Below, piece by piece: positions 1-64,000 of a stretch of DNA of 64,000 nucleotides; position 1 is the first letter of the stretch; every line of letters begins with the position of its first letter. The DNA is taken from positions 24,614,001-24,678,000 of the forward strand of contig CAIIXF020000001.1 of the NCBI GenBank assembly GCA_903813345.2, written 5' to 3'. The notes under the pieces are model-generated. The model saw only the letters and a program-made list of their open reading frames with translations. It was not told the origin of the DNA and did not search any database. The stretch comes from Owenia fusiformis. Its lineage: Eukaryota. The translations under genes and the position numbers were made by a program.

Positions 1-893
1 GATTGAATAGGATAGGTGGGATGGATATAGCCGAGTCGTCCAGAATAAGCCAAGTCGTCCAGTCCTATCCCTCTTTCCTATCCTTCTTATCCTATCCTTC
101 CTTCCTATCCTATCCTTCCTTCCAGAATAGGAAGGAAGGATAGGATAGAATAGGAAGAAACGATAGGATAGTATAGGATAGGAAGGAAGGATAGGATAGG
201 AAGGATAGGAAAGAAGGATAGGATTGGATAGGATATACGATAGGATATAGGATAGGATATAGGATAGATATAGGATAGGATATAGGATAGGATATAGAAT
301 AGGAAGGAAGGATAGGATAGGAAGGAAAGGATAGGAAGGAAGAATAGATAGGAAGGATATGATGAGACAGGATAGGAAGGAAGGATGGATGATTTTTTCT
401 ATATTTTCTTCGCTACTCTTGACTTTCTATAAGGATATCATCAGATCGATTTTTCTCGAAATTGCAAAACGCCATAACTTTCGAACCGGAAGTCGGATCG
501 AAATTTGGTTTGCAGATTCGGATTCCTGAGTAAATTCTACCCTTAATTCATAACTCAGATGTTAAATTTGGAGAACTTTTCATTTTGACCTACTTTCTGG
601 ACGCCATATTTCAAAATCGGTAAGCGTAATCAAAAATCTAATGTCATATCTTTGCTTTGGCTTTTTCTAAGCTACATGATGAAAAAAAGATTTAGGAGTT
701 TCGATAAACAACGACGAAGATAAATGACAGAATGTTGAAAATGTAAGATTTGACCTAGTTCTTGACCTTTGAACTAGATAAAAATTTGACCCAATTTCCG
801 ATAAACTAGATCTAGGACCTAAATGGACCATATATAGGACTTGACTCAATATCTTCTAGTTAACGAGAAAACTGGGAAAGAATAATAAAAATA
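1..893 (-). mobile_element. Helentron/HINE-like element copy E1 (runs off the window start; 5' terminus displaced)
   Basis: Same body as copy 6432-7902: GCCGAGTCGTCCAGAATAA seed, GATAG/GGAAG purine tract (~1-390), core CGCCATAACTTTCGAACCGGAAGTCGGATCGAAATTTGG and the TTTGACCTAGTTCTTGACCTTTGA block. It ends in an AAT-rich tract with no terminal hairpin. Confidence 0.75.
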
Positions 894-3604
894 ACTAGAT
901 TTGTGAAATTGAACAAGTTCAATTTAAGACCCCAGATTTATTTGACCTAGATAGATCAGTAAAGAGCTGAGTAAGTAACTGAGTAATTAGCTGAGTAAGT
1001 ACCTTAGTAGTAGTTGAGTAAGTAGCTGAGTAAGTAACTGAGTAAAAAGCTGAGTAGGTAGCTGAGTAAGAAGCTGAGTAAGTACCTGAGTTAGTAGCTG
1101 AGTAAGTTGCTAAGGAAGTAATAACTAATTAAGTAATTGAGTAAGTAGTCAAATAAGTAGCTGAGTAGGTAGAGAGGTAAAGTAGGGTATGCAGGAATTT
1201 TTGAAAGTATATTTGATCAATCTGCATCGTGAATACTGGCAAGTGCGAATTTCAAACTTCAAAATGATGAGAATCTAAACCGGGGGTCGGATTGCAATTT
1301 TAATTTCAGATCCAGATTCCTGAGGAAATTCTACCCCTAATTCATAACTCATACTTTAAAATTGGAGAACTTTTTATTTTGACCTACATTTCGGACACCA
1401 TATCTCAAAAGTGGGTCAAAAACTTATTGACGGCAAAATGTTAACATTATTAGCACACTCTTTGCTACAAGTTTACAAAATTTCGGAGAATATCATTGAA
1501 GTGTAGTGTCAGAATCGCAAAATAAAAAAAACTATGAATTTGACCTAGATTTTGAAATAGGTATTTTGGTGTCCAAACTTTGAAGGAAAGTAGCATTTGA
1601 GGTCCCCTTCTTCTATGGGCTTTCATTATGTTTAGCTGTACTCATTCTATATCTCGTATTTTTATACTTCAAAAAATTATTCGGTCCCATTGATTTAACA
1701 TTGGGCACCAAATTTAGCGATTTTTGAGATTTCAAAACGCCATAACTTCAGAACAAGTAGTCGGATCGAAATTTGGTTTGCAGATCTAGATTTCTGAGAA
1801 AATTCTACCCTTAATTCATAACTCATACGTTAAATTTGGAAAACTTTTAACTTTGGCCTACTTTTCGGACACCATATCTCAAAAGTGGGTCAAAATACTT
1901 TCTGACGGCAAAACGCTAACACTATTAGCATACTCTTTGCTACCTGTATACAAAATTTTAAAGCAAATCATTTAAATATAGTGTCAGAATCGCAAAAATA
2001 AGGGAAAACTATAAATTTGACCTAGATTTTGACCTAGGCATTTTGGTGTCCAAATTTTGGAGCTAAGTAGCCTTCGAGGGCCCCTTCTTTAATAGGCTTT
2101 CATTATATTAAGCTGTACTCAGTCTATATCTCGTATTTTACACTTCAAAAAAATCTTTTTTCCCATTGACATAACATGGGGCAGCAAATTTAGCGATTTT
2201 TGAGCTTTCAAAACACCATAACTTCCGAACAGGAGGTCGAATCAAAATTTGATTTGCAGATTCGGATTCCTGATAAAATTCTACCCCTTATTCATAACTC
2301 ATACGTTACATTTGAAGATTTTTTTATTTTGACCTACTTTTGGGACACCATATCTCAAAAGTGGGTCAAAATACTTTTTTGACGGCAAAAGGCTAACACT
2401 ATAAGCACACTCTTGGCTACATGTATACACAATTTCGAAGAATATAATTAAAGTGTAGTGTCAGAATCGCAAAAATAAGGAAAAGCTTTGAATTTGACCT
2501 AGATTTTGACCTAGGCATTTTGTTGTCCAAATTTTCAAGATTAGAAGGTTTTGAGGTCCCCTTCTTTTATGGGCTTCCATTATGTTTAGCTGTACTTAGT
2601 CTATATCTCGTATTTTACACTTCAAAAAAATATTTTTTCCCATTGACATAACATGGGGCACCAAATTTAGCGATTTTTGAGCTTTCAAAACGCCATAACT
2701 TCCGAACCGGAAGTCGGATCGAAATTTGGTTTGCAGATTCGGATTCCTGAGAAATTTCTATACTTAATTCATAACTCAACCGTCAAATTTTGAGAATTTT
2801 TTATTTTGACCTACTTTTCGGACACCATATCTCAAAAATGGGGCAAAATACTTTCTGACGGCAAAAGGCTTACACTATTAGCAGACTCTTAGCTACATGT
2901 ATACAAAATTTCCAAGAATATAATTAATCTGTTGTGTCAGAATCGCAAAAATAAGGAAAAACTTTGAATTTGACCTAGATTTTGACCTAGGCATTTTGGT
3001 GTCCAAATTTTGAAGCTAGATGGCTTATGAGGTCCCCTTCTTTTAAAAGCTTCCATTATATTTAGCTGAACTCAGTCTATATTTCGTATTTTTCACTTCA
3101 AAAAAATCTTTTTTCCCATTGACTTAACATGGGCACCAAATTTAGCGATTTTTGAGCTTTCAAAACGCCATAACTTCCGAACGGGAAGTCGGATCAAAAT
3201 TTGGTTTGCAGATTCGGATTCCTGAGAAAATTCTACCCTTATTTCATAGCTCATATGTTAAATTTGGAGAACTTTTTGGTTTTGACCTACTTTCAGGACG
3301 CCATATCTCAAAATCGCTCAGAGTAATCAAAAAACGGATGGCACACTCTCGATTTGTTTTTTTCTAAGCTACATGTAGAAACTAAGATGAAGTAGTTACG
3401 ACAAACAACGACGAAGATAATTGACAGAATGTTGATTTGACCTTGATTTGACCTAGTTCTTGACCCTTGACCTAGATAAAAATTTGACCTAATTTCCCAT
3501 CATCCCAGGTACTGCCCCTAGTTGATCATGTAAGCAGCTCAAAGTAAATTCTTTTAGTTGGTGAGAAATCTGGGAAGGAGGAAGATTCTGAAAGAATAAT
3601 AATA
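894..3604 (-). mobile_element. Helentron/HINE-like element copy E2 with internal satellite array
   Basis: On the minus strand the 3' end is subTIR-like AATCTGGGGTCT, stem-loop AAATTGAACTTGTTCAATTT (906-925), then CTAGT (894-898). It contains a GCTGAGTAAGTA 12-bp array (~965-1170) and ~4 tandem ~477-bp units. Confidence 0.8.
1250..3300. repeat. ~477-bp tandem satellite units inside HINE E2
   Basis: Marker TTCAAAACRCCATAACTT recurs at ~1731, 2207, 2684 and 3160. Confidence 0.9.
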
Positions 3605-6431
3605 ACTAGATTTGTGAAATTGAACAAGTTCAATTTAAGACTCCAGATTTATTTGACCTAGATAGATCAGTAAAGAGCTGAGTAAGTAACTGAGTAATTA
3701 GCTGAGTAAGTACCTTAGTAGTAGTTGAGTAAGTAGCTGAGTAAGTAACTGAGTAAAAAGCTGAGTAGGTAGCTGAGTAAGTAGCTGAGTAAGTACCTGA
3801 GTTAGTAGCTGAGTAAGTTGCTAAGGAAGTAATAACTAATTAGTAATTGAGTAAGTAGTCAAATAAGTAGCTGAGTAGGTAGAGAGGTAAACTAGGGTAT
3901 GCAGGAATTTTTGAAAGTATATTTGATCAATCTGCATCGTGAATACTGGCAAGTGCGAATTTCAAACTTCAAAATGGCGTAGAATCTAAACCGGGGGTCG
4001 GATTGCAATTTTAATTTCAGATCCAGATTCCTGAGGAAATTCTACCCATAATTCATAACTCATACTTTAAAATTGGAGAACTTTTTATTTTGACCTACAT
4101 TTCGGACACCATATCTCAAAAGTGGGTCAAAAAACTTATTGACGGCAAAATGTTAACATTATTAGCACACTCTTTGCTACAAGTTTACAAAATTTCGGAG
4201 AATATCATTGAAGTGTAGTGTCAGAATCGCAAAATAAAAAAAAACTATGAATTTGACCTAGATTTTGAACTAGGTATTTTGGTGTCCAAACTTTGAAGGA
4301 AAGTAGCTTTTGAGGTCCCCTTCTTCTATTAGGGCTTTCATTATGTTTAGCTGTACTCATTCTATATCTCGTATTTTTATACTTCAAAAAATTATTCGGT
4401 CCCATTGATTTAACATTGGGCACCAAATTTAGCGATTTTTGAGATTTCAAAACGCCATAACTTCAGAACAAGTAGTCGGATCGAAATTTGGTTTGCAGAT
4501 CTAGATTTCTGAGAAAATTCTACCCTTAATTCATAACTCATACGTTAAATTTGGAAAACTTTTAACTTTGGCCTACCTTTCGGACACCATATCTCAAAAG
4601 TGGGTCAAAATACTTTTTGACGGCAAAAGGCTAACACTATTAGCACACTCTTGGCTACATGTATACACAATTTCGAAGAATATAATTGAAGTGTAGCGTC
4701 AGAATCGCAAAAATAAGGAAAAGCTTTGAATTTGACCTAGATTTTGACCTAGGCATTTTGTTGTCCAAATTTTCAAGATTAGAAGGTTTTGAGGTCCCCT
4801 CCTTTTATGGGCTTCCATTATGTTTAGCTGTACTTAGTCTATATCTCGTATTTTACACTTCAAAAAAATATTTTTTCCCATTGACATAACATGGGGCACC
4901 AAATTTAGCGATTTTTGAGCTTTCAAAAGGCCATAACTTCCGAACCAGAAGTCCGATCGAAATTTGGTTTGCAGATTTGGATTCCAGAGAAAATCCTATC
5001 CTTAATTCATAGCTCATACGTTAAATTTGGAAACTTTTTATTTTGACCTACTTTTCGGACACGCCATAACTTCCAAACCTGAAGTCGGATCGAAATTTGG
5101 TTTGCAGATTCGGATTCCTGAGAAAATTCTATACTTAATTCATAACTCAAACGTCAAATTTTGAGAATTTTTTATTTTGACCTACTTTTCGGACACCATA
5201 TCTAAAAAATGGGGCAAAATACTTTCTGACGGCAAAAGGCTAACACTATTAGCAGACTCTTAGCTACATGTATACAAAATTTTGAAGAATATAATTAATC
5301 TGTTGTGTCAGAATCGCAAAAATAAGGAAAAACTTTGAATTTGACCTAGATTTTGACCTAGGCATTTTGGTGTCCAAATTTTGAAGCTAGATGGCTTATG
5401 AGGTCCTCTTCTTTTGATTTGCAGATTCGGATTCCTGATAAAATTCTACCCCTTATTCATAACTCATACGTTACATTTGAAGATTTTTTATTTTGACCTA
5501 CTTTTGGGACACCATATCTCAAAAGTGGAAGTCGGATCGAAATTTGGTTTGCAGATTCGGATTCCTGAGAAAATTCTATACTTAATTCATAACTCAAACG
5601 TCAAATTTTGAGAATTTTTTATTTTGACCTACTTTTCGGACACCATATCTAAAAAATGGGGCAAAATACTTTCTGACGGCAAAAGGCTAACACTATTAGC
5701 AGACTCTTAGCTACATGTATACAAAATTTTGAAGAATATAATTAATCTGTTGTGTCAGAATCGCAAAAATAAGGAAAAACTTTGAATTTGACCTAGATTT
5801 TGACCTAGGCATTTTGGTGTCCAAATTTTGAAGCTAGATGGCTTATGAGGTCCCCTTCTTTTAAAAGCTTTCATTATATTTAGCTGAACTCAGTCTATAT
5901 TTCGTATTTTTCACTTCAAAAAAATCTTTTTCCCATTGACTTAACATGGGCACCAAATTTAGCGATTTTTGAGCTTTCAAAACGCCATAACTTCCGAACG
6001 GGAAGTCGGATCAAAATTTGGTTTGCAGATTCGGATTCCTGAGAAAATTCCTTTCCTTACCCTTATTTCATAGCTCATATGTTAAATTTGGAGAACTTTT
6101 TGGTTTTGACCTACTTTCAGGACGCCATATCTCAAAATCGCTAAGAGTAATCAAAAAACGGATGGCACACTCTCGATTTGTTTTTTTCTAAGCTACATAG
6201 AGAAACTAAGATGAAGTAGTTACGACAAACAACAACGAAGATAATTGACAGAATGTTGATTTGACCTTGATTTGACCTAGTTCTTGACCCTTGACCTAGA
6301 TAAAAATTTGACCTAACTTCCCATCATCCCAGGTACTGCCCCTAGTTGATCATGTAAGCAGCTTAAAGTAAATTCTTTTAGTTGGTGAGAAATCTGGGAA
6401 GGAGGAAGATTCTGAAAGAATAATAATAATA
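3605..6431 (-). mobile_element. Helentron/HINE-like element copy E3 (near-identical to E2, internally rearranged)
   Basis: ACTAG + hairpin + AGACTCCAGATT at 3605-3650. The first ~1 kb nearly duplicates the sequence from 894, and both copies end in the same GATTCTGAAAGAATAATAAT tail. Confidence 0.8.
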
Positions 6432-7902
6432 ACTAGACTTTGGAAATTGAACGAAGTTCAATTTCAGACTCCAGATCTAGACTTTTTTAAGCCCAGTCAT
6501 CTAAAATAAGCCGAGTCATCCAGAATAAGCTGAGTCATTCAGAATAAGATGGATGGATAAAATAGGAAGGTAGGATAGGATAGAATGGGAAGGAACGATA
6601 GGATAGAATAAGGAAGAAGGATAGGATAGAACAGAATGGGAAGAAAGGATATGATAGGAGAGGATAGGAAGGAAAAGATACGAAGGAAGGATAGAAAGGA
6701 AGGATAGGATAAGATCAGATAGGAAGGATGGATGAATTTTTCAACATTTTCTTCTCTACTCTTGACTTTCTATCAGGATACCATCAGATCGATTTTCCGA
6801 AATTTCAAAACGCCATAACTTCCGAACCGGAAGTCGGATCGAAATTCGATTGAAAGATTCGGATTCCTGACAAAATTCTACCCCTAATTCATAACTCAAA
6901 CGTTAAATTTGGCGAATTTTTATTTTGACCTACTTTTCGGACACGCCATAACTTTGGAACTGGAAGTCGGATCGGAATTTGGTTTGCATATTCGGATTCC
7001 TGAGAAAATTCTACTCTTAATTCATAACTCATATGTTAAATTTGGAGAACTTTTTATTTTGACCTACTTTTCGGACACCATATCTCAAAAGTGGGTCAAA
7101 ATACTCTCTGACGGCAAAAGGCTAACACTATTAGCACACTCTTGGCTACATGTACACACAATTTTGAAGAATATAATTAAAGTGTAGTGTCAGAATCGCA
7201 AAAATAAGGAAAAACTTTAAATTTGACCTAGATTTTGACCTAGGCATTTTGGTGTCCAAATTTTGAAGCTAGATGGCTTTTGAGGTTCCATTCTTTTAAA
7301 ACCTTTCATTATATTAAGCTGAACTCAGTCTATATTTCGTATTTTTCACTTCAAAAAAATCTTTTTTCCCATTGACTTAATATGGGCACCAAATTTAGCA
7401 ATTTTTGAGCTTTCAAAACGCCATTACTACCGAACCGGAAGTCCGATCCAAATTTGGTTTGCAGATTCGGATTCCTGAGATCATTCTACACTTATTTCAT
7501 AACTCACATGTTGAATTTGGAGAACTTTTTGTTCTGACCTACTTTCCGGACGCCATATCTCAAAATCGGTAACAGTAATCAAAAATCTGATGGCACAGTA
7601 TAAAAGGGCTGTTTCTAAGCTACATGATGAAAAAAAGATGAAGACGTTTCGATAAATAACGACGAAGATAATAGACAGAAGGTTGAAAATGTAAGATTTG
7701 ACCTAGTTCCTGACCTTTGACCTAGATAAAAAATTGACCCAATTTCCGAGAAACTAGATACTGAACCTAAATTGACCATATACAGGTCTTGACTCAATGT
7801 CTTCTAGTTATTGAGAAAACGTGTTAAGAAAAATAATAATAATAAAGAAGAAGAAGAATAATGACAAAAGTAATAGACTCCAGATTTTCAATCTGGAGTC
7901 TA
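6432..7902 (-). mobile_element. Complete Helentron/HINE-like element copy E4
   Basis: 3' end ACTAG...AAATTGAACGAAGTTCAATTT-CAGACTCCAGAT (6432-6476); GATAG/GGAAG tract ~6545-6735; palindromic 5' subTIR TAGACTCCAGATTTTCAATCTGGAGTCTA at 7874-7902. Confidence 0.85.
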
Positions 7903-7911
7903 ATAATAATA

Positions 7912-9705
7912 ACTAGACATGTAAATTGAACAAGTTCAATTTAAGACTCCAGATTTCACATTTTTTTTAAGCTGAGTCATCCAGAACTTGTAAGCTGAGT
8001 CATTCAGAATAAGCTGAGTCAGCTAGAATATAGACATTTAGACAACTTTTAAGAAGGCTATCTTCGACTCTATTAGCTTAACATGGGGATATCATCATAT
8101 CGACTTTTCGAGACTTCAAACCGCTATAACTATCTAACCAGAAGTTAGATCGAAATTTGGTTTAAAGATTCTGATTCCTGAGAAAATTCTACCCTTAATT
8201 CATAACTCATACGTTAAATTTGGATAATTTTTTATTTTGACCTACATTTCGGACACCATATCTCAAAAGTGGGTCAAAAAACTTTCTGACGGCAGAAGGC
8301 TAACACTATAAGCACACTCTTTGCTACCTGTATACAAAATTTTGAAGCAAATCCTTAAAGTGTAATGTCAGAATCGCAAAAATAAGGAAAAACTATGAAT
8401 TTGACCTAGATTTTGACCAAGGCATTTTTGCGTCCAAATTTTAAAGCTAGATAGCCTTCGAGGTCCCCTCCTTTTATAGGCTTTCAGAATATTAAGCTGT
8501 ACTCAGTCTTTATCTGGTATTTTACACTTCAAAAAATCCTTTTTCTCATTGACATAACATGGGGCACCAAATTTAGCGATTTTTGAGCTTTCAAAACCCC
8601 ATAACTTTCGAACCGGAAGTCGGATCGTAATTTGGTTTGCAGATTTGGATTCCTGACAAAATTCTACCCCCAATTTATAACTCATACGTTAAATTTGGAA
8701 TTTTTTTATTTTGACCTACTTTTTGGACACGCCATAACTTCCGAACCGGTAGTCGGATCGAAATTTGGTTTCCAGATTCGGATTCCTGAGAAGATTCTAC
8801 CCTTAATTCATAACTCATACGTTGAATCTGGAGAACTTTTTATTTTGACCTACTTTTCGGACACCATATCTCAAAAGTGGGTCAAAATACTTTCTGACGG
8901 CAAAAGGCTAACACTATTAGCACACTCTTTGCTACCTGTATACAAAATTTTAAAGTAAATTATTAAAGTGTAGTGTCAGAATCGTAAAAATAAGGAAAAA
9001 CTATGAATTTGACCTTGATTTTGACCTAGGCATTTTGGTGTCCAAATTTTGAAGCTATGTAGCTTTTGAGGTCCCCTTCTTTTATAAGCATTCATTATGT
9101 TAAGCTGTACTAAGTCAATATCCTGTATTTTACACTTCGAAAAAGTCTTTTTTCCCATTGACTTAACATAGGCACCAAATTTAGCGATTTTTGAGCTTTC
9201 AAAACGCCATAACTTCCGAACCGGAAGTCCGATCCAAATTCGGTTTGCAGATTTGGATTCCTGAGAAAATTCTACATCTTTTTCATAGCTCACACATTCG
9301 ATTTGGAGCATGTTTAGGCGTGACCTACATTTCGGACGCCGTATCTCAAAATCGGTAAGAGTAATCAAAATTCTGATGTCATATCTTTGATTCGCCTTTT
9401 TCTAAGCTACACGATGAAAAAAAGATGAAGGAGTTACGAAGAATATTGACGAAGATATGATGAAGAATGTTGAAAATGTAAGATTTGACCTAGTTCTTGA
9501 CCTTTGACCTAGATAAAAATTTGACCTAATTTCCCAGAAAGCCGGTTTCAGTCTTTAGTTAACCATGTAAGTTGGATTAAGTAAGCTGTTATAGTTGACG
9601 AGAAATTTGGTGAGGAGGAAGAAAAAAGAATAATAATAATAATAATAATAATAATAAAGAAAACAGGCAAAAACAATAGACTCCAGATTTTCAATCTGGA
9701 GTCTA
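7912..9705 (-). mobile_element. Complete Helentron/HINE-like element copy E5
   Basis: ACTAG + hairpin + subTIR at 7912-7955, two ~480-bp units, an (AAT)n tract and a palindromic terminus at 9677-9705. Confidence 0.85.
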
Positions 9706-9944
9706 AAAAGAAAACTGACGAAAGCAATAGACTCCAGATTTTCATCTGGAGTCTAATAATAATAATAATAAAGAAAACTGACGAAAGCAATAGACTCCAG
9801 ATTTTCATCTGGAGTCTAATAATAATAATAATAAAGAAAACTGACGAAAGCAATAGACTCCAGATTTTCATCTGGAGTCTAATAAAGAATAAGAATAAGA
9901 ATACTGACAAAAACAATAGACTCCAGATTTACATCTGGAGTCTA
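9706..9944 (-). repeat. Four further HINE 5' termini (hairpin + AAT tract) in tandem
   Basis: TAGACTCCAGATTT(T/A)CATCTGGAGTCTA at 9728-9755, 9791-9818, 9854-9881 and 9917-9944, with a 63-bp period. Confidence 0.9.
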
Positions 9945-10151
9945 ATAACAAATTAGACAAATTAGATTCAGATTTTATCGCTTGGCTCACATCTCCATCT
10001 GGTCGAAACAAAGCTGAAGAAACAGCAAAAAGGATCAGCCAAAATGTGAAATTTGTACTGGGCCTGCATGAAGATGTTGGTGGATTTCAGCCACAGGACC
10101 ACAATTTAATTTATTCAAAATTCATTGAACCTGCCATAAATGGAAAATTTA
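9945..10151 (+). pseudogene. Duplicated ~205-bp fragment of the zinc-finger/recombinase-like gene at 11279-11485
   Basis: Near-identical to 11279-11485. It reads FIAWLTSPSGRNKAEETAKRISQNVKFVLGLHEDVGGFQPQDHNLIYSKFIEPAINGKF with no stop. Confidence 0.8.
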
Positions 10152-10380
10152 TACTTATACCTAAAGTTATACTTAAGTTAAATTGTACAACAACCATCAG
10201 ATTAGTCAGATAAGTATACACTACGCTTAGTACTACATGTATAATTAATATAAATTAACATAAGAATTTAAATGAATCTTAGGTAATACCTAATTTAGAT
10301 TTATCATCCACTTAAATGTATCTTTAATAGTATATTCTTTATGATGTTGTAATTGATTCATTATTTATGAGCTATATGTA

Positions 10381-10880
10381 CTGTAGATTGGGTTAATTTG
10401 GCGCCCGCTTTAATTTGGCGAATTTGGCGAAACTGAAAAATTCGCCAATATAAATCTTCGCCAAAATTTAGAATGAATTCCTGGGAATTATCTAGGGTAT
10501 TTCATCCAGTTAGGTCACTTCCGGCTTAGTTTTTTCCAAAAATATGAAAAAATGTCTCTCATAAATTGGCGCAGAACTGGTCAGTCACTCATTAATACTC
10601 AGGGAAAAACTAGAAAGGAAAAGCGCGGTATAGTAGCAGCATCGATCGAGGTGCAAAATGTAAAGGATGATATCACAAAAATGTACAAACGTGGTGAATA
10701 TCGCCAGTTGACCTCAAAAGAAAAAGTGAACATAGCCAAACATGCCCATTTACATGGTAATTCGCAAACAGGGCGTCGGTTTAACATTTTTTTGCATATC
10801 CGCCAAAATAAATAGCCGCCAATATGCCAAAAATGGCAACATTGCCAAATTAAGTAGCGCCAAATTAACCCAATCTACAG
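10381..10880 (+). mobile_element. Internally deleted pogo-like (Tc1/mariner) element
   Basis: Perfect TIR CTGTAGATTGGGTTAATTTGGCGC at both ends, with TA on both flanks. Internal ORF 10552-10815 contains KRGEYRQLTSKEKVNIAKHAHLHGNSQTGRRF, resembling the Brinker-type DNA-binding N-terminus of pogo transposases. Confidence 0.85.
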
Positions 10881-10920
10881 TATGTAAATGATGTATAGGT
10901 ATGTAACTTTTTGATTTTAA

Positions 10921-11890
10921 AATCAGTTCTTAGCTCGTGGTAGGATTATATTTTCAGGTCCTCCAAGCCTTCATTTTCGAGTTGAAGGAAGAATTCATAC
11001 TGAATCGAAGGGAAAAAGTTGGCATACTTGCCGGAGTTGTTTCAAGAAATATAGAGATCTACCAAAACATATAAGACAGGTCCACAGCAAAGACGCAAAT
11101 TATAAAATACATGAAAACTATAAAGAATTGTACAAACACGAGTATTCAAGACGAAGTAAAAATAAATATCGAGGCTGTGTTTATAAGTACAAAGAATGCA
11201 AGAAATGTGGAAAAAATGTTCAGAGATTAGACAAGTATCAATGTAGTTCTCATGTACTCTTAAATGAAATCAAACTAAATAACAAATTAGACAAATTGGA
11301 TTCAGATTTTATTGATTGGCTCACATCTCCATCTGGTGGAAACAAAGCTGAAGAAACAGCAAATAGGATCAGCCAAAATGTGAAATTTGTACTGGACCTG
11401 CATGAAGATGTTGGTGGATTTCAGCAACAGGACTACAATTTAATTTAATCAAAATTCATTGAACCTGCCATAAATGGAAAATTTAGTAATATAAAGCAGG
11501 CCAGTACTGTGAAGGCATATCTTGAAAGACTGCAAGTCTCCTACTGAAAAAAGTACAATATCAGAAGCAGAGTACAGCATTTTTGTCAAACAAAATTGTA
11601 TCTGGTGTAATTCAATGGCGCTACAAAAGAAGAAACTTAGAAAATAAGGCTGAAGGGGAAAAACTTGCCAACTAAGGAGGAAGTGCACAAATATTTAAAA
11701 TCAGAATTTGTTTCAAATATAAAAAAACTATTCTTAAAAGAAACTCCTAGCATTTCAAAATGAGGAATTACCTCATCACTATTAACCATAATAATTAATC
11801 CTTGAAGAGTAGGTCCTTTCCTAAACCTCGAACCAAGGCATGTTCTGAATGGAAATGGAAATAATGAAAGATATGTCTACCATGTTTGAT
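10921..11890 (+). pseudogene. Decayed zinc-finger + tyrosine-recombinase-like gene
   Basis: Frame open 10921-11448: CRSCFKKYRDLPKHIRQVH, CKKCGKNVQRLDKY, FIDWLTSPSGGNK. After the stop it reads QASTVKAYLERL, and from 11760 MRNYLITINHIINP*RVGPFLNL, resembling recombinase box I (N-x-x-R-x-G). The TAA at 11446 is TAT in the duplicate near 10112. Confidence 0.55.
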
Positions 11891-13196
11891 CCTAATGGTT
11901 TTACGTACTGACAAAGAAGGCCGTTCAGTTTTATTATATTATATGGGATTACAAAATCACCAGCTGCAATTCTGGCTGCATCAAGAGTTGTTCACTCAGC
12001 TTTATAAAACTTGGGTGGTTCCTCACTCTCAACAGTGGAAGAAAGCAGCAAATACTAACCCTTCCCAAAACAAGGTCTCCTATCTGTGAAAAATGAATTT
12101 TGCAAGAGGCAAGTGGGGTAGAGAATAGTAAAAAAAAAAACAATTAATGGAGACTTCTAAAAGTCATTGCATTTTTGCCTAGCCCACCAATAACAACAAA
12201 ATAGATAGATGGTGTACATAATGGAGATGTGAAAATTATCCAAGTTCCTGGATATTGTATGTTTAGAACATGTTTAAGTACATTCAACTATAAAATTTGA
12301 TACAGTATATAAACTGACAAAATGAGCACAGTAAAACAGAATACAGCAAACATTGTCACCAAAGAAAAAGAAGGAGGCAAAAACAAAGTAACTTCCAGGA
12401 TGGCAAAAACTGATGAAATGGAAATTGCCAATCCAAGAAAACACAGACAACAGTGTCAGTACTTTCAGCATTATTACTTTTAGTGACAGTGACAATGAAA
12501 TCTGACTATGATGATGATGTGTTATATAAGAACATTGCTGAATCAGGTACTGGACTAACAAAATCGTTAATGAAAATGTTCAGTGCTTCCATCAAATTTT
12601 ATGAGAAAACATCAACAAGACTAAGGAAAATTGAAGGTAAGGCTACAAAAAACAACAAAAAACAAACATGAACAAGGTAACTTTAATCAAATACATGACA
12701 AACAATATATGTCCAAACTTAGACAGTTTGGACTTAAAAAATATTATCTTGAATAAACTATAGGTGAACTCTGAAGTGACTTGTGACAGCACCCACTTTG
12801 GATGAAATCTACCAATCAGTGATAAGGGGATTCTCACTGCCTCTAGGCAGGAGATAAGACTGGAGCCATACAACAATGAGAGACGGCAAACTATTAGGAA
12901 GAGAAAGACCAGTCTTCTAAAAGAAAGAGAAACTGTGAGACATTGTGAGAGTGTGCAACAACTACAGATGGTACAAGAGCTGCAAAAGGAGCAAGAGAAG
13001 AGACTAGCTTTAGAGAACAGTGGACAGTCAACAATATCCTTAACTATACTGCTAGGAACTATAATGCGCATTACGCAGAGAAAACTCTTATTATCAAACA
13101 ATTGTAATTACTTTTGATCATCAATCATCAATATATATTTCCGTCCAAGTGTGCCAAAGATGTTTCGGTGAGGAACCATTATTTTTAATATACATA

Positions 13197-14190
13197 TTAA
13201 ATTCCCAATAATGCCAAATACGAAAAATAGACGCAAAAAACTACAAGTAGTTGGTCAAATAGTTTATTGTACCTAACTAAACTAAAACAATAAACTACAA
13301 TAGAAGTTACATAATATTATAATGCGTTAATTAATAGATGTTACGTAATAATACAATAGAAAATACATAACAGTACATTGCATTAAAGTAGTTACATAAT
13401 AGCATATAATATTATGACCTCCCAGTCCAGTACACCCTAATTCAATTAAGGGGAGGGTGGGAGGGAGCATTAGCTAAAAATAGTACATGTTTAGTGCTTG
13501 GCTGCAGTAGCTGAAGTGATTAGATGATCTAGACATAATTAAAAGTTCATGACCTTTGCATGAACTGCAGAACCAGATGGCAACCTCTATAATTTAAATC
13601 TATTTCAACTGAAATTAAACTTAAATTCCCAATAATGCCAAATACGAAAAATAGACGCAAAAAACTACAAGTAGTTGGTCAAATAGTTTATTGTACCTAA
13701 CTAAACTAAAACAATAAACTACAATAGAAGTTACATAATATTATAATGCGTTAATTAATAGATGTTACGTAATAATACAATAGAAAATACATAACAGTAC
13801 ATTGCATTAAAGTAGTTACATAATAGCATATAATATTATGACCTCCGAACCCAAACTTGATGTTAAGTAGAAGTAGTAGAAGGTAGGTTAGTTGAAAAAG
13901 ATTTTGCCATCTCTACTTTTGAAGCTACAGGTAATTCAAGATAAACCTTATATGCGTCTGACTTCCAGTCACCTAGAATCTGGATGACATTAGGGGGAAG
14001 GCCTCTTTGTAGAGCCCAAGATGCACCTCCCCTCCTAAAGGAATGAGGTGAAAAACAAGTACGGTCATAACCTGCCTTAGCTAAGCATGTGCCCAGGAGA
14101 GATGAGAACAGGGAGGGGGGAAAAGGTTTACCTCTGGGCAACGTAAGGGGGGTTGTCTGGGCTGGAGGGGAAAGTAATAGCAAGGGCAGA
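13197..14190 (-). mobile_element. 3' end of a Ngaro-type (DIRS order) retrotransposon, 5'-truncated
   Basis: Recombinase C-terminus followed by identical 226-bp direct repeats (13621-13846, 13197-13422) separated by a 198-bp spacer, matching the B1-A2-B2 split-direct-repeat layout. Confidence 0.85.
13863..14183 (-). pseudogene. DIRS/Ngaro tyrosine recombinase, C-terminal fragment
   Basis: HSFRRGGASWA...IQILGDWKSDAYKVYL holds the catalytic H-x-x-R, W and Y; the N-terminal half is missing. Confidence 0.92.
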
Positions 14191-14479
14191 TAGTAGTGAC
14201 TTAAAATTCCAGGTTCACCCCTAAAGATGCCAGATTAACAGTAAATTGTATGACAGGTGGAGCAGTTACTCCAGACATATTTACTCCTACTTTGGTAATA
14301 ACAAACAAGCAGTATGAAGGAAATGTAAACAACCATTTGACAATCACAAACAAACTTACATAAATGCAAACAACCAGAAGAACAAATTGAAATTGAAGAC
14401 GTAACATTTACCATCCAGACAAGCCCAGGGTAGGAGGCAGAGAAGTAATTTGCGATACCAGCTCAGGATACCTCCATAT

Positions 14480-15580
14480 CAGAGTTTCAGATCCTCAGTA
14501 AAACAATACTACATGTAGTATGAATGGCAAGTTTATTTGAAAAATTACTCGTATGAGTTTTTACTAGTTTTTTCAAAAAATTACTTGTAATTTAAAGTAA
14601 ATAACTTGTGCGAAAACTCCAGGGCCTACAGAGGACCCCCTTGGTTTAGGCCTTCAACTTCCTACTGACTCCCTGGACTGACACTTCCTTTGCTGGCATT
14701 GTCCTTTTTAACAGGAATTTGTCCATTTACATTTATTGATGTATGTCACATTTATGCACAATATTATAATAAATATGCAATACATATTCACAATTCTTTA
14801 ATTGAATCACTGCAAACACTAGAATTGTTATATTCATGAACTCAGTCTGATTCTGAATTAAATCTTGCTGAATTGGCAAGCCATACTCTTCACTTCCGGT
14901 TTTTCGGCAAGGATAAATAACTCAGTATTTCTCAAATACTGTTGATTAACTGTCATTTTCACTTCAGATTTATCTTCTCTAAGGTATGTTAGTTCATGGT
15001 ATTTTATTCTGATTATGTCTTGAGAAGATTTTTGGGGTTTTATAGAAGGGATAATAGATTATTTGCTCTGGGTTGAATTCTAAAATTTAAATTTTTTGGC
15101 GCAAAGCTTCGACTAGGCCCCTAAATGGGCGAATCTTAGTCTCCAACTGGTTCAAGCGCTCAGTAAAAGGGTTTTTAGAGATCACAGATCCCAGAATGTC
15201 ACTGGACACTGCATAATGCGTGAGTTAGGGATACAGGTTAATTGCGCAGAACATTTACAATATAGATTTTACAGGCAACTTTTCCCCGGGGTTATATCCA
15301 GGCTTATATCATGTTTGCGCGGGAAATACACCTGAAGTCTCCCGAAAAAGTTATGATTGGAAAAAGTTTTAAACTTTTTTGAAATAACGTCTATATTTGA
15401 CAAAACGTGTGGTTAAAAGTAGAAGTAAAGCTACAAACAAATAAGTTGAGTGAGAGGAAATACTACGAGTTTCGAGATCATGCCATACTCGTACCAATGG
15501 CAAGTATTTTGAAATTATTTCTAGTATTTGACAAATTACTCGTCAAATTACGAGTATACGAGTGGGGATCTGAACCTCTG
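14480..15580. mobile_element. Non-autonomous hAT-type element
   Basis: TIR CAGAG(T/G)TTCAGATCC(T/C)CA; perfect 8-bp TSD CTCCATAT (14472-14479, 15581-15588); subterminal TACTCGTA-like motifs. Confidence 0.88.
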
Positions 15581-16235
15581 CTCCATATCTCTTGATATTT
15601 TTCTTCAGCTATCATTTCCAATTTGATTACAATCCATGGGGATTAGGTATTCAAAGTCAGGGGGGGGGGGATGTTATAAAAATGTTCTTTTGTTTATTGT
15701 CTACCCCCCTTAACAAATCATGATTTTTAATTAGTATCAGTTGAAGATTCTTACATAATTCTGAATGTCTTAACTGAATTTCTTCACTTTATGCACCAAT
15801 TCAACCTTCATTCAACCTCTCGTAAGATATAAATTGAGGTCCGCTTATTCAAAATTCAACAAATGCCGCTAAGACTACCGAGGATTAAGGAAATAAATTA
15901 GTCTTATCATATGAGGAAAGTTGATCTGAACATGTTAGTTACTTCCGTTTCATCATGCCAATTGACAACCTTAAGACAATATTGTCTCAAATGCCAAGTT
16001 CAAGATGGGGAAAATTAGCAATTACCCTAGGTTACTATTTTGGAAAGACAAACATTGTTAATTGTAGTCAGCAAAACATTAAGGATTTTTTGCCTGAGCC
16101 ATATGTGCAGTTGAAACATCAACCTTATGTTACATGCACAGCAGATGCAAGTATTGTAACTGTGAGTAGTACCCCAGTTTCATCTTCATTTTCATTAATG
16201 CACCCCAAGATGGTACCCCAACAATTCAAGCCTGA

Positions 16236-16710
16236 TGGCCTAGTCACATAGCCCGGCCGATGTCCGGCATCGGTAGAGCTCGGTGGATTTTTTTGGTGCC
16301 ACCGAGCTCTCCTCATCGGAAGCAGAGCTCGGTGACGTGAACGGACTCCGTCCGGACATCTTCAGGTACTATACTTTCCAAGGCTATGTCCCACATCGGC
16401 CGGAGCTCGGTCGGAGCTCGGCCGGTGTCCGTTAAAAAAACCTCGTCCTCTGGTTGTCTCAGATGCACGGGACACCGACCGATACTCGGCCGTGCACCGG
16501 CCGACGTGTGTTCTGATGTGGTTACGATGGGGCTGCGATGAGGGAGCTCGGTGAGAGCCCGGTGAAATTTAACTCCGAAGTTAAAATTTCACCGAGCTGC
16601 CACCGATGCGGTTTTAAGCAACAAACGCCACGGATGTCCAGCCGGTGTTCGGTGAAAATTGCATCGCTGGCTCATCGGAACCTCATCGGCCGGGCTATGT
16701 GACTAGGCCA
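16236..16710. mobile_element. GC-rich MITE, probably PIF/Harbinger
   Basis: Perfect 27-bp TIR TGGCCTAGTCACATAGCCCGGCCGATG; flanks TGA / TTA (imperfect 3-bp TSD); internal GAGCTCGG repeats. Confidence 0.85.
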
Positions 16711-18224
16711 TTACAAAACAGCATGCATGATTTCATGTCTTAAATGTCTCTAGAAGTCTCAAATATCTGGAAGGATGTCAGGCCAGTTTTCACCCAGGCT
16801 GATGCACTGGAGAATATTATTGGTAGGATAGTGCACCTTGAGAATGAGAACTTGGGAGCTGAAGCGGAGAGTAATTTCTGTTGAGCAGGATAGCACTGCT
16901 TCAAGGGGAATAGGTATGTTGCCATAAAAAGTTGTAGTCAGAACGCACAATACAGTAAAAAAAAAGATCCGAGTTCTAGGAACTCCTGAAACCCAAGATG
17001 AAAGTAGATTTCAACTTATATATATCTAGCACTTTAACAGCTAAGCAATTAACAACCACTAATCTTGATCTTACGAGAGAAAAGAAATTTTATTTAATAG
17101 AATAAGAAGTGATTTTATTTTTACAGGTCATCAGGTTTTTCAGGGCATTGAAAGTCCTAAATGCATCTGTGGTTTCAATCAACAAAATACAAAGCATCTA
17201 CTCTTCAAATGCCCTCTGAAAGAGAGTAACTTTGGGGAACTGCGAGCATGCCAGAAATTATTTTTTTTCTTTACAGGATGTTCGTTAGAACAAAAGCTAA
17301 ACATTTTACTGTATGCCAGAGATGAAGTTAGCACAACATGCAATTCTTTAGTTTTGAAGTATTTTATAACCTTTTTGTGTGAGTGTATTGAAATTATGTT
17401 CAATATTATGTTCGTTGTCATTTTGTTTTGAACAATAATGCTGAATTCAGCTTAAGGCCCTGTCATTTGTATGCTAATTAATGTGTATGTTAATTAAAGA
17501 AATCAAAAAAACTAAAACTAAACGTATAACAATCCACAATGTACAGGCTGGGCCAATAAAAATTGGAACATTTTTCTTTTTATTCAGTTGTCTTTATTCT
17601 GTGTGTGTCATGAAAAATTTCCAAATTTTTACTGCTTAAAGGGTGACGCATATCGTTTAGCAAATCGAACGCTCGTTTCTGGTGTTGCTCACCGTTTAGT
17701 ATAAAAGGCCCAATCCCGGAATAATACTCAAGGGTTCACAGGTTCGAGGTCGTTGTGTCAACACCTCTAACTGTTATATAGCATAAGTATATTATAGATC
17801 GTCACACATTTATAAAAGGGTGATTTTTATTTTGACAAATCAATTCCACATTTATGGGTGAAGTTTCAGGATCTTCTATTTGTGTATAATAAGGAAAAAT
17901 TGGCATCTAAATTTCCCCATAACGTAATAGCACACAGCTTGGCATATGAAATATCCTACAAATGAAACAAAGCAAGACAAACCGGTTTCTAATACAAGAA
18001 TTTATATTGGCTGTTGTACATGTATTATTTGAACGCATTATTTGTCATGTATTTGATAAAGTTTTCAAAATCATTATAAACGGATTACTTTATCTCAAAG
18101 ACAATTTCAATAAACTGGATTTTACAGAACTCCCCTTATTTCTTAATAAAAATGGACTGATCCAGTTGATTCGCCTGGAGCCGCCATATTGTTTTTATAC
18201 GGGATGCTAATCGGAACCCTTTAA

Positions 18225-18885
18225 GACATCACTGCTGAAAATACAGTATCTTTCATACCATACAATATGCACCCTTCAGATGGTCTCAACACAATTTCTA
18301 TCAATTAAAACGTAGTTATCTCTAGGGGAAGCAAGACATGTCTCCATTGGGATAATATAGCTTAACTGACCTATTGGCACAATATGTCTCAAAACCTGTG
18401 ATTTAAGCCATATATGACTGTCAAATACAGCTAAGATTGATTGTTCAGGTGGGCGAAGGACATGTTCAGGAAACCCTTGCGTTGAGTAAAAATAATGGAA
18501 CATTTTTCCATCAATTGTAACTTTTCTTTTAGTCATGTATTATCTTCAATACTTTAGGAAATTGAAAAACAATTCATTGTCAACAGCTTGTACAAATATG
18601 AATAAACAAGCTCAACATTTAATTACATGAACATGTCCTCCACCCACCTGAACAATCAGTCTGAGCTGTATTTGACAGTCACGCATGGCTTAAATGATAG
18701 GTTTGAGACATATTGTGCCAGTTTTGACAAAAGCTGAGGTCAGTTAAGCTATATTATCCAAGGGAGGCATGTCTAGCTTCTTCTGGAGATAACTATATAT
18801 GTTTTAATTGATGGAAATTGTGTTGAGACCATTTGAAGGTCATATATTGTATGGTATGAGATACTGTATTTTGAGCAATGATGTC
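18225..18885. mobile_element. Old long-TIR MITE (TTAA-flanked, Kolobok-like)
   Basis: Diverged ~250-bp inverted arms (~18225-18468 vs ~18627-18885); flanks TTAA / TCAA. Confidence 0.7.
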
Positions 18886-19631
18886 TCAAGCAGAGATAAA
18901 TTTGGAAATTTTTCATGATGCACACAGTATACAGATCATGACCATGACAAACCAAAAATAGTCATACAAACATATTTGTATCTTTAATATTTTCACAAAT
19001 AATTATTTTACCATTATATGAATTTTTGTGAACTGAGGCCTCATTATCCGGTCGACGCACCGCAAATCGCAATCGCAACGTAAATATTTAGCGAATCGTA
19101 CGCAAAACTATATTATGAGGTCATCTCAAAGGCACTCTAGCGCAAATTCATTGCCGTTTTGCGTCTTTAGCGCAAATCGCAGTTTTCTTATTACACGGTA
19201 GACGCATCGCTATTTTCATTTCGCATCGCAAATCCACTGCTAATCGCACGCAAATTGGTATTATGCAGTCATCGCACAGTTGCGTCCACGTAAATCAGTT
19301 GATTTTTATGTCGCAAACTCCACTTTATTTGTGGCATCCCTGACCCTGCCGCAATATAAATCGCAAACATATCATCAAGAATCTTGATAGTTTTCCTATT
19401 TAAATTAACATTATCGTTGTAGAAAACTAGGAAGTGCCCTTTGAGACATCCAACTAAAAATAGGTTGAAAAACATTAGAGACACAAATAACGAAAACTTA
19501 TCAAAATCAAGTCTGAAAGTGCACGATTATGCTACCTTGGTTTTGTGAAATCTATAATAAATATCGCAATTCCATTTTGCAAATATCGTCTGCTAGAATT
19601 AAAATATTAGGGTTCAATCAAGCTGGAAAAT

Positions 19632-19952
19632 ATGGCGCATATTATTCCAAGATGTTCACAATAGAAGAGGTTTACGCTTATTCAGAGACAGGAGTCAGCC
19701 GTTAGAGATGACTGACGATGAGATATTAAACAGATATCGCATGCCGAGGCCACTCATTCTTGAGTTGTATTAGATGGGGATCTAGCGTCAAGAACAAGGA
19801 ATCCTCAGGCAATTCCATGTCAGCTAAAAGTATTCATTTCATTACGATTTTATGCTACAGGTTGTATGCAAATGATAAATGGAGATATATTCGGGGTATC
19901 CCAACCTACTGTTTCGAACATTGTTGCTGAGGTATCGGCGGTTTTCTCTAGG
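19632..19952 (+). pseudogene. Harbinger (HARBI1-like) transposase N-terminal remnant
   Basis: RLFRDRSQPLEMTDDEILNRYRMPRPLILELY, frameshift, then RTRNPQAIPCQLKVFISLRFYATGCMQMINGDIFGVSQPTVSNIVAEVSAVF. Confidence 0.88.
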
Positions 19953-20044
19953 TAGGCTATATCAGTCGGACTAATTACAAAGACACCGTGTCTTGTTTTC
20001 AAGATGGGCTACCTTCCAGTGACAGATCTAGATTTTCGCAAGAT

Positions 20045-20600
20045 ATATATAGGTTATGTAGTGGGAGGGATTCGATATGGGTTTTATTATGATGGACAAT
20101 ATGATATTTACCGAGAGCCCGGGGGGTCAGAGGGAAATACCAAATTGTCCCTCACAATATGTGAAATATCAAATTGTCATGAGGAATAAACCCATATTTA
20201 ATCCCGACCAGTAAATTAGCTTTTTATTCCATGATATTCATAACTGTCTTCATAAAATCATTAGTTAGATTTTTCTATGAAAAAATGGTATATTTAATCA
20301 AGAAAATATGACTTAGCTTTATGATATTTTTAAATATAAAAAAATTATTGTACATGTGTAACATAAACACATCAACATCAAAACATTCAGCAAAACGTAT
20401 GCATTTTTGTCTGTGTCAGAGCGATGATGATAAAACTGGAATTCGTTTTTCACATAAGAACATCATTTTAGCATGCTATATCGACCCAACTGATTGAAAG
20501 AGGAAGCTTTGTTTGGCAAAAATTTTCAATACGATTTTTTCTCAATATCAAAAATATTCCCGGTTATTCATCGGGAATTAGTAGTATCATGGGATAAATA
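20045..20600. mobile_element. Hairpin-bearing non-autonomous element, Crypton-like
   Basis: Starts ATAGGTTAT with an imperfect long hairpin. Internal TTATTCCATGATA (~20224) is complementary to the end TATCATGGGATAA (~20590). A second copy of the right end lies at 58383-58460 (-). Confidence 0.5.
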
Positions 20601-20982
20601 GAGATTATCCTATATGAGGTTCAGGATATTGAACTATAGGATGATCTGTTTATCCCATACCAATCTTGGTCATTTTGTTCACGCTGTTCAATTGGCCGGA
20701 GTTCAGAAAATGTCCAACCAACCGTAAGAATTCATTTAGAATAGCCTGATTTTCAGATATTCATCCACATTTATTTCTGAAATCCTTGTTTAACAGGGAT
20801 ACGCTCATTTCCTTCCTTCAAACAGATCGCGATTGTCTGCCTTTTCTCCATTAACGTTTACAGTAATTATGCGCATGTTGCAAAAATGAACCAATATGCG
20901 AACGGCGATTATGACGTCAGTATAGTATATCTGCCCGCTCAGAGCGGGACGTATAGCTATATCTGACCGCTGATGAAAATAT

Positions 20983-21316
20983 ATAGAGGTTATTTAATGG
21001 GAGGTTTTTGATACAGGGTATATCTGAGGGAAATACAATATATCAACCCGAGGGACCGTAGGGACCGAGGGTTGATATATTGTATTTACCGAGGGATATA
21101 CCTTGTATCAAAAATCGAGCATTTAATAACTGATTTATTCTATACTTAGTAGATTGTGAGGAATAATAGCAAAGTCCCCTGGCTCAGTATCTACTCCCTG
21201 AATTTATGACGTCGTAGATCTGCTGAGCGGGAGATATATATATCTCCCGCTCACGTCACATATCAGTTATATTTCCGCATGTTATATACCTATAACACTA
21301 CTAAGTATGGAATAAA
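20983..21316. mobile_element. Second hairpin-bearing non-autonomous element, Crypton-like
   Basis: ~110-bp stem-loop at 21005-21114 (AAATACAATATATCAACCC / GGGTTGATATATTGTATTT). TTTATTCTATACTTAGTAG (~21134) is complementary to CTACTAAGTATGGAATAAA (~21298). Confidence 0.55.
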
Positions 21317-21470
21317 AGTTTTTACAAACCAGCTTTATGTACCTATAACACGTCCAAGTATGGGATAAATATTTTTACATCCTTGAGATTTAAATGGATA
21401 AAACTAATTATACCATACTTGGGCGTGTTTCAGCGTGTTTCTGACGGGCTAATATATTAAGTCAAGTATA

Positions 21471-21774
21471 CACCAATGGGGAAAAATCCCACTTGCCCCA
21501 TTGAGTTCCAACTTTCCCATCGAATAACGACGGTGTTCCGTGGGAACTTGATGACTTTGCCCCATTGAGTCCCCATCATGCCCAATCAAGCCCTACGGAG
21601 TCCCATCAAATCCCACCTTGGCCCATTGGAATACGTCGAATTTTGCCCCATCGAATCCCACCTGGTCCCACGCGGTACCTCATGTGACCTCATGGGACTC
21701 GATGAGGCAAGATGGGGCAAAATCAGAGTCCAATGAAGCCCCACGGACCTCATGGAGCAAAATCCCAATAGGTC
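21471..21774. mobile_element. Small MITE rich in CCCAT/ATGGG motifs
   Basis: Imperfect ends CACCAATGGG / CCCAATAGGTC, TA on both flanks, repeated CCCA(T/C) motifs. Confidence 0.45.
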
Positions 21775-22154
21775 TATTTTGAGCTCTAAGTTTAAATTTC
21801 CCGCGTTTCCAATTTATTTGCGATTAGCATACTGTTGCGTCTGCGTTGCGTCTGCGTTTGCGTGAAGCGCGTAATACGACGCAAACCATGATTTGCGCTT
21901 GCGAATAATGTTGATTCGCAAGCGCAACGCAAATCGCAACGCTAATTTAGCGCTGACCGGATAATGAGGGCTCAGAACTGCAATAATAAAGAAAATTGAA
22001 TAAAAAGAAAAATGTTCAAAATGTTCCAATTTTTATTGGCCAACCCTGTACATTATAAATAAAACAATTGAGAATCAAAGTTCACCAGTCATATCTATAT
22101 AAGATTTAATATTTCTGAAAGGCTCTGATATTTTGGCTTGCTACTACATCTCAA

Positions 22155-22870
22155 AGGAGCACTTGGGTTATCACAAACAATTTCAGAAGGTTATATCTTG
22201 GATTTTGACTATTTTCTGACAATGAAGACATTAAGTCTATCTTTTAGATAAATTCATTATCTCAAAGAAAATTATGCACAGTATTGATAAATTCAAACAA
22301 ACTCGGAGATATTTAACTAGCAATTAACCCATCAACATACTTTTTCAAAAATGTTGACCCCATTTTCACCAAAAATGCAATCATTTTTTACAATGTTTAA
22401 TGCATTACTATTCTTTATTTTGATGTATCAAATAGTTCTTGAAAGAAAAACTTAATTGCATTAAGATAAGTGTTCCCCATGTTATTTCTCCATTGAAACA
22501 TTTCATGCTATCTATTGGTTTCAGTTCATTTTGGTCATCCAAATTGAATATCTTTAAAGTCCCTGGAGCAATCAAATTTTCCTTTTAGGAAATTGAACAT
22601 GTCTCAAAGCACATTCGAATAATGCATTCAACAATATAATAATAGGCTGCATTTTTGGTGAAAATTAGGTCAGCATTTTTGAAAAAGTATGTTGATTGGT
22701 CCATTGCCCCTTCAATATCACTTAGGTCTGATTAACTAAATTATCATTATATATACTTTTCTTGAAGATAATGAATGGATCTAAAAGATACACCCATGTT
22801 CATGATCAGAAAATATTCATAATTCAAGTTAGAATCGTTTGAAATTGTTTGCGATAACTTACGTGCTCCT
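22155..22870. mobile_element. Old foldback MITE, Kolobok-like
   Basis: Ends AGGAGCAC / GTGCTCCT; ~300-bp diverged inverted arms (CATACTTTTTCAAAAATG vs CATTTTTGAAAAAGTATG); flanks TCAA / TTCA (decayed TTAA). Confidence 0.7.
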
Positions 22871-23344
22871 TTCATCTAAACCTACAATCGGCATCATAAC
22901 AGAAACTGGCTGGCAGTGGTGAAATTCATATTTTGTGTGTGTACTGTGCTACATTTGTCAATTTACTCTGTGAGCGACCACTATTATGACTGTTCAAAAT
23001 TCTGTTCACTCCTTTTACTGCGGTCATTCAATATTCATTGGATATCTAAACACAAATACCAAAGGAAAGAGACTCAAAACCTTAAAGCAACCCAGCAAGA
23101 AAAGTTAACTCTAAGTTTAAACCTGTCATGAGAAAAATAGACCCTATATATCACTAATGGTGAAATTGTGTCTACCTACCCCCATCCCCCCTAGCAAGAT
23201 TCAATATCACAATTCAGGACCGGAACACCAAGGGACACATCGTTCATACTAAGGTAATTACAATACATGTTGAAGAAAAAATTAATTTGATTGTCAATAC
23301 TTGTTAGCTCAAAAATAGTTGTAATTACTCATAAAAGAGCATTC

Positions 23345-23620
23345 ACACGCCCAGTAATCATACAAAATGAATGGAGGGGGAAGGTGATTTCTGCAAGAAA
23401 ATTCAACAAATCTGGAAGATTTATTTTTTCAAGACAAAGTTTACAACTTTATTACCAAATGAATAGGCACAGTACATGGCAAGATATGTAAGGTCTTCTA
23501 GTATTTTTTTAACTTATACCCTTCTAAGAAGTGAGATCTATTAAAAAATGTGCATCGTCACTAATGCTTTTGCTATAAATCAGGCAACAAGGGTCTACAA
23601 AACCTGTAATAAATAGGTAT
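23345..23620 (+). repeat. Diverged dispersed repeat with coding-like character (copy 1)
   Basis: Aligns by eye with 48930-49215 (-): GAAATTCAAC..GATTTATTTTTTCAAGA..AAATGAATAGGC..AGGTCTTCT..GATCTATTAAAAA..TTTTGCTATAAATCA(G/A)GCAACA. Confidence 0.75.
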
Positions 23621-26334
23621 AAGGGACGTTATTTCCGGACTTGTTTTTCACAACCATTTGGACTCGATTTATGGAAAAGTGTGGAGGTAGGTTTGTAAAT
23701 TTGGTTATGAAATTGCTTTCATTTGTTTCTATGTAAATATATTGGATATAAATAACTTACTGGAACGAGTTACGTTGGGTAGTATTGGACACCGTGTAGG
23801 TGTACAGGTTAATGGATTGCCATTAAGGTATGGACATTTGTACATACCATTATTCCATGAATATTTTATGGAACACAAGCAGTGCTCGGAGGACAGGTGT
23901 CTACAGGTGTCTACTTTTGTAAACTAGGTTGGATGACATGACTCCCCCGGGTGCTTTGATTAGAACAGTGAATATTTAACATCAGGTCAAACGGCTTATG
24001 GGCCATGTAAACCTGCACAGGATATGCAAATTAGATAGATACATACATTATTATATGTATTCATATATGTATGATATATATACAAGCATGGAATATGTTA
24101 ATTTGATAGACTAGATACATGTATAGAACTAGATACATAACAATTAATTTATTAGTTGGCATAGAATATGTGATTAAATAACAATAATTCATGAATATCC
24201 TACATTGAGATATCTATGAATATGCTTTAATTTATGAGATATATGTGTATTGTATGTTATGTTATATATGTATGTATTTGTATATATCTTCTAAGCTGGT
24301 CCCCAGTCCCCAGTTTGAGATACCTATATTGTTATATATAATATGTATGTATTTGTATGTATCTTTTAAGGAAGTCCCCAGTCCCCAGTTCCCAGTTTGA
24401 GATATCTATATGCTATATATAATATGTATGTATGTATTTGTATGTATCTTCTAAGCTGGTCCCCAGTCCCCAGTTCCCAGTTTGAGATATCTATATGCTA
24501 TATATAATATGTAAGTATGTATTTGTATGTATCTTCTAAGCTGGTCCCCAGTCCCCAGTTCCCAGTTTGAGGGGCTTTGTATAAAAAACCTCCTACCCAC
24601 GTACCCTCGTACCCACGTACGTGGGTCCTGACCCAGTCTTTAAAGAGTTAAATCTTTTAACATTTTTTAAACATTATTCTATCTCAATGTATGCTTAATT
24701 ATGGATGAATTTATGTACTGTTATGTGCTGTAAAATGCGTAACATATAAATCTTATCTTGAAACGTCAATTGAACAGTTGCAATAATCTACCGAATCACG
24801 TGGGTAGCCCATTGTCTGATTGTGTTTTCCTTACTTTTAAAATTAGTAAACAGTGTACTTTAGCGTTTGAAAGTCAATAATACTACACTCAGATTTTAAC
24901 TTAAGTGTCATGGTCAGAAACTCATACAATGGTTTGTAACTACATGTAGTAATCTAAGTCTAATGAGTAATGTGGACTTATTTAGGTACGATTTTATTAC
25001 TTTTACATCTTTTTTTGACACAGGCTGTTACAGTGTTACATTGCTAAGTGTCTTCATTCATTCAGACATACTATGATTATTTTGCCTTCATATAGATGTT
25101 TTTGCATACTAGTATATTGTCTTCATATAGGCTCTTAGTCTGGATGTAGAGTGCCATAAAAACTAAAAGGAAGAGTTACAGATGAATGATACTTGTATAT
25201 TAGGTTGCACACTATACTGTATACATGTATATGGATGTCCATTCTGAGGTTAAATTTTCATTTTACAATAAATGTGAAATTACAAAACAATAAATGTGAA
25301 ACCTTTTGGACAAGGTAGTTGTCAATGCATGTGTAAATTGTTTTTTATTGAAGCTAAAATTTTAAGCCGATCAGGAATGATGGATCAAGGATCATTATCT
25401 TAATTTAGCTGTAAATGCAAGAATCTCAATCAACAATGTAAACTAGAAAACGGAAACATCATAGAGTATAAAATCCAAAGGAACATTGATCTGTACAATA
25501 GTATGTCAGATTTTGGTATTGCTATCTACTCTATCCTTTATTTGCAGATTATTAAGACAGTCGGTGATTCAGTATATCAGAATTTCTACGAATTTAAGCA
25601 TTCGGGAGACCATTTAGGAATACCAAAGGCACAAATTATAAAAATAATCCAAACTTTATTGTGTAATGTAGTATAACATACTTCGATTATACCTATAAAT
25701 TATAGCAAAATCCAATATTAGGGAGCCATTTTTAATTTTCAGAGGCCCAAATCAGGAAAATTATACAAATCGGTAATCTACTTTATGTAGCTGTCATTTT
25801 AACCTTTACTTATAAGAAAGATATCAAAATTGACGATCAATCATGTTTTATCAAGCGCCTCGCCCCCTTCATAGAAATGTTGAATAGATACACTACCAAC
25901 GTTTCAAACAGTAACACTTATTCTTTTATAAATAGTTTAAAGAAATTCTGTAAAATAATATAATAATATAATAATAATGTATACAAGGGGAAAATGTGCA
26001 ACTTTAAAAGTTGGTCACCCTGCCAAGAACGTTTGGTACCTGGTCACACCTGGTCAGTGGTCACCCGCTTTTTTACACAAACCCATTTTGGTGTGCATGT
26101 GTAGCCAACGAGAACCTGCATGTTACTGGCGGATCAATAATCTAACAAGGGGACCCACCATTCTGATACTCAGACCATCTCTGCCTTGCAAAAATGTATC
26201 TAGCATGAATTGTTAGGAGGATGTGATTCTCAAAAAAATAAAAATCAAATGAATTGAAATTTAAATTAATGGAAAATCTTTTAAAATGTTTGCATTGACT
26301 CGTTTTTCTATCCCATATCAAAATTTACAAAGGC

Positions 26335-27470
26335 TTCATACCTACAATTTACACTCACTTTATACTTACTTTACACCCAGTAAATAGGTGACCAATTTCA
26401 TATGCAAATGAGCTAATTTACACTTTAATTTACACTCAGTTTACACCTTAGTATACACCCACTTTACACTTAAGTTTACATCTACTTTACATCCAGTTCG
26501 CACTTAGTTTTCACTTAAAGTCCCTGTCTAAAGTTTGAAAATATTTTTTTGTCATTCATTTACTATTTGTCAGGACTTAAAAAGTGATTTTAGAGATTTT
26601 TGAACAAAAAAATCTTTTTGAAAAAAAAGTTGTGAGCATTTCATTTCTCAAATATTCAAATTTCCCACCATTTTTCAAAAAAAGTTGAAATTTCTTAATC
26701 ATCAAATATTTCTTAATGCATTTCAAAAAAGATTATCTTTTTAACATCAATGCAAAGATTGAACAAAAGACACACTATTTCAATAATAAAAAGTCATATT
26801 TAATGGGCCACTTCAATGTTTTAGCTTATCAAAAATATTTTGAAACATTTGTGATGTCACTAAGGTACCAAAAACTTTTTGAAAAAATTGAATTTTTTTT
26901 TCGATGTCAATCTTTTCTAAATATGCTAGACTTTCATAAAAAAAACAATGTTGATTGTCTCACCAGGTTAAAAGGAAGAATAAATTATGTTTTAGATATC
27001 ATTGTACCATTGGTTTCTATGAGAACTAAAATTTTGAAATGCATTTTTCTCAGAACCATTTTCATGCACTGATAAGTTCATTTCTCGCTTGTTTATCAAC
27101 CGATTTTCTTAATTTTTTCGGCAAAAAACATGGGAGGATGAATGCTATGCATCGGTATGAATTGTGGCTAATTAGAAGATATGAGTGACCCCTAAAAGTT
27201 GGTTTAAAATAAATTCACAAATTTTGGAACAAAAAGTCTATCAAAAACCACTCTTTGAAATTTAAAAAAAAAGTTTCACATATCACACTTTGATAACATT
27301 GGGTAAGACTACAATATAAGCCAAAGTGGTTTAAACTTTACACGGGGCCTTTAAGTTTACACTCAGTTTACACTTGCTTTACACCCAGTAAATAGGTGAC
27401 CAATTTCACATGCAAATGAGCTAATTTACACCTAAGTTTACACTTTAGTATACATCCAATTTACACCAAG
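26335..27470. repeat. TTTACAC-motif repeat tract split by an insertion
   Basis: TTTACAC(T/C) repeats at ~26345-26515 and ~27355-27470; the block TTTACACCCAGTAAATAGGTGACCAATTTCA is present on both sides. Confidence 0.75.
26519..27350. mobile_element. Kolobok-like non-autonomous element
   Basis: TTAA on both flanks (26515-26518, 27351-27354); imperfect TIR AG(T/G)CCC(T/C)GT(C/G)TAAAGTTT. Confidence 0.75.
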
Positions 27471-28484
27471 AGCACATTCTGATTGGTCAGATCTTAAACT
27501 TAATTTACAGTTAGTTCACATAGTTCACCTAATCCTTAATTGGCGAAATGCTAACTGCTTATCGCAGGGGGAGAGAATGCAAAGATATTCTGAATTTTGA
27601 AGCACTGTGATCAGAGAATAATATTAATGAACATACAGGGGGTCCAAAGCATAAGGAATTGCAAAAAATTACAAAAAACAAAAATCCCATGTTAAATCGC
27701 CATGGGGATTTTCCTGGAATTTTCTGTCTAAGCGCTTTAAAAAGTATTTGTAGGAGTTATGCTATAGTACAAATATCACAGAATGATCAGCATTAAAGAT
27801 CTATACAAGTTGTTCTGCTCAGATTTTTAAATTGAAGTTTTAAACATAAAATGCTAAAATAATTCTGTCTTGTAAAAAGTTCAAATCGCCCATCTTGAAT
27901 TATGATGTCACAATGACACTCTTTTGCATATTCAATTTTTTCAAGAAAGAAACGCATAAAATATGGGTCTATATAATTTATTGGGCCTTGCTTCCTTCTC
28001 TTGCTTCTAGATTATTTTACGAATAACATTTTTATTTTCTTCATTTTTCCAAAAAGTTTCCAGTCTCCAAGGAGTTAATGAATGTATATGTCCTATGTAA
28101 AACCTATACAAATAAACTGACCCATATTGAATTACAGCCCAGGATATAATGCCATCATGATTCAGATTAGAATGAATTCTAGGTGAAAAGATCAAAACAA
28201 ACAGGCAATTTAAAGCACAAAAGGTAGAAAGATTCAATGGATATATTGAAAAGAAATTTGAAGCTTAAGAAAATGGATAACTAAATGAACAATGATGATG
28301 AAACTGGAACAAATGCACAACTAATACCTAATGGTAAAGTTGACATCAAAATCAAATAAAGTAAAACTGCATCTGGGCCGATGTTATAGGATTTTGTGAA
28401 GACTTACCAAAACCAAAATGGCTAAGCCAGCTTTGATTGAAAGAGAGGCTGCACAAGCCTCGTTTTGGAATTAGGATTCAGTTC

Positions 28485-28821
28485 AAATTGCATGGTTCTT
28501 GCATGGATTTCAGTAGTCCATGCGCATACATGCAAAATTGCATTGTACTTGCATGGATTTTAGTTTTCTATAATAAATCAGTTGCATGGACTTTGCATGG
28601 TAGTTGCATGCTGCATGTGAATTGCATGGTGATTGCATGGGAATATATTTTGGGGAATTTTTTAAGTTTCATTCGCATGGACTTTGCATGGATAAGTGCA
28701 TGGGTTTTCTGTTCAGCCTTCTCTTTCCAAGCGAATTGCATGGACTCGCATGGATTTTTTCTGATTGCATGGACTTTGCATGTGCTTTGCATGGATAAAA
28801 TCCATGCGCTTTTGCTAAGGG
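28485..28821. repeat. TTGCATGGA-motif array, probable arm of a non-autonomous DNA transposon
   Basis: Many GCATG(G) motifs, ending in GCTTTTGCTAAGGG; no matching left end seen. Confidence 0.65.
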
Positions 28822-31267
28822 TTATACAGGTAAGACTGCCCGATCAACAAAAAACATTTCGACATATCAAAAACATAAATCAAATAGCTCAAAAATAATG
28901 AACATTTATGCAATTCCGGCTTTATTTTATTTTACTAGAGAGATGTCAGACCTATAAATAAAGGCATATGGATGCATAAATTCATCTATAATTCAGGATA
29001 AACTGAGATTGAATAATGTTTTAAACATTTAAAAATTTAACTCTTTAAAGACTGGGTCAGGACCCACGTACGTGGGTACGAGGGTACGTGGGTAGGAGGT
29101 TTTTTATACAAAGCCAGTTTGAGGTATCTATATGTGATATATATGTATGTATCTGTAGGTATCTGTATGTATCTTTTAAGAAGGTCCCCAGTCCCCAGTT
29201 CCCAGTTTGAGATATCTATGTTTGTGTTTATATGTATTTGTCATTCTGATACTCATAGCATCTTTCTGTTTCACCTGAAATATGCTCTGATATTATGAGG
29301 CATATTCTGTGATCTGAGCACATCAGATGGGAAGAGTTATAACACTGTCAATAAGTGTGATTGTTATCATGTAATCATCTACCTTAATGTCAATACACTA
29401 CATAATAGGCATTGTATTTAACAGCAGATAATACAACAGGCACAGTTACACAAGTTTTATGACCCCAATTAGATGAAATATGAGCTGGGATGAAAGATCT
29501 CAAAAATCCTCAATTTTGGGCTCTCCTGGATCGCCAAATCAAGCTCATTATATCATGGCATCTCAGGGCTGAGAAGATTTGGGATGGCATGGTTTATCAT
29601 GATGTGTATTTGTATGTATCTTCTAAGTTGGTCCCCAGTCCCCAGTTCCCATTTTGAAATTTCCATGTTAAAGTATGTAAACTATTTAAAGTAAATTTTA
29701 ATCATTTAAGATTCATCTTGATCCATTCTCTTTCATGAGTTGATAGCACTGAGGATGAATCCTACATAAAACCTCATTTAGATGTGAATTAAAACATGGA
29801 AATATAAGTTGTGTACAGAGAAAATTAAAACATAATCATATTGACCTTTTATATCAACTTCTCTTATTGCACGTTTAATGGTATAGACTGGACTGGTGTA
29901 GGTGGAAGAGTCATCTAATAGCCATTAAGTTATCGTGTTTACACAACACTTTAAAATCCAAGAACAGCCAGATTTTATTTAGGCAGAACTTCAATGTCTA
30001 TCTGATATACATGTAAAACAAAATATGTGAAAATTATAAAGATTGACCTTTTTGTTATCATAGTCACAAAAAGTTTAACCTTTCCATATAGACTGTAGAG
30101 TTGACGGCCTGGATATTTAGGAGAGCCTGTAAAGGATTGGTATCAATATGTTTTATCTATATTGTTTTAGAAAACACATCAAACACTTCTTTTGTTCCTG
30201 GTATCATATGCTAAGAATGAAATTAAACATCTTTCTGAACCTCATTGGACCAAAACGACATAAACACAACATGTTTAGGTCTCTCAATATTGTAATTGTA
30301 CAAAGGAAATTTTGGTTAATTTTGAAAAAGTATCTTGTTGATGAAATAAAAGGTTTATCTTGATTTCTATCTATTTATTACTTTTTTTAAATCAACCAAA
30401 AAATCCTTTGTATAACTATTCAAACAAGGTTCGGAAAGACATTTTATTTCCTTCTCAAGAATTGGTAGAAAGGAGCAAAAACAACTGCACTAAAAGACAA
30501 AAAAATGTTAACAAAAACAATTCTATAATATATTTCTAATACTTTTACTTTCTGAATTTCCAAAGTTGGAGCGATATTACACTCTTTACAATGGAGTTCC
30601 TTAATTGAAGTTGGATTCCAAATAAGCAAACTTGGAGATAGATATGTTTCTGGAACTCCAGTTATTTGCAGCTCATTACTTTTAAAAAGTACTGATGACC
30701 CTTGATTCTTGCTTTTTTATAACTATCTAATTTTGCTTCAATATATTGAAAAGGTAAAGAATTCATAATACATTGCAATATCGGACTGAAAGTTTCTGGA
30801 ATTGACTCTATTTAAAATCAGTATCAAGATAAGACATAAAATGATCCATCTTAAGTAGACATATATGTTTGGTTAACTTACAGCTTATCAGCTTTATAGT
30901 GCTACATATGACTGTATAATTCTTTTCCAATCTGGAAAGCATCTGTGTTTCTTGTCAGTGTTTGGGTTGACAGCAGGTTGACAGATTATTTAGGATTAGA
31001 TGTAGGTTATGGGTTTGTCTCATTACTGTAGTCTTGACTGAATTAACTGTTTTCCTCTAGAAGACACTGGCTGATTCAATGTAAATATATAATTCAAAGA
31101 CAATTTTAAAGAGTTCTTTAAAGTTAAAGTACTGTCAAGTCTGGAGTAAAGTTAAAATTTCTATAATGAAATATGAAGTATAAAAATACTATATTGGAAT
31201 CACTTATATTTTTAGAGACTATGACCATTTCCGCTTACCATTTTTGACTTATATACATGTACCTATC

Positions 31268-31419
31268 ATAGGCGCAGCCAGGAGGGAGGAACGATGAGCA
31301 ATAAAAATAAGAGCTTTAAAATGCATTTTATTTGAAGCTTCTAGCTCAGTATTGAAAGAAATAGCAAAAATTTGGCGATTGCCCCCCCCCCCCCGACTGA
31401 AAGCTGGCTTAGCCCCTGC
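31268..31419. mobile_element. CAGGGGCGTAGCCAG-type MITE family (hAT-like), copy 1
   Basis: Shares GAGCTTTAAAATGC.TTTTATTTGAAGCTTCTAGCTCA and CCCGACTGAAAGCTGGCT..GCCCCTG with 41423-41706, 59650-59741 and 61475-61694. Confidence 0.7.
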
Positions 31420-31637
31420 ATATATTTGCAATCAAAAAAACATTAGAATGATGTCTTGCTACTGAAGGCAATCAAATACGATTGATTGGAGCATGGGCTT
31501 TCAACTAGAAGGGACCCCCCCCGACTGAAAGCTGGCTTAGCCCCTGCATATATTTGCAATCAAAAAAACATTAGAATGATGTCTTGCTACTGAAGGCAGT
31601 CAAATACGATTGATTGGAGCATGGGCTTTCAACTAGA
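31387..31637. repeat. Recent 128-bp-period tandem duplication
   Basis: 31387-31509 repeated at 31515-31637 with about one mismatch; spans the MITE end and its flank. Confidence 0.9.
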
Positions 31638-34017
31638 TAATTGAAAGCCCATGATTGGAGCATGGACTGCCACTATTTATGTTACAATGTTATCAAGTGA
31701 CTTTTTGCATTTGTATCACTGCTAGTGAAGTGAGCCCAAAAAGTGGAGGTACGGGGGTTCACCCCAGGTATTTTTAAAAAATCTACACTGTGTAAGGTAC
31801 ACTGTATAAGGTGCCTTCTACATATTTCACCCCCCCCCCCCGGTTGCGCTAATGTCTTTTATTTCCACATATAGGATAACTCAGTGAACTTGAAAAGGGA
31901 CATAGGGTATAAATAGGAGGCAGACTATAATGGAACAGCCAAAATAACTGGATTTTTGATATTTTCACAAAGCTGGGCAATTTTCTCAAATTTCATATTG
32001 ATTGACAAAATGTATTGCTTCAGATTTTGTTCAATGTTTCAATGTTTTGATGTTCATATTCTGAAGTTAGATTTTAACTTCATCCTTTTGTTGGGTTGTG
32101 ATCAGACATTTAAAAACAGAAATAACATTTTTCAAATTTAAAAGTCCTCAAGCTTAGCCAATCAAAATCAAGTATTAAGCAATGCTGTTAATTAAACTCA
32201 CTAATTCTGACTTTCTGTACCATGTTAAAGTGTGGATGTAACCTGATATTTTAATGGGAGTTGCTAGCAACTTTAAAACCGGCCTTTAAATATACAAGTT
32301 TAATGTTAAATGTTGCTCTCAAGTTCGTGTAACTGATACCTACCTGGTGTGCTCATGTGGCCAGTATGAACACACATATAAAATTTCAATTCAAAGCATA
32401 AAATTAGTCCTAATCTCTTGGGCTCTCTTGTGTCACTGAGATGTTATTAATGGCCAAGCAGGTTTCTGAGATTTAATGTGTTTCATTCATTTCTACAAGA
32501 ACTCACACATTCTATATATTAAGTCAGTGTTCTCCCCCCAAAAAAATTCCACCTGGGTGCAAGTTTTCAAGTCTGAAAAAATCAGTGCTCGCTACGCTCA
32601 CAATATCTCTGTGTAGGTGCTTACTTAACTCATTTTTTAAATCAGAAGTTGAAGTGCAGGATGCCAACTGGGGGGCCTTTGGTTTCAAGTGGGGGGGGGG
32701 GTAAAGTGACATGGGGAGATCACTAAGTGATATGATATTTTTAATTTAGTTTATGTTCATAGGATTATCCATACATTCTCATTTATTGATTCTTAATCTT
32801 TATTTATGGAATTTCCTGAATCCTTGTAATGAGTATTATTCCTTTTCTGAATAATTTTTGGGTGGTCATTGTAACATTTTAGGCTAGTTGTGGATGCTAT
32901 GGGAACATGAACACTTTTGCCCTGGAGAAGCAACTCAAATGTCTTCATTGATAGGGAATCAATCTTTTGTCTATGTTTTTTTATATTCATTTACCTATCT
33001 GAAATATGCAATGTATTAGATCAGATAGACAAAAAATATAACACCTTCATTATGTACAAGCAGTTCATACCCAAACAGAAGAATAAAAATCTGTACAAAT
33101 TGATTGATAAAAAATAGGTTTAAAAATGCTCATAAATATTAGATAGCTTATACATGCAAAACACTGGATTAATACTACTCAGATAACATTTTGGTTATTT
33201 TACCTTGATATTTGAAGACAATTGTTAAATACATAAATATTAGATTTACAATTGTACTTTTTCGTTACAATGTTAAATTCATTTCATATTCTGTCAATGT
33301 TAAATACATATACCTACATATAGATATCTCAAACTGGGAACTGGGGACTGGGGACCAGCTTAGAAGATACATACATACGTACATATAACACTCATAGATA
33401 TCTCAAACTGGGAACTGGGGACTGGGGACCTTCTTAAAAGATACATACAAATACATACATATTATACATGTATATAGCATATAGATATCTCAAACTGGGA
33501 ACTGGGGACTGGGGACCTGCTTAAAAGATACATACAAATACATACATATTATACATGTATATAGCATATAGATATCTCAAACTGGGAACTGGGGACTGGG
33601 GACCAGTTTAGAAGATATATACAAATACATACACATATAACATGTATAGAATACACATATATCTCATAAATAAAGCATATTCATAGATATCTAAATGTAA
33701 GATATTCATGAATTATTGTTATTTAATTAACATATTCTATGCCAACTAATAAATTAATTGTTATGTATCTAGTTCTATATATGTATCTAGTCTATCAAAT
33801 TAACATATTCCATGCTTGTATATATCATACATATATGAATACATATAATAATGTATGTATCTATCTAATTTGCATATTCTGTGCTGGCATATAATATATA
33901 TTTGCATAAATATATATGCATAAATATATAGATATATGTATGTATACATATGCATATATGTATCTATCTAATTTGCATATTCTATGCTGGTTTACATGGC
34001 CCATAAGCCGGTCAAAC

Positions 34018-34762
34018 AGGTATCATAAGTCCCATGTTGGATTTCTCGTCCACATTGTCTCTGACCATCTCTTCCTCACTCAAAGAAAAAATTGGAGACA
34101 TGAGTTTGTTGAGCACAATAAGTTGGTGGAGGAGTGATGTTGAGGATGGGAATCCATCTATTACTTACCTTTGGGTGTCAATGAGAGCAAAAAGTTGTAT
34201 ATAGAGAGTAAAAGGAAGAAATACCTTGCTTACCCCATCTGGCAGAAGGCTTTTCTAAGATTTATCTCTATATACAGTGAGAAATCTCCATTGGAGGCCA
34301 ATCAGTATATTTATGTCGGTTATACACCAGATGAAAATTGAGAATAGAAACTGGGGAAAATATGACCGCAATTTTCGGGCTTATAGACTGCGCATGGTCA
34401 TATGTGGATTTTGCACTTCAAAATGAACGCCCGACTTTGCCGTGGGGTAGAACAACATTTACGAGTTCATAAAAAGGGTGATTTGACGGGTAAGCCTAAA
34501 CAAAAGAATGAAATAGCCTCTTCTACAAAAAGTGATGAAAAAATCTGTACCCCAGGGTTTGTGATACCCTTTGCAGGGGAACCTCCTTTACCTGAGACTG
34601 GAAATTTAAAGTCCACGATTATTTATGAAGATCAACTCAAGGTCAAATTAGATTCCAAGCTTGAGAAGGGCATATTGATGGGACCTTAGGACACTAAGTT
34701 TAGTCATTTCTCCATTAGGTTTAGTACCTAAGAAAGCAAAGGGGAGGTTTCGCCAGATTACC
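34018..34762 (+). pseudogene. Ngaro/DIRS gag and reverse-transcriptase N-terminal remnant
   Basis: Gag motifs LKEK(I)/WRHEFVE, WQKAFLRFISIYSEKSP and WGKYDRNFR. RT start NLKST...KLDSKLEKGILMGP, then LVISPLGLVPKKAKGRFRQI. Frameshifted and internally deleted. Confidence 0.85.
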
Positions 34763-34801
34763 TATTGCACTGTGGGAGTGGGTAAGCTTCACTTTCCTTA
34801 T

Positions 34802-35745
34802 TAGACTCCAGATTGAAAATTGCTTTTGCCTGTATTCTTATTCTTATTAGCACGTTTTCTCAGTAACTAGAGGACTTGGAGTAAATCTAATTACATGGTC
34901 AGTTAGGCTATGTGACCTAGTTTCTGGGAAATTAGGTCAAATCTCTATCTAGGTCAAAGGTCAAAATTTAGGTCAATTTTTCCAATTTCACAAAATTTCA
35001 ATTTTCTTTTTAATCTATCATTATTTCTTGCGATGAATTAATTTATAGTTCCCTCTAAGTATTTCAAACATTTTGCTCACTCTATGAGCTGAAAATTTTA
35101 CCAATTTTGAGAAAGTCCACTCCAAAAAAAGGGTGAATTTCAAATTGTTCCAAATCTATTAAAATTAGTCTCAATTCAACAGAGAATTTGGTCAGGATTC
35201 CGAATCTGAAAACAAAATTGTGATCCAACTTCCAGTCCAGGAGTAAACACATTTTGAAATTTCAAAAAAATTATATGATGGTACCCTGATGGCATGTCTA
35301 CCTGACCGTTAATTTTCTCATTTCTCATTAATATCAGAGATCAAAATCTACCTGTAATAGGAAATTTTCTCAGGATTCCGAATCTGTAAACAAAATTGAA
35401 ATCAGACATCCGGTTCAGGAGCTATGGCCTTTTGAAATCTCAAAAAATCCCTACCGCTGCCACCAATGTAGCATCCTGATGTTAAGTCAATGGTAATCAA
35501 TAGCCAATTATCAAAAATTCAGTAAAATTTTGAGTGCTAGGGGGCAAGGTCAAAATCTAGGTCAATTTTGTTAATTTTGAGATTACCTTACTATTGATCA
35601 AATTTTGCTTTTAAAGTTGTGACGAACATAAATATTTTCTTTAAATTTCACTTTCTCATCTATATCAGATGTCAAAATCATTTTATAAATAAAAAAATGG
35701 AATCTGGAGTCTTGAATTGAACTTGTTCAATTTCTCCAATCTAGT
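34802..35745 (+). mobile_element. Helentron/HINE-like element, diverged subfamily
   Basis: 5' TAGACTCCAGATT + ATTCTT repeats; 3' AATCTGGAGTCT, stem-loop AATTGAACTTGTTCAATT, CTAGT. Confidence 0.85.
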
Positions 35746-35957
35746 TATTCCTTAAAATTGGTTATTTTAGTTATTTTACTATTACTCATTGGGGGCCCAA
35801 ATTTTAAGTCATCCGTAAAATTTCATCGATTGTGCGAAAAAAATGTGAAAAAAATAAAAATTTAGGGCCCATTTTTTATAATTAGGCCTAAAAAGGGCAA
35901 ATTTTGCCTAAAAAGGCAGTTTTGTATTGGGTGTTTTGAGGCACAATATGAAAAAAA

Positions 35958-37096
35958 ACTAGACATGTAAATTGAACAAGTTCAATTTAAGACTCCAGAT
36001 TTCAGACTTTTCTTAAGCTCAGTCATCCAGAATACTTGTAAGCTGAGTCATTCTGAATAAGCTGAGTCAGCTAGAAAATAGACATTTAGACAACTCTTAA
36101 GTAGGTTATCTTTTGACTCCATTGACAAAACATGGGTATATCATCATATCGAGTTTTCGAGACTTCAAGCCACTATAACTATCTAACCAGAAGTTGGATC
36201 GACATTTGGTTTAAAGATTCGGATTCCTGAGAAAATTCTACCCTTAATTCATAACTCATACGTTAAATTTGGAGAACTTTTTATTTTGACCCATATTTCA
36301 GACACCATATCTCAAAAGTGGGTCAAAATACTTTCTGACGGCAAAAGGCAAACACTATTAGCACACTTTTTGCTACCTGTATACAAAATTTTGAAGCAAA
36401 TCATTAAAGTGTAGTGTTAGAATCGTAAAAATAAGGGAAAACTATGAATTTTACCTAGATTTTGACCTAGGCATTTTTGTTTCCAAATTTTGAAGCTAGG
36501 TAGCTTTTTAGGTCCCCTTATTTTAGAGGCATCCATTATGTCAGGCTGTTCTCAGTCTATATCTTGAATTTTACACTTCAAAAAAGTCTTTTTTCTCATT
36601 GACTTAACATGGGGCACCAAATTTAGCTATTTTTGAGATTTCAAAACACTATAACTTCCGCCGGAAGTTGGATCGAAATTTGGTTTGCAGACTTGGATTC
36701 CTGAGAAAAGTTTACACTTATTTCATGACTCATAAGTTGCATTTGGAGAACTTTTTCGTTTGACCTACTTTCCGGACGCAATATCTCAAAATCGGTAGAA
36801 GTAATCAAAAAACGGATTACTCACAGTTGAATTGTCTTTTTATTGGCTACACGTCAAAATAAAATTTTGAAAAAATATTGAAAAATGACAAAGATAATTG
36901 ACAAAATTATAATTTGACCTAGATTTTGACCTTTGACATAGATAGAAATTTGACCTAACTTCCCAGAAACTAGGTATCATACCCTAACTGACCATGTAAA
37001 TAAATTTAAGTTCTTCTAGTTGCTGAGAAAAAGTGTTCAGAAAGAATAAGAAAACTGGCAAAAGCAATAGACTCCAGATTTTCATTCTGGAGTCTA
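35958..37096 (-). mobile_element. Complete Helentron/HINE-like element with one satellite unit
   Basis: ACTAGACATGTAAATTGAACAAGTTCAATTTAAGACTCCAGATTT as at 7912; palindromic terminus at 37068-37096; A-run flank. Confidence 0.88.
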
Positions 37097-37453
37097 ACTA
37101 CTAACCCTGGTAGGCTACTTATGTTACATGTAAGTGCCCAGTCACCCAGATTTTTACACAAACCATCATGTTTGGTTGATTTCACCATGGGATGAAAGGA
37201 TAGTATCAACAAGCAACAGGATTGGCAACAGGAATGAGAAAAAATACCTTTTTTCTTTCCTGAACTTCGCACGATGGTGATCCCGTGCAAATCACATGAT
37301 CAATTTTATCTCAAAGATGATTATATCAAAGAAAATTACTTACTCAATGCAATGGATATATCATTTGCAGGTAACTTTCACTTCTGTTTGAAGTCCCATA
37401 GCGCTAGGATGAAAAGCTATTGAAAATGGTGTCAGAGTATCATACTCCAATCC

Positions 37454-37655
37454 AAAATGTACTATTTCTTTTTTAACTTTTTAATGGTTCGATATAGTGA
37501 CGTGATAATATTTACATATGTTTTCACCGTAACTCTGAAGGTATTAATGAGATATTGATGTATCGGGTCTTTTAAATAATTAGCATAACATATGTTAATA
37601 TTATGGTGTCACTATATCATGCCATTTAAAAGTTAAAAAAGAAATGGTACATTTT
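37454..37655. repeat. ~70-bp inverted repeat (small foldback/MITE)
   Basis: 37454-37522 is the near reverse complement of 37587-37655. Confidence 0.8.
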
Positions 37656-38135
37656 AGAGCTTTTAGAGCATTTTATGATCTTCCCTGCATCTTTTTTCAT
37701 GGCGCAGCGCCCACTTCAACTGAAAACTGTGCTTATCATGTGCCTACCTCAAACTTTGCCCCACTCCCAAACTCTCTACGCGAACTTCACATTATACTGA
37801 CCAAAAAGTGAAAAATGTCAGAAAAATAAAATAATTTCACATTTTCTTTGCATTGCTCCTGTGCTTGTATTAAGCATGCGAAACTAGCTTTCAAAATCTG
37901 TTGTGCATATCCCCTGGTCAATATGTTACTACTATTCATTCATAATTCATATCAACATGTGACTTTCAGTCCATATATGGCGAAAAGGGTTGGCATTCGA
38001 TGCAAACCTTTTGAATTACTTTTGGGTTTACCAATATAACAGGCAAGATTATCTGTATCGAATATGGGCTCCTGGGCCATCCTGGAACAAAGCTAAAATC
38101 AATCAAGAAATGAGCGACATGTAATCACTCATCAA

Positions 38136-38390
38136 CATGTAAAAACCTGTAACTTTCACGCTAACCTGTAAAAAGTCGACTAATCGGACGTCATTTTCCT
38201 GCACACACATAGAAGTACACATTCATGCTTTGTTGAATACGCATCTGTGAATTGAACCAATATGATTGATTACCCCATGTAAAAACCTGTAAACTTCGTG
38301 CTGGGCCACAGGAAATAAACAAATCTGACGTCATTTATCTGTACGCGCATTGAAGATCACGTTCAAGTTTTGTTAAATGCAAATTTTCAA
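38136..38390. repeat. Diverged ~140-bp tandem pair
   Basis: CATGTAAAAACCTGTAA...GACGTCATTT at ~38136 and ~38277. Confidence 0.65.
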
Positions 38391-39396
38391 TTCAATTTGG
38401 GTTCAAAACTGTATAAAGAACTACTGAACTATGTACACAGATTATATATTTTTTGTATTACATGTAGTTTTGATTTTTGAATATTTTTATTTAAAAATAT
38501 AATATATTTGTAAATATCATATTTTTATTATAGCATCAAGTAATGGCAAGAGCAGAAGAAACCCACTTCTACATCATTAATGGAAAATACCACGGAGTGT
38601 TAAATGAGGATGATCCACCACAGTAAAGCTTGCGTCCAAGACTCTAGCAGACATTGGTAAGCCCAAATGCGTTTGCTTATGTTAACTTATTTGTCTAAAT
38701 ATCATAAAATAATTCAGTATAAATCTAAATTGCGGAAATTAATCCTATTAAAAACTCATTACAGAGAGTTGTTCCATCTGATGTCAAGTTTTGCTATATT
38801 ATCAATTCTGGTTGTTACCACTTATAGTTGTACAATATAGAGCCATAAGTGATAATAAATTAAAAAATTGTACATGTATTCCTGAAAATTCCTGATTATT
38901 TTCAATAATCACTGCGCTGTCATCACAACATATTGCTTTGTAGGAACACCTTTTCCTAGGCAAGTATTCAAAGTACAAGTACAAGTAGACGGTAAATTTA
39001 ATAGAAAAACATCCGAGTTAATAGCCTTCAAATTTGTCCTGAATAGTCTCCATGTCAATCGAAATATTAACTTAATCAGCATTTTGCAGAAGATTGGAAG
39101 GATCAACTACAAGTTGTGTACAATAAATCATCGGGAAAATTTAGATCTGAATTGAATAAAATAGTTCATGCATTATTGACCAAGGGGTACACCATGCAGA
39201 CATGGTTACCGACATATTTCCAGACATATGTAAGGCAGTGGATGAATGTGATGAATCGGAAATTACTTAGGAATTCTTTATGTTGAGTGAGGAGTGGGGA
39301 ATTTGCGATGAGATTACTGTAACAGAAAATAGTCAACGACATGTATGTGAAGAGCAGTGTCCTGTTTTTGTAAATTATTAAGTACATGTAATTGAA

Positions 39397-41262
39397 ATGG
39401 AACACACAAAGACTTTATCAATAAGGAAGATACATGAGAAACTTTTGAGGCAACCAGAGTTGGATTTATTTCAAGTATTTTTTTCAATTATTCCACTAAA
39501 TCAAGGTAATATTTTAACCAATCGAAATGCAATCAAAGGGAAATGGTGCCGTATAATGAAGAAAGTACTTAGTAAAAGTAGAGCATCTGATAAAGAAAAA
39601 CAGGAACAGCTTTTAAATGGATTGATAACTCTCGAGTTTAAGCACCAAATGAATAAAAATCTTAAAACTGTAAAAAGTAGTGAGATATTTGAGAAAAAGA
39701 AGTGTACAAATAAGAAGTCTAAGTGGTCCTCTGACACTGAATTGATCAAACAATTTAAGAGAAGTGTCATTAGGCTAAAACTACAACTTAGCAAATGTAA
39801 GAAAACCTTAGCAGAGGTCAAGTTAGGTAAAAATCAAGTTAAGGAACAAGTCAAGAAAGATAAGTAAATCAAAAAATGAAGAACTCTTAAGAACCAAAAA
39901 TGAACGTCTCAAGCTAAAAGCAAAAAATAAGAAACTAAAGAGACTTTCAGCTTTACAAACAGAGAGTGCAGCCCATCTTAACAAAGTTAATTATGAACTT
40001 GAGCAAGACATAAAATTACAAACAGAAAAAATGAAGAATTAGAGGAGAGTGTAAAATATTTGGAATCAAGGATTGAAGATCAAGAATTAAAGAATGTATC
40101 ATTAATGGAAGAGGAAACTAATACTTGCACTCTAAACTTTAAAGAGACAGTTATGAATCTGACTAATTTAAAAGTACCGACACATAATGTGACTCGAAGT
40201 AGTGAAAGAAGTTGCAAAGTAATGTAATGTTACCTTAAAAGGCTAAATCCCAAATAGATAGATAGAATATCCTAGATGAGAGAAGAAATAATCTTGATTA
40301 ACGTCATTAAAATTCACAATTCAGTTAAACTGATGTCATATTTGGAATCTACGTGTAAAATCACATATAAAATGTGGTTTTGAAAAGAGTTTATCATCTT
40401 TGAAAATTCAATTCTCTTTGAAAATGTGACTTCTAGGTCGGGGAGATTCCCTATAGACCCCATGTTGTAAAACCACAAAAAGTCAAATAACTTTTCTTGT
40501 GTTGGGCAGATAATATTTTCTTTTACTGGACATATTTTAATTTGTATAACTATCACATACATAAGGGTAATATGAAAAGTGAACCACTAAAACTGATGAA
40601 TATTCAAGTTTAAGGGAATTTTGTAATACCCTGCCATGTAATTTCCCCCGAATCAGCCAGCTGGTGGCGGAACTGGTAACTACCTACTCGCATCTGAGTA
40701 ATTGCAGACAGCACACTTGCAATATGCCAGCAGCAACTTGAAACTATTAAGTCAAAGAACACTACTCTGTATTCTGACGTAACTCCGAAACATGGTCGCT
40801 GCTTTGAAGTATTCTCACTGACTGATGATGACCAACACCCATATGTTCTTGGGTTGAGGGAAAAGGGAGACAAGTCTGCCTTAACAGTTAAAGAAACATC
40901 TAAAGAAATAATAGAAGACATTAACAATATGTGGATCTAACTCTGGTAAAGACTATGATGTTGGCTTTCAGATACTTCGGAATATCAAAAATACAATGGC
41001 TGAGCCGCCACTGAGAAAAAATTTAAAAAACACAAATAAAGAGGATGCTTCAGGACTCCTAAGTGGTGAAAATCTGCCTTTCCCAAATGATATGAAGAAA
41101 GATGATGTAACACATGAGCTTTTCAAGCCATGTGAGGTCACAGATGATCTCACTCAAGCAATGCTCCAGGGCTTATGTGTAGCTATCCATGATGTCTTAC
41201 TTAGGATGGTCACTGATCATTTTCCAGGTGCCAAATTTTCTTACGAAGCAGCTAAATGTTAG
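39397..41262 (+). pseudogene. Decayed DDE transposase (hAT/P-related clan, uncertain) with coiled-coil N-terminus
   Basis: Lys/Glu-rich N-terminus; FKETVMNLTNLKVPTHNV; NTTLYSDVTPKHGRCF...YVLGLREKGDKSA...EIIEDI; LRNIKNTM; C-terminal DASGLLSG...LLRMVTDHFPGAKF. Stops, frameshifts, one insertion and a probable central deletion. Confidence 0.65.
40271..40698. mobile_element. Non-autonomous element inserted in the transposase remnant
   Basis: Ends CTAGATGAGAG.AG / CTACTCGCATCTGAG; left end homologous to ~56700-56840 and ~49755-49790 (AGATGCGAGTAGAAATAAT.TTGATTTACGTCAT). Confidence 0.6.
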
Positions 41263-41400
41263 CTTGGTTGGTTTGTCGGTTGTTTGCTTGCTTTATTTGT
41301 AAGTTGCTTGGTTTGTTTTTTTACTTGCTCAATTTTCTGCTTGCTTGGATGGTCGTTTGCTTGGTTGCTTGGTTGGTTACTTGCGTGGTTGGTTGCTAAG
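41260..41400. repeat. Degenerate (GGTT/GCTT)n microsatellite
   Basis: Seen directly in the sequence. Confidence 0.85.
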
Positions 41401-41422
41401 TTATTTTTTGAAACTTTTGAAA

Positions 41423-41706
41423 CGTAGCCAAGGAGGGGTGGGGGGGGGGTGCGAAAACAATAAAAAAAACGAGAATGAGGACTGAAAGAGCTTTAAAATG
41501 CTTTTTATTTGAAGCTTCTAGCTCACTTTGGAAGGAACTTGCATCCAGTTTTTGTAAAATTCAATATAAAAATCATTTTTGGCTTGTTTATGTCACAATC
41601 GCACCCCCCTGTTTATCTCACCATCGGCCCCCCCCCCCCCCCCCGACTGAAAACCGAAATCATTTTGGAACGCACTCCCCCTGACTGAAAGCTGGCTACG
41701 CCCCTG
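41423..41706. mobile_element. CAGGGGCGTAGCCAG-type MITE, copy 2
   Basis: CGTAGCCA...GCTGGCTACGCCCCTG with the family core sequence. Confidence 0.75.
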
Positions 41707-42314
41707 ATATCTGTTTTTGGCCATCAATAAACTATATTTATATTGTGAGCATTTATGGGTTTTGATAACAATTGGCTTTATACATGTATAATTAATCGAA
41801 TTTCATATTGTATCATGTTGGCTAAATCCCGGGGCTATATTGTTTTAAGTGAAGAATTAAGAACTGAAAACAGGGTTTGCTTAGTTTGAGTCAGGGAACA
41901 AAATGTAATCAGACAGACGGATAAATGAGTATTATAGGTTATAGGCAGTACCTTGGGAACCAAATAAACGTGTATAGGATTATTTTTTGTTTACTTCGGA
42001 ATTGAGTGAGCCATCTGTAGTTTTAAAAAGAAAGATCAATAAATACATGTAATCAAGATCAAATATTAGAAATCTATTTTTGGCTGGACAAATTTTTGTT
42101 CTCGAATGTCAAGCAGAACCTTCATGTTCTTTATTCATTTGGAACTTTGATTTGAATTATTTCAATCAAAATGAAAATAATGTTACAAGTGCTCTACTTT
42201 GGTGATAAAAATAACTGGATCATATTGAACGAGGACAAGTACATATGTTTCTATTTTTTATATACTGTTGCAAAAGTCATTGGATTGCTTATTTTTTAAA
42301 CTCAAAGTAGTTCC

Positions 42315-43453
42315 CAGGGCTCGAAATTAGCGTAGCGAGGGTGCGATTTCGCTACCTAATCCTGCCAAACGCTTCCTGTTTAACTCCCGAAGGAGCTATT
42401 ATCACACCCTGGCTCAAACCTCACTTTATTTCAACTAAATTTGACGATTTCTTACGATCTGTTTTGATCAAACTTGAATCAGATGACTTTGTTTATCCGC
42501 CTCGTTTTGAGTAAGTATTCCGAACGTAATTTGAAAGACTGGAGTTCATTGGTCGCATTTACAGATAAAAGTTTGATAAGCCAATCAGACAGTCGATAAC
42601 TAATTGGAAAAGGGAACTATTTTATCGTGGAAGAAATGAATGGAATCGTAGTACATATATAGTATAAAAGATGTCATGCGATATGTTTGACCAATAGGCT
42701 TACAGAGATACACGCATAAATATTCATGAGTTTCAAGATGGCGAGTAATTCATTTACAAAATACAGCTTCACCATTTCTCAAAAATTTACCGTCAAAGGT
42801 AAATATCCTGCTTAAATTAGTAGCTAATCATTTACTTATAGAAACATAAGACAAGCCTCGATAATTCTTCGGTGAATTAAAGCTTCAGGATAACAAGTTT
42901 CAAAATCTTCAATTTTTGAATTTCTCCCGGAATTTAGCTCCGTAAGCAGACTACTTTTTCTACAATCAACTAAACGGGGATACCAATTTAATTTCACGGT
43001 AAATTATGCAGGAATTTTACTATCGTAGTATTATTTTTTACAGATGGCGCGGGATCGAGCAGTATATCTCATTCGAATTCTGGTACCCAAAAGATAGCTG
43101 ATAGCTGAATAATGATCGAGAAAATCCAACCGAAAGAGCCCCAAGTCCTGTGATTCAACTACAACTCCATGATGAAAATCCGGGTGAAAATCCACCCCCA
43201 AATCAACCTCCAAGTCCTGTAATTCAACTAGAACTTATTGCTGAAAATCTAAATATTGATCCAGATCAAGATAATCCCAAAAAAAACTCAAAAAGAAAAA
43301 TCCAAAAACAGTGATAATAGCAGATGGCAATGTCAATATACTAACTGTAAAATTATTCAAACTTTGAAAAACTGGAAATACCAGGACCACTTATGCAGTT
43401 GCCTCCCTCTATCAACTGCTGCAGTAGAGAGAGGATTTTCAAATTTAAAAAGA
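42315..43453 (+). mobile_element. hAT transposon remnant
   Basis: Begins CAGGGCTCGAAATT (hAT-like terminus); CLPLSTAAVERGFSNLKR at ~43400-43453 matches the hAT C-terminal dimerisation motif. Confidence 0.7.
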
Positions 43454-43752
43454 TGGAAGATTGTAGCAAGGTATAATGGCCCAAAAACAAAATGTGTCAT
43501 CCAGCCAATCATCAGGCAAGATGGCACGATAGCTGTGACCGACAAAGAAATCACAGAAGCTTTTATGGTCAAATATGGAAATGAAATTATGTCTGTCCAA
43601 TCTCATTCAATATGGTACAACTATGTTGAAAACACAGTTGAGAGAATTTTGACAACACAAAGAGCTATTATTACTGAAACGAACTATAGCAAAACTTGTG
43701 AAATAAAAAACATTGATCTGAATTTATATGAGATTGAGAATGCCATAAAATT
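43454..43752 (+). pseudogene. Non-LTR retrotransposon ORF2 fragment (pre-RT linker), part 1
   Basis: WKIV...IQPIIRQDGTIAVTDKEITEAF...NIDLNLYEIENAIK; continues in frame at 47263 once the insertion is removed. Confidence 0.75.
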
Positions 43753-44732
43753 GGTTATATATATTTTACAAGTGGATCCAAGAGACCAAGTGGGCAAGTC
43801 CATTATTTTGCAGTGGTGGCAGGATATACACATCATACTCACATTGCCTTATTAAAGAAAACCTTCTAAAAGTTTAGTAGACTAGTCAATAAATACCAGA
43901 TCTGTAAATTCCGAAATCAGAAGCGAATTCAATAAAAACCAGATTAGAATGCACAAATACAAGATCACAGATTTTTTCAATCAGTGCAAGTATTGGTGTG
44001 CTGAAATACTTCATTTTCGATCAAGACTTGTTAATTGTTCATCGAGTGAATGTTTTTTCGACCCATTTCCAATATGGCGGTTTGCTAGGAGCGAGATACG
44101 CAACGAACGAAATGAATTTTGAGAATGATTAAGGTTCGGACAACCTCCGGATGTCTGAGCAGAAAACACCATATTGGAATTTGGTAGTAAAAACATTCAC
44201 CATTATTCAGCTGTCCATTTCCCCGTTTGAGAGCCATAAGTTTCAAAATCTAACAAGGCTCTCGAAGTGAGTAAATTTGAGGCAGTTTTGATCAATTTTG
44301 CAAAGGGTTAATTTGATTCTCATCTGTCTCAACAAAACAGGAATATCCCAGAATTCATACAGGCATACATCTCTTATGTTAACTATATCATTGATTGGGA
44401 AAGGGTTCATCTATAATCCTGGGAAATGACCTCTTCTGGACGTAAAGCATGGGAACATCTGATATGACCAGTTCACATGGCAGTGTGTCACCTGTCATTT
44501 CTCTGGAATGATGTACACTTTCCTCCAAAAGATTGGAAACAATTGTAGTACAGTAAAACCTGTATATCTGAACACTTGGCTAATCCGAAAACCTCCCGAT
44601 TTGAACATTTTTTGGTCCCGTTTTTCCTCCCATTGACTCAAATGTTAAAAAAACCTTGAAATGTGAACACCTCCCAATTTGAGCTGTGAACAGTCGTGTT
44701 TGAAAAATTAACCTATCTAATCTGAACACTTT

Positions 44733-46206
44733 GGGTTTACGTAAAAGACCGACCCCACCGACCACCGACCGGTCGGTGTTTTCCACTGGTAGCCTCAAAA
44801 CAGGGTTTGAAGAAAATGTGTAAAAGACCGACCATATCATGTAAAAGACCGAACATATTTGTAGCCTTAAAATATTAATAATTTGATTTTGAATGTCAAT
44901 CGTTGGGACTAGGCAACGGTTTTTACCGATTTTGTACCTTGCAACGAATGGCAAGCAAACAAATTGGGCATGACCGTCTCCTCTCGATTAATTGTCCTGC
45001 CTTAGCTCCTAACCTATCATTAACCAACCTATCGTTTCTACGGGAATCTATCCTAATTTTTTTACTAAAATTTAACAATTTCGAAACAAAAATGATTTGT
45101 TATCGTCATAGCCTACTGAATACTGAACACGATGTAACATGCGTTCTCTTATCGGGATTAAAAGTGACTTACCATTTCAGTACACCATTAGAAAGCTTTT
45201 TTTGTCATACCAAATGTAGTTTTTACCAGTTGACGTTTAACAACTGAGAAATCAAACATAACGTTATGACGTCAACTTCGACGATGTGTTTTTGTTATTG
45301 CGTTTCATATGAATGAACTTAATGCAATGTTACGTGCGTTTTTTTCAAAAGTGACTAACCAGGATGAAATTGGTCTTCTAACAACTGAAACATCACTTAA
45401 AAATATGACATTACACACCACGACGATGTAACGTTTTCATCGTGATTTGAAATGATTAATTATACGTTTTTAAATCACGACCTAGCAAAGGTACTATAGT
45501 CATTGGATTCCCAGTTTTAGTTTTACTTCTAATTTTGCATTTTTTCATCTTTATGTAAAAGACCGTCAGCCGACCACCATGTACCCCCGGGGGGTTCACT
45601 ATATATAAACCTTGACGGGGATCCTCGGCGCATGTGGGGTACCTTTTTCAACGTTTGGTATGGCAATGGACCTATATTTTAGGATTTGGTATGGGAATGC
45701 CCGGAAATTTTTGACTTCTGAGGTATGGCAATGGTCAGACTTTTGCTCTTCTGGTATGAGAATGGTCGTTGTAGATACGTTGCCTAACATTCGTGGTATG
45801 GCATTGGTCCAGTAGTTCCTTTGTATGACATTGATCCTATATTTCATTTACTTTGAATTAAGGTATGGCATTGGTCCCATATTTGGACATTTGGTATGGC
45901 ATTGGTCCTATATTTTGATTTTTGGTATGGCATTGGTCCCATAATTGGGCATTTGGTATGGCATTGGTCCTATATTTGGACATTTGGTATGGCATTGGTC
46001 CTATATTTGGACATTTGGTATGGCCTTTGGGCGTTATTTTGGTTGGTATGGGAACATATTGAAATTTGACAGATTGGTATGGGAACATATTGATATTTGA
46101 GGCTTCAGCCTAGGACCCCCGTCGAGTTTTATATACAGTGAACCCCCCGAGCATGTACCCAACTGTGGAGAGTGACTGGTCGGTGGTCGGTGTTTTCCAC
46201 AAACCC
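44733..46206. mobile_element. MULE-like element
   Basis: Termini GGGTTT...ACCGACC / GGTCGGT...AAACCC; perfect 9-bp TSD GAACACTTT (44724-44732, 46207-46215). Confidence 0.88.
45586..46151. mobile_element. MITE with 8-bp TSD and internal 31-bp tandem repeats
   Basis: TIR C(C/T)CGGGGGGTTCACT.TATATAAA; TSD CATGTACC (45578-45585, 46152-46159); GGTATGGCATTGGTCCTATATTTGGACATTT array at ~45862-46025. Confidence 0.88.
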
Positions 46207-47262
46207 GAACACTTTTCATAAAATATCACATGTTCCATACAAAATTTCTCAAATACATTTATTTGAAAAAACCTTAAATGATCTCACTCAAGGTAGGGCT
46301 TTCTAGGATGACTAAATTCATTTGAATCAGATTTTCATGTCACTTGAGTGTAATGCCATAAAGCTATGTACAGTGCTATATATAATAATAAAGGTTGCGT
46401 TTTCAAACTTAACAGAGTGGTCCTACCAAAATGAATTTGCCTACATACCCCTGAAACTCTTATCTGATAGATAGAATGCACAAATAAAACAAAAGTTTTG
46501 CCTATTATAGGTAAAAAGTTCTCTTGAAATTTCGAAGTGATTTTACCTGTTAATTCTGTCGAAGGTCCGCCATTTTTGCGGAAGTTACACTGAAACGCAA
46601 ACTCCATGAAACGAAACGAAATCACTAGACAAAAAACATGGCCCACGTGCGCATGTGCAGCAAAGTTTAAACCAATCAGATTATTTGATTATTTTGCGCA
46701 CATGAATTATTTGCTTCTGAGCACTTACAAGCTTACCACAATAAACAAACCTGGCAGAGACTACCCTTAGCCTACTTCATTTTGGCGAAATTTCAGCTCA
46801 AACTCGTGACAAATGCATTATGCATACGCTGGTGAGAAGCCTTGAAGACACTCATTTTGGTAAATATGATTTATGGGGTATACTTTTCTGCAGTTTGTGG
46901 GAGTTTGGGACATTAAATGTTAAAATTCAAGAAAATATGACAATTAAACGACTAATCGATTAATATATACCAGCACTGTAGTCAAATAAAGCTATGTAGT
47001 CAAATAAATATTTATTGAGAATTTGTTCCTATTTCTTCAAAATCCAAAATCTTGCAAATGCAAAACCTCAATAGAGTAGACGCATGTGTTTACTGGGCAA
47101 AGATCTTCACTAAAGAGGTGTTCATTATGACAGTTTTACTGTTCTGAAATCAATCCTGGGAATTCACTTTACAAAATTGAAATGTGTGTATCATACCACC
47201 CCTGCAATATAATTAACTCGCCCACTTGGTCTCTTGGATCCACTTGCAAAATATATATAACC

Positions 47263-47400
47263 CATAAAATCATGTGCCAATTACTCGTCACCGAGCCCTA
47301 GGGAAAAGATACATAGCATCATGTTAAAAAATGGGGGCAGTGCTTTGTCAAAATCACTTCATAATCTTTTTCAAACCTGGGTCTAAAGGCGTATTGCCAG
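47263..47400 (+). pseudogene. Non-LTR retrotransposon ORF2 fragment, part 2 (RT domain start)
   Basis: IKSCANYSSPSPREKIHSIMLKNGGSALSKSLHNLFQT resembles the SAPGPD-x-I-x-x-x-MLK motif. Confidence 0.75.
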
Positions 47401-47899
47401 CAAAGTTTTGCAAGCCAAGCTAGAATTTTGAATCGGACTGTAAAAATTGAGCTTGAAGAATTACCTGTTTCAACGAAGCTTTCAGTCAGTCTTCATCTTC
47501 CATAAGGCTATGACCAGTGGCACATAATAACGAATGGACTGCAACTACTTCCTATTGAAAGAAAAGTGGTTGTTCGGTGTAAAATCATTATAATACTCGA
47601 AATCAAACATCATGGGTTGATAGCGCCTTAAGTCGGGCGTCTCTAAAATTAAGAATCAAAACGGAATCACTGTCTGTAGAATAAATTGGATTCAGCGCTT
47701 TCGAATTCGATCTTAGGGAGCATTTCAAAAGATCGATATAGGAAAATTAACTATTAGTTAGAGAGGGAGGGGGTCATTTTCCTTAAAAGTTAACGCGTCG
47801 ACATCATACCCGGGAATTTTCTTAGTGTATTATTACTTGAATGAAGCAACAAGTGTCGGGTTTGTGTAAAAAACCGGGTGACCGGGTAACCGGGTACTA

Positions 47900-48640
47900 A
47901 CGTTCCTAGCAGGGTTAGGAATTTATAATGTTGGATCTGGACAAAACATGTGCGTTATTTTCGACGTCACGTTGAGGTTATTTCACATCGTAAGAACGTT
48001 TTGACAACGTTAACTTTGAACGTTAAAATAACGTTGGTAATGGACCGATTTAGTGAGAACATATTGACGTCTTTGTAACGTTTCCTTAAATATTTTGAAG
48101 CCATTTCCACAATGTTGAAATTCAACCATCCATCGACGTTTTGCTGAATATTTAAATAACGTCAGATCAATACGGTCCATGAACTTCATTATTGACGTCA
48201 CGTATTGAGGTTATTTCAAATCGAAAAAACGTTTCGACAACGTTAAATTTTAACGTTAACAATACGTCGGAAATGAATCGACTTAGTGAGAACACAAAGT
48301 TTTTGACATGTTTTTTTCCACCAACAAATATTTTGATATTAAAAGCCTGTTTTGACAACGTTGAATGTTAACGTTTGAGTTACGTCACATATAGACCAAT
48401 GTAGTAAAAAATCAAACGTTCCTGTTTGTTATGTTTTCCACACTAACGAACTTTACGGACACGTTACAACAACGTTATTTTTATACCATCAATAGATGTC
48501 TCATGTTTACGTTGCCTCGCATGTGTAAAGAACGAAAATGTGCAACGTCTTCTAGGAACTTATATGCTACTTATGAGCAACGTGACATGGACGTCACTGT
48601 TTCCTGGATCAATTATCAAGTGCTCCGTCTCGTATAGGGT
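47900..48640. repeat. AACGTT/GACGTC-rich decayed element with internal duplication
   Basis: ~47963-48062 repeated at ~48194-48296; dense ACGT motifs. Confidence 0.6.
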
Positions 48641-48929
48641 AAAAATATCGAAATTTCTGCGAATTCGTTACGGTATTTGAAAAATGTAGTAACTCAGTAA
48701 CAACTTGATGTCGTAACTCTGAAAAGTGAAAAATACGGACATAATCGGAAATAAAGTCAAGTTACATCTCATATGATATGATCTCTTATCATATGTCTTA
48801 TGTTATACACACATCACCCCCCCTCCCCCTCCGTTCAATTTTAATGATTTTCTATTATTTTTATATAACGTATATGGCAACGTGTTTTACAAAACTAATT
48901 AACGATGACAACAGTCTTGTGATAATAAC

Positions 48930-49215
48930 TTCACTTACAAGTATTTTTTACCCCTGTTGCTTGATTTATAGCAAAAACATAGGCATTTGCACGTTGGCGC
49001 ATCACCTTTTTAATAGATCTTTTGTCCTCGAAGTCCATCAGTTCAAAAAAATCCAAGAAGACCTAACATATTTCCCCGTGCACTACGCCTATTCATTTAG
49101 TCATTCAACTTGTGAACTTTCTCTTGAAAAAATAAATCTCCAAGATTCGTTGAATTTCCTACCGAAAGTCAGCTACTCCCCCTTCGTTCATTTCTTCCAA
49201 TCACCGGGCATGCAT
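48930..49215 (-). repeat. Diverged dispersed repeat with coding-like character (copy 2)
   Basis: Reverse complement aligns with 23345-23620. Confidence 0.75.
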
Positions 49216-51887
49216 TTACTGTTTTCAAAATTGTGATACTAGATTCACAAGTCACGATTGAATTGTCCAGTATCAAACCTACTGTATCAACATTTCTCAG
49301 ATGAACAAAGTTATGACTGGGAGGGAGCGGGTCACAGATTAACTGTGCAAATACACAGACCTCTGCCAGATACCTCTTCTTGGTGTCTAGGCTCAATGAA
49401 TATACTCATACTTATTTATTCATTGAGCCTACTACATATACTGTATACGGGCTGAATCTGACTCGAGTTCTGTGTGCAAATACAGTTATTAATCCTACAT
49501 TGAACTTTTGAGATGCTCCCTTAGTGAGGTCGCTTTAGTCACTCTTCACTTCGTAGGTCAGTAGCCAGGGGTTCGGTTCGGTTCGGTTCGGAGTACAAAC
49601 CCCCTCCGCCTGGCCAGAAATTCATAAAAATTGATGATTTTGAAAAAAATTGGTGCAAGTTGAAAAAAATTGGTGCAAGTTGAAAAAATACCTTTTTGAC
49701 CGTGAGAAGTTCGTCGAAGCTGAAATCTCAAGTGTAAATTCAGATTTGAATATCCCAGATGCGAGTAGAAATAATCTTGATTTACGTCATCACGCCTGAC
49801 CATCGACAAGGTACAGTCACGTGATATTGACAAAATATACCGTAGTACACTTTTGATGTACTATGTCATTTCCGCCATTTTAGATCGTCATTTTCTAGAA
49901 TGAGGAAGCGAGGAAAGAACTAGCATTGATTTGATCAATATTGTGTCAGTTCATCATCAGGTAGTTGTTGCATTTGATTTGTAATTAAGTTGCAAATATG
50001 CATATCTACTTTAAATGATCCTCAGCAACTTCAATATCTTGTTATAGATCTACCCAGCACGTCAGGGATCTCTAAATCTTGACTGAATGATTTAAAGCAT
50101 ATATATTAATAAATACGCATTCGAACAATCCCGTATGTTTTGAAATTAGTATATGTGCTTTAAATCATATATTTTAATTTTTTTGATTAAATAATTCAAC
50201 TGATCTGCTCCGGTTACGTTCCCAGCTCCGGTTACGTTCCTAAGTAATATTTTTAAAACTTTTTTTTAATTAAACAAATCAGAGTCGTGTGAATCAGAAA
50301 TAACAGAATTATTCAAAAGTATAATATAAGGACTATTCTGTACTTTTTTCAAAAGTCTATACTTAAATGTTGTGAAAAGTTATAATCGAAAAACCATCTT
50401 TCGGAGTAAAGTCCGTCTGCGCCGATTTAAATAACTTCGTACTTGATCAGAACTGGGTTCCAACAGAATCCCTGCAAACTCATGAATGAAATAGTTATTG
50501 CATGGAATACTTACTTTTGTCAAAATCAAAATAGAACTCTAGTTAAAAAATATATTGTGCTAAATTATTGCCATTTCTTAGTAAAATGTCGTTCTCCGGT
50601 ACGTTGCCAAAATTATTCGATGGTACCCCGTGTTTGTATTTTGTAATATATTTTGAACATTTTGGCTTTTGGTATGTTTTCCCTATGTATTACACATGTA
50701 GCTTGTTAAGCTCTCATTTTAGTATTATATTCGGCTTCTTTTTCTTTCTGTTCTGTGTACCTTCTTAAAACATGAACAAAATCTTTCCAATTTTGAACAA
50801 CTATCAACTTATCAATTTAAAATGAAATAAAAAACTTGAATTTGAAATAACTCATATATTCAAATATGGGTTGTCTTAGCTTAACCCTTAAATGTATGTA
50901 CTCGTCCAAGACGGAATTGGAAGTTAATGTGTACCTTGTCATTAGTTCCGATTTTTCTAGAAGTCGGCGGGCGGGGATTAGATCCGTATCGAAATATTTG
51001 CAAAACTCAGAAGTTCACAACAATAGAATTACTACAGTTGCTTATTCAGTGTAGTATTTCTGCTGAATGAATAGGGATATTTGATTTTATTCTCTATATG
51101 TTAAGACTAAAGCGTCGGTACACACAGCATTGACAGAAGAAATCTCAAACTTAAATTGTTATGAATTTTAGTGCTGTTGTAGGTTTAATTTATAACCTAG
51201 CTAATGTGTTTGTTTGTTGTTTATATGTTATACAGCAGCTTGTAAAGTAGTCACCTTTGATCAACAGCGTTAAGTCCTTTGAGCCGAGCGACCCTCTGCT
51301 TGGGCAGGGTCTTTGTTTCAGTGTCCAGAACCTAACTGGCGAGCAACTTTCATATAGTACATCATCATCCTGAAATTGAATAAAATGTATCTTCGCGTGA
51401 ATCTGCACATTTCAATTTTTACAGATAAAAAAAGAAAGTATACATTTTTTGCACAATTAACTTTTCATGTGTTTTCGCTATTGTTTTTATTTAAATATTT
51501 CTTTAAAAAATCTTATGTGGACAAGTTTATGGAAAAACTGAGTCTGTAATCGTGGGCTAAACAATTCAATTTTTTAACTGTCGAATTTCTTCATTTGGAT
51601 ATATCTAAATTCTGGCCAATGTGTTATTTCTTGGTAGAGGGGGATTACAAGACACTTAGTGAATGCTGAGCATATTGACAAACTAATGAAACATTTACTT
51701 TGCCAATACCGCACCCTTAGCCCATACATTTAGGAAAACATGCGACATTGTTTACATTAGCTACTGGTTTACGTTTCATAATTACAACGATTTCCTCACT
51801 TGCATAAGGATCAGCGGTAGAAACTATGGCAATATTATTTAAGAACGAATGAGATTTAATACAAAAATGGATAGTATTTAGCTGTTA

Positions 51888-51948
51888 ATGAAAATGGAAT
51901 ATTTGTTCTTTATGTTGGCGTTACTTTGCGTGTCCAGAGGCGCAACAG
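51888..51948 (+). CDS. Candidate first coding exon encoding a signal peptide
   Basis: MKMEYLFFMLALLCVSRGAT + G, followed by donor CAG|GTAAAT (phase 1); in-frame upstream stop; no transcript evidence. Confidence 0.4.
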
Positions 51949-53657
51949 GTAAATACAAAGCAAACCTTTTCCTTTAGATATCGACTTTCCAAGAAAACTT
52001 AGAAAGCATGTTTTTATTCAAATATACTATATTAGCACCAGATTAGGGCTTTGGGGCTCAAACATATTCCCTAAACTTTCATATGGATACAATGATTTTC
52101 ATTTTTTATTTCCCGCACTCAATTTCTACTGCTTGTCGTCTATAACAATATTTCTATATTGTAATGTATTGTATTGCGTTTTTGTTATAGAATTTTATAA
52201 TTGTTATATTACAGTTTGCCGATAATTAACGTTTTATTTATTTCCTTAATCGAATCACCCTAGAATGCCCAGTCAATGGAAAGTAAAGATATGATAAATT
52301 TTATTTCCAATTTTATTTATCGCAAAGATATTGCAGATCTACTGGTCAAGGGGTCGAACAAATAAAAAATGCATGTACCGGGCAGTTAAATTCACGAATG
52401 TTTTCCTTTTCTGTCAACAATTTGAATATCTTAGAAAATCTTTATCATAAAATGACATAATATTCTCCTTACAAATCTAATAAAACATGTTTTAAGAATA
52501 AAAGTGGCTGGAATCAATTTTTATCTTTGACCCCCTGCCCCAGTAGACTACGGGTTAGTAGACTGACAATATCTCGGCGACAAAAAGTGCTAGAACAATC
52601 TAGTTCGCATCAATTGAAAGTGTTTTGATGTATATCCAAATGCTTCTAATAGGATGATAATTTTCAATCATTTCCGGCAAATGGTAAGCAAAGAAGTGCG
52701 AAATAATGTTTTCCATTGAAAAGTGGGTGTCGCCCACAATGTAATCCAATTGGACGGAAAGAATGGCCGACGGACCAGTTTTAACGTTATCCGATTTTGT
52801 TGAAAAAAATCAGTGAACTACCGGCACCATGTGTAACCCCATGTTAAAGGGCCGTTGTGATCTGAAAACATACTGAAAAATGAAACACCCTAGAATATAT
52901 ATCAATTTCTAACTGTATAAGTAGAATACATTCTTAATAACTAATTAATTAATTTTGATAACAAAATAGGTGGTTAACAATCGCAATTAATATTATGGGT
53001 GCTTTTAGAAAAAACTGACCCAGATGCGCACACGAGTATTTTGGTCATGCATAACTGTATACAATTTTATATTCATTACATGTCAGTCTTTCTATTATAA
53101 CTACCAAACAAGAGTGGGGGTTTTGTTTTTACTTAACCACCTTATATAAAAATCAATCAAGCTTCTCAGTTTTTGACACAAGGACTTTCCAATGCAAAAG
53201 TAACAGTCACGCGTCCTACCTGAGCCGCAGGGAAAGTAAAACTGTGCGTGTATGGTATATGCATAACTTAGAAATTCTGGAAAAATTATTTTCTCCAAAG
53301 TCTTTTTTATCCAGGTTATTTCTCAAAACAGAGAAAAAAAATATTATGTTAGTGTTCACAACTCCCATCAATTGTTCTACCAATTTCAGAATACAATTTT
53401 ATCATAAGACATTTCGATGCAAATTGTTTTAAAGATCTATTCTCGGGTTGGAGTTAATCATTTTATTAATTACACGTTACGCCTGCGTTGGACAATTTTG
53501 ATATTTTTACATTCTGTAGATTTAAATGGCTCTTTTGAATTTTCATCATTTAATTTGGGTGATATTTCTATTTTTTCATAAAAAATGATTAGCATATGAG
53601 ACTGTTCTCCAAACCAAGACATGTCCTTTAAATTACAAATTACTGTTTGCATCGTAA

Positions 53658-54378
53658 CACAGCAAAAAATGTGAATCAAACCACTGAATCCTGGAGTCAG
53701 GATTCATACAGGATTCATATGCACATATGAATCCTGTATGAATCCTGCCTCCAGGATTCATACAGGATTCGCTGTTTAAATAGTTTACAAATGAATCCTG
53801 CCTTCAGGAATCATACAGGATTCATATGCAATATAGTTTACAAATGAATCCAGCCTTCAGGATTCGTACAGGATTCATATAGAAGGTAGTTTGCAAATGA
53901 ATCCTGCCTTCAGGAATCATACAGGATTCATATGCAATATAGTTTACAAATGAATCCAGCCTTCGGGATTCGTACAGGATTCATATAGAAGGTAGTTTGC
54001 AAATGAATCCTGCCTTCAGGAATCATACAGGATTCATATGCAATATAGTTTACAAATGAATCCAGCCTTCAGGATTCGTACAGGATTCATATAGAAGGTA
54101 GTTTGCAAATGAATCCTGCCTTCAGGAATCATACAGGATTCATATGCAATATAGTTTACAAATGAATCCAGCCTTCAGGATTCGTACAGGATTCATATAG
54201 AAGGTAGTTTGCAAATGAATCCTGCCTTCAGGAATCATACAGGATTCATATGCAATATAGTTTACAAATGAATCCAGCCTCCAGGAATCATACAGGATTC
54301 ATATGCAATATAGTTTACAAATGAATCCTGCCTTCCTGAAGGCAGGATTCATTTGCAAACTACCTTCTATATGAATCC
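53658..54378 (+). mobile_element. CACTA/EnSpm-like terminus with a 53-bp palindromic satellite (106-bp dimer)
   Basis: Starts CACAGCAAAAAATG; ATGAATCC recurs at 53791, 53844, 53897, 53950...; two monomer variants alternate. Confidence 0.75.
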
Positions 54379-54385
54379 TTACATC

Positions 54386-54800
54386 GTACGTATCTGGATT
54401 TCGTTCATAATTGATTAATCTGTTAATGCGTTCCTCTAAGTAAATGAAACAATCATCACATCGTGTTTATAAGTGTAATTCAAGGGCGTATAATCTAACA
54501 TGTCTAATGCTACTCATTTCATGGTATTACTTTCCGATCATTTGATAAAATAGAATACAATCAACATGTGGAAATCACGGATGACGGGAAAAACAATATT
54601 GTATAAATAGAATATATTTTAATAAGAGATTCGTAATGTAAGAGATTCGATATTTAACAGATATTTAGAATGAATTGCGACATTATATTCCAAATTCATG
54701 AATAAACTGTACGTATCTGGATTTCGTTCATAATTGTTTAATGGTTCCTCATAGATAGTAATAAAGTCATCACATCGTGTTCATTAGTGTTAATTCGAGG
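54386..54800. repeat. ~100-bp diverged direct repeat
   Basis: GTACGTATCTGGATTTCGTTCATAATTG...CATCACATCGTGTT at ~54386 and ~54709. Confidence 0.75.
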
Positions 54801-55669
54801 TTGGATAATGTTTTTATAATATGATGTTATAATTTTACATTTTATTTGTGTGTCTGAGTGAGGCTAAATTGAAAGTAAAACCTGTATAATCAGACGGGCA
54901 AATCACGATGAGGACAAATAATTATTTAAATTAGTAAGATAAGTCTGTACATGTAGATTGTTCGTTGAAGTTGGACCGTCGGTGACTTTTATTCCTAGAT
55001 TTCGTATCCCTCTCAAACAAATAAGTCAAAGCCAAATATAGTTGAACTGTTTTCGGGATTATTATTCATTTGTTGTAATACAGATTGACTTATAGACTGA
55101 TATTGTAATGGGTTGTGCTTGGGATTCACAGAATTATTCTATGATAGTCTCAGGATATATTGAAATGCGGATGTTTACATTAAAGATCTTGCTTTCAAAC
55201 AAAAATATTGAAGTACTAAGATCGGATATTAGCGTACCCCAGTGGAAAAGAATCAAAAGATATTCCAATTTAACGCACTGCACAATAATTTGTCATTTTG
55301 GAAATTCGTCAATATGACCTTACCATTTTGATCTTAATAATTTAAAATTTAAACAAGCGCTACCCCCCCCCCCCAGAACTAGCCTTCCCGGTAAAGCCAA
55401 TACGACAGATATCTAAGGAAAGTTTCATTTTTATTCTTGATTTCTCTGACTCGGAATAGTTGAAATGATAAACATAAATTGCAATTATTATTACTTTGCT
55501 CTTTCATTTTGCTCAGTCATGATCAACGCCTTCCTTAAATTTTCTGTCAGATCATCGATCCCAGACTTCAGCAAATATTCCAATCATATTTTGCGTTTTA
55601 TCGTCTTTCCCAAAAGCTATACGAATATGGTACTACAACTACTTAATGACAGTGGTTTATCGTTATTTT

Positions 55670-56065
55670 TGCAAATATGGATGTTTACACTGCTTGAATC
55701 TTATTCTAGGAAGTTTTATAGAGACGGGACTTCCTTTTCACAATGCAATTATATCTGTTTTGTAGGTTCCCGTGGGTAAGATACACACAAGAACAATACG
55801 GCCCATCCAAAAGGGACAGATCCGTCAGTGGCGTTCTTCAAATTATAGCCCGTGGAGATATAGTTTATTAATCTTGCCTCAAGTGACGTGTTAAATCCCA
55901 TATTGGGTTTGAGAAAGGGCCCGTATACACAGCCCGATACACAGTTGCTCGATACAAGTGCAAACTATAAAATAACCATAATATAACAATTATAGATAAA
56001 TGTTTGGCATGCATTGTTTCTGTTTAATTGTTAAATTATTTGATAACTTATAATAAGCAGATAAG
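55670..56065 (+). repeat. Segment with an inverted paralog at ~61965-62485
   Basis: Shared in inverted order: AGACGGGACTTCC, TCTGTTTTG(T/C)AGGT, TTATAGCCC, ATCTTGCCTCAAGT, CACAGTTGCT.GAT.CAAG, AAATAACCATA, TTTGGCATGCATT. Confidence 0.8.
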
Positions 56066-58924
56066 TTGCTTTTCAGGTATTAAGCGGCGATTAAGGACTG
56101 AAAACCAGCGTCACACATTTCTTCGGATATTCCTCCATAAGCAGATATACCTGTTTGCATGTTTTAATTTTGATTTGATTTGATTGTTTGAATTAGATAA
56201 AGTCTTTAAAATGTTACTAGTGTTTGGGGGGGGCTGAGATTTCATGTAGGAATTAAAATTAGAATAAGATTTAAATACGATCTGTTTTGTTTGCATCGTT
56301 GTATAACGTTGATAAAACACAAAGGGCAGCATTGGAATTACAAAATTGTGCGATTCCCTACCTCCCAAAATTATTCAAAATTATATTTCTGTCATTCTGA
56401 TTTCCGTGTCGGGACATTCTGATCTATTAGAGTCTCACTTTATCTAACGCTTTGGTATTCCAAAGGATTGTACTTGCCCGGGAGTACTTGCTGTATATCA
56501 CGTCGGGAGATTAAACCTCCTGGATTAAACCAGTGAATGTTCCGATCGTCGTAACATTCGATACACCGAGAGATTTCCCAGATTCATACATGCATACTGT
56601 ATATTCAGCAGGAATTTTACATACTTTATCATTCCCTTCTTAATATATCGTATAATATTTGTATTCTGTTTCACAGATTCCCCTTGAAATACAAGGTAGA
56701 CTAGATGCGAGTAGAAATAATTTTGATTTACGTCATTAAATATTCAAAATTCAGTCAAAGTGATGTCATAATTTGAAATCTACATGAAAAAGTACATCTA
56801 AAAATACGGTTTCGAAAATTGTTTATCAAATTTGAAAATTACGACAACACGGGCAATATATGGCAGGTTAAATGAGTCGTCAAGATTATAACACGCCGGT
56901 CTTTATGTTACAGTTGATGAAAGTACAATGTCAAAATCTCATGATGATTTCTTCCGACCTGTGTTTACTGACAAGAGAGGGGTGCGCAGTTGTTGAAGCG
57001 AGTATAAACTAAGAAAAATCCAAAGTCCGATAATTAATTAATTGGCATGGATCTGCTAATTGTTTTCGTTATTGTTACTTGTTCTATCTAGACGGTTTTA
57101 TCTGCATCGATATGGCTGATTATAAGGCATGAACATTTTTCCCAGTTGTGTTAATTGTTATTCTTTAATAAGCGGATTTATATGTTTGAAATATTTATTA
57201 TCCATTTTTCATTTTGATATACTTTTCAAAGGACTTTTTGTTCTATCTATGTGTTTTGTCTATACTAATCTTTAACAGGAGTTAGCTTATTCCATATAGC
57301 CTACAATTGATTTTAATTCATAAAGTTTGCTGATAATTGACTTAAGTATGGTAAAGCTCTCGAAGAGAGCATGTGCATGATCGCCAATAAAATTGCATTC
57401 TTTGTTTTGTTTTGACAGTTAGTTTAGAACTTTAGCCACGCGAAGTATACACGCAAACGCTTGTGTACTTTTGAAACATTAACTTGCAAGGCTCAAAGTC
57501 ATTTCCATCTCCTCCGGTGTTATTTCTGTGGTAGAGGTTTTTCAAAAATAATTTAAAACTTTTGAGACCTTTGGGGTATAGGATATACGATCAAATCACA
57601 TGTCCTTCTATTTTTAGTTTTTTTCCTGAGGGATAAGAAAATAAAAATCAAACATAGAGAGGCAAAGACGTAAAAATGTGGGGAAGTTATTTAATTTATG
57701 CTTTTCTATGAATATAATTGCGACCTCCATGACATTTGACAAAGTCAGACCCCTAGTCAGAGAAGGGGGTGGGGGGGTTCAAGAACGCCTTTCTCCAAAA
57801 TTTATTTAAAATCGTGCAGTTTTTCATCATTCTGAGCTTTTTTTTAAACTTAAGTGATGACCAATTTTGTTTAATGTGAACCCCCTGCCCCCATCACTCT
57901 GGAAGTGATCATGATACACTCAATCCACAAGGTGGGTCTAAAGATGAAAACCTAGACGATCTCTGTAATCAAAGGCTAAGACGATATTTTCTATAATCAG
58001 AGTCCTAGACGACTTCTGCTGCAATCAGAGTCCTGGATGATGTTCAGACTTTTCTGTAATCAAAGTAGCCAAACATCCGCAGAGCACGGAAATTGATGGA
58101 TAAGTGAATGGTCTTTTGTTTGTTTTCTTAACTATTGTAAGGAATAAAATTAAGATTTAAATGTTCACCCCCCCCCCCTCCTCCGTTTAATTTCGATTCA
58201 AACAAAATCAAACGGGAATGATTATCTTACAAGGTACGCTGAGACTTAAGACAATAAAAGACGATAATTAACCTGATTGGATCCTGTGTCTTATTAGCGT
58301 CTGTTATTTATTACTGTTGACCAGTACCAGGCTGATTGCGTATTGATAATCAAACCGGTCGTGGGATGCAATGATATATCTAAATTTATCCCATGATACT
58401 ACTTCCCGATGAATAACACCTTGGAATATTTTTGATTTTGAAAGAAAATCGTATTGTCCCGCCAAATCCCGCTCACGAAAATGATATACTCCCATTTGAA
58501 AATTAAGAGATTTTGAGACGTAAGGAGTATGAAGCCGCCTATTAAGCATAGTGTAATTGTAATTTCATGCTCTGACATAGCATACCAGTGTATTCCTTCA
58601 GTCATACAATATTGTAATACCTTGATGGATCAAGATGCTTATAAGACAGTTAAAGTCGTAGAAACCTTAGCAATAGCGAATGTGTTTGGTCCCTCTAATA
58701 TTAATATAATATGAATATTGTTACAATATAACTGTATTGAATTTTTCTATGTTGATGTGTTTATGTTATATATCTACAATAAAATTTTTATATTTCAAAA
58801 TTCCATACAGCTAAGTCACCGGACATTTTGTAGACTAATAATATAACAGACTTCTGGTTTTGTTCCATACACAATTTAGATAAGGATTGTGAACTTTAGA
58901 TTTTATGATGTTTATTTTTTACAG

Positions 58925-59100
58925 GTTGTTTCCATTAACGGGGTGATACAGGCATGTGAAGTGTTTGGCTATGCATGGACCTCAAGGATGACACGGGGTG
59001 GAAGAGGGGCAAGGGTTGGTGCAAGTCCCGGGGTGCAAGTCTGCACTCCCAGACTCCAGATAGGAGTGAAACGCATCATGGGATTAAATGCATTCGTTGA
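58925..59100 (+). pseudogene. C-type-lectin-like pseudo-exon
   Basis: Acceptor TTTATTTTTTACAG. Across frames: C/PLTG*YRHVKCLAM then WKRGKGWCKSRGASL (58999-59043), with the spacing of the CTLD motif W-x-x-A-x-x-x-C-x-x-x-G-A-x-L. Needs frameshifts and a TGA read as Trp. Confidence 0.4.
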
Positions 59101-59649
59101 AGTTTACAGAAACAGTTGAATATAATTCAGAATTTAAGTGAATCCACATGATCATTTGCGTTCAACAATGCGTTTATAGAGAGGTTTCGCAAGTTTTTGG
59201 CTCAATGTGTTGTGTTCACCAGATTTATTACCCTTTACATTCGACTTCACTTCTTAATTAAAAGAGAGCTTCATCTTCTGTAGTTTATTTCTAGGCCTCT
59301 GCGCGTAGGGTACAGCACTTAAACGAGTTGAGGTTAATCCATTGTGCGAAACCTCTCTAATACCAGAGGGGTTATTCATCAAGCTAAATGACCCCTCGAG
59401 GCGATATATGTGTTATGTTACAGTTACATGTTACAGTTACATGTTAAATTGTTAAGACTTGAAAGTTAATAATTAAGTTTTTTTGCGTTATCTTTCAGAT
59501 ACTTATAATTAGTACACGTTGCTCTCTATGTTGGCGGTGATGACACGTTCTGCTTTCTTTTCAAGAAGCTGCAGTCTAATCTTTAAATGTTACATTCATA
59601 ATTTAAAAAAAGCTTTGTTTTGATTTATTATTTAAAAAAATATTGTGGC

Positions 59650-59741
59650 TTGCTAATCGCACCCCCACCCCATTCTGACTGAAAATCGAATTTTTAAGGG
59701 GCAATCGCATCCCCCCTGACTGAAAGTTGACTACGCCCCTG
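59650..59741. mobile_element. CAGGGGCGTAGCCAG-type MITE, partial copy 3
   Basis: AATCGCACCCCC...CCCCCTGACTGAAAGTTGACTACGCCCCTG. Confidence 0.65.
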
Positions 59742-61474
59742 TGTTTCCCTTTGTCCCCTTTCATTTATCTTCTGTAAACTTGTTTGAACAAATTAATACT
59801 AGTACTACAAAGATAACTTCATTCGAAACGCATGCAATTCACTCCAATATTATATTTATTCATGTATTTGCATTAGTGAGGGAAAGGGATTTGATTATAA
59901 AATTGACGGTGGTTGCGAAGTTGTGATTTGGGAGGGAGGGGTATACTATACTAAGGTGTTATAAGACCCAATAATTAATATAAACAACTGAGCGCCTTCC
60001 TGATTGCATCCCAGCTCATCCTGTCCGCCAGTCTATCTCGATCGCATTTGATCAATGAATTCCTGATTAAACTGACTCTTGATTTTAAAATAGGAATTCT
60101 AAATCTGTACTAGGATTTAAAAGTTGGTGTCTATTATGATACTGGAAATTGGAATACTATATTTTGTATTACTATTCTATCTCGATCTATAGTATATAAA
60201 TATGAATTTCTAGGTCTACAGTCCCACATGGGCTTCATTGAAACATACGACAAAGTTTATCCATTTCAAACAAGCCAGGAAAACAGATAACTAGTCTTGC
60301 ATCAGGCCCCGCAAATGTCCAATTTTCTCTCGGGAAATACATAAATATCAGAGACATATTTCATAGCCAGAGGCCAAAAATGTCAAAATCGATATAAAAT
60401 CTAAAAAGGATAAAATGTCCCCTCGAATACGGTACCTAGGTAATTAAATCTAATATTTCATAGTTCCCGCATAATAAGCATAAAACTTTCATTTACCGCT
60501 GTATCGAAATTCACGTGATCCCTTATTGAAGTTTTACTAAATAATTGAGTTTGATCATTTAATGCTGTTGGATAGAATATTAGGCTGAAAAGAATCAAAA
60601 TTTTAGCCCATGTCTAAGCGAATGGTATAAATTCACATAGTTCTGATTACAATGAGAATGCTAAAAAAAAATCCTGGCATTTCCTTTACTCTACGTTTAT
60701 AATCACGTATCATGCTTATTAACTAGATCAATACAGACTCGATTTCCTTTGCCCACCTTCAACATTGTTATGTAATGACGGGAAACAGTCACTGTAATCT
60801 TCTAATCAGCCGTTTGTTTTTATTGTAATTAGGAAACTAATCAATTTTGATTTCGTATTGTTTCAATGAACAAAAAGCACATTAGTTCAGCATTTCAAGG
60901 AAGGGGGGGGGGGGTGTAAACAATTACTGACTGTCAAGTACATGTATCTCTCACGAGGCCCTATTTCCACAACCCTCCACTCATGCATACGCCTATCATA
61001 TAATGGATAGGGAAATATATAACATTCCAACAGATACTGTCTTGACCTCCTACCCTTTTACACCGGGTCTCTTCTTGAACCCCTCCCATATTCTAATGTT
61101 TCTCGAAACTGCTCATGTTAACTTTGTAAGGCAATGAAGGGTTTGCTACGGGTGTGACTTGCAATGTATAACTTACTTGTACTTGTATAAGAAATAAAAA
61201 CAAATAAACAAACATAAAAACTTGTGCTCATAATTAATACGGTGATAAGCAACAAAAGGTTAAAATAAAAAATTTCAAAAACAGCCATGCACTACCCTGC
61301 ATTTTAGCTGAAATTAAGTTTATTCCAAATAACTTATGTAACGAAATGGAAATGATTCGAAAAATAACAATTCGATGAACATTTCACAATGAAGCAAACA
61401 AAACCAGATAGTAAAGAATTATTCTAATTTAAACCGACGTGAATCCTCAACCCTAAAGAGTTTTCGTTTTCGGT

Positions 61475-61694
61475 CAGGGGGGGGTGCGATTTTGCCATAA
61501 GCAACACAAAAAATTAAGTTTTCTTTTGAATTTTACAAAAATTGATGCAACTTCCTTCAAAATTGAGCTAGAAGCTTCAAATAAAAAGCATTTTAAAGCT
61601 CTTTTCTACCTCTATCCAATGGTCATATTTTCAAAGGTTATGGGGGGGGGGGGGTGCGATCGCACCCATCGCACCCCCCCTGGCTACGCCCATG
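61475..61694. mobile_element. CAGGGGCGTAGCCAG-type MITE, copy 4 (inverted)
   Basis: TGAGCTAGAAGCTTCAAATAAAAAGCATTTTAAAGCTC...CCTGGCTACGCCCATG. Confidence 0.7.
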
Positions 61695-63522
61695 CTGGTG
61701 ACATTTGAAAGACTAATTTCTTAATCTAATTTCAACAAAACAAATCAAAACCTAAACAGGTTGACGGTCGTTGTAGATTATAGACCATGCTAACAAAGTT
61801 TAAACATTTTATTTACGGCTTATTTAAAACATGCAAACGGGTGTATTTACTGAAGGAATATGTTAGGAAATATATTTAAAGTGTATTCATGCCTGCAATC
61901 ATCGCTGGTCACACCTGAAAAACAACTTCTTAAAATACAAACATAATTCACTGCACTGCTGTATACGTCTACCTGCTCTCAAATCTAATAATGAAACGAA
62001 AAAAAATAATGCATGCCAAACTTTTATCTATTGTAATATTATCTATGGTTATTTCAAAGTTTTACTCTTGCATCAAGCAACTGTGCCATTTCCCCAACAG
62101 TCCTGTCTTTAAGGACTAACACTTTACTTGAGGCAAGATGCATAAACTTGAACTCCCTGGGCTATAACTCAATTGTCACTGCTTGTGTGTCATACTCATT
62201 GGCACCTGCAAAACAGAATAATATAATAAGAATAACATCATGATGATATCAGATATCATATTTCATTTGGAGCCTTAAATATTAAACAAGGCATCAACAT
62301 GAAAAATGTCACCACCCGCCATTTGTTACAGACGCTGAACGCCGACCCCAGACGCTAAACACCGTACATAAAAAAGTTGGAGACTTTAACAATATGTGAC
62401 CACTTTTGGTGGTGACATAAAAAGGGGAAGTCCCGTCTTAATAAAACTCCTGATTTCCAGTTTTTTGTAAACATACACCATTGCATGTTGATGGTTCGCA
62501 TGACCTGCAGGTCACGATGACAAATGAATGTTACGTTGTCAATAGAATGTAGGCTAACTAACTTTCACGTAAGGTAGATTCCCCGGGTAGATTCGCGAGA
62601 TTCGTGATTATTCCCCCGGGATTAGGCTATTCCAAAGCAAACACCAAAGATACCAAATCGAACTCCCAATGAATTATTGATCGTATCTATCCTAGGGCCT
62701 ATCATTTCAATGTAATTTAAAGGCTTACAGGGGTGCTTCAAAATCATCCCTGCGGCCCAAGAGTAATTCATTGCATTGTGACATTCATGAGCTGCTATGA
62801 AAGCAGTGAAGGACCGATCTTGAAGGATGCTTCAAAATCGGGTTCAAATTGTAATATTGAGGCCTACTAATCTTTCATAACACGTGACGCATTCTATATT
62901 AGCATTAAGAAATGAGAAATGGGCGTAGGAGCGGAGTAAGAGACCCAGGATAAGAAGAACCATTGGGCAAGATGGCCCACCAAGTTTGTTTATCATCAAA
63001 TATACATCGCCTGATATTATCTCCTGACAGGGACAGCATCGATCTCAATGGCCATTGCACTTTGTTTCATTTAGGCGGCACCTTCTCCAAGAAACTCTTT
63101 TAACGGCACCACTTCTGTAAGTCTGTGGTAAAAAACCTCCCGTCCGAAGAAGTTATCTTACAGAACGGCCCCTTTTGACCCTCGGGGGCCCTTCTTGCCC
63201 TGCCATGGCCACACAAAACCATTTCCAGTAGTGACATTTGCGAGTTAATACCAATAAGAATAAAACGGACCGAATAAAACCAATGTCCTTTTTTCAATAA
63301 ACATGGCTACATGTATATTTAAAGTTTATATACCCATTCGGGGAAGACAATATAAATAAAACAATGTATTTTAAATTAGCACACAGAACAACTTTTAAAT
63401 AATTACACATTTTTATTAAATTTTTCGAATTCATTTGGTACGCCTGTGCGCATTTGGCGCAATATATGCGATACGCCAATGTGAGTGTTAGAATAGAAAC
63501 ATACACATCAATTCCAATTTTC

Positions 63523-64000
63523 GTTTGATTCCTGTATGATTCCTGAAGGCTGGATTCATTTGTAAACTATATTGCATATGAATCCTGCTTGAATCCTGGC
63601 TACAGGATTCATTTGCAAACTACCTTCTATATGAATCCTGTACGAATCCTGAAGGCTGGATTCATTTGTAAACTATATTGCATATGAATCCTGTATGATT
63701 CCTGAAGGCAGGATTCATTTGCAAACTACCTTCTATATGAATCCTGTACGAATCCCGAAGACTGGATTCATTTGTAAACTATATTGCATATGAATCCTGT
63801 ATGATTCCTGAAGGCAGGATTCATTTGCAAACTACCTTCTATATGAATCCTGTACGAATCCTGAAGGCTGGATTCATTTGTAAACTATATTGCATATGAA
63901 TCCTGTATGATTCCTGAAGGCAGGATTCATTTGTAAACTATTTAAACAGCGAATCCTGTATGAATCCTGGAGGCAGGATTCATACAGGATTCATATGTGC
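63523..64000 (-). repeat. Inverted near-identical copy of the 53-bp satellite arm, running off the window
   Basis: Reverse complement of 53721 onwards, including the unique leader GCACATATGAATCCTG...GATTCGCTGTTTAAATAG. Confidence 0.92.

Follow-up and report, generated by a model that had tools for sequence, protein, structure and literature searches.

Bivalve genomes are full of satellite repeats borne by Helentrons, and how dispersed copies become arrays is an open question in the field. The closest described systems are Cg_HINE, Pearl, and DINE-1, non-autonomous Helentrons that carry tandem repeats (PMC7492417; PMC4067079). Complex Helitron loci in Crassostrea gigas have been described as mixed products of insertion, deletion, tandemisation, and recombination (Satovic-Vuksic and Plohl 2021, via PMC12628747 and PMC11136912), and in plant Helitron arrays amplified by rolling-circle copying, many 5' ends accompany just one 3' end (Xiong, Dooner and Du 2016, via PMC12628747).

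The locus analyzed here occupies positions 1-9944 of the window (i.e., the whole 64-kb stretch of DNA that was analyzed) and consists of five head-to-tail HINEs (non-autonomous Helentrons), E1 to E5, all co-oriented on the minus strand. As in Cg_HINE, Pearl, and DINE-1, to the extent that the available sections of those papers describe them, we found a 5' sub-terminal repeat with an adjacent complement, a left-flank microsatellite, central satellite-like repeats, a 3' sub-terminal repeat followed by a palindrome, T-rich or TT flanks, and no coding capacity (PMC7492417; PMC4067079). The 5' sub-terminal repeat, TAGACTCCAGAT, occurred 21 times in the window with at most one mismatch, compared to 0.33 expected occurrences (100 shuffles). 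At six sites it was joined to its complement across a loop of 4-5 nt to give a perfect palindrome with a 12-bp stem (7874-7902, 9677-9705, 9728-9755, 9791-9818, 9854-9881, and 9917-9944), and DNA folds of four of the six (7873-7902, 9676-9705, 9727-9755, and 9916-9944) yielded -11.4 to -11.8 kcal/mol with z values of -7.1 to -8.2. The left-flank microsatellite, situated downstream of the 5' repeat, takes the form of (ATT)9 in E5, (ATT)4 in E4, and TTCTTA repeats in the outermost terminus (H5) and in two solo copies elsewhere in the window. Central tandem repeats have a 477-bp period (4.2 copies at 1307-3313 and 2.2 copies at 4018-5062). The 3' sub-terminal repeat, ATCTGGAGTCT, followed by a stem-loop and a terminal CTAG, was present in E2 to E5 and both solo copies, with one mismatch in E2 and a sequence variant of the stem-loop in E4; the folded 3' ends of E3, E4, and E5 had 8-10 bp stems with modest z values of -1.5 to -3.2. 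Three stop-to-stop frames of at least 120 aa overlap 1-9944, two of them over the palindrome stack (9548-9928 and 9585-9956). A Pfam scan of the third (8976-9401) matched 0 families, and no Rep or helicase families were found in the 13 scanned of the 15 frames of at least 120 aa in the 64-kb window. The elements are oyster-type HINEs rather than a new kind of element, and their arrangement is an orderly variant of known transposon nesting. They differ from the described examples in monomer length (477 bp versus 140-180 bp in the 11 Cg_HINEs described in the available part of PMC7492417, clusters CL1-13) and in the microsatellite (TTA/TTCTTA versus the mostly 4-nt GTCY-type reported there). The sub-terminal repeat strings and terminal motifs were not found in the available supplementary texts of PMC7492417 and PMC8268682, and 10-mers of the sub-terminal repeat were absent from one Cg_HINE supplementary file, which lists repeat arrays rather than flank consensuses.

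The anatomy of the stack can be read directly. The 3' ends (sub-terminal repeat, 8-10 bp stem-loop, CTAG) start at 895, 3606, 6433, and 7913. E1 (1-894), whose 3' end lies outside the window, is a HINE body truncated on its 5' side inside a TTA-like tract (881-894); its 3' part is rearranged and contains 19-bp repeats (28-62), inverted (TCCTA)n (63-123), and (ATAGG)n (124-390). E2 (895-3605) comprises a 3' end (CTAG at 895-898, then the stem-loop, with the sub-terminal repeat at 927-937), (AGCTGAGTAAGT)n, the 477-bp monomers (4.2 copies), and a 5' flank that terminates in an (AAT) tract (3595-3605) without a 5' palindrome. E3 (3606-6432) is a near-copy of E2, with 98-99% identity at both flanks and a rearranged satellite part. 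Within it, a segment resembling E2 2690-3044 is duplicated (5061-5415 and 5527-5862), and it too ends in an (AAT) tract (6419-6432) and lacks the 5' palindrome. At the E1|E2, E2|E3, and E3|E4 junctions, (AAT)n is followed directly by CTAG and the palindrome is absent. E4 (6433-7902), of an E1-like subfamily, is a complete HINE: its 3' end occupies 6433-6476, it contains 19-bp repeats and (GGATA)n, and it retains a 5' palindrome (7874-7902). Between this palindrome and the CTAG of E5 lies ATAATAATAA (7903-7912, minus strand), a remnant of the host (TTA) tract. E5 (7913-9705) is also complete: its 3' end spans 7913-7954, its (ATT)9 lies at 9629-9657, and it retains a 5' palindrome (9677-9705). 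Beyond it, four orphan 5' termini of the same orientation are piled up at 9728-9944: H2 (9706-9755; a leader and the palindrome at 9728-9755, with a tract that E5 has cut to CTTTT), H3 and H4 (9756-9881; two identical 63-bp units of palindrome, leader, and (ATT)4AT), and H5 (9882-9944; a 63-bp unit whose leader is of the TTCTTA type and which is probably the end of E1 itself). Tandem repeat analysis with TRF gave a 63-bp period at 9707-9948 (3.8 copies, 95% matches), and the outer boundary of the entire stack is at 9944/9945. An earlier sequence-only reading had described the E1 to E3 bodies as stopping at AAT tracts, with the next 3' end abutting and the hairpin missing, and had placed five stacked 5' hairpins at 9677-9944, one belonging to E5 and four being orphans; we found both arrangements, with coordinates within 1-2 bases. 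The palindrome of E4 did not figure in that description.

The elements fall into several subfamilies. In the 5' flanking part, E1 (600-893) is 85% identical to E4 (7549-7841) versus 80-81% to E2/E3 (the latter over the adjacent 200-290 nt), and the 3' half of E5 shares 87.7% identity with a solo copy (35951-36798). Of the two solo copies, solo A (34802-35744, plus strand) is a member of the E1-E5 family without the second palindrome arm at its 5' end (flanks CCTTAT| and |TTATTCC), and solo B (35959-37096, minus strand) is a complete copy without a (TTA)n tract (flanks GTAGT| and |TTTTTTTT). Neither contains (TTA)n of at least three units, and neither contains an insert. A collection scan revealed two matches among metagenome contigs (L001 and L002), and 0 matches to either the 3' end or the 5' palindrome among viral contigs; two matches in genome contigs were intergenic hairpins in bacterial MAG contigs without HINE context, and we attribute them to chance.

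All seven breakpoints (three bodies and four orphans) are situated in the (TTA)n tract. The proposal of the earlier reading that newcomers landed in (TTA)n just inside the resident 5' terminus is supported by these positions, and such landings would have pushed the resident palindrome outward; the bodies lack exactly what the orphans carry. When an orphan was joined to E1, it restored a 5' region collinear with that of intact E4 (225 matches and 8 gap columns in 259). The flank after CTAG begins with TTATT in seven of eight 3' ends (E2 to E5, solo A, and the two metagenome contigs; solo B is the exception), and TTAT precedes six of eight 5' ends (the exceptions being H1 and solo B), where half of the eight termini of each kind come from the stack itself. 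The TTATT after CTAG could belong to the element 3' end rather than to the target, no empty-site allele having been seen; likewise, a T closes all eight 5' flanks and opens all eight 3' flanks, a pattern in which target duplication and element-terminal Ts look the same. E2 holds 337 sense and 376 antisense TT sites (about 713), compared to about 8-9 in the reconstructed tract, so a preference for TT is by itself insufficient to account for the tract insertions. Seven of the ten (TTA)≥3 tracts in the 64-kb window are inside the stack. A more specific preference is conceivable, although we hold it only tentatively: the family may favor TTATTA-like targets and, with its own tract 50 nt inside the 5' end, long-tract copies would become strand-specific landing pads that seed co-oriented nests, expandable by unequal exchange between tracts.

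We consider it unlikely that self-targeting played no part, with one or two elements landing by chance in a T-rich spot and the remainder arising by unequal crossing-over, slippage, or aberrant rolling-circle copying. E2/E3 and H2 to H4 are compatible with duplication, and the tracts are direct repeats that favor unequal exchange, but different subfamilies (E1, E2/E3, E4, and E5) cannot be placed in the tract by such means. The E1|E2, E3|E4, and H2|E5 junctions each unite different subfamilies and so cannot be products of duplication; each distinct element's CTAG|TTA junction needs its own insertion, and at least three insertion events are therefore required. Three chance landings in a tract of 8-9 sites would be very improbable given the number of TT sites in E2. 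In addition, L002, a distant relative (68-70%), is collinear across J1, J2, and J3, so a palindrome-less junction like those of the stack also exists in this contig. Rolling-circle copying has precedents, in that tandem arrays arise from missed termination according to the available text of PMC4067079 and plant arrays that combine several 5' ends with one 3' end are known (Xiong et al. 2016 via PMC12628747); however, it predicts units without 3' ends, not bodies without 5' ends. As far as the plant arrays are described at second hand, the stack resembles them in having several 5' ends (H5-H1) ahead of a single 3' end (the E5 body), and differs from them in its repeat unit of only 63 bp, in the sequence difference between outer and inner units, and in the presence, on the other side, of matching bodies without 5' ends, a feature that the rolling-circle mechanism does not predict. 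A truncated array of the Xiong type was rejected, the stack containing four 3' ends, three bodies without 5' ends, and at least three sequence types of 5' unit. A rolling-circle concatemer origin of E2-E3 was also rejected, as the circle junction would bear a complete 5' end. Truncation of the bodies by alternative 5' nicking in the tract is less parsimonious, since it needs separate 3'-adjacent insertions and leaves the orphans unexplained.

The four orphans had previously been taken as four independent termini that predicted a further body upstream of the window, and this part of the sequence-only reading was not supported by comparison of the units. Of 50 positions compared among H2, H3, and H4, 49-50 are identical, and H3 equals H4 over all 63, whereas the differences among five independent termini amount to 4-7 of about 49 positions. 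Both solo copies have a TTCTTA repeat that is also present in H5, and E4 has TTC repeats at that place. When aligned with E4, H5 joined to E1 scored 375 versus 364 for H4 joined to E1, a marginal difference of 2-3 extra matches. The earlier reading had itself named slippage copies among the near-identical units as the case that would overturn its count, and the identity of H2 to H4 favors such a slippage or unequal-exchange copy. It is quite unlikely, in our view, that every unit instead records an independent nested transposition, with the orphans belonging to E3, E2, E1, and a further upstream body, E0. This account has the appeal that a single mechanism suffices; the E2/E3 flanks differ by ~1%, so identical termini of 49-63 nt are expected for that pair, and the E1 3' end and the sequence upstream of it are outside the window, which leaves room for E0. 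It nevertheless needs the E1 terminus (H4) to match the E2/E3 termini letter for letter, which is unlikely because E1 is only 80-81% like these elements; moreover, H3 and H4 have exactly equal tract remainders, (ATT)4AT, and E1 is matched slightly better by H5. Taken together, the identity of H2 to H4, the divergence of E1, and the fit of H5 make the surplus unit best read as a slippage or unequal-exchange copy, and one 63-bp unit is thus probably a local duplication rather than the mark of a sixth body upstream. The H5, H4, and H3 units are each exactly 63 nt long, and this shared length hints that H5 could be an old tandem copy instead of the end of E1.

We placed reads and contigs of runs X1, X2, X3, and X11 on 9400-10500, where 9608-9844 was skipped as repeat. 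The outer junction was the only stack junction covered, by one contig of X1 (which may be the source sample) spanning 9922-10011 with 0 differences. For contigs of X2 and X3 on the unique flank, the match ended precisely at 9944, where H5 has its outer edge. Nine raw reads of X11 stepped back 53-56 nt at an H5-type unit, which indicates that stacked termini exist in another data set; this run had zero depth over the unique flank (9955-10361). In the read placement, other genomic copies account for most joints and loose ends. These data bear on a partial assembly artefact, in which the assembly would have placed both haplotypes of a single polymorphic HINE (as E2 and E3) one after the other, along with surplus 63-bp units. 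The 1-2% difference between E2 and E3, along with their satellite rearrangements, is allele-like, and no read or contig was placed across the masked interval. We nonetheless judge such an artefact very unlikely: the heterologous junctions and the outer junction are independent of it, the X1 contig agrees with the assembly, the X11 reads contain tandem H5-type units, and the internal duplication in E3 does not correspond to a simple overlay of alleles.

We therefore favor, as the probable origin of the locus, a co-oriented HINE nest formed by repeated insertion into (TTA)n ~50 nt inside the resident 5' end, followed by local duplication. In the order of events that we infer, E1 (subfamily A), ending in H5 on its 5' side, would have been the resident. 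The E1 tract would then have received an element of the E2 type (subfamily B), and the near-identical E3 would have landed in the E2 tract or been derived from E2 by unequal exchange between tracts; the 98-99% likeness of the two at both flanks means that they could be a duplication. E4 and E5 would have landed 10 bp apart in the innermost tract, after which one 63-bp unit (palindrome, leader, and tract) may have been duplicated by slippage or unequal exchange between flanking TTA tracts. Helentrons integrate at T|T on one strand. Because (TTA)n presents TT on one strand only, the sense strand of the element, a newcomer would have to point as its host does and all copies would share one orientation. 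The expected outcome would be a head-to-tail row of bodies and, opposite it, 5' termini stacked in mirror order.

If the tentative preference for TTATTA-like targets is real, self-targeting would lead directly from scattered Helentron copies to tandem arrays of element length and to new satellite DNA in bivalves. Were the element's own microsatellite its preferred, strand-specific target, a simple and testable rule for head-to-tail clustering would follow, and the origin of higher-order repeat units would also be explained. Stacked HINE loci are also liable to mislead annotation and assembly. Should the preference turn out to be illusory, the locus would simply add to the complex Helitron loci known from oysters.

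Nesting in the element's own microsatellite is not described for Cg_HINE, Pearl, or DINE-1 in the available sections of PMC7492417 and PMC4067079, and a literature search for such nesting of Helitrons or HINEs, with subscription journals mostly outside its scope, found no description. The complex Helitron loci of C. gigas, as summarized at second hand, are not stated to have a single preferred site, co-orientation, or mirror order, unlike the stack analyzed here. Lepidopteran Helitron-like elements reportedly reside in (GAAA)n (Coates et al. 2010). MuTAnT inserts in (TA)n (PMC4486113), and insertion in telomeric repeats has been proposed for Paramecium Helitrons (PMC13085455). The HINEs of the stack resemble these three systems, as far as the available accounts go, in aiming insertion at a simple repeat. 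In those cases, however, the repeat belongs to the host genome, whereas here it is borne by the element, and each insertion brings a new target.

The window is AT-rich eukaryotic DNA in which positions 1–9944 hold, on the minus strand, five related HINE bodies (non-autonomous Helentrons, E1–E5) in one common orientation. Their 3′ ends, which start at 895, 3606, 6433, and 7913 (plus-strand coordinates), are composed of ATCTGGAGTCT, an 8–10 bp stem-loop (AAATTGAAC..GTTCAATTT), and a closing CTAG. A complete 5′ end has a perfect palindrome (TAGACTCCAGAT-loop-ATCTGGAGTCTA), then a ∼20-nt leader, and then a TTA or TTCTTA microsatellite. With at most one mismatch, TAGACTCCAGAT occurred 21 times in the window versus 0.33 expected, and folding of four 5′ palindromes yielded −11.4 to −11.8 kcal/mol (z ∼−7 to −8). 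E1 (1–894), E2 (895–3605), and E3 (3606–6432) each stop in an AAT tract and are directly followed by the CTAG end of E2, E3, and E4, respectively, without a palindrome. E4 (6433–7902) possesses its own palindrome (7874–7902), with a ten-base tract remnant (7903–7912) between it and the 3′ end of E5, and E5 (7913–9705) likewise ends in its own palindrome (9677–9705). Four orphan palindromes with leaders (H2–H5, the last outermost) were located at 9728–9755, 9791–9818, 9854–9881, and 9917–9944. The sequence-only reading, which had described hairpin-less junctions after E1–E3 and five stacked hairpins at 9677–9944, one belonging to E5 and four orphaned, was accurate on both points.

The element interiors contain simple repeats of the 12-bp, 19-bp, or GGATA type, together with a satellite-like repeat of 477 bp (4.2 copies in E2). 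The 3′ part of E1 (1–390) is rearranged: its 19-bp repeats (28–62) have GGATA-type simple repeats on both sides, and an inverted (TCCTA)n block (63–123) lies opposite (ATAGG)n (124–390). Three stop-to-stop frames of at least 120 aa overlap 1–9944, two of them over the palindrome stack; a Pfam scan of the third returned no family. Among the 15 frames of this length in the window, the 13 that were scanned gave no match to Rep/helicase.

The sequence absent from the truncated bodies is exactly that carried by the orphans, and all seven breakpoints lie inside the microsatellite. When an orphan was joined to E1 by coordinates, the resulting 5′ region was collinear with that of the intact E4 (of 259 columns, 225 matched, 26 were mismatches, and 8 were gaps). 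In the 5′ flanking part, E1 was 85% like E4 and 80–81% like E2 and E3, and E2/E3 were 76% like E5. Because elements of different subfamilies meet at E1|E2, E3|E4, and H2|E5, these junctions cannot stem from duplication, and a separate tract insertion is required for every one of them, giving at least three events. A preference for TT alone is insufficient as an explanation, since TT occurs in E2 at 337 sites on the sense strand and 376 on the antisense strand, versus 8–9 in the reconstructed tract. Seven of the ten (TTA)≥3 tracts in the window are inside the stack. Two unstacked copies of the same family that served as comparators, solo A (34802–35744, plus strand) and solo B (35959–37096, minus strand), contain no insert, and no (TTA) run in them reaches three units. 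For at least three events, the proposal that new copies landed in the resident copy's own 5′ (TTA)n has good support, with different subfamilies at the junctions and every breakpoint in the tract.

TTATT directly follows CTAG in seven of eight 3′ ends (E2–E5, solo A, and relatives on the metagenome contigs L001 and L002), solo B being the exception, and TTAT directly precedes the 5′ end in six of eight, the exceptions being H1 (the terminus of E5) and solo B. Judged from sequence, these flanks suggest a TTATTA-like target. Helentrons are described as inserting at TT or in T-rich sequence and as leaving the target unduplicated (PMC7492417 and PMC2374699, in the portions available). In (TTA)n, TT is present on one strand only; if T|T integration is strand-specific, insertion into such a tract would enforce co-orientation of all copies, as seen here. 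The two solo copies lie tail to tail with ∼215 bp between their 3′ ends, and the 5′ palindrome of solo A lacks its second arm, with TAGACTCCAGATTGAAAAT directly joined to the leader.

The distinct 5′ units (H5, the H2–H4 type, H1, the E4 terminus H0, and solo B) showed 4–7 pairwise differences per ∼49 positions, whereas H2, H3, and H4 were identical at 49–50 of 50 positions, and H3 equaled H4 over all 63 nt, tract remainder included. Two identical termini are to be expected, since E2 and E3 are 98–99% identical (894–1890 versus 3606–4604 and 2747–3605 versus 5565–6432), with rearrangement confined to the satellite part. A third would need to be that of E1, which is 15–20% diverged. The H5 leader is of the TTCTTA type, as in the solo copies, and E4 has TTC repeats at the same place. 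Joined to E1, H5 fit E4 slightly better than H4 did (scores of 375 versus 364, a small difference), and H4 was better than H5 for E2 and E3 against E5 (294 and 301 versus 276 and 283, again small differences). Our reading is that H5 would be the terminus of E1 and that two of the three identical units would be those of E2 and E3; the third is more likely a local copy produced by slippage or unequal exchange between its flanking tracts. The sequence-only reading had taken every orphan as an independent insertion and predicted a further body upstream of the window. The near identity of H2–H4 and the divergence of E1 leave the extra body unsupported. A unit length of exactly 63 nt is common to H3, H4, and H5, and an old tandem duplication could therefore also account for H5. 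E2/E3 could equally derive from one insertion followed by unequal exchange.

Four of 13 sequencing runs (X1, X2, X3, and X11) were compared with 9400–10500 outside 9608–9844, which was left out as repeat, and the number of palindromes and units in the stack is that of the assembly. One contig from X1, which may be the source sample, spans 9922–10011 with 0 differences. Contigs from X2 and X3 on the unique flank matched up to exactly 9944, the outer edge of H5, with 72 and 10 letters beyond; this could reflect an empty or different allele. Raw X11 reads at an H5-type unit went back 56 nt (four reads) or 53 nt (five reads), and tandem 5′ termini of H5 type are thus present in another data set. 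Read depth over a short stretch dense in TTCGCCAA/TTGGCGAA words (10362–10472) was very high in each of the four runs and at single-copy level next to it; this stretch is probably another high-copy repeat family.

Two frames gave weak matches below the Pfam cut-off. A 123-aa stop-to-stop frame at 13863–14234 (minus strand) resembled Phage_integrase (tyrosine recombinase; E 0.00016), a possible remnant of a Crypton- or DIRS-like element. A 175-aa frame at 10921–11448 (plus strand) resembled TSTD2_N (E 0.0014), and the stack may adjoin or sit inside a host gene.

The element on L002, 68–70% related, aligned collinearly across all three palindrome-less junctions, indicating that such junctions exist in another genome. 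L002 (1–1726) has one CCAGACAAGA-type simple repeat at both of its ends, and in it a related HINE body abuts the 3′ end of the following copy, which resembles a pair or array of head-to-tail copies from another bivalve-like genome. Intergenic hairpins on two bacterial MAG contigs (L003 3001–3027 and L004 3001–3028) are exact chance matches to the HINE 5′ palindrome, and a search by this palindrome alone is therefore unspecific.

The stack elements share their architecture with the HINEs of oysters and Drosophila, as described in the accessible text of PMC7492417 and PMC4067079. The latter, as far as available, already reports left-flank microsatellites and clustering for Helentrons, and microsatellite-targeting transposons such as MuTAnT are known (PMC4486113, in part). 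A literature search, with several key papers outside its reach, returned no account of HINE nesting in its own microsatellite. Complex oyster loci are reported to hold truncated or tandemized Helitron parts inside other elements (as cited in PMC12628747 and PMC11136912). In plants, Helitron arrays that combine many 5′ ends with a single 3′ end are ascribed, in the available part of PMC12628747, to aberrant rolling-circle copying, a model under which bodies lacking 5′ ends, such as those in the stack, are not expected.
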